DNA of 64,000 bases from Deltaproteobacteria bacterium (GTDB taxonomy: Bacteria > Desulfobacterota > WTBG01 > CAIYCZ01 > CAIRTM01), in the NCBI GenBank assembly GCA_016875025.1, contig VGSH01000001.1, positions 30,174 through 94,173 of the forward strand, given 5' to 3'. Position 1 is the stretch's first letter. Each line of letters begins with the position of its first letter. The notes beneath the pieces were generated by a model. It made no database searches and was not told the DNA's origin. It saw only the letters and a list, made by a program, of their open reading frames with translations. This document shows, one piece after another, positions 1 through 64,000 of the stretch. The translations under genes were made by a program, and so were the position numbers.

Positions 1-275
1 TCCGTGTAGAGCTCCTGCTCTGGAACCGGAAATCCGCGCGCGCGCAGAAATCGCCCTGCAAGGTATTTGTTCTGCGTCACATGGAATGTGACCGCGCCGA
101 CACGGTCGGTCAGCGAACGGTAGCAGCGCACCGAGCAAAGGCCGTGGCACAGTTCGAAGACAGGCACTGAGGCGTCGATGACGCGGACTTCAATGCCGCG
201 GCGCCGGGCTTCATCCGTTATGGTCGTGGTATACGGGCTGAGCATGGGATCGGAAATTTGAAAAGGCATGGTCAT
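1..275 (-). CDS. ATP-grasp (RimK/glutathione-synthetase-like) protein, N-terminal fragment running off the window edge
   Basis: Reverse-strand translation from the ATG at 275 gives MTMPFQISDPMLSPYTTTITDEARRRGIEVRVIDASVPVFELCHG...RFLRARGFPVPEQELY. The R-G-x-x-V-x-x-ID ... L-x-x-x-G-x-PvP pattern is typical of the RimK/ATP-grasp N-region. The gene is incomplete. Confidence 0.4.
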   Translation of the reverse strand, partial: MTMPFQISDPMLSPYTTTITDEARRRGIEVRVIDASVPVFELCHGLCSVRCYRSLTDRVGAVTFHVTQNKYLAGRFLRARGFPVPEQELYT

Positions 276-580
276 GCACCGGATGCGCAGGTTGGTGAAG
301 CCTGCGGGTGAAGGTCGTGTCCTCTGCCGTGCAGTGCCGCGCCCGGCAGCAGGCAGTTGGGTAAGGCCTCAAGGGGCTCTCCAGGCAGTGCGCCCCGCAG
401 GGCGGCTGCTGTCTGCCGGGCGATCAGCCGGTGGGTTACCTCCCTGGGCATGCCGCTTTCTCTCAAGATATGTGCATATCAGCTTGACCGGTTGCGGGTT
501 CATAGTATAGTAAAGACCTGCCGGGCAGGTCAACAGCAATAACAAACCGGCAGCGCTTTTCAGCAGGGGATGGCAGCCGT

Positions 581-1186
581 ATGGGTATTGGAATCGTTGA
601 AGGCCTCAGCCACTGGAGCGTCGCCTCTATCAGCACATTTATCCTGATTTTCATGGCGGAGATGGGCGACAAGAGCCAGCTGGTGTGCATGACGCTGGCA
701 TCGCGCTGTTCGGGCCGCGCGGTTCTGGCCGGTGCAGTGGCAGCATTTGCGCTGCTGAACGCTGTTGCAGTTACGGCCGGGGCGGCACTGTATGCCGTGC
801 TGCCGCCGCTCCTGCTGCAGAGCGTTGTTGCTCTGCTGTTTGCCTTTTTTGCCTGGCATGCCTTTCGTTCTCATCCCGAGCAGATGCAGGAGCGCATCGA
901 ATCGCGCGGCCGCAGAGGCGTGTTCGCGGCTGCGTTTATGCTGACTGTCGTATCAGAGCTGGGCGATAAAACCCAGATCGCGGTTGCCGGCCTGGGCTGC
1001 ACACTGCAGCCGGCCGGGGTCTGGCTGGGCGCGACACTGGCGCTGACAGCAACAAGCCTTGTGGGCGTCGTTGCGGGCAAATCTGTGCTGAAACGACTGC
1101 CCATCAATGTGCTGCACCGCCTGAGCGGTGCCCTGTTCGCTGTGCTTGCTCTGGTGATGTTCGTGCGGATTGTGCGTTCATGGTAG
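581..1186 (+). CDS. UPF0016/GDT1 (TMEM165) family cation (Mn2+/Ca2+) transporter
   Basis: 201-aa polytopic membrane protein with the two signature E-x-G-D-K-[ST] motifs (EMGDKSQ and ELGDKTQ) in a two-repeat topology. Confidence 0.75.
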   Translation: MGIGIVEGLSHWSVASISTFILIFMAEMGDKSQLVCMTLASRCSGRAVLAGAVAAFALLNAVAVTAGAALYAVLPPLLLQSVVALLFAFFAWHAFRSHPEQMQERIESRGRRGVFAAAFMLTVVSELGDKTQIAVAGLGCTLQPAGVWLGATLALTATSLVGVVAGKSVLKRLPINVLHRLSGALFAVLALVMFVRIVRSW

Positions 1187-1204
1187 AGTGCAGATGTATC
1201 AGAT

Positions 1205-1480
1205 TTGTCCAAAATAAATTATTGGATCGCTGCTGAAGGCCCTCTGGCCGGGGCCGTGCCGTCCCATCCGGCAAAGAAGACCTCATTTCATGTTCGGCCC
1301 GTGTGCCGGAATATTTCAAACGGGCCAGGCACGCCCCCGCGATTGTTGTATACAGCAGTGAGCCCGGGCCGTGTATACAATGAATTTTACAGGACGTGCC
1401 GTTGCATCGGCAGTGCAAAAACTGCCGGATGGGACGGCACGGCCCCGGCCAGAGGGCCTGTTCTAAATTATTTTGGACAC
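1205..1480 (+). repeat. MITE-like palindromic intergenic element, copy A
   Basis: Terminal inverted repeats GTCCAAAATAAATTAT / ATAATTTATTTTGGAC. Internal 36-bp perfect inverted arms at 1238-1273 and 1423-1458. A near-identical inverted copy lies at 49594-49877, with further copies at 33641-33925 and 61993-62035. The six-frame ORF across it is judged spurious. Confidence 0.8.
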
Positions 1481-1592
1481 TACTGCAGATGTATATACAC
1501 GTGAACGTTGATCCTTCTGTTCGGGGTCGGCAGCGAAATCGAGTGTTTTACACTACCGTTTTCGATGCATCGTATACTGTCGGAGAACGTCG

Positions 1593-2393
1593 ATGGAAAA
1601 TGTATGGGCTGCCTTTGGGCTCACTTTGCTGGCCGGTCTTGCAACCGGTATCGGCAGTGCGCTTGCCTTTTTTACCACGCGCACAAATACGAAATTTCTG
1701 GCCTCAGCTCTCGGCTTTTCAGCCGGGGTGATGCTCTATGTCGCTTTTGTCGAGATATTTCAAAAATCACGTGAATCACTTGAAGCCGCCCTGGGCGATG
1801 GTACCGGAACCGCTCTGACTGTCGGGGCATTTTTCAGCGGCATAGCTGTTGCCGCGTTGATAGACCGGCTTGTGCCCGGGTTCGAGAACCCGCATGAGAT
1901 ACGCAGCGTTGAGCAGATGCAGCCCGGCCAGATGCCTGAGGACGCGCGCCTGCTGCGCATGGGGATTTTTTCAGCGCTTGCCATTGCGGTGCACAATTTT
2001 CCCGAAGGCCTTGCAACCTTCATGGCTGCGCTCAATGACCTGAATCTGGGCGTCAGCATTGCCGTTGCCATTGCCATCCACAATATCCCCGAAGGCATCG
2101 CTGTTGCGGTGCCGGTCTACTACGCGACCGGCAGCCGCAGGAAGGCGTTTGCGCTGTCATTTTCCTCCGGGCTGGCCGAGCCCGCCGGGGCGCTGATCGG
2201 CTTTTTCTTTCTGTTGTTTTTTTTCAATGAGCTTGTGTTCGGCATAGTGTTCGCCGCCGTGGGCGGCATCATGGTCTACATCGCGCTTGATGAGCTTCTG
2301 CCGTGCGCCGAGCACTACGGTGAACATCATTTGGCAATGACCGGTCTGGTAATCGGTATGGCTGTTATGGCGGCAAGCCTGTTGCTACTGTGA
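1593..2393 (+). CDS. zupT: ZIP-family zinc transporter ZupT
   Basis: 266-aa membrane protein with the two HN[FI]PEG[LI]A motifs (HNFPEGLATFMA, HNIPEGIAVAV) and an RBS-like GGAGAA upstream. Confidence 0.85.
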   Translation: MENVWAAFGLTLLAGLATGIGSALAFFTTRTNTKFLASALGFSAGVMLYVAFVEIFQKSRESLEAALGDGTGTALTVGAFFSGIAVAALIDRLVPGFENPHEIRSVEQMQPGQMPEDARLLRMGIFSALAIAVHNFPEGLATFMAALNDLNLGVSIAVAIAIHNIPEGIAVAVPVYYATGSRRKAFALSFSSGLAEPAGALIGFFFLLFFFNELVFGIVFAAVGGIMVYIALDELLPCAEHYGEHHLAMTGLVIGMAVMAASLLLL

Positions 2394-2671
2394 TGTTGTT
2401 GGGACGGGTCTGGGCAGTGTGTCTGAAAAAAACACCGGGTCAGGCATTATGAGATCGCCTGTTGGTGCATTTTGCTTTTTACCGTTGTTTTTTTTTAAAG
2501 AAGATGCACGCTCGTTCGTGGTGAGCCTGTCGAACCATGAACGAGCGTGTCGTTCGATACGTAACCCAATCGTTCCAGCGCCAGGCTCAGGGCGAACGAA
2601 CGGTGTTTTATTGCATACGGTATCTGGAAAAATGCCTTAACAGTCTGTTGAAAAAGTATTTCAAAAGCCTG

Positions 2672-2947
2672 CTAAAAGAGTTGTTCCTCGTTTTTCTTTT
2701 CCTTCAAGTAACACATGACCGCCTCAAGGCTGTATTTGACTGATCGGTGATGCGGGGCTGTGCGGATATATTCGGGGCCGTGGCCCGCGCTGCGCCATTT
2801 TTCAAGCTCTTTTTCGGATATATTGAGAAGCTGTGAAACCTGGTGTGATGAGAGCAGATCGGATGCCTGGGCACGCATGAGCGTTGTTTCTCCGGATGTA
2901 CGTGTGATTGTCAGCGCTATGGCGCTTGCGCAGGAGCGTCGCGCCAA
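2672..2947 (-). CDS. small helix-turn-helix DNA-binding protein (excisionase/AlpA-like); true start may be the internal Met near 2878
   Basis: The segment LLSSHQVSQLLNISEKELEKWRSAGHGPEYIR resembles an HTH_17/excisionase fold. Confidence 0.35.
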   Translation of the reverse strand: MARRSCASAIALTITRTSGETTLMRAQASDLLSSHQVSQLLNISEKELEKWRSAGHGPEYIRTAPHHRSVKYSLEAVMCYLKEKKNEEQLF

Positions 2948-3053
2948 CCGTTTCTTTTTTTAAAGGCATATTCTCGACAGTTTTTTTAAAAATGCAACCG
3001 GAAAAATTCGAGGTGCAAAAGCATAAAACAGGCCATCAGGAAAAAGGAAAGGT

Positions 3054-4049
3054 TTATCCGGCGTGAAAGGCCTCACGGGCTTCACGGGCAGGCTCATCCG
3101 GCAGGCGCTCATAGCGCGGGGAAAAATGAAAAACTGTGAGTTTTTTTGCACTGCATGCGCGCGCAAGCAAACCGGCCTGCCGGGCGGTGAAATGGCCGCT
3201 TCTGCGGGCCTTAACAGCGTCGCGTTCCAGAAAAGCCGCTTCACAGAAAAAACGATCAACGCCGACGGCAAGCTCTTTGATTTTTTTAAGATTTGCCGGT
3301 GTTGCGCCGCTGTCGGAGATATAAGCGACAGTCTCACCGCGGGAAATATGCACCAGCTGTTGCTTGAGCTCACCAAGGCGCATGCTTCGCGGCCTGGGTG
3401 AGCCTGCTGCTGGGATTTCAATCAGCGTGCCATCCGGGCATTGCGCGCGGATCTTGTTTTTAAGCGTCTGCAGCCAGGGGCCTTTCGGAAGGCCGAGCCT
3501 GCCCAGCGCGTCCTTGTTGATATTGATCCGGTTGTGTTCTTCGATCCGGAATGCAAGCGAGGCGATGCCGTTGTGATTCAGGCGCCGGGTGAGAACCCGG
3601 TAGAGCGGGTGCTCGACAACCGTGCCGTTAAAGGGCCGGCGCTGTTCAGGGCCGGGTTTGAATTTTTCGCTGCAGGCAAACCGACGGACACTGATTGTGC
3701 GCGTGCCGATTTCATGCACATCGAGCTTAAAGGGATAGGTGTCGGTCAGGTTCCAGGTATAGCCCCGGAGCCGGCCGGTCATGTTGGCGATAATGCCCGG
3801 CGGGCCGTACAGACGCAGAACACGGTCGCGCGCCAGGTTGAGGCGCAGCAGATGGTCAATGCCGATGACGTGGTCGATGTGGGTGTGGGATATGAATACA
3901 TCGGAAATCTTGAGCAGCAGCCGGGCGGCTGTGCGGCTGATATCGCCTGCATCACAAAGCAGGGCTGTGCCTTCTCCCTGCAGTCCGATATACAGGGCCG
4001 GGTCGCCGAACGGAGGATTGAGCAGCCGCGGCTGAAAAAGGGGCGTCAT
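3054..4049 (-). CDS. MBL-fold metallo-hydrolase
   Basis: 331 aa with the HTHIDHVIG (HxHxDH) metallo-beta-lactamase motif. Confidence 0.7.
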   Translation of the reverse strand: MTPLFQPRLLNPPFGDPALYIGLQGEGTALLCDAGDISRTAARLLLKISDVFISHTHIDHVIGIDHLLRLNLARDRVLRLYGPPGIIANMTGRLRGYTWNLTDTYPFKLDVHEIGTRTISVRRFACSEKFKPGPEQRRPFNGTVVEHPLYRVLTRRLNHNGIASLAFRIEEHNRININKDALGRLGLPKGPWLQTLKNKIRAQCPDGTLIEIPAAGSPRPRSMRLGELKQQLVHISRGETVAYISDSGATPANLKKIKELAVGVDRFFCEAAFLERDAVKARRSGHFTARQAGLLARACSAKKLTVFHFSPRYERLPDEPAREAREAFHAG

Positions 4050-4564
4050 GCCGCACTGCCTTCTGCAGCAGGGTGTTGAGCGGTTTCAGGATGGATGATA
4101 TGCCATAGCTGCTCCTGAAGACGGTCAAGGGCTTCGTAGAGATTCGTAAATGCATCCTGTGCGCCGCAGCGCTCAAGCTCACGGCTGACGGTTTCACAGT
4201 TGACCTTGACGCAGGGAAACGGTCGGCAGTCCGGCGGCAGCACACAGCCGGCCGGGCCCAGAAACGAGCATCCATTGGGCAAGCCGTGGTCAACACGCAG
4301 ATTAAAGGGCGCTTCATTGCAGGCGCGAAAGATAAAATAGTCCCCCTCGGTAAACCAGCCGTCAACCGGCATGCACTGGCAGCAGGATGCCGCGCACGCG
4401 GGGCATACGCCTACGGTAATGCCGTCAAGCAAAGCGCGCATATTGAGCTGAATCAGGCTGTTATAACCCGAGAGGATCCTGAGCTGTTCCCGGCAGGCCG
4501 GGTTTTTTTCAATAAAGGCCTGATAGCGCTCTTCAAGCAGTTCCAGTCCCATCGACGCATACAC
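4046..4564 (-). CDS. Cys-rich protein, YkgJ-like putative Fe-S/zinc-chelating domain
   Basis: CPACAASCCQC cluster plus further Cys pairs. Overlaps the downstream gene by 4 nt, suggesting an operon. Confidence 0.4.
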   Translation of the reverse strand: MYASMGLELLEERYQAFIEKNPACREQLRILSGYNSLIQLNMRALLDGITVGVCPACAASCCQCMPVDGWFTEGDYFIFRACNEAPFNLRVDHGLPNGCSFLGPAGCVLPPDCRPFPCVKVNCETVSRELERCGAQDAFTNLYEALDRLQEQLWHIIHPETAQHPAAEGSAA

Positions 4565-4972
4565 CCTTTAATTACGCAAGCACAGTCGCTTCGTATTCGG
4601 GCGTAATGGTACCATAATTACCCGCTACGGTACAGGCCTATCATATGAGGCGCGCTGCCGGACGCTACAGGGTCTTAAGTTGAGAGCCGTTCCATGTTCC
4701 GGTCAATCGATGGGTAAGCGACAGGTGCAGTCGCATGGTGAAACTTTCCACGAACAGGAGTGCCGGGGCAGCGATTGAGCCCGGGCGGACTGCAAGGCCA
4801 TTCCGTCTGCAATAATGATGCACAGGAAAGCCAGGAGCCGCATTGCAATAAGAATGTTTGAAATTCAGGCGCAACTATATTATGCTGTTTCACTTCAAGC
4901 CAAGGTCAGCAGTATTGTTATATATGGCACCTGTCCGGCGTTGTCGTTGCACAAAGGAGTACAGACACGAGC

Positions 4973-5944
4973 ATGCGTATTGCAGTCATTGGCGCCGGCC
5001 GGCGGAATAACGGCATAGGGGCTTATATTGCCCGATTTGCGAAGGCAGACGGCGCGGACGTTGTGGCGGTTCTGGCCCAGGATATTGAGACCGCGCACCG
5101 CGATGCCGAGTCGCTGCAGCAGTGGGGCGTTGCGGCTGTTCCCTATGCGGATTTGGGGCTGCTTATCCGGAGGGAGAACCCGGACGCACTGGTCATCGCA
5201 TCGCCGGCAATAACTCACGCAGGGTATCTCGGTGCGGCCATAGATGCGGGGGTGCACGTTCTGTGCGAAAAACCCCTGATCTGGGATGACGGCTGCGATT
5301 GCAGCCGTATTGCGAAACTGCTGGCTGCCGCGCGTGAGCGCGGCCTGACAGTTGCCATGAACTCCCAGTGGCCGTTTGTTCTGCCGGCGTATGAGCGTCT
5401 GTGCGGACTGCCCCAGAGGGCGGATATACGATCATTCAGGATAGAATTGTCGCCATTGGTAAGCGGCAGGGACATGATTCCGGATTCGATGCCGCATGCC
5501 CTGAGTATGCTTTTCAGCACGCTGGGGGCAGGGTGCCTGGAGGATATACGCCTGTTTTCCGGTCATGACTGCCTGACGGCAGGTTTTGATTATGTAACGG
5601 ATGCCGGGTCGTGCCGAGTTGAGGCGCTTCTCACGAAGGCGCCGTGTCAGCCCAGGCCGTTCGCCTTCGGGTTTAACGGCAAACTGGCCCGGCGGGAAAT
5701 CGACATGGCCGTATACCGTATAGCCTTTGTCTGCGACGGGCGCCGTATCGAGGTCGATGATCCGCTTCAGCAGTCAGTGAACGATTTTTTGCATGCTTGC
5801 CGCAGCGCGCAACAGCCGCGCATCGGCTCTGAGCATATACTGGAAACCATGAGGATGCTGCAGCAGGTGTATGCATTCTGGCCGCAGCAGCGGCTGCATG
5901 AACAGGAGGCTGAGGGTGGAAAAACTTCCCAGCAGGGAACATGA
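4973..5944 (+). CDS. Gfo/Idh/MocA-family NAD(P)-dependent oxidoreductase
   Basis: N-terminal Rossmann segment MRIAVIGAGRRNNGIGAYIA with an AAAGGAG RBS. 323 aa. Confidence 0.7.
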   Translation: MRIAVIGAGRRNNGIGAYIARFAKADGADVVAVLAQDIETAHRDAESLQQWGVAAVPYADLGLLIRRENPDALVIASPAITHAGYLGAAIDAGVHVLCEKPLIWDDGCDCSRIAKLLAAARERGLTVAMNSQWPFVLPAYERLCGLPQRADIRSFRIELSPLVSGRDMIPDSMPHALSMLFSTLGAGCLEDIRLFSGHDCLTAGFDYVTDAGSCRVEALLTKAPCQPRPFAFGFNGKLARREIDMAVYRIAFVCDGRRIEVDDPLQQSVNDFLHACRSAQQPRIGSEHILETMRMLQQVYAFWPQQRLHEQEAEGGKTSQQGT

Positions 5945-7124
5945 TTTTTGTTCGAAACTACGGCAGGCTTCTGTTGTTGAGCGTTTGCGCGCCTACATAA
6001 GCTGGCAGCGCAGCGGAGCCCCTCCGGACGGCATACCGCCGTTCGGGCCGCTGTCGATCAACCTTGATCTGACCTCGGCCTGCAACTTTGCCTGTCCGCA
6101 TTGCGTGGATTCGGGCATCATCAACACCGGGGAGTCGATTCAATTAAGCGATATCCGGGGCAGCCTTGAAACGCTTAAGCAACGCGGCCTCCTTTCCGTA
6201 ATTTTGATCGGGGGAGGCGAGCCGACCCTGCATCGGGATTTCGAGGAAGTCGTCTGTTTTTCCAAAAAACTCGGTCTGCAGGTGGGCATCGTAACGAACG
6301 GAACCCGCCTTGATCGTGTCGCTTCGGTAGCTGAGCGCCTTGAGCCCAAAGACTGGCTTCGCTTGTCGGTTGACGCAGGAACACGTGAAACCTTTATTAA
6401 GGCCCACCGGCCTCGCGTCACCGCAGATCTTCATGCAATTCTCCAGAATGCCCATGATATCAAAAAGGCACATCCCGCCATTTCACTCGGCTATTCGTTC
6501 GTAATCGTCTGGGACGGAATCGAAGCGGGCGGTCATGTGCTCGATCCCAATATCGATGAAATGGTCAGTGCTGTGCATCTGGCTGTCCAGTACGGTTTTG
6601 ATTACGTGTCCTTTAAACCATGCCTTGTGCGGCTCGAAGGTTCCGGCCGCGAATCCCTGCTCAATGAGACCGCCGAGGAACGGCAGGCACGGCTGTCGGC
6701 AGCCCTGCGTAAAAATCTCGACCTGGCACAGGCTGCAGCCGGCGGCAGAATTGCGATCCTGCAGAGTGTGAACCTGCAGGCGCTGCTGGCCGGCAAGGTC
6801 GACGAACTCAAGACTCAGCCTCGCATCTGCCACATGCAGTACTTCCGCACCGTGCTTGCGCCGGCAGGGATCTATCACTGCCCGGCGTTTCGCGGCATTG
6901 AGAATGCACGCCTTGCAGGGGCTGGCGGTTATGCGGACTCCGGCTGTTTTGACGCGACTTCCGCGGAACTGGCGAGGTCAATTTTCAGCTTTGATGCTGC
7001 GCATGAGTGCCGCGAGGTTGCCTGTTTTTACAATCACGCCAACCGCGAGCTTGAGCACCTTATTGCCGGCAGCTGCGCTCCGATGGATATCGTTCCGCTT
7101 GAAGATGATAATTTTTTTCTGTGA
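5871..7124 (+). CDS. radical SAM enzyme (possible C-terminal SPASM/auxiliary Cys region); start uncertain (5871 or 5898)
   Basis: CNFACPHC (Cx3Cx2C) motif followed by GGGEPTL. Extra Cys residues in the C-terminal third. Overlaps the end of the oxidoreductase gene. Confidence 0.7.
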   Translation: MHSGRSSGCMNRRLRVEKLPSREHDFCSKLRQASVVERLRAYISWQRSGAPPDGIPPFGPLSINLDLTSACNFACPHCVDSGIINTGESIQLSDIRGSLETLKQRGLLSVILIGGGEPTLHRDFEEVVCFSKKLGLQVGIVTNGTRLDRVASVAERLEPKDWLRLSVDAGTRETFIKAHRPRVTADLHAILQNAHDIKKAHPAISLGYSFVIVWDGIEAGGHVLDPNIDEMVSAVHLAVQYGFDYVSFKPCLVRLEGSGRESLLNETAEERQARLSAALRKNLDLAQAAAGGRIAILQSVNLQALLAGKVDELKTQPRICHMQYFRTVLAPAGIYHCPAFRGIENARLAGAGGYADSGCFDATSAELARSIFSFDAAHECREVACFYNHANRELEHLIAGSCAPMDIVPLEDDNFFL

Positions 7125-8137
7125 TGCATTCCATGGATATTCGGCGCATCGGCATTATGCATTTGAACCAGATCGGCGATCTTTTATTCGCGCTGCCGAT
7201 GATAGCATCCTTGCGAAAGCATGCCCCGCAGGCTGAGATACATTCATATGTCAAGCCATACCTGCGAGAACTTCTCGAACCCTGCGCCCTTGTCGACGAG
7301 ATCAGGCTGCGTGAAGGGGGCATGCGCAATACGCTGCAGTTGATCGCCCGGGTGCGCAGGGCGCGCTATGACCTGTTTATCACCCTGTCGCGTTCGGAAG
7401 AATGCATGCTGATTGCCACCTTAAGTGGTGCTTCCCTGCGGGCGGGATTCTGCCACCCGCCGCTTGACCGCCTGCTGCATGTGCGTGAGGCCATCCGGGG
7501 CCATAACAGCTGGAGCAATAACGCCAGGCTGCTCGAACGTCTCGGTATTCCGGCATGTGATGGCGGCTATGTGGGACTGCTGCCGCGGGAGCGCTACGAT
7601 GGCCCCGGCCCGCTTCCCGCGCGCTATGCCGTGCTCTCGCCCGGAGCTTCAAGCCGTCGGCAGGCCAAGGCCTGGTACCCGGCCGGATTTGCCGCTGTTG
7701 CGGACAGTCTGCTTGAGCGCCACGGATTGGTTTCTGTGCTCGCAGGGGGGTCGGACTGCCGCAGCTTCAATGACTCGGTGCTGGCTGCCATGCAGGCTCC
7801 CGCACGTGAGGCCGTTTTGGATGTGACCGGCCGGATCGGCCTGCGCCAGCTGAGCGCGCTGCTTGCCGGTGCCGCCCTGTTCGTCGGTATCGATTCGGGT
7901 GTCATGCATATGGCTGCCGCTCATGATGTGCCGGTTGTGGCTCTCTTTGGCCCGACTGATCCTGATTTCGTGGCGCCGCATAATCGCCGCAGCCTGATCG
8001 TGCGCAATGAATCCCTTGCCTGCGTCCCCTGTTATCTCACACCATGCGAGCATCTCTCCTGCATGCAGAGCATTACGGCCGAGCAGGTGCTGGAGGCCTG
8101 CGAGCGCCTTCTGAAGGCCGCAGGGAACAATCACTGA
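7121..8137 (+). CDS. glycosyltransferase family 9 (LPS heptosyltransferase-like)
   Basis: N-terminal IGIMHLNQIGDLLFALP resembles the GT9 N-terminal motif. The G-x-D-S-G-x-x-H motif (GIDSGVMHMAA) is present. Start overlaps the radical SAM stop (TGATG). Confidence 0.75.
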   Translation: MMHSMDIRRIGIMHLNQIGDLLFALPMIASLRKHAPQAEIHSYVKPYLRELLEPCALVDEIRLREGGMRNTLQLIARVRRARYDLFITLSRSEECMLIATLSGASLRAGFCHPPLDRLLHVREAIRGHNSWSNNARLLERLGIPACDGGYVGLLPRERYDGPGPLPARYAVLSPGASSRRQAKAWYPAGFAAVADSLLERHGLVSVLAGGSDCRSFNDSVLAAMQAPAREAVLDVTGRIGLRQLSALLAGAALFVGIDSGVMHMAAAHDVPVVALFGPTDPDFVAPHNRRSLIVRNESLACVPCYLTPCEHLSCMQSITAEQVLEACERLLKAAGNNH

Positions 8138-8214
8138 GTACACGTGCATCAAATATATTTTTGTACGGGGCCGTTTGCAGTACTGCAAACACCCGATTAT
8201 AACAGGATGAAACT

Positions 8215-8940
8215 ATGGGCGGATTGAAGATTATTGGAGGACGTTCCTCGCATGATGTGTTGCGCATGGTTCTTGCTGAAAGGTCTCCTGGAAAAATTCT
8301 TGATGTTCCTGCCGGCATTGGAGTACTATCCAGCTTTCTGCGCGAGCACGGCTACGATGTTCATTGTGCTGATATTGACCCGGGCAATTTTGCAACCCAG
8401 GGCTTTCCTTTTGAAATTGTCAATCTTAACAGGGGGTTGCCGTATCCGGACGCCTCATTTCAGGCAGCCGTATGCGCTAACGGGCTGCACAGACTGTGGA
8501 ATCCGGGTCAGGCGATTCGGGAACTGTATCGGATACTCACACCCGGCGGCAGTCTTTTTATTACCGTCAATAATTACGCTTCTATACAGAAGCGGATTCG
8601 ATTTTTATTTACCGGGTCGATTACCAAAACGATAAATAGCGGTGAGTTCTGCCAGACAACAGGTGACCCTGAGGCGAATTTTCGTAACTGTTTTTTATTT
8701 CCGCAACTGGCAAATATGCTCGAGGCGGCCGGTTTCCAGATTGCCGACACCCGGGCATCGAGTATTAAAAATGTACATCGACTGCTGGCGCCTGTGGCAT
8801 GGCTTATACGCTTCGGCACGTTGTTTATCAGTAAACGCAACAAGTGCCTGAACCGTATATATGAAACCCGCTCTGCCGCTGTCTGCCCCGGGGGCAAGTA
8901 TCTGTTTATTGAGGCGGTTAAGCCTAACTCTGCATTGTAA
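8215..8940 (+). CDS. class I SAM-dependent methyltransferase
   Basis: LDVPAGIGVLSSFL motif I (DxxxGxG) and an acidic CADID segment. RBS-like AGGATG upstream. Confidence 0.7.
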   Translation: MGGLKIIGGRSSHDVLRMVLAERSPGKILDVPAGIGVLSSFLREHGYDVHCADIDPGNFATQGFPFEIVNLNRGLPYPDASFQAAVCANGLHRLWNPGQAIRELYRILTPGGSLFITVNNYASIQKRIRFLFTGSITKTINSGEFCQTTGDPEANFRNCFLFPQLANMLEAAGFQIADTRASSIKNVHRLLAPVAWLIRFGTLFISKRNKCLNRIYETRSAAVCPGGKYLFIEAVKPNSAL

Positions 8941-9015
8941 GCAGCTGCAGGCGGACAGACTGTTCGGGTGTATGTATGTGCGCAACCTGTTTAGTATTGC
9001 TAGTGTCTGAGCGGA

Positions 9016-9762
9016 GTGTCTGTGCCTGACCAGTTGCAACCTGAACCCAACTATGCGCGCATGCGGATCGGCAGGATGCTGTTGCGCGCAGCCGAAGGCG
9101 TTCCACAAGGCTGGCTGTGTGATATCGTGCGGCAGGCTGCACAGGACTCATCCCGCAGTGTGCGCCGCGCGCCTGCGCCTCCCGGCTGGCACGGCGAGGT
9201 GATGATCAAACGCTACCGGCTGAGGCAAAACCACGGTATTATCCGCCGCCTTAAGCCCGGCCGTTCGGCGCTTGAAGGCAGCGGATATTTGGCTTTCAGG
9301 CGCTGTGGCCTTGCAACCCCTGCGCTGCTTGCCTGGGGCGAATCACGCCGGTTTCTGCTGTTTGATTTCGGCATCATTGTGACGCAGTATGTTGATGCCC
9401 CCTCGGTAGCGCACGTATATGCACAGACCCACGACGACGCTCTGCTGGCTGACACAGCCCGTGAACTCGCACGGATCCACCGCGCAGGCCTTACCCATGG
9501 AGACCCTTTTGTCAGGAATTTTCTGGCTACCCGGCCCCGGCCCGTGGCCATCGACATCGCATCGTGGAGCCGATTCCGCAGGGCATCCCAGCTTAAGGAC
9601 CTGACCCGCTTTGGCGCTTCGGTCTTCAAACTCACCGCTGATCCAAAACGTGTAAAGGCAGTGCTTGTGTGCTATGCGCAGGACGCGCCCGCGCTGCCTG
9701 ACGCAATCGACAGGCTTGTTGCCCGGGCCGAAGCATACGCACAGTCGAAGAAACGAGCGTAA
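9016..9762 (+). CDS. lipopolysaccharide kinase family protein (Kdo kinase/WaaP/InaA-like)
   Basis: LTHGDPFVRNFL catalytic-loop-like motif and overall protein-kinase-like fold size. GTG start. Confidence 0.6.
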   Translation: MSVPDQLQPEPNYARMRIGRMLLRAAEGVPQGWLCDIVRQAAQDSSRSVRRAPAPPGWHGEVMIKRYRLRQNHGIIRRLKPGRSALEGSGYLAFRRCGLATPALLAWGESRRFLLFDFGIIVTQYVDAPSVAHVYAQTHDDALLADTARELARIHRAGLTHGDPFVRNFLATRPRPVAIDIASWSRFRRASQLKDLTRFGASVFKLTADPKRVKAVLVCYAQDAPALPDAIDRLVARAEAYAQSKKRA

Positions 9763-9920
9763 CGTGTATGCATTCATCAACCCGGACAGCATCAACATTC
9801 GCATGTTTCAAAAATAGTTGCTTCAGTGCCTGCAAATTTTATAATTCAACCTGTCGGAGAATCTTGAACCCGCCAATCTGTCTCATTGCAGGATGAACGC
9901 CTGATTTTTCAGGATTCTGT

Positions 9921-10771
9921 ATGCCGTTACAAATGAGCATTGCCAGCACCGCCATCATCGACCGGCCGGTTTTCATCGTCGGCCCGCATAGAAGCGGTAC
10001 AACGCTGCTCTACGGCATTCTTGACCGGCACCCTGATGTGGGCTGCATGGTGCGCTGCAATCACCGGTTTCCTGCGCATCCGCTTCTTGCATCCATTGCG
10101 CGCACGCTTCTGCGCGGCACAACAAAGCCTCACGAGGCGCAGCGCTTCTGGGACTATCTGTGGCCGGGGCCGGACGATACAATGACCGCGGATGATCTTA
10201 CCGCGGAACAGGCGACGTTCTATGCGTCGACTGTGGAGCGTGTTCTCAGGCTGCGGGGGCGTACGCGCTTTGTGGCTAAATATCCACGGCTGTCGCTGCG
10301 CATCGGCTGGCTTAACGCACTGTTCCCGGACGCGAAATTTCTGCATATGGCTCGTGACTGAGCGCAGTGGTCAACTCGACCGTGCAGCGCAAGGTCAAGC
10401 GGCACAAACGCGGCGGCGGCTGGTTCGGGGTGCGCATACCGGGCTGGCGGGATATGACGGACCTGCCGCATGAGCTTTCAGCCGGACGTCAGTTCCGTGC
10501 AGCGACACTGGCCATCGAGGAACAGGCGCGGTGTCTAACAGGACGATTCCACCGGGTAGACTATGCCCGATTGTGCACCGATCCCGAGGGGGTCATGCGC
10601 GGTGTTGCCGGCTTTTGCGAGCTGCCGTTCAGCCCGGATTTTCAGGCTTCTCTGCCCCGAGATTTAAAGAGCAGGAACGACAAGTGGCAGAAACATCTGA
10701 CGGCAGAGATGATCGAGATGATTCGTGCCGAAGACCCTGACTTTTACACGCGCTACGAAGACGCAGTGTAA
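9921..10771 (+). pseudogene. sulfotransferase-family gene disrupted by a frameshift near 10359
   Basis: The N-terminal ORF (9921-10361) has a PAPS-binding-like VGPHRSGTT loop and ends at ...KFLHMARD followed by a stop. The C-terminal remainder continues in another frame from 10367. Confidence 0.55.
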
Positions 10772-10834
10772 CAGCGCTATTCCGCTTTTTTTCTTATTGC
10801 TCCTTATGATGTCTTTAGTACGGCGGGCGTCTCC

Positions 10835-12439
10835 GTGAATTCATGCGCGACCAAACCGGCCCGTTTCCTCCTGCTGCTGGCAGCCATATTCATTGTGCGG
10901 GGCATCGCGCTGCAGGGCCTGTATCCGCCGCTTGAGGGTTTTGACGAATACCAGCATATCGCCTGCATGCAGTATCTCGTCGAGAACCGCACTCTGCCGG
11001 TGTACGGCCGATCTCAGGTACCCGTTTCGCTCTACGGCGACATTGTCGCAAACCCGCATCCTGATTTCAGCCATCAGCAGACAGATCGAATCGGCGCGCT
11101 GTCCTACGCTCAGTTTTATACCGGCAGCCCTGTGCTGCCGGGGCTGGCCCCGATAGATCTGTATCAGGCACAGCATCCTCCGCTTTATTATGCCGCCATG
11201 GCTTCGCTGTACGTCTTTTCGCGTGCCGTGCTCGGCTTTCGCGCGGCGGTATATCTGCTGAGATGTGTCAACATCTGCGCTGCCGCTCTTGCCCTTGTGC
11301 TTCTGCTGTACCCCGTCAGGCGTATGTGTGCTGACAGCGCTCTCAGCAGACTGATGTGCCTTGCTGCGGCTTCATCGCCCCTGTTTATGGTGTATGTCGC
11401 GCGCGTGGCCAACGATGCGTTCGCGCTTATGTTCGCGGGATTTTCACTTGTATTGGTGCTGCGCGCTTCCGATGAAAGGCGGCCGCTCCTGTCTGCCGGA
11501 CTTGCCGGAGTGTGCGCCGGCCTGGCTGTACTGTCAAAGCTGAACGCTCTGGTGGTACTTCCCGCTGCGCTTTGCTACTGGGTTATACTTGCGGCCGTTT
11601 CAAACATTGCATGGCGTCGCTGTGTGCAGTTCTCCGTTTTTTTTACTGCCGGGTATCTGTTTATCTGCCTTCCGTTCCATGTGTGGGCGCAGGTGCAGTA
11701 TTCAACCTTTTTTCCGCAGCAGGAGACGCTCAGGTACATTGCTGCCGGACGGACCTCGATTGACTGGCTGCGCGAGTTTCGCTTCGGACATCTCTGGTCT
11801 TTCTTTGTCCGGCATGTTGTTTCACAAACGCTGTGGACAAGCGGCTGGTCGTTTCTTGCATTGCCGCGGCTGCCTGCATTGGCCTACAGGCTCTTGCTGG
11901 TTGCCGCCGCCTGCGGTGCTTTGTTCTGGTTGCGCGGCCGCAGGCGCACAGCATATGGCGAACTCATTCGTGATCTGCGCCCGCTGCTTCTCTGTCTGTT
12001 GCTGACGCTTGGTACCTTGTGCGCAGCCTACATGCATGCGCTGCACAGCCTGGCTGCATACGGTCTCATAAATACTCCGCCGCATTATGTAATGATCGCC
12101 TATCCGGCATTTCTCGGCTGCCTGTTTGCAGCTGCGCTGGGCTTCGGACGCAGGATTGCCGCAATCACTGCGATTGTAATGATAGCTCTTTTTACTTTTG
12201 CCGAACTTTATGGACTGCTGTTTGTGGCCGTTCCGTATTGGGCCCAGACCCTTGATTTTTCGTTGATGATGACGCGCCTTGCCTCTGTACACCCGGGTTT
12301 CCCCGCGCCCATTCATTTTTTTATTCTGTACCCGGCAGCTTTTGTGCTCCTGATAATTGCACTGCGCCCGTCACTGCGTATTTTTAGAACACAGGCCCGG
12401 CAGATACCTGAACAGCATGCAAGGCCGCCCGTTTGCTGA
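10835..12439 (+). CDS. GT-C fold membrane glycosyltransferase (ArnT/PMT, GT39/GT83-like)
   Basis: 534 aa, about 12 TM segments, with an N-terminal periplasmic-loop FDEYQH acidic motif as in the ArnT/PMT family. Confidence 0.6.
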   Translation: MNSCATKPARFLLLLAAIFIVRGIALQGLYPPLEGFDEYQHIACMQYLVENRTLPVYGRSQVPVSLYGDIVANPHPDFSHQQTDRIGALSYAQFYTGSPVLPGLAPIDLYQAQHPPLYYAAMASLYVFSRAVLGFRAAVYLLRCVNICAAALALVLLLYPVRRMCADSALSRLMCLAAASSPLFMVYVARVANDAFALMFAGFSLVLVLRASDERRPLLSAGLAGVCAGLAVLSKLNALVVLPAALCYWVILAAVSNIAWRRCVQFSVFFTAGYLFICLPFHVWAQVQYSTFFPQQETLRYIAAGRTSIDWLREFRFGHLWSFFVRHVVSQTLWTSGWSFLALPRLPALAYRLLLVAAACGALFWLRGRRRTAYGELIRDLRPLLLCLLLTLGTLCAAYMHALHSLAAYGLINTPPHYVMIAYPAFLGCLFAAALGFGRRIAAITAIVMIALFTFAELYGLLFVAVPYWAQTLDFSLMMTRLASVHPGFPAPIHFFILYPAAFVLLIIALRPSLRIFRTQARQIPEQHARPPVC

Positions 12440-12502
12440 TTTTTTGCATGCCGCAGAACCGGATGCTCATATAGCGTCGGCCTGCGGATGAGGAGACCTG
12501 AC

Positions 12503-13297
12503 ATGATTATCGATGTCCATAATCATTTAAGTCCGCCGGCGTCTGCGTACCGCATGGAGGCTGACAGCTATCTCGAAACCATGGATGCCTGCGGTGTTGA
12601 CAGGCTTGTCATTCTTGGCAAGGATTACGGCCCGGCCGGTGACCGGCGCAATGACAACCTTGCTGACGAAGATACGGTCGCTTTTGTAAAAGCCCATCCG
12701 GACCGTTTTATCGGCTTTACCGCGGTTCATCCCGACCGGGGAATAGCGGCCAATCTTGACCGCATCGACCGTGCCGTGCATGAATTCGGCCTGCGAGGCG
12801 TCAAGCTCAATCCTGCGTCGGGGTTCTATCCCAATGACGAGCGCCTATACCCTGTCTATGAAATGATCTCACAGCTCGGCATACCGGTGGTGATACATAT
12901 GGGTATTAAACCGCCATCAGAGGAAAGCAGGCTAAAGTATTGTCATCCCATCTATATTGATGACATAGCAGTTGATTTCCCGGGCCTGCGTCTCGTGATT
13001 GCGCATGCGGCCTATCCCTGGGTTGAGGACCTGATCATGGCTGCACTGTATGCGCCGAATGTGTCGGTTGACATCTCGACTCTGAACCAGATCGAGGATG
13101 CTCTGGGCTATCCCGTGATACTGCCGACCCTTGAAAAACTGGTGCGCGCGCTGGGCGCGGGCCGCGTACTGTTCGGCTCCGACGGCATATTCAATCTGGA
13201 GCCCCTGATCAGCGCTGTGCGCAGCGCTGCATTTCTCACCGACAGCGACCGGGAGTTGATTTTTTATAAGAATGCGCTCAAGTTACTCAGCCTGTAG
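12503..13297 (+). CDS. amidohydrolase-2 family metal-dependent hydrolase (TIM barrel)
   Basis: MIIDVHNHL start motif preceded by a GAGGAG RBS. Matches the amidohydro_2 family. Confidence 0.8.
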   Translation: MIIDVHNHLSPPASAYRMEADSYLETMDACGVDRLVILGKDYGPAGDRRNDNLADEDTVAFVKAHPDRFIGFTAVHPDRGIAANLDRIDRAVHEFGLRGVKLNPASGFYPNDERLYPVYEMISQLGIPVVIHMGIKPPSEESRLKYCHPIYIDDIAVDFPGLRLVIAHAAYPWVEDLIMAALYAPNVSVDISTLNQIEDALGYPVILPTLEKLVRALGAGRVLFGSDGIFNLEPLISAVRSAAFLTDSDRELIFYKNALKLLSL

Positions 13298-13319
13298 CGT
13301 AACACTGGTCAGGGGCAAT

Positions 13320-13352
13320 CTTGACATGCCCTGTATTTCACATTAGTATATA
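13320..13352 (+). promoter_or_regulatory. candidate sigma70-type promoter for the downstream plus-strand cluster
   Basis: TTGACA, then a 17-nt spacer, then TAGTAT/TATAAT in an AT-rich island just upstream of the 13385 ORF. Confidence 0.35.
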
Positions 13353-13384
13353 ATAAACAAAAATGCTTCAGCAGGAATGCAGTC

Positions 13385-13852
13385 GTGCGTGACATAGCGA
13401 AAAAAAAATATGTTTTCAGTACAGCACTGATACTGACTTTGCTGTACGTAGTGACGCTGCTGCCGCTCAGCGGCTTTTCCTGCGCCTGCGATGCGGCTGA
13501 AACACAACAGAACGCTGAAGAGTTTTCGCTTGCGCAGTGCTGCTGTTCGGCCGGTGCCTGCACTGAAAAGGCGCCTGCCAAGCCTGTGCGCCCGGTTCGT
13601 GCCGGCGATCCGTTATGCGCTACCCACGAGATGTGCTGCTGTTCTTCCGCGAACGCTGATGAAATGGATGTTCAGGCCGCGGTTGTTAAAGACGAACGCC
13701 GCAGCCCTTTGAAAGACGGGCGCTGTGTGATTCTGTTGCCCACGGCTTTCATGCCTCAGTTGGAAGACGTCCCGTCCTCACCAGCAGTGAGGAACAGTGA
13801 ATGCCGATCCCCGCTTTCCCCCCATATTGCAACTACCATCCTTTTGCTGTGA
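13385..13852 (+). CDS. Cys-rich small exported/membrane-anchored protein (CxC, CCC, CCC clusters), unknown function
   Basis: GTG start with an AGGAA RBS. N-terminal K-rich plus hydrophobic signal/anchor. Motifs SCACD, CCCSAGAC and CATHEMCCCSS. Confidence 0.4.
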   Translation: MRDIAKKKYVFSTALILTLLYVVTLLPLSGFSCACDAAETQQNAEEFSLAQCCCSAGACTEKAPAKPVRPVRAGDPLCATHEMCCCSSANADEMDVQAAVVKDERRSPLKDGRCVILLPTAFMPQLEDVPSSPAVRNSECRSPLSPHIATTILLL

Positions 13853-14025
13853 GATTTTTGCAGCACCTGCACTGCCCCTGATTGTTGAGCCCAATTACCC
13901 TGCACCAGTTTGTTTGTGTGCGGTTGTAATGTAACGGGGCCTGGGCTGTTAAGGTTCTCCGGTGTTTGTTGTTACTCTGTCATGACCATCATGATCCTAT
14001 AGTTTTGGTATGAAAGGAATTATAT

Positions 14026-14406
14026 ATGCTGAAAAATACTCTTCGTACTGTATGTGTGATGTGTGCTGTGGCGCTGTTTATCGGATGTTCATCGCCTGAG
14101 GCGCAGAGCGGTCTGCGCCTGGGCGAGGATATCCCTGGGGGTGCTCCGGTTGTTAAACTGGCGGAGGTTCTCGCAAATCCGTCCGCGTTTAATGATGCAC
14201 GGGTTGTTTTAAAAGGTGTGGTGGCCAGCCAGTGCTCATCGCTGTGCCATTTCAACTTTCAGGACGGGGTCAACAGCGTAACCGTGTATCCGCAGGGTTT
14301 CAAGCTCCCGCGGCTGGGCCGCGGCAAAAATGTAACCCTGTATGCGCAGATATTCAGCGGTGAGGGTGGGGTTGCCTTTTCGGTGCTCGGCCTGAGCATG
14401 GAATAG
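14026..14406 (+). CDS. small lipoprotein, unknown function
   Basis: Lipobox LFIGCSS with a GAAAGGAA RBS. 126 aa. Immediately upstream of the ABC permease. Confidence 0.6.
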   Translation: MLKNTLRTVCVMCAVALFIGCSSPEAQSGLRLGEDIPGGAPVVKLAEVLANPSAFNDARVVLKGVVASQCSSLCHFNFQDGVNSVTVYPQGFKLPRLGRGKNVTLYAQIFSGEGGVAFSVLGLSME

Positions 14407-14415
14407 GGGGCTGAC

Positions 14416-15591
14416 ATGACATTTTTCAAAGTAGCGCTCAGTAATTTGAAACGCAACCGTGTCAGAACCCTGTTGACCGGCCTCAGCCTTGCGGTATCGG
14501 CAGCCACCCTGACCGTGGTGCTTGCGCTTGACCGCGGGTATTCATCAGCCGTAACCGATGATCTGGTTAATAAAACAGGCATACATCTGTATATCACCAA
14601 GGAAGGCTGCCCGATCGAGGCCGCCTCTGTTATCGCGCAGGGAGGCCTGAGCCCCCTGTATGTTGAAGAGGATATTCTCGCCCGGCTTGCGACTGTTGCC
14701 GATTTGGAGGCGATTCTGCCGTTCAAGCTGTTCGCCGTCACTACTGATGACGGCTCGCGAACCGATATTTTTATGGGTGTCACGGATGCGATTCTGTCCA
14801 TGAAGCCTGACTGGCGTTTTGCGGCCGGAGGCTGGCTCAAAGAGGATGACAGTGTTGTTATCGGAGCCGATATGGCCCAGATTGAATTCCTGCAGGTTGG
14901 CCAGCGCATGTATAATGAAAATTTTGACCGCGAGTTCACGGTAACCGGTATTCTGGAGCGCACCTACAGTCAGGATGACGGCACCTTTTTCGTGCCGCTG
15001 GCAACCGCGCAGGCCATGGTGCAGCGCGAGGGCAAGCTGTCGGCTGTCGGTTTGAAGCTGGCTGATATCAGCCGCATGGACCTGGTGCAGAATCAGCTGC
15101 GTGCTTTGATGCCGGCCGATTATTTTGTGCTGGGGTCAAAGGAACTCAGCGAGGGCATCCTGCAGTTTTTCGGAGCGACCCGGGCCATCATGATCGTGAT
15201 GGTGTTCGTGGCCTTCATCATCTCGGTGTTCGGCATTATCAATACCATGCTCATGGCCGTGCTGGAGCGCCGCCGCGAAATCGCCTATCTTAAATGCGTC
15301 GGCGCGGGCCGCCTTGACCTTGTGCGCCTAATCACGCTGGAGACGACTTCGATCGCTCTTGCCGGAAGCGCAGCCGGTGCGCTGCTGGGCATGGTGCTCA
15401 GTCCGGTTGCAGGCAATCTGCTGCGTACCTTTCTGGTTGCCTATGTGCCTTCGGGCCCCATCGCGCGTCCTGAACCGATGATTGCGCTGATGGCATTTAT
15501 ACTGTGCTCGATCGTCGGGCTTGCCTGTTCCCTGTATCCGGCACTGCGCGCGGCCCGGATTGTTCCCATGGAGGTGCTGAGAAATGACTGA
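14416..15591 (+). CDS. ABC transporter permease, FtsX/MacB/LolC family
   Basis: 391 aa with an N-terminal TM, a large periplasmic domain and three C-terminal TMs. Typical of FtsX-domain permeases. Confidence 0.85.
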   Translation: MTFFKVALSNLKRNRVRTLLTGLSLAVSAATLTVVLALDRGYSSAVTDDLVNKTGIHLYITKEGCPIEAASVIAQGGLSPLYVEEDILARLATVADLEAILPFKLFAVTTDDGSRTDIFMGVTDAILSMKPDWRFAAGGWLKEDDSVVIGADMAQIEFLQVGQRMYNENFDREFTVTGILERTYSQDDGTFFVPLATAQAMVQREGKLSAVGLKLADISRMDLVQNQLRALMPADYFVLGSKELSEGILQFFGATRAIMIVMVFVAFIISVFGIINTMLMAVLERRREIAYLKCVGAGRLDLVRLITLETTSIALAGSAAGALLGMVLSPVAGNLLRTFLVAYVPSGPIARPEPMIALMAFILCSIVGLACSLYPALRAARIVPMEVLRND

Positions 15592-16249
15592 GCATATTAT
15601 AGAACTTCACGATGTATCCAAAAACTACACCCGCGGTGTTGAAACCGTGCATGCCCTGCAGGAAGTGACCCTGAACGTTTCCAAAGGTGATTTTATCGCT
15701 GTGGTCGGCCATTCGGGCTCCGGTAAAACGACGATGATGAATATCATGGGCTGCCTCGACCACCCGAGCAGCGGCAGTGTTATTCTGCAGGGCCGTCCGA
15801 TTGAGCAGGCGAGCGAGTCCGCACTGACCCGTATGCGCCGCAGTGCGATCGGGTTTGTGTTCCAGCAGTTTTTTCTGGTGCCGACGCTGACGGTTCTTGA
15901 AAACGTAACGCTTCCGGCACTGTTCAGCGGCAATCATACCAACGGCCGCTCCCGGGATTTACTGGAAATGGTCGGACTGGGAAAGCGGCTCAACCATCTG
16001 CCGGGCCAGCTCTCAGGCGGTGAAATGCAGCGCGCGGCCATTGCGCGCGCGCTGGTCAATTCACCGCCGCTGGTGCTCGCCGATGAACCGACCGGCAATC
16101 TTGATTCCCGCAACGCCGACATGATCATGGAGCTGTTTGAGCAGCTCAACCGCGACGGTGTCACCATCGTTCTGGTTACGCATAACGCTGATATCGTCAA
16201 ACACTGTGAAAGGACGGTGCACATTGAAGACGGCCGCATATCGCAGTAA
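15584..16249 (+). CDS. ABC transporter ATP-binding protein (MacB/LolD-like)
   Basis: Walker A GHSGSGKTT, signature LSGGEMQR and Walker B LVLADEPT. 8-nt overlap with the permease gene. Confidence 0.9.
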   Translation: MTEHIIELHDVSKNYTRGVETVHALQEVTLNVSKGDFIAVVGHSGSGKTTMMNIMGCLDHPSSGSVILQGRPIEQASESALTRMRRSAIGFVFQQFFLVPTLTVLENVTLPALFSGNHTNGRSRDLLEMVGLGKRLNHLPGQLSGGEMQRAAIARALVNSPPLVLADEPTGNLDSRNADMIMELFEQLNRDGVTIVLVTHNADIVKHCERTVHIEDGRISQ

Positions 16250-16298
16250 CAGGCGCGCGGAGGAATCGTCGATATGCCGTCTGCCGGATCAGGGAACA

Positions 16299-17327
16299 GT
16301 GCTGCGACCGGGCAGGAAGCGGGGGCGCCTTCTGTATGCGATCGTAGTTGCGATCGCGCTGATGTGCGCAACCGGCCCGGCCGCTGAGTGCCGGGCTTCA
16401 TGGAACCTGTCGCTTGATGCAGACGCGCGCGGCAGGGTTGCCTCCGGCAGCGAGCCTGACGCAACCCTGAACCTGTTCGGTGCGTCATTGCGCAAGACAT
16501 TTGCCGATGCCAAAGGCGACCGGCTTGTTCTTTTCGCGCTGTTTGAAAGCGAAGAGGGGTTTGATGAGTCCCGCGATGAGAGCCTGCATGAAATCTACGC
16601 CCAGTACAAGGGTCCGATGGGAGCATGGAATATCACCCTTGGCCGTTTCGGATTGCCGTGGGGCCTGCTGCCGAATTTTTCCGCGAGCAGGCTGCTCTAT
16701 GACATGCCGCATGACCGGGTGCTGGGCATGGATGTTGACAGCGGTATCAAGCTGTCCGGCGTGCAGGGCATATTTGATTACGGTCTGTCCTATACCCGCG
16801 GCTACGGCCCGCGCAACACGGTCGATGCGGGCTCGCACGGTATTGCCACGGGCCGCATCGGGATTACCCCGGGCGAAACCGAGGAATTATCTTTGGGTCT
16901 CTCGGGAGCCTTGGGCCGCTCAATCAACGCGCACGGCGCAGATCACGATGAGCCGGACCACGGCGACCCGGACCACCGCAGGCGCGATGATGACCGGGCC
17001 CTGCAGCGCGCAGTTGTCGGGCTTGACAGCACGCTCTATCTCGGCCGCTGGCTGATACGCAGCGAGGTATCAGGCGGGCAGGTTGATAAACGCGGTATGC
17101 GTGCATTTTTTGCCGGGGCTGATTATGCCCTGCGCTCAAACCTTGACCTGAATCTTGCGGTAAATCTCAGCCGTGTTGATTCGGAAACTATGAATGAGTG
17201 GTTTGCAGGACTTACCTGCAGGCTGCCCTGGTTTATCCTGAGAGGAGAATATCGGTATGTCGGATACGGTGATGCGCGCAATCAGATTACCATTCAGCTC
17301 TATCGTTTTTTTTCTTATACTTGGTAG
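16299..17327 (+). CDS. putative outer-membrane beta-barrel protein with a His/Asp-rich segment
   Basis: GTG start giving a signal peptide MLRPGRKRGRLLYAIVVAIALMCATGPAAEC. C-terminal aromatic terminus ...YRFFSYTW. HGADHDEPDHGDPDHRRRDDD stretch. Confidence 0.45.
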   Translation: MLRPGRKRGRLLYAIVVAIALMCATGPAAECRASWNLSLDADARGRVASGSEPDATLNLFGASLRKTFADAKGDRLVLFALFESEEGFDESRDESLHEIYAQYKGPMGAWNITLGRFGLPWGLLPNFSASRLLYDMPHDRVLGMDVDSGIKLSGVQGIFDYGLSYTRGYGPRNTVDAGSHGIATGRIGITPGETEELSLGLSGALGRSINAHGADHDEPDHGDPDHRRRDDDRALQRAVVGLDSTLYLGRWLIRSEVSGGQVDKRGMRAFFAGADYALRSNLDLNLAVNLSRVDSETMNEWFAGLTCRLPWFILRGEYRYVGYGDARNQITIQLYRFFSYTW

Positions 17328-17847
17328 CGCTCTGCCGGCTGCGGCACAGGAGGCGTATTTGTGCGTGTGGCGCAACCCTGAGCGGACCATGACACGGATT
17401 TTTCCGGATGCCCGTGACTATAAATCCGTTACAGCGCGGATATCGGCCGAGCAGCGGGCCGTGATCGAAAAAACGCTCGGCTACGAGCTGCTGCCCGGCC
17501 AGCAGGACCAGTTTCAGTATTATCATATGCTGGATGCCGGCGGCAGCGCTATCGGCACGATTATTCCGTCGACTCAGAAAGGCGAGTTCGGCGCCGTGGA
17601 ATTCGTGTTCGGGCTCGGACCTGATACGACGATCAAAGGCCTTTATATTCAGCGAGCGCGCGAGCGCGACCAGGCCTTTAAAGACAGGGCGTTTCTGGAA
17701 CAGTTCATCGGCCGTTCAGCCGCTGACCGGCAGGCCATTCAACAGGTTGACGGCGGCGGCACAACGCCCGGCAAGCAGGCTGTGATCCGCGGGCTGGTCA
17801 AGGAGCTGACTACCATGGACACGGTTGCCGCCGCTGTTGGTCAGTAG
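17257..17847 (+). CDS. exported FMN_bind-domain protein
   Basis: GAGAGGAGAA RBS and a signal peptide. GAVEFVFGLGPDTTIKGLYI and F-LEQFIGRS...VDGGGTTPGKQAV resemble the RnfG/NosR-type FMN-binding domain. Confidence 0.55.
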   Translation: MSDTVMRAIRLPFSSIVFFLILGSALPAAAQEAYLCVWRNPERTMTRIFPDARDYKSVTARISAEQRAVIEKTLGYELLPGQQDQFQYYHMLDAGGSAIGTIIPSTQKGEFGAVEFVFGLGPDTTIKGLYIQRARERDQAFKDRAFLEQFIGRSAADRQAIQQVDGGGTTPGKQAVIRGLVKELTTMDTVAAAVGQ

Positions 17848-17929
17848 GTTTGTAAAGTGACAATCATCATCCGTCGGATCAGTTCTATCGGACCGATCCG
17901 ACGGATCGTACACCACGAAAGGACACAGC

Positions 17930-19330
17930 ATGAATTTTGCAAAAACAGTGCTTTGTGCTGCGGCGCTTGTTGCTCTGGGACTGGCTCTCGGCGCCTGTTC
18001 GCCTCCGCAGGACCGGACCAACTATTACGCCTATCTTGAACAGGATACGGCTGTTAAGGGCAGAACCGGTGTTTTGCTGACTGCGCTGGGCCAGCCGGAA
18101 GAGTATGAATTTTCTTTTTATAACAAATATCTGAATCATATTTTCGAGGCGGCCTTTCCACCGCTGCTGAAGTTGATTGTCATGCGGGATCGCGGCACCG
18201 TGCTGCTTGACCCGGCAAACCCCACGGCCGTCGAGCAGTTTACGCCCTCAGAACTGATGGACTGCTTCGGCAGTACGGTTAATGAGCAGGGTATACCGTA
18301 CACACAGCTTCCGGTGCAATGGGTAAAGCCGCGCACTAGTGACAGCCATGCCTACGGGCATTTTCTGCTCAAGGGGAAAAACGGTTTCGTTGATATCGCG
18401 GAGCGCTCTTCCGTCAAGATTGCGGCATCCTACTACGGTCGCATGCCCGGCAATATAATCCCCTTCAAGCAGCAGCATCGCGCACTTTTCAGTGATATTG
18501 AAAGCCTGCTGGCTGAGCAGTTTCCCGGTACGCCGATGAAAACAGCCTGGTCGATGTACCCTGATACCATTGCGCAGGCCATTGAAGAGCTGCTCAGCGA
18601 AAAGGTCGAAACCATCGTTGTGTGCAATCTGTTCCCGGTGTATTCAAACCTTGAGGAGTTCAACTCTCTGTTCGTTGAAATCGGGCAGATGGTTGCCGGC
18701 AGGGCCAAAATTGTGTTTAGTCCTTTTGCAGGGGTGTATGAATCGTATCGCGCGCCTTTTGTCGCCATGGCCCGGGCTGAAATCGAGCAGCTGCCGGCTG
18801 CATCAAAAAAGCTGCTGGTGCTCACCCGTCACGGTTTTCCGGAGATGAAGGGCGAGCCCTGGCATGATCTCGCGCCGGTTTTCTACGACAACCTGCTGCG
18901 GGAAGTCGAGCAGGCTCTCTCAGGCTCCAATACCCAGGTGGTTATCGCGGATACGGAATTCGCCTGCTCCGAGCATGATCCCAAAAACCTGCGCCTGTCG
19001 GCTGCCGAAGCCCTGGCGCAGGGCCTCGATCAGGGCAGCGATGCCGTCGTGTTCGTGCTTGTCGATTTTATGAGCGAAAATACGGACACGATTTTCTGCG
19101 CGCGCGAAGAGGCCCTTGAGACGATCGGCTTTACCTATGCCGGTACGGTTCCCTACAGCGATTTTTCCGTTCCCTTCAGAACGGATATGCGCTACGGCGC
19201 TACCCGGATTATCTTATCCGGCGCGCCCGTGGGCGATATGTATCGGCCTATGCTTGCCCGGGGGATTTTTGATGCGCTTTCAACCGTGCTGCGCGCTGAG
19301 GCATGGCCCGCTTTAACAGTTGGGAGTTAG
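17930..19330 (+). CDS. ferrochelatase-fold (class II chelatase-like) lipoprotein
   Basis: Lipobox LALGAC with an AAAGGA RBS. Motifs GVLLTALGQPE, IVVCNLFPVYSN and LVLTRHGFPE parallel the ferrochelatase GILLANLGTPD, VVLPLYPQFS and LLLSYHGIP. Confidence 0.55.
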   Translation: MNFAKTVLCAAALVALGLALGACSPPQDRTNYYAYLEQDTAVKGRTGVLLTALGQPEEYEFSFYNKYLNHIFEAAFPPLLKLIVMRDRGTVLLDPANPTAVEQFTPSELMDCFGSTVNEQGIPYTQLPVQWVKPRTSDSHAYGHFLLKGKNGFVDIAERSSVKIAASYYGRMPGNIIPFKQQHRALFSDIESLLAEQFPGTPMKTAWSMYPDTIAQAIEELLSEKVETIVVCNLFPVYSNLEEFNSLFVEIGQMVAGRAKIVFSPFAGVYESYRAPFVAMARAEIEQLPAASKKLLVLTRHGFPEMKGEPWHDLAPVFYDNLLREVEQALSGSNTQVVIADTEFACSEHDPKNLRLSAAEALAQGLDQGSDAVVFVLVDFMSENTDTIFCAREEALETIGFTYAGTVPYSDFSVPFRTDMRYGATRIILSGAPVGDMYRPMLARGIFDALSTVLRAEAWPALTVGS

Positions 19331-19651
19331 GAGTTGGGAGAAGACAGGTTCATGGTTCAAGAATTTGCGTGGGCAGATCCCTGCGCCTGCCCCCGCAGGG
19401 GCGACCGGCCGGTCGCCCTTACACAGAGGGTCGATTCAGGGCCGTCATCTTTTTGCTCCTGCGATTTCGCCTGGAAAGTATATCCGTCTGATCGGTCGGA
19501 TTTGCCCGAACAGACCGCTTGTTTTCTTTTGCCTTGACAAGCACCTGTCCAGTAAGAATAATCATAGGTAACCGCGCAGCCGAGTTGATGTGTTGATTAA
19601 ATCACCCGTTTACAGCTGTGCTTTTCATTGTCCGGACTTGGATGGTATCCT

Positions 19652-19858
19652 ATGGCGTGCGTTAAAAAAAATCCCTGTCCTGACTGCACATTTTGCCAAT
19701 GGTGTTCCGACACCCGGTGTGCGGTGTGTATGGGTACATGTGAACGATGTCCGAAAAAAACACTGCAGGAGCAGATCGATGAATATGAACGCAACAACCC
19801 CGGCAGGCCGCAGGCGGATCAGCCGATCTTGTACAAAAAAACTCCAGTCGGCAGTTAA
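19652..19858 (+). CDS. possible Cys-rich small peptide (8 Cys in 25 aa); overlaps the next gene in another frame
   Basis: MACVKKNPCPDCTFCQWCSDTRCAVCMGTCERCP... Mixed GC3 composition. Overlaps the 19779 start region of the next gene, so either call may be wrong. Confidence 0.2.
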   Translation: MACVKKNPCPDCTFCQWCSDTRCAVCMGTCERCPKKTLQEQIDEYERNNPGRPQADQPILYKKTPVGS

Positions 19859-20984
19859 AACGGCGGCGTGTGCTCTGGTCGTGCTGCTGCTTGTGCGCGC
19901 ATCCGTGTGCCGGGCAGCCGCTGATGCCGATCTTTCCAAACTGCAGCCTGGCATGGCACTGCCGGCAATCCGCATTGTGCAGGACCTGACTCCTGAACAG
20001 CGCAGCTATCTTGGCCTGCCCGGCCGTCTGATCGGAATGTTCACGGGTAAGGGTTTCAAGCCTTCCGACGTTGCGGCCGATGTGCTGGTGATTGAATTTT
20101 TCAATGTGTACTGCACCTCCTGCCAGAGTCAGGCATCGATTCTGAACGAAGTGTTTCAGCGGGTCAACTCCCGTGACGACATGCGCGACCGGGTTAAATT
20201 TTTCGGCATCGGCGCGGGTAACAATCAGCAGGAAGCCGCCATGTTCATGCGGCGCTATTCGGTCGGTTTTCCGATGTTTCCTGATCCCGACTTTGTGAAC
20301 TACGAGGCTGTCGGCGAGCCGGGCGCAACTCCCCTTACAATTATTGCCCGGAAACACGGCAAAGAGCTTCTGGTTGTCAGCGCCCATGCCGGCCTTGTTA
20401 AAAATGCGGATGTTTTTATGACGGCCATACGCACTGCGCTGGCCAGCTCTCCTGATGGGCTTGCCGCTGAATCTGCGCAGAAGGAGCCGGCACAGGCCGT
20501 GAAACGGCCGCGCATTGAGCTGAATATGAGCGATGACCAGATTGAACAGGCTGTTCTCACCAGCATGCGCCGTGCTGCGGGCGGAGATGACTCCATTACA
20601 TCCGTGCGAACGGTGAGTTATCCGCGCAGCGGTGATATTTTTGTCGCCACGCCCGCAGGTGCTGTTTCAAATCTGTACGCGCAGGTTGTCAGCCGACCGC
20701 CCACATGTGATGTATGCCACGGTGTGCATTTTATTCTGGTGTTCGACGGAGCCGGCATTCTGCGCTATTTCGAGCCTCTGCACCTGACCAAGTACGGCAA
20801 TGTCGTGTGGACTCAATACGATGCCGATTTCATGCGGCGGCATTTGATCGGTCTTGATGTGCGGCAGCCCTTTGAATATAATCCGTCGGTTGATTCAGTG
20901 ACCACTGCCACCATGACATCCGTGATTATTTATAACAGCGCGCAGCGCCTGCGTGATGTACTCAAGGAAATTAAGTCGCAATAG
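19779..20984 (+). CDS. exported thioredoxin-like (CxxC) plus C-terminal FMN_bind domain fusion protein
   Basis: Signal peptide with a long basic n-region. VLVIEFFNVYCTSCQ redoxin motif. C-terminal VDSVTTATMTSVII matches the FMN_bind flavinylation motif (VDxxSGATxTS). CxxCH present (CDVCHG). Confidence 0.55.
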   Translation: MNMNATTPAGRRRISRSCTKKLQSAVKTAACALVVLLLVRASVCRAAADADLSKLQPGMALPAIRIVQDLTPEQRSYLGLPGRLIGMFTGKGFKPSDVAADVLVIEFFNVYCTSCQSQASILNEVFQRVNSRDDMRDRVKFFGIGAGNNQQEAAMFMRRYSVGFPMFPDPDFVNYEAVGEPGATPLTIIARKHGKELLVVSAHAGLVKNADVFMTAIRTALASSPDGLAAESAQKEPAQAVKRPRIELNMSDDQIEQAVLTSMRRAAGGDDSITSVRTVSYPRSGDIFVATPAGAVSNLYAQVVSRPPTCDVCHGVHFILVFDGAGILRYFEPLHLTKYGNVVWTQYDADFMRRHLIGLDVRQPFEYNPSVDSVTTATMTSVIIYNSAQRLRDVLKEIKSQ

Positions 20985-21042
20985 ACTGCCCGGAGAACCG
21001 TGTGTCCTGATACAGGAATGGCAGCGAAAAAGGAGATTGACC

Positions 21043-21324
21043 ATGTCTGATGAAAACAATTCGTATGTTCCGTTACCGAAAAATACCCCGGCATTCATCT
21101 GCGCCGGCTGCGGAGCCGTTGCCCTTGACCGTGAAAGCATCTGTACACCGCAGGGCCGGGGCACCAGGGCTGACTGGTGCTGTTCTGAGTCCGGTGCCGC
21201 TCCTTCATATTGTCGTAATGCGGTACACACCGAGCGCTATCAGTGCAAAAACTGCGGTCAGGTGGCGGTTAATTCCGGCCTGCTGTGCGACCCGCAAAAA
21301 ATGCTCCGGCCTGAAGAAAAGTAG
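21043..21324 (+). CDS. small zinc-ribbon / rubredoxin-like protein
   Basis: Strong AAGGAG RBS. Two CxxC pairs (CAGCG...CTPQ and CKNCG...CDPQ). Confidence 0.55.
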   Translation: MSDENNSYVPLPKNTPAFICAGCGAVALDRESICTPQGRGTRADWCCSESGAAPSYCRNAVHTERYQCKNCGQVAVNSGLLCDPQKMLRPEEK

Positions 21325-21375
21325 CTGCCGCATTTTCCGGATTATGCAGCACGAAATCGATCATGTGTCGATTGA

Positions 21376-22215
21376 TTACCTGCGAAGGGCTTTCACACTG
21401 AAACCGGCAAGATAGATACAGCCCGTCACCATGACAATGGTAGCGCCCCCGGGCAGGTCGAGGCTGTAGCTCAGGCACAGGCCCGCAGCGATACACAGCA
21501 TGCTTATGACTGCGGCAGCGATCATCATCTGCCACAGCCTGCCGCAGAACTGACCGGCTATCGCAGCCGGCAGGCTCAGCAGGGCGACCACCATGATAAT
21601 TCCTACAATCCGTATCAGCAGCACGATCGTCAGCGCGGTCAGGCCCAGCAGCAGCAGGTACAGCATGCGGGTGTTGAGACCGCGCAGCCGCGCAAATTCC
21701 TCATCAAAGCACACCGCCTGCAGACGGTTATAGAAAAGCATGCTGATGACGATGATGACCGTGTCAAGGATGAGAATAATCCATACATCAGCCGATGAAA
21801 TCATCAGGATATTGCCGAACAGGTAGCTCATGGGATCTGTGTACCCCGGTGTTTTGGCGATCAGCAGGATGCCGGCTGCCATGCCCAGCACCCACAGTGC
21901 GCTGATAACCGTATCTTCGCGCTCACGGGCATACATGCTTACCACGCCGATTATCAGCGCCGCAGACAGGGCCGCGAACAGCGCTCCCAGAATCGGATCG
22001 GCCCAGGTCAGGCCGTACACCTGCTGGAGGTACAGTGCCGCGCCGATACCGCCCAGCACGCAGTGGGCGATAGAGCCGGCCAGATAGCTGATGCGCTTGA
22101 CCACCACGAACGAGCCGATGATGCCGAAGGCAATGCCGGCCAGCAGCCCGGCAGCCATGGCGTACCGCAGAAAAGCGATATCAGGATCGCGCAGGGCCTG
22201 GATAAATTCAATCAT
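21376..22215 (-). CDS. znuB: ABC-3 family metal (zinc/manganese) transporter permease
   Basis: 279-aa polytopic protein typical of ZnuB/MntB/TroCD. Overlaps the ATPase gene. Confidence 0.8.
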   Translation of the reverse strand: MIEFIQALRDPDIAFLRYAMAAGLLAGIAFGIIGSFVVVKRISYLAGSIAHCVLGGIGAALYLQQVYGLTWADPILGALFAALSAALIIGVVSMYAREREDTVISALWVLGMAAGILLIAKTPGYTDPMSYLFGNILMISSADVWIILILDTVIIVISMLFYNRLQAVCFDEEFARLRGLNTRMLYLLLLGLTALTIVLLIRIVGIIMVVALLSLPAAIAGQFCGRLWQMMIAAAVISMLCIAAGLCLSYSLDLPGGATIVMVTGCIYLAGFSVKALRR

Positions 22216-22966
22216 GGGTATGCCCCTGTTGTGAACACTGATGATCGTGCCGTACCATTTTCAGGTCCGAGCCGTAGATTTCCTGAATGATTTCGCCGGT
22301 GATTTCGCTGGTCGGGTGAAGCTTGACGGTGCGGTTCACGCACAGCACGCGATCCACCATGCGGGAGACAAAGCCGAGCTCATGGGTTACCGTGATAACG
22401 GTCAGGCGGTGTGCAAGGCGCGCAAGGGTGTCATTGACCTGCTGCTCCATGGCGGGATCGACATGCGCGGTCGGCTCATCCAGCAGCAGCAGTTCGGGTT
22501 CGCAGGCCAGGGCGCGGGCGATCAGCACACGCTGGCGCTGCCCGCCGGAAAGCGACGCAAACGGGCGCGCAGCCAGATCGACAAGGCCGGTTTGAGCAAG
22601 TGCCTGAAGGGCGGCTGCTTTGTCGGACCGTGAATAAAAAGAGCCCGGCCGTCTTCCCAGGCGGCCCATGAGCACAATATTGAGAACGCTGATGGGAAAA
22701 CTCGGATCAAAGTGCGTACTCTGGGGCATATAGCCGATACGGCGGCTGTTTGCATGCGGCATCCCGCCAAGAACCCTGATGCTGCCTGAGGCGGGGTGAT
22801 GAAGACCCAGTATGAGCTTGATGAGGGTTGTCTTGCCGCCGCCGTTGGGCCCTACAATGCAGACCGATTCGTGCTCGAAAAGGTTAAAGCTCACATTGTG
22901 GAGAATTTCCGTCTGGTCGTAGGCAAAGCAGACATTGTTGAAGCTGATTACGGGTTGCGGCATCAT
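22208..22966 (-). CDS. znuC: metal ABC transporter ATP-binding protein
   Basis: GPNGGGKTT Walker A, LSGGQRQR signature and LLLLDEPT Walker B. Confidence 0.85.
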   Translation of the reverse strand: MMPQPVISFNNVCFAYDQTEILHNVSFNLFEHESVCIVGPNGGGKTTLIKLILGLHHPASGSIRVLGGMPHANSRRIGYMPQSTHFDPSFPISVLNIVLMGRLGRRPGSFYSRSDKAAALQALAQTGLVDLAARPFASLSGGQRQRVLIARALACEPELLLLDEPTAHVDPAMEQQVNDTLARLAHRLTVITVTHELGFVSRMVDRVLCVNRTVKLHPTSEITGEIIQEIYGSDLKMVRHDHQCSQQGHTHD

Positions 22967-23967
22967 GGTGTATGCCCGTGGCCGGCTTTGGTATGCGCCG
23001 GGTCGTTTGGAATTGTTTGATCGAAGGCGCCCGCGATTGCATTGGCCATGGTCTGCAGGTTCCGAATAACATCTTTGGCAAGCGGATCAAGCGGCACTAC
23101 AGTCCCATTTATCTGGGCGGCAATGGTCTGCGCGGTTTTGGTATCAAATTGCGGCTGCACAAAGATGGTGCGCACGCCCGATGAGCGGGCCTGTTTGATC
23201 AGTGCGGAAATGTGCCGGGCAGTCGGCTGGCGACCGTTGATTTCAACCGTCTGCTGGTTCAAAGTGTAGGTGTGGGCAAAATAGCCGAATGCAGGATGAT
23301 ACACAAAAAAAGTCCTGTTCCGATGCGGTTGCAGAAGTCTGAGATTTCCAGCATGTGCGGCCTCAAGTGCGGCCAGCAGCCGGGTGGTGTTTTGGGCATA
23401 GGCCGCTGCATTGTCGGGATCAGCTTCAGTGATGACACGCTGCGCGAGTTCGATGAACTGGCGCAGTTGACGGGTTCCGAGCCAGAAGTGCGGGTCATGT
23501 CCGGTGTGGTCATGATCAGCGCCGTGATCACCGGAACAGACCTGTTCGTGGTCGGCACTCAGGAGGTCAATGTGCTTTCCCGTGTCAATGATGCGGATTT
23601 TTGTATGCTGAGCCCTGATCTTGTCCACCAGAATACGTTCAAAGGGCAGTCCGGCCATCAGGTACAGCTGAGCATTGGACAGCCTGTGCAGCAGGCGCGG
23701 TCCCGGTTCAAACATGTGCGGGTCCTGACCCTCCGGAAGGAGTGTGTCGACCGTAACCAGCGTGCCGCCGATCTGTTCAATGCAGTAAGCCAGCGGCGCG
23801 ATAGCGGTACAGATGCGCAGGGGGGTAGCTTCAGGCCGGGCAGGGTTGCCGGCGGTCGGGTACAGCAGCGCAATCAGGCACAGGTGTAAAATCAGTGCCG
23901 TGCTCTGACACCGGCTCCGCATCCGTAAACAGGCGCGTGATGCCATTCTGGAAAATTCCGCGTGCAT
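22963..23967 (-). CDS. znuA: metal ABC transporter periplasmic substrate-binding protein (ZnuA/TroA family) with a His-rich loop
   Basis: Cluster-9 SBP fold signatures plus a His-rich loop DHGADHDHTGHDPH characteristic of zinc-specific ZnuA. Confidence 0.75.
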   Translation of the reverse strand: MHAEFSRMASRACLRMRSRCQSTALILHLCLIALLYPTAGNPARPEATPLRICTAIAPLAYCIEQIGGTLVTVDTLLPEGQDPHMFEPGPRLLHRLSNAQLYLMAGLPFERILVDKIRAQHTKIRIIDTGKHIDLLSADHEQVCSGDHGADHDHTGHDPHFWLGTRQLRQFIELAQRVITEADPDNAAAYAQNTTRLLAALEAAHAGNLRLLQPHRNRTFFVYHPAFGYFAHTYTLNQQTVEINGRQPTARHISALIKQARSSGVRTIFVQPQFDTKTAQTIAAQINGTVVPLDPLAKDVIRNLQTMANAIAGAFDQTIPNDPAHTKAGHGHTP

Positions 23968-24301
23968 GCTCTCTCAGTGTGCTGGTGCCATGGTGAAAAA
24001 GTGAACGATAACCCTGACATGCCTGTCTGGTGTGGCTGCAAAATTTCAGCCGCTTACCAGAGCACGTTATAACAATTCATGGGTGTAATCGCAAGACTGA
24101 AAAAAGCCATGTTCTGGTTTGGAAGGTCTGGCTTTTTAAATGTATTCTGAGGGCGGATAATATCTTTTGTTTTCCGCCGCGCAAAGGAGTAGTATGGTGA
24201 CACATGCAGACGTCCTTCCGCATGACCCGCGCCGGGATTTTTCCGCTGTGTTCTCTCATACACAGGCTTTTTTAACAATGCCCATTTCAGCAGGAGCTTT
24301 T

Positions 24302-25528
24302 ATGGAAAACAAAAGAATATTCATAGGGAATTTAGAATTCTCTGTGACAGAGGATGATGTGAAAAGCCTTGTGGCGCACTACGGTGCTGTTGTGTCGGTT
24401 AAAATGAATCGTAAAAAAGGCTTTGCGTTTATCGAGATGGATACCGCTGAAGCTGCCGCACGAGCGGTGCAGCAGCTTGACGGCATAAAGCACAGGGATC
24501 GTGAAATCCGCCTGAGCTTTGAAATGAAAGCCGCCAAGGCGAGGTTCGTATCGGCAAAACGATACAAAGAGCGCGGTGATGCTTTTGCCCGGCACAGAGC
24601 CGAAGCTCTGCCTGACCCGGAAAGACTGTTGTCAGATGAGCGGCAGCCGTATCCGCGTCGTGCTGAACGGGGCGGCGGCCGGCCGGTTTATAAACGCACA
24701 TCGGGGCCGGATGCGGGCGTTGGGTCGCGCGGCCGCTCAGGCGCTGCAGATGCGCGCCCGGCGCGATCATATCAACGCGATGCCGGAGCAGCGTCGCGGC
24801 CTGCTAAGCGTCCATGGTCCGAAGAGAAACCGTCCTATCCGCGCCGGCCAGACCGTGATGGTGAGCGGCCGGTTTATAAACGCGCGCCGAAGCCTGATGC
24901 GGGCGTTGCTCCGCGCCGGAGACCAGGCGATGCAGACAGGCGTCCGGCGCGATCATATCAACGCGATGCCGGAGCAGCGTCGCGGCCTGCTAAGCGTCCA
25001 TGGTCGGAAGAGAAACCCTTGTATCCGCGCCGGTCGGCAGGCGCGGGCGAACAGACTGCATACAGGCGCACACCGAAGCCGGATGCGGGTTTTACACCGC
25101 GCGGGGGCATGCGCGCTGCAGACGCACGGCCGCCGCGAACCTGTCGGCGCGATACAGGCGCACCCGGACGGCCTGTCAGACGTCCATGGTCGGAAGAGAA
25201 ACCCTTGTATCCGCGCCCGGCTGAACGGGATGGCGGACGTGACGGATATGCACGGGCTCCGAAAAAAGAATGGCCTTCAGCGCGACCGTCGCGACCCGCA
25301 GTGAAAACAGGCGAGCCCCGGGGAGAGCATTCTCAGAGAAAAAAAATATCTGGCGGCAAGCCGCATGATGTTTTAAAACAGAGGCCTGCAGGCGGTACGC
25401 ATGGCAAATACAGGAAACCGTCGCGTCCGGGCGCGCGTCGTGCAGCAGGTACTTCAGCCCCATCCCGACACAAAGTCCGCGGCAATTCACAGGATCGCGG
25501 CACCCCCCGCAAAGAGACTGAGCAGTAA
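24302..25528 (+). CDS. RRM-domain RNA-binding protein with a long basic/Pro-rich C-terminal tandem-repeat tail
   Basis: N-terminal RNP motifs IFIGNLEFS and KGFAFIEM. The C-terminus contains about 3.5 copies of a 57-60-aa repeat (PxYPRR...RPVYKR...PKPDAG...RPWSEEK). Confidence 0.6.
   Translation: MENKRIFIGNLEFSVTEDDVKSLVAHYGAVVSVKMNRKKGFAFIEMDTAEAAARAVQQLDGIKHRDREIRLSFEMKAAKARFVSAKRYKERGDAFARHRAEALPDPERLLSDERQPYPRRAERGGGRPVYKRTSGPDAGVGSRGRSGAADARPARSYQRDAGAASRPAKRPWSEEKPSYPRRPDRDGERPVYKRAPKPDAGVAPRRRPGDADRRPARSYQRDAGAASRPAKRPWSEEKPLYPRRSAGAGEQTAYRRTPKPDAGFTPRGGMRAADARPPRTCRRDTGAPGRPVRRPWSEEKPLYPRPAERDGGRDGYARAPKKEWPSARPSRPAVKTGEPRGEHSQRKKISGGKPHDVLKQRPAGGTHGKYRKPSRPGARRAAGTSAPSRHKVRGNSQDRGTPRKETEQ
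24646..25290 (+). repeat. in-frame tandem repeat array (about 171-180 bp unit, about 3.5 copies) inside the RRM protein gene
   Basis: Near-identical DNA blocks, e.g. gcgatcatatcaacgcgatgccggagcagcgtcgcggcctgctaagcgtccatggtc recurs. Coding, not CRISPR. Confidence 0.8.
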
Positions 25529-25624
25529 TCGCATATGAAAACCGGCGAGACCATGCCCGGGCCGCCGCAATTTCCCTGGAGAGTGTTTATGCTTGTGGGT
25601 TGAACATGCCCTGAGCTGCTGCGC

Positions 25625-26263
25625 TCAGATGCACAAATCCAGCATCGAATAGATAATATGGGTCGGCTTGCGGGGCATATGTTCGGGATTATTATGGCTC
25701 CAGGCCACAAAGGCAGTGTCGGTATGCGCGCGCTGGCCGCACTCAATGTCAAAAGGGGCATCGCCGACGAACAGGGCTGCTTCCGGGGCGGCGTTCAGCA
25801 GCTCCAGCGCTTTGAGGGCCGGCTCGGGGTGGGGTTTGTGATGTTCGGTTTCATCCGGGGTCACCATGACGCTGAAGCAGTCATAGATACCGGTCTCGCG
25901 CAGGAAGCAGGAAAGGGATGCTATCTTGCGCGAGGTAACGATGGCGAGCGTTTTGCCTGCGGCGCGCAGCTTTTCAATCGCCTCGGGTACCCCGGGGCAG
26001 GGTGCGAGATAGTCCCGGTAGATGCTCATCTGGTAGTTCATGTGGTCGGCTTGAATCCGGTCAAACTGCGCATCGCTTAAGGGGCCGATGTGGTGTTCGA
26101 ACTGTTTGCGAAGGGTCAGGCCGATACTGGCGATGATTTCTTCCCGGGGGATTTCACGGTTGGCATGTTTGCGCAGGCTGTATACAAAACAGCGGTAAAT
26201 CAGTTCGGTTGTTTCAAACAGGGTGCCGTCAGCATCAAAGAGGTAATAATCATAGGATTTCAT
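25625..26263 (-). CDS. HAD-superfamily hydrolase (phosphoglycolate phosphatase-like)
   Basis: N-terminal YLFDADGTLF motif I. LAIVTSR motif II. GDAPFDIECG motif IV. Confidence 0.75.
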   Translation of the reverse strand: MKSYDYYLFDADGTLFETTELIYRCFVYSLRKHANREIPREEIIASIGLTLRKQFEHHIGPLSDAQFDRIQADHMNYQMSIYRDYLAPCPGVPEAIEKLRAAGKTLAIVTSRKIASLSCFLRETGIYDCFSVMVTPDETEHHKPHPEPALKALELLNAAPEAALFVGDAPFDIECGQRAHTDTAFVAWSHNNPEHMPRKPTHIIYSMLDLCI

Positions 26264-26353
26264 TGCGGGAAGGCCTGTGTCGCAGCTGCAGCGGCGTGTG
26301 CTTTTGCGTGATGATGATGTGTGTTATGCTGAAGCCTGAAGCCCGGATAGCGA

Positions 26354-26905
26354 TTATTTCTCCGTGCTTTCGGTCCGGGCTGTGTTGATGGTTACGAGGT
26401 CAGCTTCGGTTGTAATGCTGACGTTCAGGTTTGCCGTGCCCTTTTTACCGTTCAGCATGACAATATTGTCAAGATCATAGCGGGATCCCGGTTCCCAGCC
26501 CTTGAGCTGTATCTGTTCTTCATAAAACAGGATGACGCTTTCAGCCGGCTGCTGTGTCGTAATTGTCGCTATTGCATTGCGGCCGCCCTGAAACACCTGG
26601 CTCATGACAACTGTGCTCTCAGGCAGCACCGGTATGTCGGCGGGGAATTTCGGCGCAAGTTTTCCGGTGTTGATGTCGACAGTGTCTGCTTCACCTTCAC
26701 CATCATCAGGTTTCAGCAGTATTGAGGCGCTTTCATGGTTGCCTTTGATCAGAACTGTGCCGTCGGGGCCGCGTACTTCAATACCGTCTTCGCTTTCCTG
26801 CACCTGAAGTCTGCCGCCCGGCCTTCCGGATTGGCCGCTATTATCGCAGGCGGTCAGAATGCTGAATATCGCGCACATGAGCAGGCAGGAATATGTTGTT
26901 TTCAT
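26354..26905 (-). CDS. lipoprotein, unknown function
   Basis: Signal/lipobox MKTTYSCLLMCAIFSILTAC. Confidence 0.45.
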   Translation of the reverse strand: MKTTYSCLLMCAIFSILTACDNSGQSGRPGGRLQVQESEDGIEVRGPDGTVLIKGNHESASILLKPDDGEGEADTVDINTGKLAPKFPADIPVLPESTVVMSQVFQGGRNAIATITTQQPAESVILFYEEQIQLKGWEPGSRYDLDNIVMLNGKKGTANLNVSITTEADLVTINTARTESTEK

Positions 26906-27259
26906 GACGTTTTTTTTCCTATAAAGCATACCGCGGGTTTGTTCGGGTCCTGCTGCCATTCGTGTGGGGCCGGTTCCGGCATACGTTTCATGGAGCATCA
27001 GGCGCGGGTCCTGTTTTTTTGTAAACATACATAACCCGGGTAAGGTTTGTCAATCGGAAATACACAGCAGGAACTGTTTGCAAACTTAATTTTTAGTGTT
27101 AAAATCCAATCCGTTTCTCTGATAAGCAGTCTTGTTGAATCAGCAGTGTCCAAGACAATGTAAACAGGCCCGGCCGGCAGGGCTCACCACGCTGCTCCGG
27201 TAATCTATATTAGTCAGATCTGCTATTGAATAATTATTTTTAGAAAGGTCGATGCTCTC

Positions 27260-28378
27260 ATGCGAAGCGTAATTAACATGAAAAACCTGATCGCGTACGC
27301 TGCGGCAATTGTTGTTTGGGGATGCATGTCAACCGGCACACGCGTTGATCATGCGGGGGATCCAGGAACAATCTCGAGCGATCCCAGGATAGTATTTAAA
27401 ACCCAGTCGCATGATTTCGGCACCGTCCAGTACAGCACGGCCGGGCTCACCCACGCGTTTGTATTTGAAAACAGGGGCAGTGCACCCCTGATGATAAAAA
27501 ACATCAAGTCCGGCTGAGGCTGCGCGGCAGCGCTGGCCTCGGCCGGCGAGATTCCCCCGGGCGGGGAAGGGAAAATAAATGTAACCTTCAGGCCGGGCAG
27601 CCGTGAGGGTGTCCAGAAGAAGAGCATTCATGTCGAGACCAATGATCCATCCGCTCAGCAGCTGCGGCTTGAAGTGCGTGCAACCGTTGAGATGGTGCTG
27701 GCGATAAGTCCGGCAACGATTATGTTTCCTGCCTTTACTGGCGCGTCCGGCAGCGCGCAGCCGCTGTATGCCCGGATTTCGGGCAGCCAGAGCGCAGAGG
27801 TGAGCATCACCGCGGTTGAGTGTGCCAATAAGCTTCTCAGTGTTGAGGTTAACCGCAGCGGGTTTGATAATGATCCCGGCCGGCAGATCAAATTCAGCGT
27901 TCTGCCGGGCATGCCAATCGGCCGGTTCCGCGAACGGGTTGTGCTCGCAACCGATAGCGACAAGGTGCCTTCGCTGAGCCTGTTCGTGATGGGCGAGGTG
28001 CTGGGGCCGATCAGCGTTACCCCGCGGCATCTGCCGCTTGGCACGATTCAGGCTGGGACACCAGTGCGCAAAATCATCCGGCTGCAGTCCGAGCAGCCTG
28101 AGTCCGGGTTCAGGATCGTCGATGTCAAAAGCACGGTCGAGGGCATGACCACGGAGCTTATAACGGTTAAGCCGGGCAGCCAGTACCAGATCGCGGTCGG
28201 GCTTGCCGAAGGATTTTTCCAGCCGGTTATTCGCGGTGAGATCATTATTACAACCGACAACAAAGATCAGGCCACCATCGCCGTACGGGTGTTCGGCCGC
28301 ATCAGCACGGCGGACATGCGAAACATGCCGGCACAGCCATTGAAGCCTGCAGGAGCCGCGCCCGGTATCGTTAAGTAA
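27260..28378 (+). CDS. DUF1573-family exported protein with in-frame UGA (27515-27517) at the conserved Cys position; candidate selenoprotein
   Basis: The ORFs 27260-27517 and 27674-28378 are in the same frame, with a single TGA between them. The read-through gives HDFGTVQYS...FVFENRGSAPLMIKNIKSG-U-GCAAALASAGEIPPGGEGKINVTFRPG...IHVETNDP. This matches the DUF1573 core (F-F-N-G-PL-I-V-SCGCT...PG-G-I-V-F...TND), with U replacing the first Cys of CGC. There is a hairpin 13 nt downstream. Confidence 0.5.
27531..27548 (+). promoter_or_regulatory. GC-rich hairpin 13 nt downstream of the in-frame UGA; possible bacterial SECIS-like element
   Basis: CGCUGGC-CUCG-GCCGGCG forms a 7-bp stem with a 4-nt loop immediately 3' of the UGA. 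The position fits bacterial SECIS placement. Confidence 0.3.
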
Positions 28379-28476
28379 TCACTATGCCCTGAAATCAGGG
28401 CGCAGCGCCCGGTGCAGCCGCCTGAGCGCCCGTGCACTGCGCTCAGCAATGCCGTATCTACAGGGGGGAACAATCC

Positions 28477-30969
<2,493 letters not shown>

Positions 30970-31032
30970 CCCGGTCCGTATCCTGCCGTTTTTGCTGCTG
31001 TTCAGGTGTGCGGGAACCGGAATGCTCGGCCC

Positions 31033-33615
31033 TTATGCCTGTATAATCGTCAACTCTTCGGCGCCGTTTCGGTGATCGACCCGCACCCGGTCGTTTTCTT
31101 TAAAGGTTCCCTCAAGAATTTTAAGCGCCAGCGGATCCTGAATGTAGCGCTGGATGGCGCGCTTCATGGGCCGGGCTCCGTAGACGGGGTCGAAGCCGTG
31201 GCTGACGATAAAGTCAAGCGCGGCCGCGCTTACCTCCAGATCAAGCCGCCTGTCGGCCAGACGCTTCGTGAGCAGTTCAAGTTGCAGCTCAACGATCCGC
31301 CGGAGCTCTCCGATCTCGAGACTGTTGAACAGCACAACTTCGTCAATACGGTTTAAAAATTCAGGCTTCAGCGTGGCGCGCAGTATTTCCATGACGCGCT
31401 GTTCGCGCTCAGCTCCGCGGCAATCAAGCATTGCCTGGCTGCCGAGGTTGGACGTCATGATGATGATCGCGTTTTTAAAGTCAACGGTGCGGCCCTGGCC
31501 GTCGGTCAGGCGGCCGTCATCGAGAATCTGCAGCAGGATATTGAAAACATCCGGGTGTGCTTTTTCAAATTCGTCGAACAGGATGACGGCATAGGGCCTG
31601 CGCCGGATCTGTTCGGTCAGATACCCGCCCTCGTCATAGCCGACATAGCCCGGGGGCGCGCCGATCAGGCGTGCGACTGAATGTTTTTCCATGTACTCGG
31701 ACATGTCGATCCGGATCATCGAGTGTTCGTCGTCGAAGAGAAACTGGGCCAGCGCACGCGCAAGTTCGGTTTTGCCGACACCGGTGGGGCCCATAAAAAT
31801 AAACGATCCAAGCGGGCGGTTGGGGTCCTGCAGGCCGGAGCGCGCCCGGCGAACGGAATTTGCCACGAGTTTGATGGCGCCATCCTGACCGACGACGCGC
31901 CTGCCGATGCGCTCCTCCATGTGAACCAGCTTTTCAAGCTCGCCTTCAAGCATGCGCGCAACCGGTATACCGGTCCATTTGGAAACTATTTCGGCGATGT
32001 CCTCCTCGTCGACTTCTTCTTTCAGCATGCGTGTTTCAGCACCCGCCTCACTGTAGCGCTGGTTGGCCTGTGCAAGCCGGCGCTCGAGCTCGCTCAGGGT
32101 GCCGTAGCGGAGCTGGGCCACTTTTTCAAAGTTACCGGCACGCTCGGCGCGCAGTTCCTCCTGCCGGGCTTCTTCGATCTGCTCCTTGATATGCTGGATG
32201 GACTGGATGGTGTCCTTTTCAGCCTGCCACTGACCGGTGCTGTCTGCGCACTGTTTTTTGAGTGTGTCGATTTCAGCGCTGATACGTTCGAGCCGGTCAC
32301 GTGAAGCCGGGTCTTTTTCTTTTTTGAGAGCTTCCCGCTCGATTTCAGCCTGCATGAGCCGGCGCTGAAGTTCATCGATTTCCGCGGGCAGGCTGTCGAT
32401 CTCCATGCGCAGCGCGGAGGCAGCCTCGTCGATCAGGTCAACCGCCTTGTCGGGCAGGAAGCGGTCGGTTATGTAGCGGTGCGACAGCATAGCCGCAGCT
32501 ACAATGGCAGCATCCTGGATGCGCACCCCGTGATGCAGCTCATAGCGCTCTTTCAGGCCGCGTAGAATAGAAATCGTGTCCTCGACAGTCGGTTCCTTGA
32601 CCAGTACCGGCTGAAAGCGCCGTTCGAGCGCCGCGTCTTTTTCGATATATTTGCGGTATTCATTCAGTGTGGTTGCGCCAATGCAGCGCAGCTCACCGCG
32701 AGCCAGAGCGGGCTTGAGCATATTGGATGCGTCAACTGCGCCTTCGGCCGAGCCGGCGCCGACAACCGTGTGCAGCTCATCTATGAACATGATGATCCGG
32801 CCGTCAGAGGCCTGAACTTCCTTGAGTACCGCTTTAAGGCGGTCTTCAAATTCACCACGGTATTTTGCGCCGGCCAGCAGCGAACCCATATCGAGCGAAA
32901 CAAGGCGTTTATTACGCAGACCCTCAGGGACATCACCATTGATGATACGCCGGGCGAGCCCTTCAACAATCGCTGTTTTGCCGACGCCCGGTTCACCGAT
33001 CAGGACCGGGTTGTTCTTGGTTCGGCGCGACAGAACCTGAATGACGCGCCTGATTTCGCTGTCGCGTCCGATCACCGGGTCAAGCTTGTCGGCGAGCGCC
33101 TGTTCGGTCAGGTCGCGCGCGTACTGCTGCAGGGCCTGATATTTGTTTTCGGGATTCTGGTCGGTAACGCGCTGCGTGCCGCGCAGCGTGCTCATTGCTT
33201 TTAAAATATCGTCCCGGCTGACACCTGCCTGTTTGAGCAGGCGCACGGCCTGTGAGTCGGCGCAGTCGAATATGGCCAGCAGCAGATGCTCAACGCTGAT
33301 GAATTCATCGCTGAGGCGGCGGGCCTCCTGCCAGGCGGCTTCAAGCATTTTCTTCGTGCGTGCCGATATATATACGTCCATGCCGCTGCCGCTGACAGCG
33401 GGCAGGGCCGACAGGGCAGCATCAAGGGCCGACTGGAGGTCTGGCAGATTAACGCCGGCTTTCTGGAGCACTGTTCTGCCGATCGATCCGTCCTGTGAAA
33501 GCACGGCCTGCAGCACGTGCTCGGGTTCAATCTGCTGATGACCCAAACGCGCTGCTGCCTGTTCGGCGGCCGTCAGAACTTCCTGGGTTTTTATGGTACA
33601 TTTATCGGTGCGCAT
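31033..33615 (-). CDS. clpB: ATP-dependent chaperone ClpB
   Basis: Two AAA+ modules ([15 protein letters not shown] and [15 protein letters not shown]), a middle coiled-coil and a Clp N-domain. Start chosen at [11 protein letters not shown] with an AGGAT RBS. Confidence 0.95.
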
Positions 33616-33640
33616 AGTTTTATATCCTGCATTATTTCTT

Positions 33641-33925
33641 TCCAATATACATTACTGGAGCAGCCTGAAAAGCCCTGCCGGCCGGGACGCCTCCGGCGCA
33701 TCCGGCACACAAGAACTCATTGTATAATCGGCCCGTGTGCCGGTATATTTCAAACGGGCCAGGCACGCTGTGCTATTTTTGTCTGCAGCAGCGCGCCCGG
33801 GCCGTGTACCAACTGAAATTTACATGGCGTGCCGTTGCATCGGCAGTGCAACAACTGCCGGATGCGCCGGAGGCGTCCCGGCCGGCAGGGCTTATGCAAA
33901 TTATTTTGGTTAGTACTGATCCTTT
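33641..33925 (+). repeat. MITE-like palindromic element, diverged copy C, in the clpB upstream/leader region
   Basis: The shared core ggcccgtgtgccgg.atatttcaaacgggccaggcacgc is in the same orientation as copy A. The 36-bp arms (33667-33702 and 33851-33886) differ from copy A but remain exactly complementary to each other. The left TIR is degenerate and the right TIR is aaattattttgg. Confidence 0.7.
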
Positions 33926-34131
33926 CTGCTTTCGTGTTTACTTTGCTGGTGCGTGTTTGATATCATGGCGGCTGACCTGATATACAGACCGCCTTTTGTA
34001 TGCATTAAAAACAATAAGTACGCAGCGAAAAAAGTCAACGCTGGAAGTCGGGCACACTGCTTCTGCCGTTTTGCGGCCGGTATCGTGTGCCGGAGCCGTT
34101 GACCGTTGCGGCTTCCCTTGCAGGTGCGACA

Positions 34132-35685
34132 ATGCGTTTAACAATTGTATGTGTGATCCTGTTTGTGATGTGTCCGGCGCCGCACTATGCGAGCGCTTCC
34201 ATAAGTGTAGCGGCCCTGTTACAGCGGGCTGACGCATATTATGCCGGAGGACGCTATCTTGAAGCGCTCAGCCTGTATCGCGATTGCCTGGAGAACGACG
34301 GAACCGCCCGGGAAAAAGCCTCTGCATATTTCGGCCTCGGACTGCTTGTTGAGCGCTATCTTGACGATAGCGAACAGGCACTTGCCAATTATCGACGCCA
34401 CATTGAGCTGGGCGGGGTGCATAGCGATCGGGCTTTGCACTCAAGCGCCCTGATTCTGGCACGCCTGCTGCGGTGCAACGACTCCGCCGCCTGTTACCGG
34501 GAACTGCTGCAGCGCCATCCAGCCTATGTTTTCGAAAACGCTCTCTGGAAAGAGATGGATGCCGGGCCGTACGTCCTTTCTCCTGCAGTCGGGTTGTTTG
34601 ACCCTGCACAGCTGGGAGATCTGCCCGGCATGGTGCGGGTATTGATCGAGGACAGTACCGGCACGGTCGAGGTAAAGGGCGAGGACCTGCTTGTTGTCGG
34701 CTGCGGCGGTGATGACGCATGGTCTTTGCCGCACGGCACGCTGGCGCTGCGGGCCGACAACGACAGCCTGTACCTGAACGATAACCCCTGCGCAACCGGC
34801 GGGGTGACCGTGCAGGGAGCGCGCGATGGCAGCCTGCAGGTGAACGGGAGACCGTACCGCTCATGGCTGAGCGTGCGGGCGGAGAAGGGCAGGGTGCTTG
34901 TCGTCAACCATGTCTGTCTGGAACAGTATCTGTACGGCGTGCTGCCCCGGGAGGTGTATGTGTCGTGGCCTCCGGCGGCCCTGCGGGCACAGGCGGTTGC
35001 CGCCCGCACCTATGCGCTCTATCATATGATACTGCGTCGCGATGACAGCTATGATGTCCTGTCGACCACCTCATCGCAGGCCTATGGGGGGCTGGACCGG
35101 GAGCATGCGGCAACGAATGCGGCAGTTGACGCCACCCGCGGTCTGGTTTTGTTGAACGGGTCGCAGCTCGCATTGACGCTCTATCATGCCAACAGCGGCG
35201 GCGTGGTTGAAGCTGTTGAGGATGTCTGGGGCGCACGGCTGCCGTACCTGCGCCGCGTGCTGGATACGTTCAGCCTTGCGGGCCGCGGGGTTGAGTGGTC
35301 GTGCAGCCTGAGTGAAGATGAGGTGATTGAACGGCTCGAAAGGTTTGGCATTGTATTTCAGTCTCTGGAAAGCATGCAGGTGCTGAAGCGATCCGGCTCC
35401 GGCCGTGTTGAGCAGATCGAGCTGCGGGGCGGCGGCGCAGCGGTGCGGCTCAGCGGGAACAGCCTGCGGCTGATGCTGGGGCCGGGTGTTGTGAAAAGTA
35501 CACGCTTTATTGTTGGCCGTGACGGCGCTGATTTCAGCTTCACCGGAACCGGTTACGGCCATGGGGTCGGTATGAGCCAGTGGGGCGCGCGTGCCATGGC
35601 TGGGTCCGGTTTCGATTATCAGGCCATACTGGCGCATTACTATCCGGGGACGCATCTTGCACCGTGGCGGGTGTCAGGTCGGTGA
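34132..35685 (+). CDS. SpoIID/LytB-domain protein with an N-terminal TPR-like region
   Basis: C-terminal GTGYGHGVGMSQWGARAMA SpoIID signature. Signal peptide MRLTIVCVILFVMCPAPHYASA. Confidence 0.65.
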   Translation: MRLTIVCVILFVMCPAPHYASASISVAALLQRADAYYAGGRYLEALSLYRDCLENDGTAREKASAYFGLGLLVERYLDDSEQALANYRRHIELGGVHSDRALHSSALILARLLRCNDSAACYRELLQRHPAYVFENALWKEMDAGPYVLSPAVGLFDPAQLGDLPGMVRVLIEDSTGTVEVKGEDLLVVGCGGDDAWSLPHGTLALRADNDSLYLNDNPCATGGVTVQGARDGSLQVNGRPYRSWLSVRAEKGRVLVVNHVCLEQYLYGVLPREVYVSWPPAALRAQAVAARTYALYHMILRRDDSYDVLSTTSSQAYGGLDREHAATNAAVDATRGLVLLNGSQLALTLYHANSGGVVEAVEDVWGARLPYLRRVLDTFSLAGRGVEWSCSLSEDEVIERLERFGIVFQSLESMQVLKRSGSGRVEQIELRGGGAAVRLSGNSLRLMLGPGVVKSTRFIVGRDGADFSFTGTGYGHGVGMSQWGARAMAGSGFDYQAILAHYYPGTHLAPWRVSGR

Positions 35686-35837
35686 TCCGTTTCTGCATGT
35701 CAGTCGTGCCGCGCTTCCCGGATGGCACATGCGCTGCCCAATCCTTATCAGCGCTTGCCATTTTCTCGGCCGTACACTATCATGACAGTGAATCGACACA
35801 ATGCTAGCGGGCTTGATTTCTTTGATCACCGGAGAGT

Positions 35838-36641
35838 ATGCTAATGACCGGCATATGCGCTGCAGAAGATTTTTTTGAACCTGTTCATCCCCGGTGGACA
35901 CTGCAGCGTCTTGCCGCTCATCAACAGCTGCACCTGATTGTTGCGCCGCATCCCGATGATGATGTGATTGGTGCCGGCGGAATGATGGCACTGCTCGCCA
36001 GATTACGCCGGCCGGTTGCTGTCGTGTATGTCACCACCGGCGCTCCGGCCGGCCGGCGCAGCGCCGGCATGGCCAGTGCCCGCAGAGCGGAAGCCCTTGA
36101 TGCGCTGCGGGTTGTGCAGGCCCGCGCGGCATTTTTCCTGCCTTTTACCTCAAAAGATGTTCGGGATGAACCGGCACGCGTGAGCTCGGTGCTCCTGCGT
36201 ATTATGAACCGCGTGCAGCCGATGGCCCTTTACCTGCCGTGTCCGTTTGAACAGCACGCGACCCATCAGGCGGTGACGCGCATGACCGTGGAAGCCCTGC
36301 GCCGATGCCGCACAGGCGCGTGCGAGCTGTGGGGCTACAGTGTGTGGAGCGCGCTGCCGTCGTCGCCGTTTGTGCGCAGCGTTGATATTACACGGGTGGC
36401 CCAGCTGAAGCGCGCAGCCATCGAACAGCACAAAAGTCAGGTTTTTTTCAAGGATTATGCAGGCGGCATACTCGGGCTCAACCGCCATGCAGCCGTGTTC
36501 AGCACGATGCAGCCCGACAGAAAAGAAATTCGTTATGCCGAGCAGTTTCTGGATATGCGCATGCTTGTGCTGAACCGCAGGCTGTCGCTGGAGCGGTTTG
36601 CAGCACAGGTGTTTGTGGGCGCCTCCGGGTCTGCAGAATAG
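35838..36641 (+). CDS. PIG-L/LmbE-family deacetylase
   Basis: AHPDDDVIGAGG motif (HPDDE-type zinc site). Confidence 0.7.
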   Translation: MLMTGICAAEDFFEPVHPRWTLQRLAAHQQLHLIVAPHPDDDVIGAGGMMALLARLRRPVAVVYVTTGAPAGRRSAGMASARRAEALDALRVVQARAAFFLPFTSKDVRDEPARVSSVLLRIMNRVQPMALYLPCPFEQHATHQAVTRMTVEALRRCRTGACELWGYSVWSALPSSPFVRSVDITRVAQLKRAAIEQHKSQVFFKDYAGGILGLNRHAAVFSTMQPDRKEIRYAEQFLDMRMLVLNRRLSLERFAAQVFVGASGSAE

Positions 36642-36691
36642 AAACACTGTCCCTGATATGGATGCATTCGGTTGTAGGCTGGAGGAATATC

Positions 36692-38011
36692 ATGGTTGCC
36701 CGTATCGTTCGTTTTCTGAAATATGACATCTGGAACATGCAGCTTGAGCAGATATCAAGAACCAGGGCGTTTTTTCTGAAGTTTGCCCGTGTCGTTGTTC
36801 TCTCGGTGCACGGCTTTGATGAGGATAAGTGCGTGCTGCGGGCATCCGCGCTTACCTTTTACACCACGCTTTCCATTGTGCCGGTTCTGGCCATGGCTTT
36901 CGGTGTGGCCAAGGGGTTCGGGGTTGAGACCCTGCTGGAGCGCCAGCTGCTTGAGCGCATGCAGGGGCATGATGAAATCGCGCAGTATATCATCGGGTTT
37001 TCTTCATCCATGCTGGAGAACACTCGCGGCGGCATGGTTGCAGGAGGAGGTATCGTGCTTTTGTTCTGGGCTGTCATCAAGCTGCTTGGCAACATCGAGT
37101 CCTCGTTCAACGCCATCTGGGGGGTAAAAAAAGGGCGCAGTCTGAGCCGCAAGTGCTGTGATTACCTCTCAGCCATGCTGCTGTGCCCGCTGCTGTTGAT
37201 TATGGCCAGCGGCCTTAATGTGCTGATTTCAAGCCAGGTGCGTGTCATTATTGAGAATCTGCCGCTGCTTGAGATAGTCGGCCCAATGGTTTTCACACTG
37301 CTGCAGTTGCTGCCATACTGTGTGATGTGGGGTCTGTTGACATTTGTGTACATGTTCATGCCCAATACCGGTGTGCGCTTCAGCGCTGCGCTGGCAGGCG
37401 GCATCGTAGCAGGAACCCTGTACCAGGTTGTGCAGCTGGTTTACATCAGTTTCCAAATCGGGGTCGCGCAGTATAATGCGATTTGCGGCGGTTTTGCCGT
37501 GCTGCCGCTTTTTTTGATATGGCTGAACCTGAGCTGGCTGATTGTGCTGCTGGGCGCTGAGATATCATTTGCATTTCAGCATGCCGACACCTATGAATTC
37601 GAGCCCGAGTGCCGCAGCCTGAGTCCGGGGTACCGGCGGCTGATGACGCTCTGGGTCATGCACGCTCTGGTGAAACGCTTTGAGCAGGGTCAACCCGCGA
37701 CCGGGGTGGACGAGATCAGCCGCATGCTGCGCATGCCGGCGCGCCTGGTACAGCAGATTATGTCTGACCTGACTCAGTGTGGCATGGTGGCTGAGGTCAG
37801 TGCCGCTGGAGTGGTCCGTGTCGGCTATCAGCCGGCGCGCGATATTGCCGGTATAACCATTGCTTCAGTTCTTGAAGCGCTTGATGCGTGCGGTGGTTCT
37901 GCTCTGCCGGTTCTCAAAAACGATCAGCTTGTATGCCTTGAGCAGTCGCTCGACCGCTTTATGGCGCTGGTTGCGGGGTCCCCTGATAACAGGGCGCTGG
38001 CCGCCCTGTAG
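36692..38011 (+). CDS. YihY/BrkB-family inner membrane protein with a C-terminal extension
   Basis: Hydrophobic core of about 6 TM segments with YihY-like motifs (FYTTLSIVP...FGVAKGF). About 440 aa. Confidence 0.65.
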   Translation: MVARIVRFLKYDIWNMQLEQISRTRAFFLKFARVVVLSVHGFDEDKCVLRASALTFYTTLSIVPVLAMAFGVAKGFGVETLLERQLLERMQGHDEIAQYIIGFSSSMLENTRGGMVAGGGIVLLFWAVIKLLGNIESSFNAIWGVKKGRSLSRKCCDYLSAMLLCPLLLIMASGLNVLISSQVRVIIENLPLLEIVGPMVFTLLQLLPYCVMWGLLTFVYMFMPNTGVRFSAALAGGIVAGTLYQVVQLVYISFQIGVAQYNAICGGFAVLPLFLIWLNLSWLIVLLGAEISFAFQHADTYEFEPECRSLSPGYRRLMTLWVMHALVKRFEQGQPATGVDEISRMLRMPARLVQQIMSDLTQCGMVAEVSAAGVVRVGYQPARDIAGITIASVLEALDACGGSALPVLKNDQLVCLEQSLDRFMALVAGSPDNRALAAL

Positions 38012-38037
38012 CCGTCGGGCTGTGTGCGCTCTGTGTG

Positions 38038-39678
38038 TTAGCGGCGCATGATGTCGGTCAGGATTTCGACCGCGTGGTCAACAGCATTGTGGATCGGATA
38101 CAGCACGGTGGGGGCGCCGGCCTGCTTGAGCGTCAGGATATCCTCTTCGACCCGGACAACAAATGCGACTTCTGCGCTGCATGAGCGGTTCTGCAGCGCA
38201 TTGAGCAGTCCGAGGTTCGAGGAGATGTCCGGAAACGTGCTTATGATCCAGGAGGTTGATCCCAGGGGCAGCTGGTCGAGAAAGTCGCCGTCGGTGCCGT
38301 CGCCGTAGCGGGCCGAGTGCAGCCCGGCGCCGGTCATGTGCCGGACGGTTTCAGGATCAAAATCAACCCCCAGGGTTGTCAGTCCCGCCTGCTGCAGGCC
38401 CAGAGCCAGACGGCCTCCGTAGCGCCCCAGGCCGAAGACGATGACATCCAGCTGTCCGGCTATTTGTTCCTGCTGATCAATATCGGTTTCGCGGTGCGGC
38501 CTGCGGCGTTCAAATATGCCGAGCCAGGGCGACAGCAGCGCGTAGAGTCTGTGGGAATAGAGAATCATGTAGGTCGACAGGGCAATGGTAACAAGCCCGA
38601 CCAGGGTGGTGAGACTGAGTGTGTCATCGCCGATATGCCCAAGACTGATACCCATGGCGACAAAAATAATTGAAAATTCGCTGATCTGAGCGACAGTCAG
38701 CCCGGCCAGAAATCCGGTGCGTTTGCGGTAGCCCATCCATCCCATAATAGCCATGACGATCAAAGGGTTGCCGATCAGTACAAACAGCGACAGCACCGTG
38801 GCAGGCCACAGCGCGCTGCCAAGTCCGGACAGGTCAAGTTTTGATCCCAGATCGATAAAGAAAAAAAGCAGCAGAAAGTCGCGTATGCCTGAGAGACGGG
38901 CTGAGATTGCATCACGGTAGGCAGTCGAGGCCAGTGAAAATCCGGCCAGAAAGGCCCCGGCTTCCTTTGAGAATCCGCCCCATTCACCAAGCGCTGCCAG
39001 GCTTGTACCCCATGCTATGGCAAAAATCAGCAGCAGTTCCTGGGAGCGCGCGATATGGGCCACCAGTCTCGGCAGCACATAGCGCATCAGGCCGTACAGA
39101 AGCACGGCAGCCGCCGCGACCCGCCCTGCGATGGACAGGATTATGGTAATCGCGCCGGCTTCACCGGTCTGGCCGAATGCGCTCATGGTCATCATGGCCA
39201 GTACAACGGCCAGATCCTGCACGATGAGAAAGCCTACTGCGATACGGCCGTGCAGCGAGTCTATTTCGTATTTGTCCGAGAGCAGCTTGATGATGATAAT
39301 GGTGCTGGAAAAGGTAAGCGCGACAGCAACATACAGGGCTTCGACCGGTCCCCAGCCCAGCAGCATGGTCAGGATGAACCCGAACACGATAGTGAAACCG
39401 AGCTGTCCCAGACCGGTTGCAAGTGCCACCGGTCCGATGTTGCGGATATGGCGCAGATCAAGCTTGAGACCCACGACAAACAGCAGCACGGCAACACCGA
39501 TCTGGGCCAGAAGATTGATCTGGTCGTGCGCCTTGACAAGACCAAGAACGGCCGGCCCGGCAACAAGGCCGACAGCGATATAGGCAATCAGCATCGGCTG
39601 CCGCAGCAGCATGGCCAGGGCACCGGCTGCAGCGCTGACGAGCAGAAGGAACGCAAATTCGCTGAATACTTCATACAT
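38038..39678 (-). CDS. CPA2-family K+/H+ antiporter with a C-terminal RCK/TrkA-N domain (KefB/KefC-like)
   Basis: About 12 TM segments with a Na_H_exchanger signature, followed by the Rossmann motif VIVFGLGRYGGRLA. Confidence 0.8.
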   Translation of the reverse strand: MYEVFSEFAFLLLVSAAAGALAMLLRQPMLIAYIAVGLVAGPAVLGLVKAHDQINLLAQIGVAVLLFVVGLKLDLRHIRNIGPVALATGLGQLGFTIVFGFILTMLLGWGPVEALYVAVALTFSSTIIIIKLLSDKYEIDSLHGRIAVGFLIVQDLAVVLAMMTMSAFGQTGEAGAITIILSIAGRVAAAAVLLYGLMRYVLPRLVAHIARSQELLLIFAIAWGTSLAALGEWGGFSKEAGAFLAGFSLASTAYRDAISARLSGIRDFLLLFFFIDLGSKLDLSGLGSALWPATVLSLFVLIGNPLIVMAIMGWMGYRKRTGFLAGLTVAQISEFSIIFVAMGISLGHIGDDTLSLTTLVGLVTIALSTYMILYSHRLYALLSPWLGIFERRRPHRETDIDQQEQIAGQLDVIVFGLGRYGGRLALGLQQAGLTTLGVDFDPETVRHMTGAGLHSARYGDGTDGDFLDQLPLGSTSWIISTFPDISSNLGLLNALQNRSCSAEVAFVVRVEEDILTLKQAGAPTVLYPIHNAVDHAVEILTDIMRR

Positions 39679-40022
39679 GGGTAATAAGCCTCTTACGGGT
39701 GCCCGGGCTTGCGCAGCTGGCGGAGATGCGAGTATATCCGACGTTATCGGATAGTGCCCCCAGTATAGTTTTTCAGGTAAACAGTGTCAATAAAAACACT
39801 TGAAAAACATTTGAAAAAAGGGTGTAAACAGCAATGCGCCGCAGCTGATCGCGGACGGCGGCCGGCGAATCAGCTTGACAAAAATCCAATGCCCATAGTA
39901 TTTTTAATTATTTTTTATGACTGCTATTCGGACGCAGGGTATGACCGTTCACTGCGGGAACTCGACCGGCATGAACGCTCTGTTTGGGCGATGCTCATCT
40001 TTTTAGACACAGGAGGAACAGA

Positions 40023-41204
40023 ATGAAGAAAGCTGTTATTGTAAGTGCCACCAGAACTGCCGTGGGTAAATTTGGCGGAAGCCTGAAGGATGTCCCCGCC
40101 TATGATCTGGGCGCAATCGTTATCAAGGAGGCTGTCGGTCGCGCAGGGATTGATCCCGCGCTTGTGGATGAAGTTATCATGGGCAATGTCCTTACAACCG
40201 CGCTGGGCCAGAACCCGGCACGTCAGGCTTCCATGAAGGCCGGTATCCCGAAGGAGGTTCCCGCATTCACCATCAACAAAGTGTGCGCCTCCGGCCTGAA
40301 AGCGGTTGCCATTGCAGCGCAGAGCATCAAGGCCGGTGACAATGAGATTGTGATTGCCGGCGGTCAGGAGAACATGACCGCAACTCCGTATGCCATTCCG
40401 AGTGCGCGCTGGGGCGCCCGCATGAACGCGACCCAGATGGTGGACTGCATGGTCTATGACGGCCTGTGGGAAAAGTTCAATGATTATCACATGGGCAACA
40501 CTGCTGAGAACATTGCGGAAAAGTACGGCATTTCCCGTGAGGAGCAGGATGTCTATACCGTCGGCTCTGAAAACAAGGCCGAACAGGCGATTAAAAACGG
40601 CATATTTAAGGATGAAATCGTACCGGTACCGGTTCCGCAGCGCAAGGGCGATCCGGTCATGTTTGACACCGATGAATTTCCCAGCCTGGGAACAACGCTT
40701 GAAAAGATTTCAAAGCTCGCGCCGGCTTTTAAAAAGGGCGGAACGGTTACGGCCGCGAATGCTTCCGGCATCAATGACGGGGCAGCCGCGTTTGTGCTGA
40801 TGTCCGATGACAAAGCCCGCGAACTGGGTAAAACCGCCCTTGGTACGGTTGTCGCATATGCTTCAGGCGGTGTTGATCCCGCGTTTATGGGCATGGGGCC
40901 GGTTCCCGCCATTCAGAAGGCTCTTGCCAAAGCCGGGCTTTCCATCAGCGATATCGACTACTGGGAGCTCAATGAGGCCTTTGCCTCACAGGCGATCGCC
41001 TGCATCCGCGAGCTCAAGATTGACCCTGCAAAGATCAATCATCACGGCGGCGCGGTCGCGCTCGGACACCCGATCGGCGCCAGCGGAGCGCGTATCCTGG
41101 TCACCATGCTGTATGAAATGAAGCGTATCGGCGCGAAACTCGGATGTGCCAGCCTGTGTATCGGCGGCGGTCAGGGCCATGCGCTGATTGTTCAACGGGA
41201 CTGA
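40023..41204 (+). CDS. acetyl-CoA C-acetyltransferase (thiolase II)
   Basis: [21 protein letters not shown]-terminus. Active-site [11 protein letters not shown]-terminal CIGGGQG. ACAGGAGG RBS. Confidence 0.9.
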
Positions 41205-41327
41205 CAGTTGTGAGTGCATGTTTGCCGGTGGCGTCCCGTATAACGGGGCGCCACTGTTTTTGCCGCTCTGAACAGCCCGGCCCTGTTCAGACGATATGCC
41301 GGATGGCGCGAACAAAGGGGGTAGGCG

Positions 41328-41951
41328 ATGCCTGCAGACAGTATGCTCGGCTATATTTTCAAGGGCGGCTTTTTCATGTATCCCATTCTTTTGTGCTCGG
41401 TTATCTCCCTTGCCATTTTTTTCGAAAAACTGCGCGTTCTGCAGCGCGGACGCGTCATTCCTCCCGGGTTTCTGATTGACTTTGAGCACATGCTCCGGGC
41501 AGAGAAAGTAGCCCCTGCACTGGATTTGTGCAAACAGACCGACGCGCCGATTTCGCGCATCCTGGCCGGAGGCATCAAGAATTACGGCAAGCGCCGTGAG
41601 GTCATCAAGGAGCTGATTCAGGAAGTCGGCCGACGCGAGGCCGCCTACCTTGAGAAATACGTTGAAGCACTGGCCACCATTGCAAACGTTGCGACGCTGC
41701 TGGGGCTGCTCGGCACGATTGCGGGCATGATTAAAATTTTCGGCGTTATTGCGCAGCAGGATCTGGTGAATCCCTCCCTGCTTGCCGGCGGTATTTCAGA
41801 GGCGCTTTATACGACCGGCGCCGGTCTGGGGGTGGCGATTCCAACGCTTATTTTTTATCGGATTATCACCGGCAAGGCTGACGCTTTGATACTTGAAATG
41901 GAAGAATACTGCCTGCGCATGGTCGAGCTGATTAAGGAACAACGCCCGTAA
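41328..41951 (+). CDS. MotA/TolQ/ExbB proton-channel family protein
   Basis: Three TM segments with the family-typical motif (MLGLLGTIAGMIKIF). Confidence 0.8.
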   Translation: MPADSMLGYIFKGGFFMYPILLCSVISLAIFFEKLRVLQRGRVIPPGFLIDFEHMLRAEKVAPALDLCKQTDAPISRILAGGIKNYGKRREVIKELIQEVGRREAAYLEKYVEALATIANVATLLGLLGTIAGMIKIFGVIAQQDLVNPSLLAGGISEALYTTGAGLGVAIPTLIFYRIITGKADALILEMEEYCLRMVELIKEQRP

Positions 41952-42117
41952 CAGCTGCGCCTTTGGCCTGCAGATACAGTGTATCGGGCCCCACTTTGAA
42001 GCACCTGATGCTTTTTACTGCAGGAAATTCTTCCGAATTCAGGTGTTGCTTGAAGATCACGACGGCTTAAAGCCCGCAGGCAACTGTTACTGCGTTACAG
42101 CACCGCCGGTTACTGCC

Positions 42118-42531
42118 ATGCTTTTTAGAGAAAAACGCCCAAGAAATATTCAGCTCGACATCACGCCGATAGTCGATATGGTTTTTAATCTGCTTATTTT
42201 TTTTGCGCTTTCCATCAATTTCAGTTCTGCGGCCTCCATTGACCTTGTGCTGCCGCAGACTTCAATACCGGCACCGGCTCCGCGCGCACCGGTAATTCAA
42301 ATCAGCCGGAGTCTTGAGATCGTCGTTGACCGCAGTGCTGTCGACTATGATGCTCTGCCCGGTGTTGTGGCAAAAGTGCGCCGGAGCAGCGGTGATTCCT
42401 GTATCATTATCATGGCGGATGAAACGGTCAATCACGGATTCGTCGTCGCCGTGATGGATATATGCAGGCAGGCCGGTTTCGAAAAAATATCGATATCGGC
42501 CCGTATGCACCAGGCAGCGATGCGGCAGTAA
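42118..42531 (+). CDS. ExbD/TolR-family biopolymer transport protein
   Basis: N-terminal ITPIVDMVFNLLIFF TM segment followed by a periplasmic domain. 137 aa. Confidence 0.75.
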   Translation: MLFREKRPRNIQLDITPIVDMVFNLLIFFALSINFSSAASIDLVLPQTSIPAPAPRAPVIQISRSLEIVVDRSAVDYDALPGVVAKVRRSSGDSCIIIMADETVNHGFVVAVMDICRQAGFEKISISARMHQAAMRQ

Positions 42532-42669
42532 TGCCGTTATATTGTTGTACAGGCAGTTGGCAATAGCTATATATTGACGCCGGCTATGTCTGCATGGATG
42601 ATGTGCGTCCGGCCCCCCGGTGTAAGCGGCTGAATAAAAAAAAAACTTAATATCAACGGGCTTTTGCCG

Positions 42670-42987
42670 ATGAAAATGAGTGTAAAAATAGCATTCTCAG
42701 TTTTGTTCTTTGGTATAGTGCTGACGCTGGCAGCATTTTTGTTTTTCGGTCAGCGGGGATTAGCACATTTAGTGACCTTGCAGGAGCAGTTTGCAAACCT
42801 TGAAGCTGAAAACCAGCGCATCGTGCTTGAGAACGAGCGGTTGAGGCAGGAAGTTGAGCTTCTAAATGACAATCTGGCGTACATTGAGGATATTGCCCGC
42901 AAGCAGCTCGGTCTTGTAAAGAATGATGAGCTGGTATACCAGCTGCAGCCGGACGATACCGCTCAACCTGGTTCCGACAGTCGCTAA
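42670..42987 (+). CDS. ftsB: septum formation initiator (FtsB/DivIC-like) coiled-coil protein
   Basis: Single TM segment followed by a leucine-zipper coiled coil LQEQFANLEAENQRIVLENERLRQEVELL. Confidence 0.65.
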   Translation: MKMSVKIAFSVLFFGIVLTLAAFLFFGQRGLAHLVTLQEQFANLEAENQRIVLENERLRQEVELLNDNLAYIEDIARKQLGLVKNDELVYQLQPDDTAQPGSDSR

Positions 42988-43008
42988 AAGGATATGTGAG
43001 GTTTGCAG

Positions 43009-44064
43009 ATGCTGTCATTTGGGTCTTCCAAAAAATTGATTGGTGTCGATGTCGGAACCAGTTCTGTTAAGCTGGTTGAGCTGGAGGAGGCCAAGGGCGG
43101 CTACCGGCTTAAAAATTTCGGCCTCGCCAGACTTCCCCGTGAAACCATTGTCAATGGTGTTGTTATCAATGCCGAGCCGCTGATTCAGGCCGTTAAGGGC
43201 CTGATCAGCAGCCTCAAAATAAACTGTCGCGATGTTGCTTTTTCCGTGTCCTGCCATCCGGTGATTATCAAGAAAATTGCGCTGCCTCTCATGACCGAAG
43301 ATTCGCTTGAGCCGGTTATCGTCAGTGAGGCGGAGCAGTATATTCCTTTTGACCTTGACGAGGTTAATATCGATTTTCAGATACTCGGTGTCAATGAAGA
43401 TAATCCTGAAATGATGGATGTTATGCTCGTGGCTGCCAAGAAGGCCATGATCGAAGAATATACCGACGCCTTTCAGCACGCGGGGCTGCGCTGCCGCATT
43501 GTTGACATAGATGTTTTCGCTCTTGAGAACATGTTCAATCTCAATTATCTGCATGAAGAGAATGAAACCTTTGCGCTTGTGGATATAGGCGCAAGCGTAA
43601 CCAATATCAACATTCTCAAGAACGGAACGTCGATATTCAACCGCGATGTGTTCCTGGGCGGCAATCAGATAACGGAAGAGATCCAGAAAGAGCTTTCAGT
43701 CAGTTTCGAAGAAGCCGAAATGCTTAAGACCGGTGAGGAAATTGAGGGCATTGATCACGGGATGCTTGATCAGATCATCGCTAAAACCGCCCAGTCGATC
43801 GCTCGTGAAATTCAGAGGACACTTGAGTTCTTTACCAGCTCAACCTTCGTTGAGATCAACCATCTCTTCCTGAGCGGCGGTGCATCCAAGACCTCGGGCC
43901 TCAAGGAGATGATCGAAGAGAAGATGAACCTGGTGGTTGAATTTATCGATCCTTTTAAGGTTATTAAATACGATACAAAGTCATTTGATCCCGAATATAT
44001 GCGGGATGTTTCGGCGGTTGCGGCTGTCGGGGTCGGACTTGCCACCCGCAGGATTGGGGAGTGA
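43009..44064 (+). CDS. pilM: type IV pilus assembly protein PilM (actin-like ATPase)
   Basis: LIGVDVGTSSVKLVEL N-terminus. Conserved order with the pilNOPQ genes downstream. GTGAGG RBS. Confidence 0.9.
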   Translation: MLSFGSSKKLIGVDVGTSSVKLVELEEAKGGYRLKNFGLARLPRETIVNGVVINAEPLIQAVKGLISSLKINCRDVAFSVSCHPVIIKKIALPLMTEDSLEPVIVSEAEQYIPFDLDEVNIDFQILGVNEDNPEMMDVMLVAAKKAMIEEYTDAFQHAGLRCRIVDIDVFALENMFNLNYLHEENETFALVDIGASVTNINILKNGTSIFNRDVFLGGNQITEEIQKELSVSFEEAEMLKTGEEIEGIDHGMLDQIIAKTAQSIAREIQRTLEFFTSSTFVEINHLFLSGGASKTSGLKEMIEEKMNLVVEFIDPFKVIKYDTKSFDPEYMRDVSAVAAVGVGLATRRIGE

Positions 44065-44070
44065 CCGGCA

Positions 44071-44649
44071 ATGATTAAGATAAATCTGCTGCCATACCGG
44101 GCTGCTCGGAAAAAAGAGATCATTACGCGGCAGATAGTTATTGGAGCACTGCCGCTGCTGGTGACCTGCCTGATAATCGGCTTTTTCTGGTGGTCTATTA
44201 ACGCAAGCAATACCAAGGCCCAGAACGATATAGCGGATCTTAAGGAAAAAATCAGGCAGAGTGCGCTCAAAATGAAAGATATCGAGAATTTCAAGGCGCA
44301 AAAAGAGCTGCTTGAAAAAAAGCTTGATATTATAGCGTCGCTTCAGAAAAACAAGTCCGGACCTGTGCGCCTGCTTGATGCGCTCTCTACGTGCCTGCCG
44401 GGAAATCTGTGGTTGATTAAGCTCGAGCAGAAGGGCACGGATCTGATGCTTGATGGCCGTTCCATGGATAATCTGTCGATTTCACGGTATATGGTCAGCA
44501 TTGAGAATTCCGATTTGCTGAATACTGTAGAGCTTGGGGAGATTAAAACCGACACCAAGGCGTCCATCGCCGGAGGTGTTGTTTTGAAGGTTTTTAAAAT
44601 GAAATCCAAGGTTGCATACAGCGGAGATGCTCCCGCTCCGTCAAGCTGA
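44071..44649 (+). CDS. pilN: type IV pilus assembly protein PilN
   Basis: MIKINLLPYRAARKKE start and a single TM segment. GGGGAG RBS. Confidence 0.9.
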   Translation: MIKINLLPYRAARKKEIITRQIVIGALPLLVTCLIIGFFWWSINASNTKAQNDIADLKEKIRQSALKMKDIENFKAQKELLEKKLDIIASLQKNKSGPVRLLDALSTCLPGNLWLIKLEQKGTDLMLDGRSMDNLSISRYMVSIENSDLLNTVELGEIKTDTKASIAGGVVLKVFKMKSKVAYSGDAPAPSS

Positions 44650-44702
44650 GATTGCAGCCGCCTGCCGGGCGAAGAATTACTGAAATATTATACGGACACA
44701 TT

Positions 44703-45368
44703 ATGGCAGACGCCGGACAGATGTTTGAAAAATTTTTGAAGCTTCCCGACCATCAGAAGCTGATCGCCCTTGGCGCGCTTATAGTCCTTCTGTCGGTCGG
44801 CTATTATTACGGGATTCATGCTCCGAAAGTGCTGGAGCTGGAGTCCAGACAGAATGAATTGACAAAGCTCAATGCTCAGTACAGTGAGCAGCAGCGGGTA
44901 CTGGCAAATATTGACAACTTTCGCAACGAACTTCGCGCCATGCAGGTTCAGTTTGAGGAATCGCTGAAGCAGCTCCCGAACTCAAGTGAGATACCCGCTC
45001 TGTTGAGTAATATCTCAGCGCTTGCACAGGAAAGCGGATTGGAAATCCTGCTGTTTAAGCCTGCCCCTGAACTTGCCAAGGGGTTTTATGCTGACATACC
45101 GGTTGCCATGGAAGTAAAGGGTAATTATCATGACATCGGCTATTTTTTTGATAAGGTTGCCAGTCTCGACAGGATCGTGAATATTGAAAATATTTCCATG
45201 GCGCCGGCTAAGGCACAGGCCAAGGGGATGCAGCTTGAAAGCAGGCTGCATGCTAAATTTACAATCGTAACCTTCAAGTTTATCGATGAGGTTAAAGCCC
45301 AGGTTCCTGCCAAAGGCAAAAGAAGGCAACGGGGTAAAAAGGCCGCGGCGGGTGATGATGGGTTGTAG
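44703..45368 (+). CDS. pilO: type IV pilus assembly protein PilO (start could be the TTG at 44652)
   Basis: Single TM segment, coiled coil and a C-terminal domain. Matches the PilO position. Confidence 0.8.
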   Translation: MADAGQMFEKFLKLPDHQKLIALGALIVLLSVGYYYGIHAPKVLELESRQNELTKLNAQYSEQQRVLANIDNFRNELRAMQVQFEESLKQLPNSSEIPALLSNISALAQESGLEILLFKPAPELAKGFYADIPVAMEVKGNYHDIGYFFDKVASLDRIVNIENISMAPAKAQAKGMQLESRLHAKFTIVTFKFIDEVKAQVPAKGKRRQRGKKAAAGDDGL

Positions 45369-45390
45369 TATCGCAGAATAGGACACGACA

Positions 45391-45927
45391 ATGAGATGTT
45401 TAATTTACAGCGTGCTTATTTTCTTTTGTGTTATTGCGGTACCGGGATGCGCGCCAGACCAGCAAACCCAGCAGGAGGCTTCTGTTGAAAGGCCCGCACG
45501 TAAAAAACGGCCGCCGAAACAGCAGCCTGTTGCCGCGGCTGAACAGCCTCAGCCTGCCGGACAGCCATTCGGGTACAGCTCAGCGGGCAAGGCCGATCCG
45601 TTTCGTCCGCTGGTCGTTGATACAGCCGCTAAAAAGGCCTCGGAGGCTCGATCGCGTGACCGGGAATTTCTCACGCCCCTGCAAAAGTATGAATTGAAGG
45701 ATTTAAAGCTTGTGGCCGTTGTGGTATCGGATGATGGTCCCACCGCCATGCTTGAGGATCCCACCGGATACGGATATGTCGTTCGCACTGGGATGCTTGT
45801 CGGCCCTAACGACGGTGTTGTTGAGCGGGTCACGCGTACGGGCATTATCGTAAGAGAAAAAATCTTTAATTCGCTTGGCGAAGAAGAACCCAGAATTTCA
45901 ACAATAACGATTCAACAGCTCGAATAG
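45391..45927 (+). CDS. pilP: type IV pilus assembly lipoprotein PilP
   Basis: Lipobox AVPGCA. The C-terminal beta domain YELKDLKLVAVV...GMLVGPNDGVVERV is typical of PilP. Confidence 0.85.
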   Translation: MRCLIYSVLIFFCVIAVPGCAPDQQTQQEASVERPARKKRPPKQQPVAAAEQPQPAGQPFGYSSAGKADPFRPLVVDTAAKKASEARSRDREFLTPLQKYELKDLKLVAVVVSDDGPTAMLEDPTGYGYVVRTGMLVGPNDGVVERVTRTGIIVREKIFNSLGEEEPRISTITIQQLE

Positions 45928-45936
45928 AGGATTGTC

Positions 45937-48171
45937 ATGAAAGCATATCAAGATTCGCTGCGTTTACTGGTTGCCATGGCTGTGACTGCCGTTCTGTGCA
46001 GCTCCTGTGTATCCGGCAGCACCCTGAAAACCGATGAGGCTGCACTGCCGGCTGCTGCTGAAAGCACCGTGGACGATCAGGCAGGTGCGGTTGTCAAGTC
46101 GGTTGCCCTTGTCGATATGCAATCCGGCTGCTCTCTCAGTTTTCTAACGGGCGCTCCTCCCCAATATACGGTTTTCAAACTGACCGATCCACATCGTATT
46201 ATTGTCGATCTGCCCGAATTCGCCCTGGCTGAACATGCCGATTTGAGCATCGCCGATAATGATTTTATCGCAGGTCTTACTTCCGAAAAAATTCAGGACC
46301 GGGAACGGGATTATCTGCGGCTTACGGTTGCGCTGCGTGACGACTGGGTATACACGACTTCCAGCGATGCCACTTCCCTCACGATTGACATCAGCCGGAA
46401 AATGCCGGATGGTGGTACGCCGGCAAAGACGACCGCGGCAGTGCAGCCCGCTGCATCTGCTGCGGTACCCGCATCAGGCCGCCCCGTAATTTCCTCGATC
46501 GTTCCGCATACCGGACCCGACGGCATGAGCATTGAGCTTGTATCAGCAGCTCCCATCGGCACGTATAATGCCTATACTTTGAAAAACCCCAGCCGGTTTG
46601 TAATCGACCTTCCCGGCGCACGTGCATCGATCGGCACCTCGCGTATCGCGGTTAACAATGCATTCGTTGAGCAGATCCGCCTCGGATCGGATCCCCGCAA
46701 CCTCAGGGTAGTCGTTGATATCGCATCCCCAACCCTGCCTCAGTACCAGATCGCCAAACAGGGTGCGTCCCTGATGGTGCATCTGCAGTCTGTCGCTGTA
46801 TCGTCGCCCGCAAAGGCGGCCGAAGCGTCCGGACAACCTGTAGCGCCGGAGCCTGTACTGCCGACAGAGTCGGTTGCGTTAGAGGAGTCTGTTCCGGTCG
46901 GCGATGAGGCGGCAGCAGCGCCCCAGCAGTTCAGCGGCCCCAATATATCGTTTGATTTCAAGGATGCGGATATAAAAAATGTCTTGCGCCTTATCGCCGA
47001 TATCAGCGGCCGAAACATGATTATCAGCGAAGCCGTCACCGGACGCGTAACTCTTAAGCTTGACAATATCCCCCTTGATGAAGCGCTTGAGCTGATTCTC
47101 GAGACGAACGCGCTTGGCAGTATTGTGACAAAAAATATCACCCGGATTGAAACCCGCGAGCGCATCAAGGCCATTAATGAAGAAAAACTGCTCGCCCGTC
47201 AGTCCCATGAGGAAGTCGTTGACCTTGAAATCAGGACCTTTGACGTCAGTTATACAAAGGCCCAGGATGTTGCACAGTTTTTAAAGCAGTTGAAGGTGTT
47301 GAGCCCGCGGGGCAGCGCAACCTCTTTCCGGCTGACAAACAAGGTCGTGGTTAAGGACATACCTGAGAATATTTCCAGGATCGCCGAGCTGATCCGGGAG
47401 CAGGATGTGCCGACGCGGCAGGTCATGATTGAGGCCCGGGTTGTGCAGTCAAATCCAAGTTATACCAAACAGCTCGGTATTTCCTGGGGCGGAACCTACA
47501 CTACCACAAAAGATGGCAACCCGATTAACATCGGCGGCGGGGCCGGCGGCAATAATATCGTAAATCTTCCTGCGCCGATCGGGGACGGGTCGGGCGGCGG
47601 TATAAATCTTGGCTATATACGGGATAATCTTACGCTCAATATGCAGCTGAGCGCGCTTGAAAATGACGACAAGATAAAAATCGTTTCCAATCCGCGTGTT
47701 ATAGGACTTGATAACCAGGAAGCGCTTATCAAGCAGGGCGTTGCGCTTCCCTATGCTGTTTTGAATGAGAACGGCGTTACCTCGACAGAGTTCAAGGATG
47801 CTGTTCTTGAGCTTGAAGTTACGCCGAAAATTACCCCTCAAAATACTATAACTCTCGAACTGAAGATTACAAAAAACCAGAAGTCATCCCAGGTCGGCCA
47901 GGACAACGCGCCCGGCATCGATGTACGGGAAGTTGAAACGTTTTTGCTGGTCCAGAGCGGAGTGACTGCAGTTATCGGCGGTATTTATGAGACAACCCAG
48001 ACGCTCAATATAAAAACGGTTCCTTTTTTTGGAACCCTGCCGTATTTCGGCTATTTTTTCAGGAACGAGAAACAGGAAGAGCAGCTTACCGAGCTGCTGG
48101 TCTTTTTGACGGTAACGATTCTGGATGCACCTGGAACGATTGCACAGGGACCGGAATCGGTTTCAGGTTGA
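45937..48171 (+). CDS. pilQ: type IV pilus secretin PilQ with N-terminal AMIN domains
   Basis: Two AMIN-like repeats. N0 and secretin domains. C-terminal secretin motifs such as VPFFGTLPYFGYFFR. Confidence 0.9.
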   Translation: MKAYQDSLRLLVAMAVTAVLCSSCVSGSTLKTDEAALPAAAESTVDDQAGAVVKSVALVDMQSGCSLSFLTGAPPQYTVFKLTDPHRIIVDLPEFALAEHADLSIADNDFIAGLTSEKIQDRERDYLRLTVALRDDWVYTTSSDATSLTIDISRKMPDGGTPAKTTAAVQPAASAAVPASGRPVISSIVPHTGPDGMSIELVSAAPIGTYNAYTLKNPSRFVIDLPGARASIGTSRIAVNNAFVEQIRLGSDPRNLRVVVDIASPTLPQYQIAKQGASLMVHLQSVAVSSPAKAAEASGQPVAPEPVLPTESVALEESVPVGDEAAAAPQQFSGPNISFDFKDADIKNVLRLIADISGRNMIISEAVTGRVTLKLDNIPLDEALELILETNALGSIVTKNITRIETRERIKAINEEKLLARQSHEEVVDLEIRTFDVSYTKAQDVAQFLKQLKVLSPRGSATSFRLTNKVVVKDIPENISRIAELIREQDVPTRQVMIEARVVQSNPSYTKQLGISWGGTYTTTKDGNPINIGGGAGGNNIVNLPAPIGDGSGGGINLGYIRDNLTLNMQLSALENDDKIKIVSNPRVIGLDNQEALIKQGVALPYAVLNENGVTSTEFKDAVLELEVTPKITPQNTITLELKITKNQKSSQVGQDNAPGIDVREVETFLLVQSGVTAVIGGIYETTQTLNIKTVPFFGTLPYFGYFFRNEKQEEQLTELLVFLTVTILDAPGTIAQGPESVSG

Positions 48172-48250
48172 AAATCCGTTGAAACGAATGCTTATGGCTG
48201 CATGCACAATACCGTATGATAAACAGCGCATTATAAGGAGGTTGACGGCA

Positions 48251-49477
48251 ATGAAGCAACTACGATGGAATAGCATGATTACTGTTCTGGCTGTTCTGAC
48301 AGCCATGGGATGCGGCGGCAGCGCCACCATGACGCAGAATATTTCGCCACGACCGACACCGAATGTCAAATTCATTCCTGCTGAAAATACGGTCTATGTG
48401 AGCGGCATCAGGAAGGTTGCCATATTTCCCTTTGCCGATTACTCCCATCAGCAGCGCACAATCCGGCCGGATGCATGGGGCGGCAATATCCGCATACAGG
48501 AGGAAATAGCCGACCATCTTGTTGCTCACGGGCTCACGCTTGCTGTGCAGGAGGATGTTAATACGCTGCTTGTCGATCGTCAGATTATCCGGCCGATTGA
48601 CGATACAATGTACCTTATTCAGGGAACGGCCCCGCCGATCGACACTACGCATGAAGACCAGATTGAGCGGGTTGAGTCGCTTGAGTACGCACTCGCCAAT
48701 CATGTGCATACGGATGTGATGGCGGATGAAATTTTTTCCCTGATGGGTAAACAGAAAAAAAACGATGATAGTAAAAAGTCGGATTCACCTGTTCTGCAGG
48801 GGGCAACTGTCGGCCTGACCAAAGAGATGGTTGTCGAGCTTGCAGACGAGCTTGATGTTGATCTTATTATCCGCGGACGAATTCTGGACTACGGCATTAA
48901 GGAAACCGCCTCGTTGAATCCGTTTACCAGCGGCATCGTAACGGTGGCATTCCATGGTACGCGTGACCTGCTCCTGGGCGGCAAGGGTTCCTATGACTCC
49001 GGTGGTGAAAGAGCGCGCCGCGGAATTGTGCCGTCGGTGTTCGGCGATGCCCGGCGTTTTACGTGGGGCGGCACCGATCCCATCAACTATGAGGCCGACC
49101 TTGATGATATTACGAATATCGCCACCGGAACAGCTGTGGGTGCGGTAATCGGCTCCGGAACCGGCGCACTGATCGGAGCTGGCACGGGGTATATTGTCGG
49201 CCAGCAGCCGGCACGGAACAAGCGTTCGGCTGTTGTACAGGTACGGATGTATGCACAGAACGGTAAGACCGGTGAGGTCATGTGGTCCAACCGTGTTGAA
49301 ATTGAGTTTTCACCTGCGAATAATTTTGATAATACAAATACGCACCCCCGCGTGATGTTTGATAATGCTGTTCGTGAAGGCATCAAATCCCTGATGGATG
49401 GTTTTTTTATTGAAACCGAAGGGGTATTCTCCGCGGCAGAGCAGGAAGTGGTGCCCGTGCAGAAAGAGGGTACCTGA
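48251..49477 (+). CDS. lipoprotein with a C-terminal glycine-zipper segment, unknown function
   Basis: Lipobox LTAMGCGG. ATGTAVGAVIGSGTGALIGAGTGYIVG glycine zipper. Confidence 0.5.
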   Translation: MKQLRWNSMITVLAVLTAMGCGGSATMTQNISPRPTPNVKFIPAENTVYVSGIRKVAIFPFADYSHQQRTIRPDAWGGNIRIQEEIADHLVAHGLTLAVQEDVNTLLVDRQIIRPIDDTMYLIQGTAPPIDTTHEDQIERVESLEYALANHVHTDVMADEIFSLMGKQKKNDDSKKSDSPVLQGATVGLTKEMVVELADELDVDLIIRGRILDYGIKETASLNPFTSGIVTVAFHGTRDLLLGGKGSYDSGGERARRGIVPSVFGDARRFTWGGTDPINYEADLDDITNIATGTAVGAVIGSGTGALIGAGTGYIVGQQPARNKRSAVVQVRMYAQNGKTGEVMWSNRVEIEFSPANNFDNTNTHPRVMFDNAVREGIKSLMDGFFIETEGVFSAAEQEVVPVQKEGT

Positions 49478-49593
49478 CGTTCGGATGCAGGCATTCTTGA
49501 ACTGATCGAAAGCACAGGTGTTACAACCTGTGTTTTTTTGTTATACTTGCCATGTATATGGAGTCATGATTATACTTATTATAATGGAACAGT

Positions 49594-49877
49594 GGTGTCC
49601 AAAATAATTCAGAACAGGCCCTCCGGCCGGGGCCGTGCCGTCCCATCCGGAAGTTTGTGCACTGCCGATGCAACGGCACGTCCTGTAAAATTCATTGTAT
49701 ACACGGCCCAGGCGCACTGCCGTAGACAACAATCGCGGGGGCGTGCCTGGCCCGTTTGAAATATTGCGGCACACGGGCCGAACATGAAATGAGGTCTTCT
49801 TTGCCGGATGGGACGGCACGGCCCCGGACAGAGGGCCTTCAGCAGCGATACAATAATTTATTTTGGACAAATCTGAT
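49594..49877 (-). repeat. MITE-like palindromic element, copy B (inverted relative to copy A)
   Basis: About 95% identical to the reverse complement of 1205-1480, including both TIRs and the 36-bp arms. The ORF across it (49541-49870) mirrors the ORF across copy A, so it is spurious. Confidence 0.8.
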
Positions 49878-49893
49878 AATGGAATAAGCTGCC

Positions 49894-50979
49894 ATGCATA
49901 CAGTAGATGTAGACCTAGGGCTCAGAAGCTATGATATCCATATTGATAATGGTCTGATCGGGCGCGCAGGCACTCTTTTGAGCGCTGCCATGGGCAGAAC
50001 AGCGGCTGTTATCACGAATTCGACCATAGCTCCGCTCTATCTTACCGCCTTGAAAAATTCATTGGCCGCAGCAGGGTTTAAAGTTTTCGAGATCGTTCTT
50101 CCGGATGGCGAGCAGTTTAAAACGCTCGATACCATGCATGTAATCTATGATCAACTGCTCGGATTCGGTCTTGATCGTTCCGGTTTTCTGGTCGCCCTTG
50201 GCGGCGGTGTCGTCGGCGACATGACCGGTTTTGCCGCCGCCACGTTTTTGCGCGGCATTCCGTTTGTTCAGATACCGACCACGCTGCTGGCCCAGGTCGA
50301 CAGCAGCGTGGGTGGGAAAACCGGCGTAAATCTACCGGGCGGTAAAAATATGGTCGGGGCTTTTTATCAACCTAAGGCCGTTATCATTGATCCCCTTGTT
50401 TTACAAACGCTTCCGGAGCGGGAGTTGCGCGCCGGGCTTGCCGAAGTCATCAAATACGGTGTTATCAGCGATCCCGGTTTTTTTGCGTTTCTTGAATCAA
50501 ATCTGAGGGCGATCATGCGCCTTGATACTGCTGCACTTGCGTCCGTTATTGTACGGTGCTGCTCGATCAAGGCCGATATAACCTCCCGGGACGAGCGCGA
50601 GCAGGGCGTGCGTGCCCACCTTAATTTCGGGCATACGCTCGGACATGCAGTTGAGACCCTGACCGGATATGCTGATTTTCTCCACGGTGAGGCGGTCGCG
50701 ATCGGCATGTGCGCGGCCGCGCAGCTGGCACAATCCCTCGGACTGTGCGGATCGGCTGATGTGCATCGGATCGAAGGTTTGGTTGAACGTGCGGGTCTTC
50801 CCGTTGCGGCTCCGCAGTTTCCGGCTGTCGATTATCTGCGCGTTATGCTGAAGGACAAGAAGAAAACAGGTTCAACCGTCAACTTCGTGCTGCCGCACCG
50901 TATCGGTGAGGTTGCCCTGCATCCGGTTTCGCAGGACCGGCTACGTGCGTTTCTGACCGGAAACCTGGCGATGCCTTGA
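49894..50979 (+). CDS. aroB: 3-dehydroquinate synthase
   Basis: GGGVVGDMTGFAAA glycine-rich NAD motif. The metal-binding motifs KADI and HxxGH (HTLGHAVE) are present. Confidence 0.85.
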   Translation: MHTVDVDLGLRSYDIHIDNGLIGRAGTLLSAAMGRTAAVITNSTIAPLYLTALKNSLAAAGFKVFEIVLPDGEQFKTLDTMHVIYDQLLGFGLDRSGFLVALGGGVVGDMTGFAAATFLRGIPFVQIPTTLLAQVDSSVGGKTGVNLPGGKNMVGAFYQPKAVIIDPLVLQTLPERELRAGLAEVIKYGVISDPGFFAFLESNLRAIMRLDTAALASVIVRCCSIKADITSRDEREQGVRAHLNFGHTLGHAVETLTGYADFLHGEAVAIGMCAAAQLAQSLGLCGSADVHRIEGLVERAGLPVAAPQFPAVDYLRVMLKDKKKTGSTVNFVLPHRIGEVALHPVSQDRLRAFLTGNLAMP

Positions 50980-52314
50980 CGGTTTGCGCTCAGGGCGGTC
51001 CTGCTTTGCGCGTCCGCTGACCTGCAGGCACAACGGAATGCAGTCCAGTTTAAAACGTTCCCGCAGTGAGCGCTCAAGATATTTGATATAGGCGGTGGTG
51101 AAAACCCGTGGGTGATTGGTGAACAGCTTGAACACGGGCGGTGCTGTCGAAATCTGTGCTGCGTAGTAGATTTTCGTGCGGCTGTTGCCCAGGCCGGGCG
51201 GCGGATGATGGGCGCATACCTGTTCAATCGCGCGGTTGACTTCAGGCGTCGCGATACGCAGGCTGTAGCGCCGGCCGATGTCAAGAATCATGTCAAGAAT
51301 AGTGCGTACCCGCTGTCCGGTGAGCGCGCTCAGGGCAACGACCGGGGCAAAATCGATAAACGCCAGTTTGGCGCGCACATCCCTGACGAAGTGCTCATAG
51401 GATTTGTCCTTTTTTTCAATCAGGTCCCATTTATTGATCGCCACGATACATGCCCGGTTGCGCTCGTAGATCTGCGCTGCCAGGCGGGCGTCGTAGGTCG
51501 TTACGCCGTCGCGTGCGTCGATCATCAGTATGCACAGCGCCGACCGGCTGATCGATTTGAGCGACATGAGCTCGCAGAAGCGCTCCAGCTTGTAGCCCAG
51601 GCTGCTTTTGCGCCGGATTCCGGCTGTGTCGATAAAGCGGATGGTCTGCCCGTGATAGCGCATGATCGTGTCAACCGGATCGCGGGTGGTGCCGGCCTGT
51701 TCGCTGACCATGAAGCGTTCCTGCCCGACCAGCCTGTTTATCAGCGATGATTTGCCGACATTGGGACGCCCGATTATCGAGCACACAATTTCTTCTCCAT
51801 CCTGTGACCAGGGCGTGCCTTCGGGAATGTGCGCCAGAATTGCCTCGATCAGTTCCGGAATGCCGGTCTTGTGCTTGGCAGAAATTGCATGAATGGTGTC
51901 CACGCCGATCCGGTAAAAGTCGTTTACAGCGTCTTCAATACTGCGGCCTTCAACCTTGTTGACCACATACAGCACGGGCTTGCCGGACTGCTGCAGATGG
52001 CGGGCGATATCAAGATCACTGTGCTGCAGGCCGTCGGTGCCGTCCATGAGAAACAGGATCAGGTCGGCCTCCTCAACGGCAAATACGGCCTGCTCGCGAA
52101 CCAGGCGCGCAAAGTCATCCTCTCCGGCCGGGTCGAACCCTCCGGTGTCAATCAATGTGAAAGCGTGCGAGTCCAGCGTTACTTCCGTATAATTGCGGTC
52201 GCGCGTTACGCCGGCCAGATCGTGGATGATGGCGATATTGCGGCGGGCAATCGTATTAAACAGGGTCGATTTGCCAACATTGGGTCTTCCGATAATGGCG
52301 ACGACAGGGTTCAT
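50941..52314 (-). CDS. der: ribosome-biogenesis GTPase Der (EngA), tandem GTPase domains
   Basis: Two G-domains (GRPNVGKSTLFN and GRPNVGKSSLIN) plus a C-terminal KH-like domain. Confidence 0.9.
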   Translation of the reverse strand: MNPVVAIIGRPNVGKSTLFNTIARRNIAIIHDLAGVTRDRNYTEVTLDSHAFTLIDTGGFDPAGEDDFARLVREQAVFAVEEADLILFLMDGTDGLQHSDLDIARHLQQSGKPVLYVVNKVEGRSIEDAVNDFYRIGVDTIHAISAKHKTGIPELIEAILAHIPEGTPWSQDGEEIVCSIIGRPNVGKSSLINRLVGQERFMVSEQAGTTRDPVDTIMRYHGQTIRFIDTAGIRRKSSLGYKLERFCELMSLKSISRSALCILMIDARDGVTTYDARLAAQIYERNRACIVAINKWDLIEKKDKSYEHFVRDVRAKLAFIDFAPVVALSALTGQRVRTILDMILDIGRRYSLRIATPEVNRAIEQVCAHHPPPGLGNSRTKIYYAAQISTAPPVFKLFTNHPRVFTTAYIKYLERSLRERFKLDCIPLCLQVSGRAKQDRPERKPSRHRQVSGQKRT

Positions 52315-53036
52315 GGCTGAGTGCTCTCCAGAAGTTTCAGGGCCTCACGGGCAGCCTGCTGCTCGGCTGTTTTCTTGTTGCCGCCATGCCCCGTACCGCA
52401 GGGCTGATTATTGATCATGACCCGGACGCCAAAGGATTTATAGTGATCAGGGCCCTGCTCGGAAATAATTTCATACACCGGGGTGTCGTTGAATAATTTC
52501 TGTACCAGTTCCTGCAGGCGGCTTTTATAGTCGCGGCTGTAGCCCCGCCGGCGGGCGGCTTCATCGATCAGCGGTTTGAAATGGTCGCTGATCATGCGGA
52601 ATACGGCATCGTAGCCGCCGTCAAAATATACTGCCGCAGTCAGGGCTTCGTAGGCGTTGGCCAGTATTGACTTCTTCTCACGTCCGCGGTTTTCCTGTTC
52701 GCCGCGGCTCAGGCGCAGGCAGTCGCTCAGGGCGTAACTGCGCGATATGGCAGCCAGGGAGTCGGTGTTGACGATTGAGGCCCGCATTTTTGACAGGCGG
52801 CCCTCAGGGCTGTCCTGGGCCTGTTCCATCAGTATATGGCTGATTACGAGCTCAATGACCGCGTCACCGAGGAATTCAAGGCGCTCATTGCCGCAGTGCT
52901 CTTCGAGCTGCTGCTCATTGGCATATGATTTATGCATCAGCGCCAGCTGCAGCAGGGAAATATCGCGGAATTGATATCCAATGCGCTGCTGAAGTTCATC
53001 CAGGCTGGCGTTTTCAGCCGGAGCTGTTGTATCCAT
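52311..53036 (-). CDS. rnc: ribonuclease III
   Basis: RNase III signature ERLEFLGDAV and a C-terminal dsRBD. 4-nt overlap with der. Confidence 0.9.
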   Translation of the reverse strand: MDTTAPAENASLDELQQRIGYQFRDISLLQLALMHKSYANEQQLEEHCGNERLEFLGDAVIELVISHILMEQAQDSPEGRLSKMRASIVNTDSLAAISRSYALSDCLRLSRGEQENRGREKKSILANAYEALTAAVYFDGGYDAVFRMISDHFKPLIDEAARRRGYSRDYKSRLQELVQKLFNDTPVYEIISEQGPDHYKSFGVRVMINNQPCGTGHGGNKKTAEQQAAREALKLLESTQP

Positions 53037-53274
53037 GTCAGTGTATCCGTTACGCGGCACAGTCAGGCGCGCCGAAGCACGTGTATGAAAAAATGAAAGA
53101 ATAATAACAGATTATAATGCAAAACACAACGCGGGGCTGATATCGGCAGCATGCTGGAGCCTTTTACTTTTTCGGGTCTTCTGACTTTGTTGTACATAAG
53201 AAGTTGAGTGTATATTGATACACTATAGCTAAAAGATCTTTGCGGCGTGACATGTTTTGAGGATGTCCACCAAA

Positions 53275-53348
53275 ATCGCTATCGCTATCGGGATCGCAAT
53301 CGAAGTTTTTGGAAAATCCGATCCCGACCCCGATAGCGATAGAGCGCA
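53275..53348. repeat. approximately 25-bp-arm inverted repeat (hairpin) in the rnc upstream / 53449-gene downstream intergenic region
   Basis: cgctatcgctatcgggatcgcaatcg ... cgatcccgaccccgatagcgatagagcg, with a 16-nt loop. On the minus strand the stem is followed by TTTTGG. Confidence 0.5.
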
Positions 53349-53448
53349 GGGCAGGTGCTGCTCTCTTTGCCAAAGGGGGATTGAAAAGCATCCTGCATGC
53401 GGCACTACGACAGCTCTCCGCGGCAGATGGGCCTTTTTCAACAGCCTG

Positions 53449-54318
53449 TTAGTGGGCAGCTGAATATGCCCTGATAAAGGCATGGATTTTTTCCTGCAGC
53501 ATTTCTTCGGCCGAGAGTACCTGCTCGTATGAGCTGAATTCCGATTCGAGGCTTACCAGTATTTTGTCAAAGCGGGACTCGGGTACGCCCCAGCGGGCGC
53601 AATAGTCAATGCGGGCGATAGCGTATTCGGAAGCCGAGAAATAATATTTACCCAGCCGGTTTTCTGCAGCCTTGAACTGCCAGTGTTCTTTCAGGCTGAA
53701 AAAATCATGCAGGATATGGCGCAGCTCCGGCTGCGACAGGCGCGCGGGTTTGATGCTCTCACCCAGCGCGTTTTCAACATGTCGGAAAAATTCCTTTACC
53801 AGGTCGATGTCGGTGATGACCAGCCCGAAGAGATACCAGTCCTGCACGGCGGAAACTACGGCAAGCTGCTCCGGCGTGGTGAGGCAGCCGTATCCGGGGC
53901 AGAAATGCTCATGGCATATTTTTGCGCCGTAAAAACAGTGGTTGCGAAGTGCAGGTATGCCGGTAACCGAAGGATGCAGCAGGCATCCGACCCGGCGGCG
54001 CTCCCGGTCGACGAAACCGACAAATTCGCAGTTATAGATGGTTTCAAAGAGTTTAGTGTTATTGATGCGCTGATCGCGCCGGAGCCGGTACTCATCAAGA
54101 TTGTCGTATGAGTCAAGCGCTGAAAAGAGATCGGTCTGCATGCTGACAATGCCGGTGATGGCGGTACGCGAGTGGTCCTGCCAGTTATACAGCCCGCAGC
54201 AGGCCGCGCACGACTTCATTGTGTCCGGCTGGCACAGGTCAACCGGGTGAAAGGGCAGGGAGCCCGGACGGTCTGCGGAGCAACGGCTGGCGTCGAGTGG
54301 TTGTTTGTCAACTGGCAT
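53449..54318 (-). CDS. Cys-rich hypothetical protein
   Basis: About 290-aa ORF with CAACCG and CFYGAKICHEHFCPGYGC clusters. No family recognised. Confidence 0.35.
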   Translation of the reverse strand: MPVDKQPLDASRCSADRPGSLPFHPVDLCQPDTMKSCAACCGLYNWQDHSRTAITGIVSMQTDLFSALDSYDNLDEYRLRRDQRINNTKLFETIYNCEFVGFVDRERRRVGCLLHPSVTGIPALRNHCFYGAKICHEHFCPGYGCLTTPEQLAVVSAVQDWYLFGLVITDIDLVKEFFRHVENALGESIKPARLSQPELRHILHDFFSLKEHWQFKAAENRLGKYYFSASEYAIARIDYCARWGVPESRFDKILVSLESEFSSYEQVLSAEEMLQEKIHAFIRAYSAAH

Positions 54319-54325
54319 TACAGGT

Positions 54326-55189
54326 TCATTCAAAAAGCGCAAGCAGACTGAGCGGATCAACAGGTGTATCGTACAAGCGCATGCCCCAGTGAAGATGCGG
54401 GCCCGTGGATCGGCCGGTTGATCCTACCCGGCCGATTATCTCTCCCTGTGTCACGCTCTGACCGTTCTGTACATCGATTGTATCAAGGTGAAAATACATG
54501 CTGAACATGGCATGGCCGTGGTCGATGTAAACTGATTTGCCGGCGAAAAAATGCTCGCCGGTCAGGCACACGATTCCAGCCGATGCGGCCCTGACCGGTG
54601 TGCCGGCAGGAGCGGCTATATCGATGCCTGAATGCGGATTGCGGGGCTGTTTGTTGATAAAGCGACGCACTCCGAACGGGGTTGAAATACGACCCTGCAC
54701 GGGCTGCAGAAACGCATCAGACCACAGGCGCCGGGGCTGCGAGGCGGCAAACATGGCCTCGACCTGAGCGCGCTCGCGGTTGTGCCGTTCAAGATCGTTC
54801 GCGCTCAGGGTGACTTTGGATTCATCAAGGGTAATATGCTGCTCGGGAAATTTTTTTGCAATGATCTCAAAGGACACCTCGCGTGCGGCAGTTATGCCTT
54901 CAGCATTTTTGACGCTAACGCTCAAGCGCTGCGCACCCGGTGCATGGTCCATATCAATCGGCACAAACCCGAAGGCGCGGCCGGAAGCATCAGTGAAAAG
55001 CGGGAAAGTCCTGCTGTTCCATGAGCATGAGGTTCCTGCCGCTTCAGGGTATACGAGCGAAATCATGACAACCGAGCCCTGCTCGACTCTTTCAGGCTGT
55101 ACGCTGATGCTGATACCGTTATTTTGTTCCGGCTGCGAAGCTGCGTTAAATGGCTGAAGGAAAAACGCTGCAGCAGCACACAGCGCCAT
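54326..55189 (-). CDS. M23-family metallopeptidase (LytM-like) with a signal peptide
   Basis: HSGIDIAAPAGTPV and GSTGRSTGPHLHW zinc-ligand motifs. Confidence 0.8.
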   Translation of the reverse strand: MALCAAAAFFLQPFNAASQPEQNNGISISVQPERVEQGSVVMISLVYPEAAGTSCSWNSRTFPLFTDASGRAFGFVPIDMDHAPGAQRLSVSVKNAEGITAAREVSFEIIAKKFPEQHITLDESKVTLSANDLERHNRERAQVEAMFAASQPRRLWSDAFLQPVQGRISTPFGVRRFINKQPRNPHSGIDIAAPAGTPVRAASAGIVCLTGEHFFAGKSVYIDHGHAMFSMYFHLDTIDVQNGQSVTQGEIIGRVGSTGRSTGPHLHWGMRLYDTPVDPLSLLALFE

Positions 55190-55293
55190 AACTATATGTC
55201 CTGATCGTTGTATGCCAGCCGGTTTTTGTGATTGCATGTATGGCCCTGAATATGTAATGTTTTTTATTGGTATTAGTTTGTAAATTATTGATT

Positions 55294-56013
55294 TTACAAT
55301 TTAATTTCGATTAAATCATGTGCGGCATGTATGCATCCCCTGAACTTTTTTGCAGCTCCGGGCACAGCCTGCTGCGGATCACAGTCCGGATAGAAATGCG
55401 TCAGTACAAGCTGCCTGCAGCCGGCCTCAGCGGCGATTTTGCCTGCCCGCTCCGGAGTAAGGTGGCCTTCGTGATACTGATCGTCCGGAAATGAGCACTC
55501 CAGTATGAGCACATCGCATCCAACGGCAAGATCGATTATTTCCCGGCAGTAGTCTGTGTCGCCCGAATAGACCATGCTTTTCCCGCTGCTGTCTGCAAGC
55601 CGGAAGGCGATACTGTGCGGGGTGTGCCGAACCGGGGCTGCGGTAATGGTAAGGGAACCGAATACAGCGGGCCGGCCTGCGTCGAGCCAGACAAGCGTGC
55701 AGTTCTCAGGCACGATCCAGTCGCCATAGGCATACGTGAGCCGGTCGTAGAAATCGCGGAAACCCGGCGCTGCCATGATTGCAAGGTCGCGTGTGCGCGG
55801 GAGCGGGGCGTATTTTGAAGCAAACAGCAGCGGCACGAAATCAGCCGTATGGTCGACGTGCAGGTGCGTGTAGCACACGAGATCTATATCGTTGATCTCC
55901 GTTTCAGCACGCATCAGCTGGCGCAGGCTGCCCGGACCGCTGTCAAGCAGAACGGTTGTTGTGCCATCGGTGACTTTAATGCACGCCGAAGACCGTTCCA
56001 GGCTGGGCACGCA
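55294..56013 (-). CDS. MBL-fold metallo-hydrolase
   Basis: HLHVDH (HxHxDH) motif. MHITILGSGT start. Confidence 0.65.
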   Translation of the reverse strand, partial: CVPSLERSSACIKVTDGTTTVLLDSGPGSLRQLMRAETEINDIDLVCYTHLHVDHTADFVPLLFASKYAPLPRTRDLAIMAAPGFRDFYDRLTYAYGDWIVPENCTLVWLDAGRPAVFGSLTITAAPVRHTPHSIAFRLADSSGKSMVYSGDTDYCREIIDLAVGCDVLILECSFPDDQYHEGHLTPERAGKIAAEAGCRQLVLTHFYPDCDPQQAVPGAAKKFRGCIHAAHDLIEIKL

Positions 56014-56113
56014 GGTTCCGGAGCCGAGTATGGTAATGTGCATGGCCGATGGCAATGGGTCGTGAAATTGTTCGCATCCCGGCGCGTGCGGCGGCCCCGG
56101 TGGCAACATGGGC

Positions 56114-57319
56114 CTATATGCCGTTGATAAACCGGTCCATAAGGGTCCAGCCCTGCTCAATCAGAAGTCCGCAAGCACGGGCGTCGGCCTCGCAATAGGT
56201 CTGTTTTTGCGGGTGCTCAGGGGCACAGGCGCTGTCGTAGAGTACAAACGGCACCGGATCGCTCGAGTGTGTTTTCAGGCACAGGGGCGTCGGGTGATCA
56301 GGCAGCAGCAGAATCCTGAACGGTTCTCCCGCTGTGCGCAGGCCATCAACAACCTGTTGCACGATTTTCGTATCAAAATCCTCTATGGCCTGTATCTTCT
56401 CCGGGAAACTTCCCTTGTGCCCGGCTTCATCCGGGGCTTCGACATGCAGGTATACGAAGTCCTGCTCTTTGAGAGCTCCAAGGGCGGCTGCGACCTTGCC
56501 GGCGTAATTCGTGTCAAGATAGCCGGTCGCGCCGGGCACGTTGATTGAGTGCAGGCCCGCGCTGATGCCCAGTCCCTTGATCAGATCAACCGCCGAAATA
56601 ACGCTGCCGCTGAGGCCGTATTTTTCTCGGAATGAGGGCAGTGTGACAGCTGTTCCCTGACCCCACAGCCAGATCGAGCTGACCGGCTTTTTGCCCTGCG
56701 CTATGCGCTCCCGGTTCAGCGGATGGTTTTCAAACAGCCGCCGGCTGCGCAGCATTGCTTCACGGACGGGCTCCGCGCCCGGGCCTGCGGGCATATAGGC
56801 CTCAATCGCGCGGCCGGTAATGTCATGCGGTGCGCTGGTTTTAATCCGCGGATCGGCGCCTTTCCAGACCATAAGGTGTCTATAGCTGATGCCGGGGTGC
56901 AGTTTGCATGCATCGCTGTCCAGCTCACTTTTAAGCGCGGCAATGAAGCGGTGCGCCTCCGCGGTGGTGATATGCCCGGCGCTGTAGTCATCAATTGAAG
57001 CCTCAGGCCCGTTCCCAGCAAGGCTCACAAGATTGCAGCGGAAGGCAATGTCGCCCGCATCCAGGCTGACACCCATGCTGACAGCCTCGATCGGCGCGCG
57101 GCCCGTGTAGTGCAGCCTGGGGTCATAGCCCAGGACGCACATGTTGGCAACATCGCTTCCCGGTTCAAAGCCTTCGGGAATCGTGCAGACCATGCCCAGC
57201 GTGCCGCTTCCGGCAAGATAATCCATGCAGGGCGTCCGGCTGATCTGCAGCGGGGTTTTGCCTGCATGGTCGTCAAGCGGGCGATCGGCCATGCCGTCGC
57301 CCAGCAGCACTATGTATTT
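56114..57319 (-). CDS. apgM: 2,3-bisphosphoglycerate-independent phosphoglycerate mutase, archaeal-type (ApgM family)
   Basis: MKYIVLLGDGMADRP N-terminus. The metalloenzyme domain is family-typical. Confidence 0.75.
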   Translation of the reverse strand, partial: KYIVLLGDGMADRPLDDHAGKTPLQISRTPCMDYLAGSGTLGMVCTIPEGFEPGSDVANMCVLGYDPRLHYTGRAPIEAVSMGVSLDAGDIAFRCNLVSLAGNGPEASIDDYSAGHITTAEAHRFIAALKSELDSDACKLHPGISYRHLMVWKGADPRIKTSAPHDITGRAIEAYMPAGPGAEPVREAMLRSRRLFENHPLNRERIAQGKKPVSSIWLWGQGTAVTLPSFREKYGLSGSVISAVDLIKGLGISAGLHSINVPGATGYLDTNYAGKVAAALGALKEQDFVYLHVEAPDEAGHKGSFPEKIQAIEDFDTKIVQQVVDGLRTAGEPFRILLLPDHPTPLCLKTHSSDPVPFVLYDSACAPEHPQKQTYCEADARACGLLIEQGWTLMDRFINGI

Positions 57320-57443
57320 CATACCGGTCCCATTCTGTTTACGGACTTTTTGCGTCGTTGGCGCAGTATACCACAGTCGATGCAATGAAGACGAGGGGAA
57401 TAATATTCACGGAGGCTGCGGCAGGCAAGAGCCAGCACATTGT

Positions 57444-58667
57444 TTACGGGGCCACTATTTTTGAATATTCGGGGAACTGTTTTTCTAATACTGGTGTCAG
57501 ACCTGATGCAATTATTCTTGCGACAATATCGGATCCAATGTTTGTAAAATGGATAAAATCATAAAAGTATGCTGAACGCTTCGGCATTTCGTGTGCCAGG
57601 TCTATAAGGGCTATTTTTTCTTCTTTGGAAACTTCTCGGGTAACGTCATTAAGAATTTCAAGAATTCTCCATTGTGTCAGTCCGTTGTTTCCGTTGCAGG
57701 CAATGTTGTTCATATCGATCCCTGTGTCGGGATCAATTCCGCTGCCATAGAGAGCGGGTTGTGTAATGAGCACCGGATAAATCCCGGCATCTTTCGTTAA
57801 TTTTATCAAACGTAAAAGTCGTGAGCGAAATCCGGGGACGACCTCGTTGCTGAAAATCTTTATTTTTTTATCCGATTCAACATCCGGCTCGGTTCTATAT
57901 GCAAGGGTGGAGAAGTCAATGCATCTGTGCTGCAGGCCCTGCTGCCTGGCTTTGATGGTTCTATAAAGGTTGAGGATGCCTGCGGTCAGGTGGCTTTGTT
58001 CGGCGACATGCACGGATAGATAATACAGTGCATTCAATGCCCTGCGGAACTCTCCGCGTATGGCCCACCGTACCGTTTCGGTTGAGCATGCCGCAATGGT
58101 TTTAAAGGTGTTTTTTTTGAGCAAGGACTGATCGTGAAAGTAAGCGGAGTAAGGATCCGTATCATTTACGCCGATCATGAAAAGCACAACTTTTGGCCTG
58201 AGCCGGGCGATGTTGTTTTGCATGAGCAGGTAATGTCCATGGGTGCTGTGACCGTCGAGCCCGGCATTGTTGATCCATACGTTCCGGAACAAAGGTTTTA
58301 ATTTTTCTCCGGTCAGGTGCGGCCAGTCATGCTGGTCGGACAGCATGAGACATTCCGTGGTGCTTCCTCCGATGGCGAACAATGAAAGCAGATTATCAAA
58401 GTCAGAAGGCGTGTCAGGGCCGCGAAATCCGAGCGAATTTTTGGTGTGTATAATTTTGCTTTCAAGCTTGTTGAACGAGGTGTCGTCATTGTGAAATGTG
58501 TAGCGTTTATGTACCGGCAGTATGATTGTATTGCCTTTAACCCGGAAGCCAAACGGGTCGTACACGCGCAACAGTATCTCCAGCAGTAAAATGCAAACGA
58601 GAAAGCTGACAGCCAGAAGCAGGATGTTGCCAAATGTGTGTTTTTTTACAGCAGTGTGCGGTCGCAT
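57444..58667 (-). CDS. membrane-anchored SGNH/GDSL-like hydrolase
   Basis: N-terminal TM segment. FAIGGSTT (block I), MIGVNDTD (block III) and DFIHFT (block V D-x-x-H). GC content lower than the flanking DNA. Confidence 0.5.
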   Translation of the reverse strand: MRPHTAVKKHTFGNILLLAVSFLVCILLLEILLRVYDPFGFRVKGNTIILPVHKRYTFHNDDTSFNKLESKIIHTKNSLGFRGPDTPSDFDNLLSLFAIGGSTTECLMLSDQHDWPHLTGEKLKPLFRNVWINNAGLDGHSTHGHYLLMQNNIARLRPKVVLFMIGVNDTDPYSAYFHDQSLLKKNTFKTIAACSTETVRWAIRGEFRRALNALYYLSVHVAEQSHLTAGILNLYRTIKARQQGLQHRCIDFSTLAYRTEPDVESDKKIKIFSNEVVPGFRSRLLRLIKLTKDAGIYPVLITQPALYGSGIDPDTGIDMNNIACNGNNGLTQWRILEILNDVTREVSKEEKIALIDLAHEMPKRSAYFYDFIHFTNIGSDIVARIIASGLTPVLEKQFPEYSKIVAP

Positions 58668-58946
58668 TTTGCTTTTTTGATGGGGAAAGGTGTTTTCCAT
58701 TTTTCGTCTCGAATATAGGCCGGGGGTGTCAGGGGTGTCAAGGATATTGTGCTCCGGGCCTGTCAGGTTGAAAGCTTTTCAGTGGGCTGTTTTGCGGACA
58801 GCCGCATGAAAAAGATTTGACATCCTGATGAAGGAAAAGTAGAAGAAAGGTCTGTTGTAGGAGTTTTTAAACCGTGCTGTGTGCAGGACTCGGTTTTTTT
58901 TTCTGCAGCACAATAAAAATTTTTATATCGGAAGAGCAGGGCACCT

Positions 58947-60302
58947 ATGGGTTTGAAGCGTCAGATAGGTCTGGGAACCGCGGTGCTGGTCATTGTAGCC
59001 GATATGATCGGCACCGGCGTATTTATGACTACCGGCAACGTTCTGGGCATGACCGGCAGCGCTCCGGTTGTCATGGCGCTGTGGATTGTCGGCGGCTGCA
59101 TTGCCGTTGCCGGCGCTCTGTGCTATGCCGAGCTTGCCACCACATGGCCGGATGTGGGCGGCGAGTATGTGTACCTGAAAAAAATATTTGGCTTCCTGCC
59201 CGCATTTCTCACCGGCTGGGTTTCGCTCGTTGTGGGGTTTGCGGCTCCGGTGGCGACAGGCTCCCTACTGCTGGTGCAGTACATCAACCGTTTTTTCCAT
59301 TCTGTTTCCGGTACTTCCGGTGAAATGATGCTGCTTGATGATGTCTGGTTTCAAAAGACAGCCGCTGTTATGGTTATTGTTTTTTTCGGCAGTCTGCATA
59401 TTGTCGGTGTTAAAAAGGGCAGCTATGTTCAGAACGCCCTTACCATCGTCAAAATCATGATTGTCGCGGCAATAATCGGCCTGGGCCTGCTTGCGGCTGA
59501 TTTCGGCACTATCGGCCGCCTTGCTGCGACGTATCCCATTGCAGATACCGGAGCATCGGGTTTTGCTGTCATGGGCCTGGCCCTGCTTGTTGTTATGTTC
59601 GCCTACTCGGGGTGGAATGGTGCCAGCTACATTGCCGGTGAGATCCGTAACCCGGAGCGCAATCTTCCCCGGGCCATGCTCCGGGGCACGCTGTTGACCA
59701 TGTGCCTGTATCTGCTGCTTAATTTTGTTTTCCTGCTGGCTGCGCCCGGCGAGGCGCTTATGGGCAAAGATGAAGTCGCTGCTATTGCCGCCGGCTTTCT
59801 CTTTGCGCCGGCGGTAAGCAATTTTCTTACCCTCGGGATCGCCATTATCCTGCTGTCGGCTGTGTCGGTTCAGATGATGATCGGTCCGCGGGTCTGCTAC
59901 GCCATGGCTCAGGATCGCATGCTTTTTCACTGGCTGGCGGCCCTGCACCCGCGCTATGGCACGCCCTGGCTTGCCATCTGTGTTCAGATGGGGCTTGCGA
60001 TCGTCTATGTGCTCCTGGGATCGGCTATGACGCTGGTAATATATATGGGCTTTGCCCTGAGTGTGTTCCCGGTGGTGGCTGTCATCGGCATGATGTATAT
60101 GCGCTTCAAGCAGCCCGGCCTGCGGCGTCCGTATCGCGTTCCCCTGTACCCGTATGTGCCGCTGCTCTACATCGGCCTGTCGGTGACGATGATGACAGCC
60201 GCGCTCATGACCTGGACGAGCACGTCGCTGTTCTCTATCGGAGTGCTGCTGGCGGGCATCCCGGTGTACTATGTGTGGCGCTTATTCGTGAAGCGTGATT
60301 AG
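58947..60302 (+). CDS. APC-superfamily amino acid permease
   Basis: 12-TM permease with an APC-typical N-terminus (GLGTAVLVIVADMIGTGVF). Confidence 0.8.
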   Translation: MGLKRQIGLGTAVLVIVADMIGTGVFMTTGNVLGMTGSAPVVMALWIVGGCIAVAGALCYAELATTWPDVGGEYVYLKKIFGFLPAFLTGWVSLVVGFAAPVATGSLLLVQYINRFFHSVSGTSGEMMLLDDVWFQKTAAVMVIVFFGSLHIVGVKKGSYVQNALTIVKIMIVAAIIGLGLLAADFGTIGRLAATYPIADTGASGFAVMGLALLVVMFAYSGWNGASYIAGEIRNPERNLPRAMLRGTLLTMCLYLLLNFVFLLAAPGEALMGKDEVAAIAAGFLFAPAVSNFLTLGIAIILLSAVSVQMMIGPRVCYAMAQDRMLFHWLAALHPRYGTPWLAICVQMGLAIVYVLLGSAMTLVIYMGFALSVFPVVAVIGMMYMRFKQPGLRRPYRVPLYPYVPLLYIGLSVTMMTAALMTWTSTSLFSIGVLLAGIPVYYVWRLFVKRD

Positions 60303-60717
60303 CTTACAAGCCCGTTAATGTCAAAAGACGGCGGACATGTTCCTGCAACGTATCTATCGCAAATTATCAGGTTGTTGAAAAAGTCATTTCAAACAGGCTG
60401 TTCAAAAAGGACCGGACGCAACGCCGCAGATGGGCCTTTTTCAACAGCCGTTATAAGTTATGGGCGGTAGGGGCAGGGTATGCCGTGCCCCTGCTGTATG
60501 CCGCAGTAATGAATGACGCGCACAATGCGGCAGGCAGGCAGGCATTTTTCAAAAGCCTTTTAAATTTCATATACCTGCCGGACACATCTTTCATACTGCA
60601 TGCTTTTTTCTTTGACAGCCGCGAAACCCGGGTCTATAGTCTTCGCAAATCGGCACAACATCAATATATCGTCAAATAACGGACACAAAATATCTATTGG
60701 TAAACAACCGTATTCGT

Positions 60718-61842
60718 ATGAGCCGGCTAAAATCATTGTGCATTCTTTCAGCGGTAAATATCAGTTTTCTGATCGTACTGTATGGCGCCTACTGCACCTA
60801 CCGCTCTCTCATCCTTTACAATCATATTAAAAGCCCGGCTCGCGGCCTGATCGGCCAGGTGTACCGCGCTGATCCGGCGCTCGGCTTTGCGCCGATACCC
60901 GGTTCTCAGGGCGCACACGTCCTGCCCCCCAGGCCGGATATTCCCATCCAGTATGACAAGGCCGGATTCAGGGTTCCGCACGACTACGCAATACCTGACG
61001 CTCACAAGCGCCCCCGTCCGCTGGTTCTGGCGCTCGGATGCTCGTATACCTATGGTGATGCCTGCAAAGCCGAAGATGCTTTCGTGTGGCGCGTAGCACA
61101 ACTCCTGAACGGATCATCAATCAATGCCGGCGGATGCGGATATGCGCTTTCACATATGGTGCTGTTGGCCCGTGACCTGATACCACGCTACAGGCCCGAC
61201 TATGTGCTCATCCAGTATTCTCCCTGGTTGATTCAGCGCGGCCGTTCCTGTTTCGCCCCTTCTTTTTTCGGCAGAGTCACCAATCCATTTTTTACTGCAA
61301 CGGTTTCCGGGATGGCAGTTCACCCACCCGTATTCATGCCGGTTGTTTTTAATCTTCCGGTTGACCGGTACAAAAAATCTCCGAAAACTTTTTCCGATTT
61401 TGCATCTTTCCTTGTGAGGGTCGGTCTTCCTCTGCATGCATATGAAGATTTTATGATGCTCGCCTATCATGTTAATAAACGCATCGGACGTATTCCAATG
61501 CCTGCGCGCGATACATCGGCCATCATCAAAAACGCCTACGGCGAGATACTGCAAATTGCCCATGACGCCGGGGCGCAAGCCTTGATCGTAGTACTCGGTG
61601 ACGGAATAGCGCCGCTGCCAATACCTGAAGAAATCAAGGCTCTTGGAATTCCCGTCGTCGACGCCTATGCAGAACTTATGAGCCGATTGACCGAGCCGAC
61701 AACCGAATATTACGGCCGTGCCTACGTCCACTGGAACGACAGCGATCCGCCCGAAGTCATTGACGCACATCCAAACCCGCCTGCGCATCAAATTATTGCA
61801 GACAGCATCGTAGCAGCCATACAGTCCAGGCAAAAAAAATGA
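60718..61842 (+). CDS. membrane-anchored SGNH-like hydrolase (AlgX/AlgJ/DltD-like fold?)
   Basis: N-terminal TM segment. LGCSYTYGD (GDS-like block I) and a C-terminal DxxH-like motif (HWNDSDPPEVIDAHPN). Low GC. Confidence 0.4.
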   Translation: MSRLKSLCILSAVNISFLIVLYGAYCTYRSLILYNHIKSPARGLIGQVYRADPALGFAPIPGSQGAHVLPPRPDIPIQYDKAGFRVPHDYAIPDAHKRPRPLVLALGCSYTYGDACKAEDAFVWRVAQLLNGSSINAGGCGYALSHMVLLARDLIPRYRPDYVLIQYSPWLIQRGRSCFAPSFFGRVTNPFFTATVSGMAVHPPVFMPVVFNLPVDRYKKSPKTFSDFASFLVRVGLPLHAYEDFMMLAYHVNKRIGRIPMPARDTSAIIKNAYGEILQIAHDAGAQALIVVLGDGIAPLPIPEEIKALGIPVVDAYAELMSRLTEPTTEYYGRAYVHWNDSDPPEVIDAHPNPPAHQIIADSIVAAIQSRQKK

Positions 61843-61992
61843 GGTGCTCGTCAGATTGCTGAACCAGACAGCAGGTTGTAAAAAAAGTCAAATTATACAG
61901 GCAGTTCAAAAATGGCCAGATCTAAGACGCGCTGAACTATGTGGAATGAGGCGTACTTTTGCGTATGACGCAGTGACGAATGATGAGCGCAA

Positions 61993-62035
61993 CGCAGCAG
62001 AGGGCCTGTTCTAAATTATTTTGGACACTACTGAA
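61993..62035 (+). repeat. solo terminal fragment of the MITE-like element (copy D)
   Basis: agggcctgttctaaattattttggacactactg is identical to the right end of copy A (1450-1483). Confidence 0.6.
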
Positions 62036-62062
62036 TACGCATGAATACTCAAAGAGGCGCTG

Positions 62063-63607
62063 ATGAATAGAATTCGCAAAAACGTGCTTTCAACTATAGA
62101 GATTATCAGCGGGAAACGTTATATTCTGCTGTCCGCAACCGTACTGTGTTTGCTTTTAATCAAGGTAATAAACGGTTTTTGGGTAGGTGATTTCTGGCTG
62201 CACAGTGCTGTTGTCCGGGAATTCTCTTTAAATCCCTTTTCCCCTACAAATCCTTTCCTCCCAGTAAACACGCAACATTTTTATCACGGCCCATATCATT
62301 GGATAGTCGGCTTTTTTGCAAAGGTATTCGGATTATCATCGATCACAGCGCTTGGCTGTATGGGCCTGTTAAACTTTGCTGTTTTTTCATACAGTCTCCA
62401 TCTGTTCTGCCGCATGCTGAATACAGCAAGGCATACCGCCTTCTACGCTCTTGTGTTTTCATTAGTCTTATGGGGAGAGCATCCATGGCTGTACAGCAGT
62501 TTTTTTCACCTGCAGACAATCGGGTTCTGCTTTCCCTATCCTTCCTTTTTCTGCATCGGCCTGGCCTTATTGTCCTTTGCCCTGTTCATTGAAACATTAC
62601 AACACAATAAAAAATTTCTATTTTTATCTATTATTCCACTCTCCGCAATCGTCATGCTTTCACATACAAGTACAAGTATCGTTTTGTTCGCCGGGTTGGG
62701 GATTATTCTGATCTCCAACAGCTCACTCCTGACAGTCGTGAGAAATTCGATAAAGCTCACAGTGATAATTCTTTGCACATTGGGACTGGTATACCTGTGG
62801 CCCCACTTGTCCCTGTTTGCACTCTTGTCGCAAAAAACAAATTTTGTGTCACATTATATCCTCGATGACCTTACACTTTACAGGGATGTGCTCGCCAAAA
62901 TATGGCCGACACTATTTACAGTTCCATTCATTATTATTCGCCTGTACAAAAACCCCAAAGATACGCTGGGGTTACTGTTTCTCGGCTTTTCCGCTGTTTA
63001 TTTCTGGGGATTCTTTACAAAACAATGGAGCTATGGCCGATCCATTGCACAAACGATTCTTATAGCACACATAATATTTGCAGACTGGTTTGCTTCCTTA
63101 AAGAGCCGCAGCGACATCCCCCGGGATATCCGTTATGCGATTGCCGCTTGTATGATCATCCTTTTGCTTGTTTCCATGCGCAACCTGCCTGTGACCTTCT
63201 GGAGCCAATATCGTATTCAAAAAATTCCGGAATACAGTAATCTGAATTTTATTGCGGAACTAACGCATCGAGAAAATATTGTCTTAACAGACAGATACAG
63301 TGGAATTCTTGTGCCTTCCTTCGGGGGCAAAGTGGTCGCATATGATTTAATTTACAAGGGCCAGGAGCCTTTTGTATCTGACGGCATGGGTCGTATTAAA
63401 GACATGGAACATTTTTTTGATGAAAAAACGTCAGCATTCGATAGAAAACAAATTTTAAAAAAATATAATGTTGGCTTTGTTTTAATAAACAGGGATATCA
63501 CTCCTCTTCATTTTTCTTTGTCCAGTTTTTTAAAGGATAACGGCAGCGTTGAGTACGATAGAGAGCAATATGTTTTATTTTCCATCAACAGACCCGATAC
63601 CCAATAA
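62063..63607 (+). CDS. polytopic integral membrane protein, unknown function (possibly a glycan polymerase/GT-C-like)
   Basis: 514 aa with at least 10 predicted TM segments. About 40% GC, against a window average near 60%. Confidence 0.45.
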   Translation: MNRIRKNVLSTIEIISGKRYILLSATVLCLLLIKVINGFWVGDFWLHSAVVREFSLNPFSPTNPFLPVNTQHFYHGPYHWIVGFFAKVFGLSSITALGCMGLLNFAVFSYSLHLFCRMLNTARHTAFYALVFSLVLWGEHPWLYSSFFHLQTIGFCFPYPSFFCIGLALLSFALFIETLQHNKKFLFLSIIPLSAIVMLSHTSTSIVLFAGLGIILISNSSLLTVVRNSIKLTVIILCTLGLVYLWPHLSLFALLSQKTNFVSHYILDDLTLYRDVLAKIWPTLFTVPFIIIRLYKNPKDTLGLLFLGFSAVYFWGFFTKQWSYGRSIAQTILIAHIIFADWFASLKSRSDIPRDIRYAIAACMIILLLVSMRNLPVTFWSQYRIQKIPEYSNLNFIAELTHRENIVLTDRYSGILVPSFGGKVVAYDLIYKGQEPFVSDGMGRIKDMEHFFDEKTSAFDRKQILKKYNVGFVLINRDITPLHFSLSSFLKDNGSVEYDREQYVLFSINRPDTQ

Positions 63608-63628
63608 ATTTTAAATAAAAAGGGCACA

Positions 63629-63940
63629 TCAGTCATGCTTCGCAGGAGCATAGGCGCCTGATTTTCCAAGGCTGTCAGATGGCACTGCAAACACAACATA
63701 CGACTCCGTCTGTACAAGTGGTTCGAATCCCATGCCACGCAGGACAGGCTCCATGTCCGGGCCAATTATCCGGTAATTTAGCAGGATATGTGACGGACTG
63801 TAGCGCCTCAAAATCTCCCATTTTTCCTCAAGCGGCCTGTCGAGCATGAAAAACGCGTTTGAATCACGCACCCGTATGTAATTATCGGGAACATGCGGGG
63901 GGGTATGCAGCAGGGCGACAACCCTCGCTCCGGTATACAC
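63629..63940 (-). CDS. hypothetical protein (start uncertain, near the window end)
   Basis: ORF only. Low GC. No family recognised. Confidence 0.2.
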   Translation of the reverse strand: MYTGARVVALLHTPPHVPDNYIRVRDSNAFFMLDRPLEEKWEILRRYSPSHILLNYRIIGPDMEPVLRGMGFEPLVQTESYVVFAVPSDSLGKSGAYAPAKHD

Positions 63941-64000
63941 GGGTATCGACCAGCCGCTGAAAATATCTGTAAAAACAACATCACCCGACCCAAAAAGAGC

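Follow-up and report, generated by a model that had tools for sequence, protein, structure and literature searches.

A previously undescribed MITE family with a long GC-rich subterminal stem, and an old copy of it in the clpB leader of an uncultured bacterium

Outward promoters are known from MITEs, and RNase III cuts the hairpins that these elements form in co-transcripts (PMC10969869). In general, prokaryotic MITEs favour intergenic targets rich in AT, and their direct repeats decay over time. Among the described systems closest to the element treated here are the Correia elements (CREE/NEMIS) of Neisseria, which are likewise small and non-autonomous, with inverted ends and many intergenic copies often located just upstream of genes. 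They contain sigma-70-like outward promoters, and their inverted-repeat hairpins are cleaved by RNase III in co-transcripts (PMC10969869). The bcr1 element of the Bacillus cereus group is, like the present one, MITE-like, dispersed and roughly 150-300 bp long. Base-pair compensatory changes preserving the double-stranded structure of bcr1 have been reported (PMC3184786). Generic MITEs such as Coxiella QMITE1/2, Nezha and Chunjie are of similar size and share terminal inverted repeats, direct repeats of 7-9 bp and a core, and are predicted to form a very stable hairpin. In QMITE2, direct repeats of 7-9 bp and terminal inverted repeats of 23-29 bp go with a core of 113-145 bp and a predicted fold energy printed as -113.09 (cal/mol as printed) (PMC10969869). 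The ERIC/IRU sequences of enterobacteria are imperfect palindromes in transcribed intergenic regions and can alter mRNA stability through RNase sites (PMC10969869).

The family described here is a previously undescribed 286-bp MITE family, although MITEs as a kind are known, and its sequence is unrelated to generic MITEs in the collections searched. The copy in front of clpB has, like a Correia element, a leader hairpin and a promoter-like site in its gene-facing end, the latter by consensus match. Correia elements, however, measure ~100-200 bp and pair through their termini, whereas here a subterminal stem of 37-38 bp with 79% G+C lies inside separate AT-rich terminal inverted repeats. Going by their description, they are also set apart by a TA target duplication, terminal inverted repeats of ~26 bp and Neisseria as host, compared with a 9-bp target duplication of varied sequence and another host. 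bcr1 has 5-bp direct repeats, in contrast to 9 bp here, and is known to be transcribed; bcr1-like covariation is found here between subfamilies, where it rests on two to three arm types rather than on many diverged copies. Membership in Correia or bcr1 was therefore rejected on the 9-bp duplication, the different architecture and the different host. ERIC shares the imperfect palindrome but is ~127 bp long, occurs in other hosts and is not known to have clear mobility generating target duplications. Membership in the IS200/IS605-derived palindrome-associated elements (PATEs) or the REP-RAYT repeats, which have no terminal inverted repeats, no target duplication and palindromes that are short and subterminal or 20-40 nt long, was likewise rejected, given clear terminal inverted repeats, 9-bp duplications and arms 148 nt apart. 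The two-tier inverted repeats, with AT-rich ends and a separate, perfect GC-rich stem, are unusual among MITEs.

The window, by which we mean the whole 64-kb stretch of DNA that was analysed, contains three full copies (A, B and C) and two partial copies of the element. Copy C (33633..33918, plus strand, 286 nt) is the member of the older subfamily in the 5' leader of clpB; it was delimited by end-to-end alignment with copies A and B and 17 metagenome copies, and its site is empty in relatives. Its left outer end (33633..33669) comprises a degenerate AT-rich terminal inverted repeat and a 13-nt spacer, and is followed by the left arm (33670..33707) of a 38-bp GC-rich stem with 79% G+C. The 148-nt core (33708..33855) is a degenerate palindrome with local hairpins, is ~83% identical to the A-type core and includes the invariant blocks TTTCAAACGGGCCAGGCACG and GTGCCGTTGCATCGGCAGTGCA. 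The right arm (33856..33893) is the exact reverse complement of the left arm, and the right outer end (33894..33918) carries the terminal inverted repeat ..AAATTATTTTGGTTAGTACTG, which in the family reads GGACACTACTG. The arms are complementary at 38 of 38 positions across the 148-nt spacing, and in the alignment of copies the stem ends abruptly, and pairing goes no further. The sequence-only reading had described these arms as perfect over 36 bp and placed the element about 25 bp from the clpB start; the perfect complementarity and the position in the leader held, while the stem measures 38 bp and the distances from the ATG are 17 nt for the element end and 55 nt for the stem. Only four inverted repeats with arms of at least 24 nt lying within 600 nt of each other occur in the window, and three of them are copies of this element.

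The 300-nt region of copy C has a predicted fold of -157.9 kcal/mol, compared with -102.9 +/- 4.9 for shuffled sequences (z = -11.3), and the opposite strand gave a comparable result. Such a strong fold, in the leader of a heat-shock gene, could in itself suggest a native structured RNA gene or a cis-regulatory RNA of clpB (riboswitch, thermometer or terminator) rather than mobile DNA. Rfam 15, however, gave no matches in the window at gathering thresholds, and at permissive thresholds the copy C region yielded noise with E > 2. A thermosensor is excluded because the stem duplex has a predicted energy of -96.9 kcal/mol at 37 C and still -70.4 kcal/mol at 60 C, too stable for an RNA thermometer, and the Shine-Dalgarno sequence (33624-33628) lies 41 nt outside the stem. 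An intrinsic terminator was also rejected: a scan placed none at the stem, the "loop" is 148 nt long, and the U-tract after the stem on the clpB strand has only four residues, so no canonical terminator is present. Clean 9-bp target duplications at many unrelated loci and the empty clpB site in relatives refute a native leader RNA, a reading to which we give almost no credence.

The clpB gene (31033..33615, minus strand, ATG at 33615) encodes a protein of 860 aa with Clp_N, AAA and ClpB_D2-small domains, whose relatives are named ClpB. The divergent gene with TPR and SpoIID domains (34132..35685, plus strand) keeps its synteny with clpB in relatives. The closest ClpB proteins in a large protein collection are 90% and 87% identical; relatives at 87-90% were seen in ENA and JGI metagenome assemblies only. 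No record of the exact window ClpB protein was found, and the best match among 185,579 GTDB species representatives is 65% identical (Thermodesulfobacteriota and Syntrophia-like MAGs). Three loci of relatives (L110, L111 and L112) have the same gene order as the window, namely phosphorylase, clpB and the divergent TPR/SpoIID gene, with an intergenic region of 212 or 119 nt between clpB and the SpoIID gene, compared with 516 nt in the window. When their clpB loci were aligned with the window, a single gap appeared, which coincides with the ends of the element, and the element is absent there. An nhmmer search of 112 loci with a profile of the element gave no copy in these relatives' loci (L110-L112) or in L001-L080. 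The comparison with relatives that the sequence-only reading had proposed thus yielded syntenic leaders, at 87-90% ClpB identity, without the element, and its placement of copy C in the clpB leader was confirmed, the element at 33633-33918 ending 17 nt from the ATG.

The empty site in L110 reads CGACAGGAT-N8-ATG. The leader of the empty site is ...AAAGTAAACACGAATCACGACAGGAT-GCGCAGCT-ATG, whereas that of the window is ...AAAGTAAACACGAAAGCAGAAAGGAT, then the element, then ATGCAGGAT-ATAAAACT-ATG. The clpB-proximal copy of the target duplication (33624..33632), ATCCTGCAT, or ATGCAGGAT on the clpB strand, contains the Shine-Dalgarno sequence AGGAT, 8 nt before the ATG; the distal copy, ATCCTTTCT (33919..33927), matches it at 6 of 9 positions. 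Comparison of the two leaders shows an insertion exactly at the Shine-Dalgarno sequence; AGGAT-N8-ATG was restored beside clpB by the target duplication, so that the translation signals of the gene survived.

Using the core 20-mer TTTCAAACGGGCCAGGCACG as an exact query against metagenome contigs, 29 contigs were recovered: three chance matches inside an unrelated gene, two window loci and 24 further insertion sites. L085 corresponds to window 29673-39142 at 98.6% identity and L091 to window 49256-52860. The 26 real metagenome loci and the window together give 27 distinct insertion sites, and the flanks are unrelated. Contigs nearly identical to the window were noted in the JGI metagenomes Ga0194127 and Ga0209835 and in the Logan run SRR16108671, while Ga0116204 contained further copies of the element and no contig matching the window outside it. 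Ga0194127 and Ga0116204 derive from lake samples. Twenty full copies could be aligned end to end. Nineteen are A-type, differing from their own consensus by 1-4% per region, and copy C is the sole full copy with alternative arms. Copies start with CAGATTTGTCCAAAATAAATTA and finish with TAATTATTTTGGACACTACTG, which form AT-rich terminal inverted repeats outside the GC-rich stem; the 19 A-type copies have CAGATTTGTCCAAAATAA... at one end and ...TTATTTTGGACACTACTG at the other, and the termini CAG..TGTCCAAAATAA are retained from one subfamily to another. Target duplications are 9 bp long and varied in sequence, and among the 19 A-type copies 12 are perfect (9/9) and five match at 8/9. About half of the duplications end in AT beside the CAG end of the element, which suggests a target preference. 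Purine runs resembling a Shine-Dalgarno sequence were seen in some duplications (ATACAGGAG in L089, AGGAT at clpB). All copies seen are intergenic and occur in both orientations, with no orientation bias relative to neighbouring genes. In a crude ORF scan (window and L081-L108), five of the 20 full copies lie within 25 nt of a start codon.

No transposase gene is possible in 286 nt. In the A-type consensus (e.g. window 1200-1485) frames +2 and -1 are free of stops over the 286 nt, but coding capacity was rejected, as these open frames are probably due to chance in a GC-rich palindrome and copies with frame-breaking indels occur. The element is classed as a MITE because it is small and non-coding, with terminal inverted repeats, a target duplication of fixed 9-bp length and many dispersed copies; the empty site in relatives agrees with this. 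The description of the clpB element as a diverged MITE copy was therefore borne out by 27 insertion sites, inverted ends, 9-bp duplications and the empty site. We take the CAG ends and the 9-bp duplication to be reminiscent of the ISAs1 and IS4 groups. No extra pairs of these terminal inverted repeats and no transposase of an autonomous partner were found in the window and the 29 core-scan loci, and the transposition chemistry is for this reason deduced from terminal inverted repeats and target duplications only. The core 20-mer was absent from the 185,579 GTDB representative genomes in an exact search, the two core blocks had no match in IMG/VR viral contigs, and plasmid and phage sequences yielded no blastn match to copy A or copy C.

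Copy A (1200..1485, plus strand), of the young subfamily, is flanked by the perfect duplication CAGATGTAT, and its arms (1237-1273 and 1423-1459) are complementary at 37 of 37 positions. Copy B (49590..49875, minus strand), also young, has the perfect duplication TTCCATTAT and lies 18 nt upstream of the aroB start; its 35-nt arms (49616-49650 and 49804-49838) are ~94% complementary, and the comparison of arms across copies gives it three mismatched positions. Copies A, C and the reverse complement of B can be aligned over their full length. The arm of copies A and B reads AGGCCCTCTGGCCGGGGCCGTGCCGTCCCATCCGGCA and that of copy C AAGCCCTGCCGGCCGGGACGCCTCCGGCGCATCCGGCA; of the two arm strings quoted in the sequence-only reading, the second (gccctgccgg...) belongs to copy C. 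Depending on the alignment, the A and C arms differ by nine substitutions and one indel, or by six substitutions and three indels, and every difference is mirrored in the partner arm, so that the compensation claimed earlier is complete, with arms complementary within each copy (37/37 and 38/38). RNAalifold identified eight pairs changed on both sides between copies.

This covariation had been read as a sign of selection for the long hairpin. Selection at clpB was not supported by the comparison with other C-type sequences, since the covariation is a difference between subfamilies. Mini-C (27141..27222, minus strand), an internally deleted C-type copy of 82 nt, retains both ends and the stem base and has lost the remaining palindrome. 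It is flanked by a 9-bp duplication matched at 7 of 9 positions (ttgttgaat / ctattgaat) and combines the C-specific left-end states AATATA.ATTAC.GGAGCAGC with the C-type stem base AGCCCTGCCGGCCGGG. Almost its entire palindrome was deleted at a CCC microhomology, a loss which shows the long palindrome to be deletion-prone. The metagenome copy L105 is preserved as a right half only, owing to the contig end, and has the C-type stem base, termini of the family type and a third sequence in mid-arm; its flanks do not match the window, which rules it out as an orthologous clpB copy. The C-type arm base CCCTGCCGGCCGGG is common to copy C, mini-C and L105. Over the three arm types, the stem is conserved at its top, CATCCGGCA, and at its base, with GGCCGGG near the base, and varies in between. 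Since the C-type base also occurs in mini-C and L105, the A-type stem base CCCT-CTGGCC is, by this comparison, the derived state, and the mirrored changes arose in lineages of source elements and not at clpB. Copy C is accordingly placed by its arms in an older, rarer subfamily, which is represented in the data by one full copy, the covariation resting on two to three arm types. The second partial copy in the window is a solo A-type right end of 36 nt, CAGAGGGCCTGTTCTAAATTATTTTGGACACTACTG (61998..62033, plus strand), without a left partner.

That solo end sits immediately after a different repeat (61872-62004). A second, unrelated family of short repeats, consisting of CGCGGCAGATGGGCCTTTTTCAACAGCC and its surroundings, occurs in the window at 53419-53446, 60422-60449 and 60530-60557, and also at 61872-62004 and 60365-60425, compared with L089 6651-6783; window sites and metagenome contig are ~80-85% identical. 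A hairpin-like inverted repeat at 53279-53342, with 30-nt arms, a 4-nt loop and 83% complementarity, is made of runs of hexamers resembling GATCGC and GATAGC.

Regeneration of the hairpin by a copying mechanism had also been proposed; as a process acting whenever the element transposes, it is refuted by the young copies. Only two of the 19 have perfect arms, and together they contain 28 uncompensated mismatched positions versus one compensated. Uncompensated variants recur at different loci (stem position 36 in nine copies, position 9 in four and position 11 in three), and three copies with the position-36 variant also share two linked core variants. Because copies at different loci share mismatches, mismatched elements must have transposed and passed the mismatch on. 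The listed mismatches display no strand-consistent G-U pattern and thus no sign of selection at the RNA level. The A-type founder and copy C, on the other hand, both have perfect stems with identical boundaries, despite ~25% divergence in arm sequence. The comparison between subfamilies shows that their founding source elements were under a long-term constraint, either on pairing or on keeping both arms alike. Routine transposition is excluded as its cause because it passes arm mismatches on, and the candidate causes are selection on source elements, rare recopying of one arm, and co-varying binding sites for one protein.

Recopying would take the form of homogenisation of the arms at the DNA level, by hairpin-templated repair, replication template switching or gene conversion between arms, without functional selection. 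In E. coli, template switching is an established route by which quasipalindromes are corrected. Perfect stems in both founder and copy C in spite of their divergence, the sharp stem boundaries past which no pairing occurs, and the deletion of mini-C at the stem base, as of a recombinationally active palindrome, would all agree with such a process. The 28 uncompensated positions against one, and the survival of mismatches through transposition, would make it slow or rare; moreover, a 148-nt spacing of the arms is unfavourable for intramolecular template switching, and no copy was seen with an inverted core, which is sometimes expected from recombination between arms. As an explanation of the stem, homogenisation is in our view unlikely.

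Transposons normally rely on a single transposase to recognise their two ends. The arms may, on this account, be subterminal sites for a transposase or host factor, sites that have to match at both ends and that co-varied with the specificity of autonomous partners, with no hairpin involved. The conserved top (CATCCGGCA) and the GGCCGGG near the base, the variable middle and the existence of three arm types would fit binding sites, as would the transposition of copies with one or two arm mismatches. The termini CAG..TGTCCAAAATAA, however, are conserved across subfamilies, suggesting one transposase, perfect ends of 38 bp are rare in IS elements, and ~235 kb of sequence from the organism contained no autonomous element with these ends. 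We regard co-varying binding sites as a doubtful explanation.

The reading that we prefer, and consider probable, is that copy C belongs to an old MITE subfamily, is fixed and probably immobile, and has a stem that is a trait of the family and did not evolve at clpB. The element would be non-autonomous and moved in trans by a transposase making 9-bp target duplications, and its members share a layout of AT-rich terminal inverted repeats (CAG..TGTCCAAAATAA), a perfect GC-rich subterminal stem of 37-38 bp and a 148-nt core. Arm constraint would have been imposed by selection on source elements, or by rare recopying of one arm from the other. Copy C entered the clpB leader at the Shine-Dalgarno sequence, with the duplication restoring the ribosome-binding site.

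Of interest is also whether copy C itself has been constrained since its insertion. Its ends are eroded: the target duplication matches at 6/9, CAG is lost at the left terminus, which reads TATTTCTTTCCAATATAC... compared with CAGATTTGTCCAAAATAA... in the family by alignment of copies, and the right terminal inverted repeat is unlike the family-wide GGACAC, while the stem is perfect. Six of 37 positions in the left outer end are unique to copy C relative to the A consensus and mini-C. C-specific changes were scored by three-way comparison of the A consensus, copy C and L105, mini-C serving for the left end, and amounted to 12 of 65 positions (18%) in the outer ends versus 7 of 115 (6%) in the core (Fisher p = 0.012). 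If the arms decayed at 6%, the probability of no change in 76 nt would be ~0.009. In L105, at an unrelated locus, the corresponding counts are 4/28 and 6/115 (p = 0.11, not significant), a trend which would point to a property of the whole family rather than to selection at clpB. L085 and L113, the same loci in other samples, are identical to the window across the element, and because L085 is identical no post-insertion change can be scored at the clpB copy.

These data bear on domestication in situ, in which purifying selection would, since insertion, have acted on the stem and core of copy C as a portion of the leader of clpB mRNA. There the 38-bp dsRNA could be processed by RNase III, or could work as an insulator or terminator that detaches clpB from its old leader and hands it over to an element-borne promoter. 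Domestication would account for perfect arms beside decaying ends, that is for 38/38 complementarity despite a 6/9 duplication and a lost CAG, when only two of 19 younger copies keep perfect arms, and for the higher rate of C-specific substitutions outside than in the core (18% versus 6%, p = 0.012, with a probability of ~0.009 for unchanged arms). The four U residues after the stem on the clpB strand and a -35-like TTTTCA specific to copy C also agree with it, and cleavage of MITE hairpins in mRNAs by RNase III is known for Correia elements (PMC10969869). Against it, the arm differences from A were inherited from a C-type source, the outer ends also tend to change faster than the core in L105, the other sample of the locus (L085) is identical across the element, and the counts are small and come from a single locus. 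We hold domestication to be improbable. Copy C is possibly, if weakly, special, and the counts leave room for some local constraint or correction there.

The promoters predicted around the element indicate how clpB may now be expressed. A sigma-70-like candidate for the native clpB promoter, TTGACT-16-TATTGT (34038..34011, minus strand), is conserved in relatives without the element, and the MITE now stands between it and clpB. Invariant columns in the clpB upstream alignment read TTGACTTTT ... CTTA.T.TT.TAA, and two leader blocks upstream of the element are conserved between window and relatives. The candidate native promoter is not replaced; it is shifted ~295 nt further from the gene. The earlier claim that the element occupies the clpB promoter region was not upheld, with the candidate promoter and the conserved blocks lying upstream and the insertion at the Shine-Dalgarno sequence. 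The blocks, at 33929-33969 on the minus strand, are AAAGTAAACACGAA and GCCATGATA.CA.AC, in a flanking leader that has diverged elsewhere, and may take part in native clpB control as an operator or as a leader RNA element.

Within the left end of copy C a promoter-like site, TTTTCA-16-TATATT (33671..33644, minus strand), faces clpB, identified by consensus match only; at the same place the A-type consensus has the poorer CCTTCA-17-TATTTT. Transcription of clpB would thus proceed by one or both of two routes. By the first, the native promoter would be read through the whole element, giving a leader ~295 nt longer with an added duplex of -97 kcal/mol, and the stem would be a good substrate for RNase III in such a transcript. 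By the second, transcription would start at TTTTCA-16-TATATT in the element end, ~22 nt upstream of the start codon. Copy B has the same layout, in which the MITE stands between a native promoter and aroB (3-dehydroquinate synthase), whose start is 18 nt from the element. A strong promoter-like site, TTGCCA-18-TATACT (49547-49576), lies upstream of copy B, and a CGGACA-18-TACAAT (49825-49854) directed at aroB results from two substitutions found in copy B alone, which may compensate for a polar insertion. The promoter-like sites in the element ends are consensus matches picked after the fact, to be taken as leads and not as evidence of function.

The stem might finally be a module selected for its structure and free in its sequence, kept perfect both in source elements and in the clpB copy because the hairpin is used. 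If this were true, the hairpin would serve as dsRNA, for RNase III processing or for insulation that rewires clpB to the element-borne promoter, or as a ssDNA intermediate of mobilisation, and copy C would be a domesticated leader element and not junk. We think there is little chance that the module is of this kind. Co-option of copy C into clpB regulation, as the sequence-only reading had suggested, is a possibility of modest probability.

The current understanding of MITEs is unchanged by these results, which document an undescribed family from an uncultured lineage. Its copies have inserted repeatedly at no more than 25 nt from a start codon, including those of clpB, aroB and others, and translation signals survive because the 9-bp duplication re-creates the ribosome-binding site. 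The family provides a clean natural setting for testing how genes tolerate or exploit a very stable hairpin that separates them from their promoter, and allows the long-term complementarity of inverted arms to be studied. Should the clpB copy turn out to be maintained for a function, the leader of a stress gene would supply a tidy case of MITE domestication.
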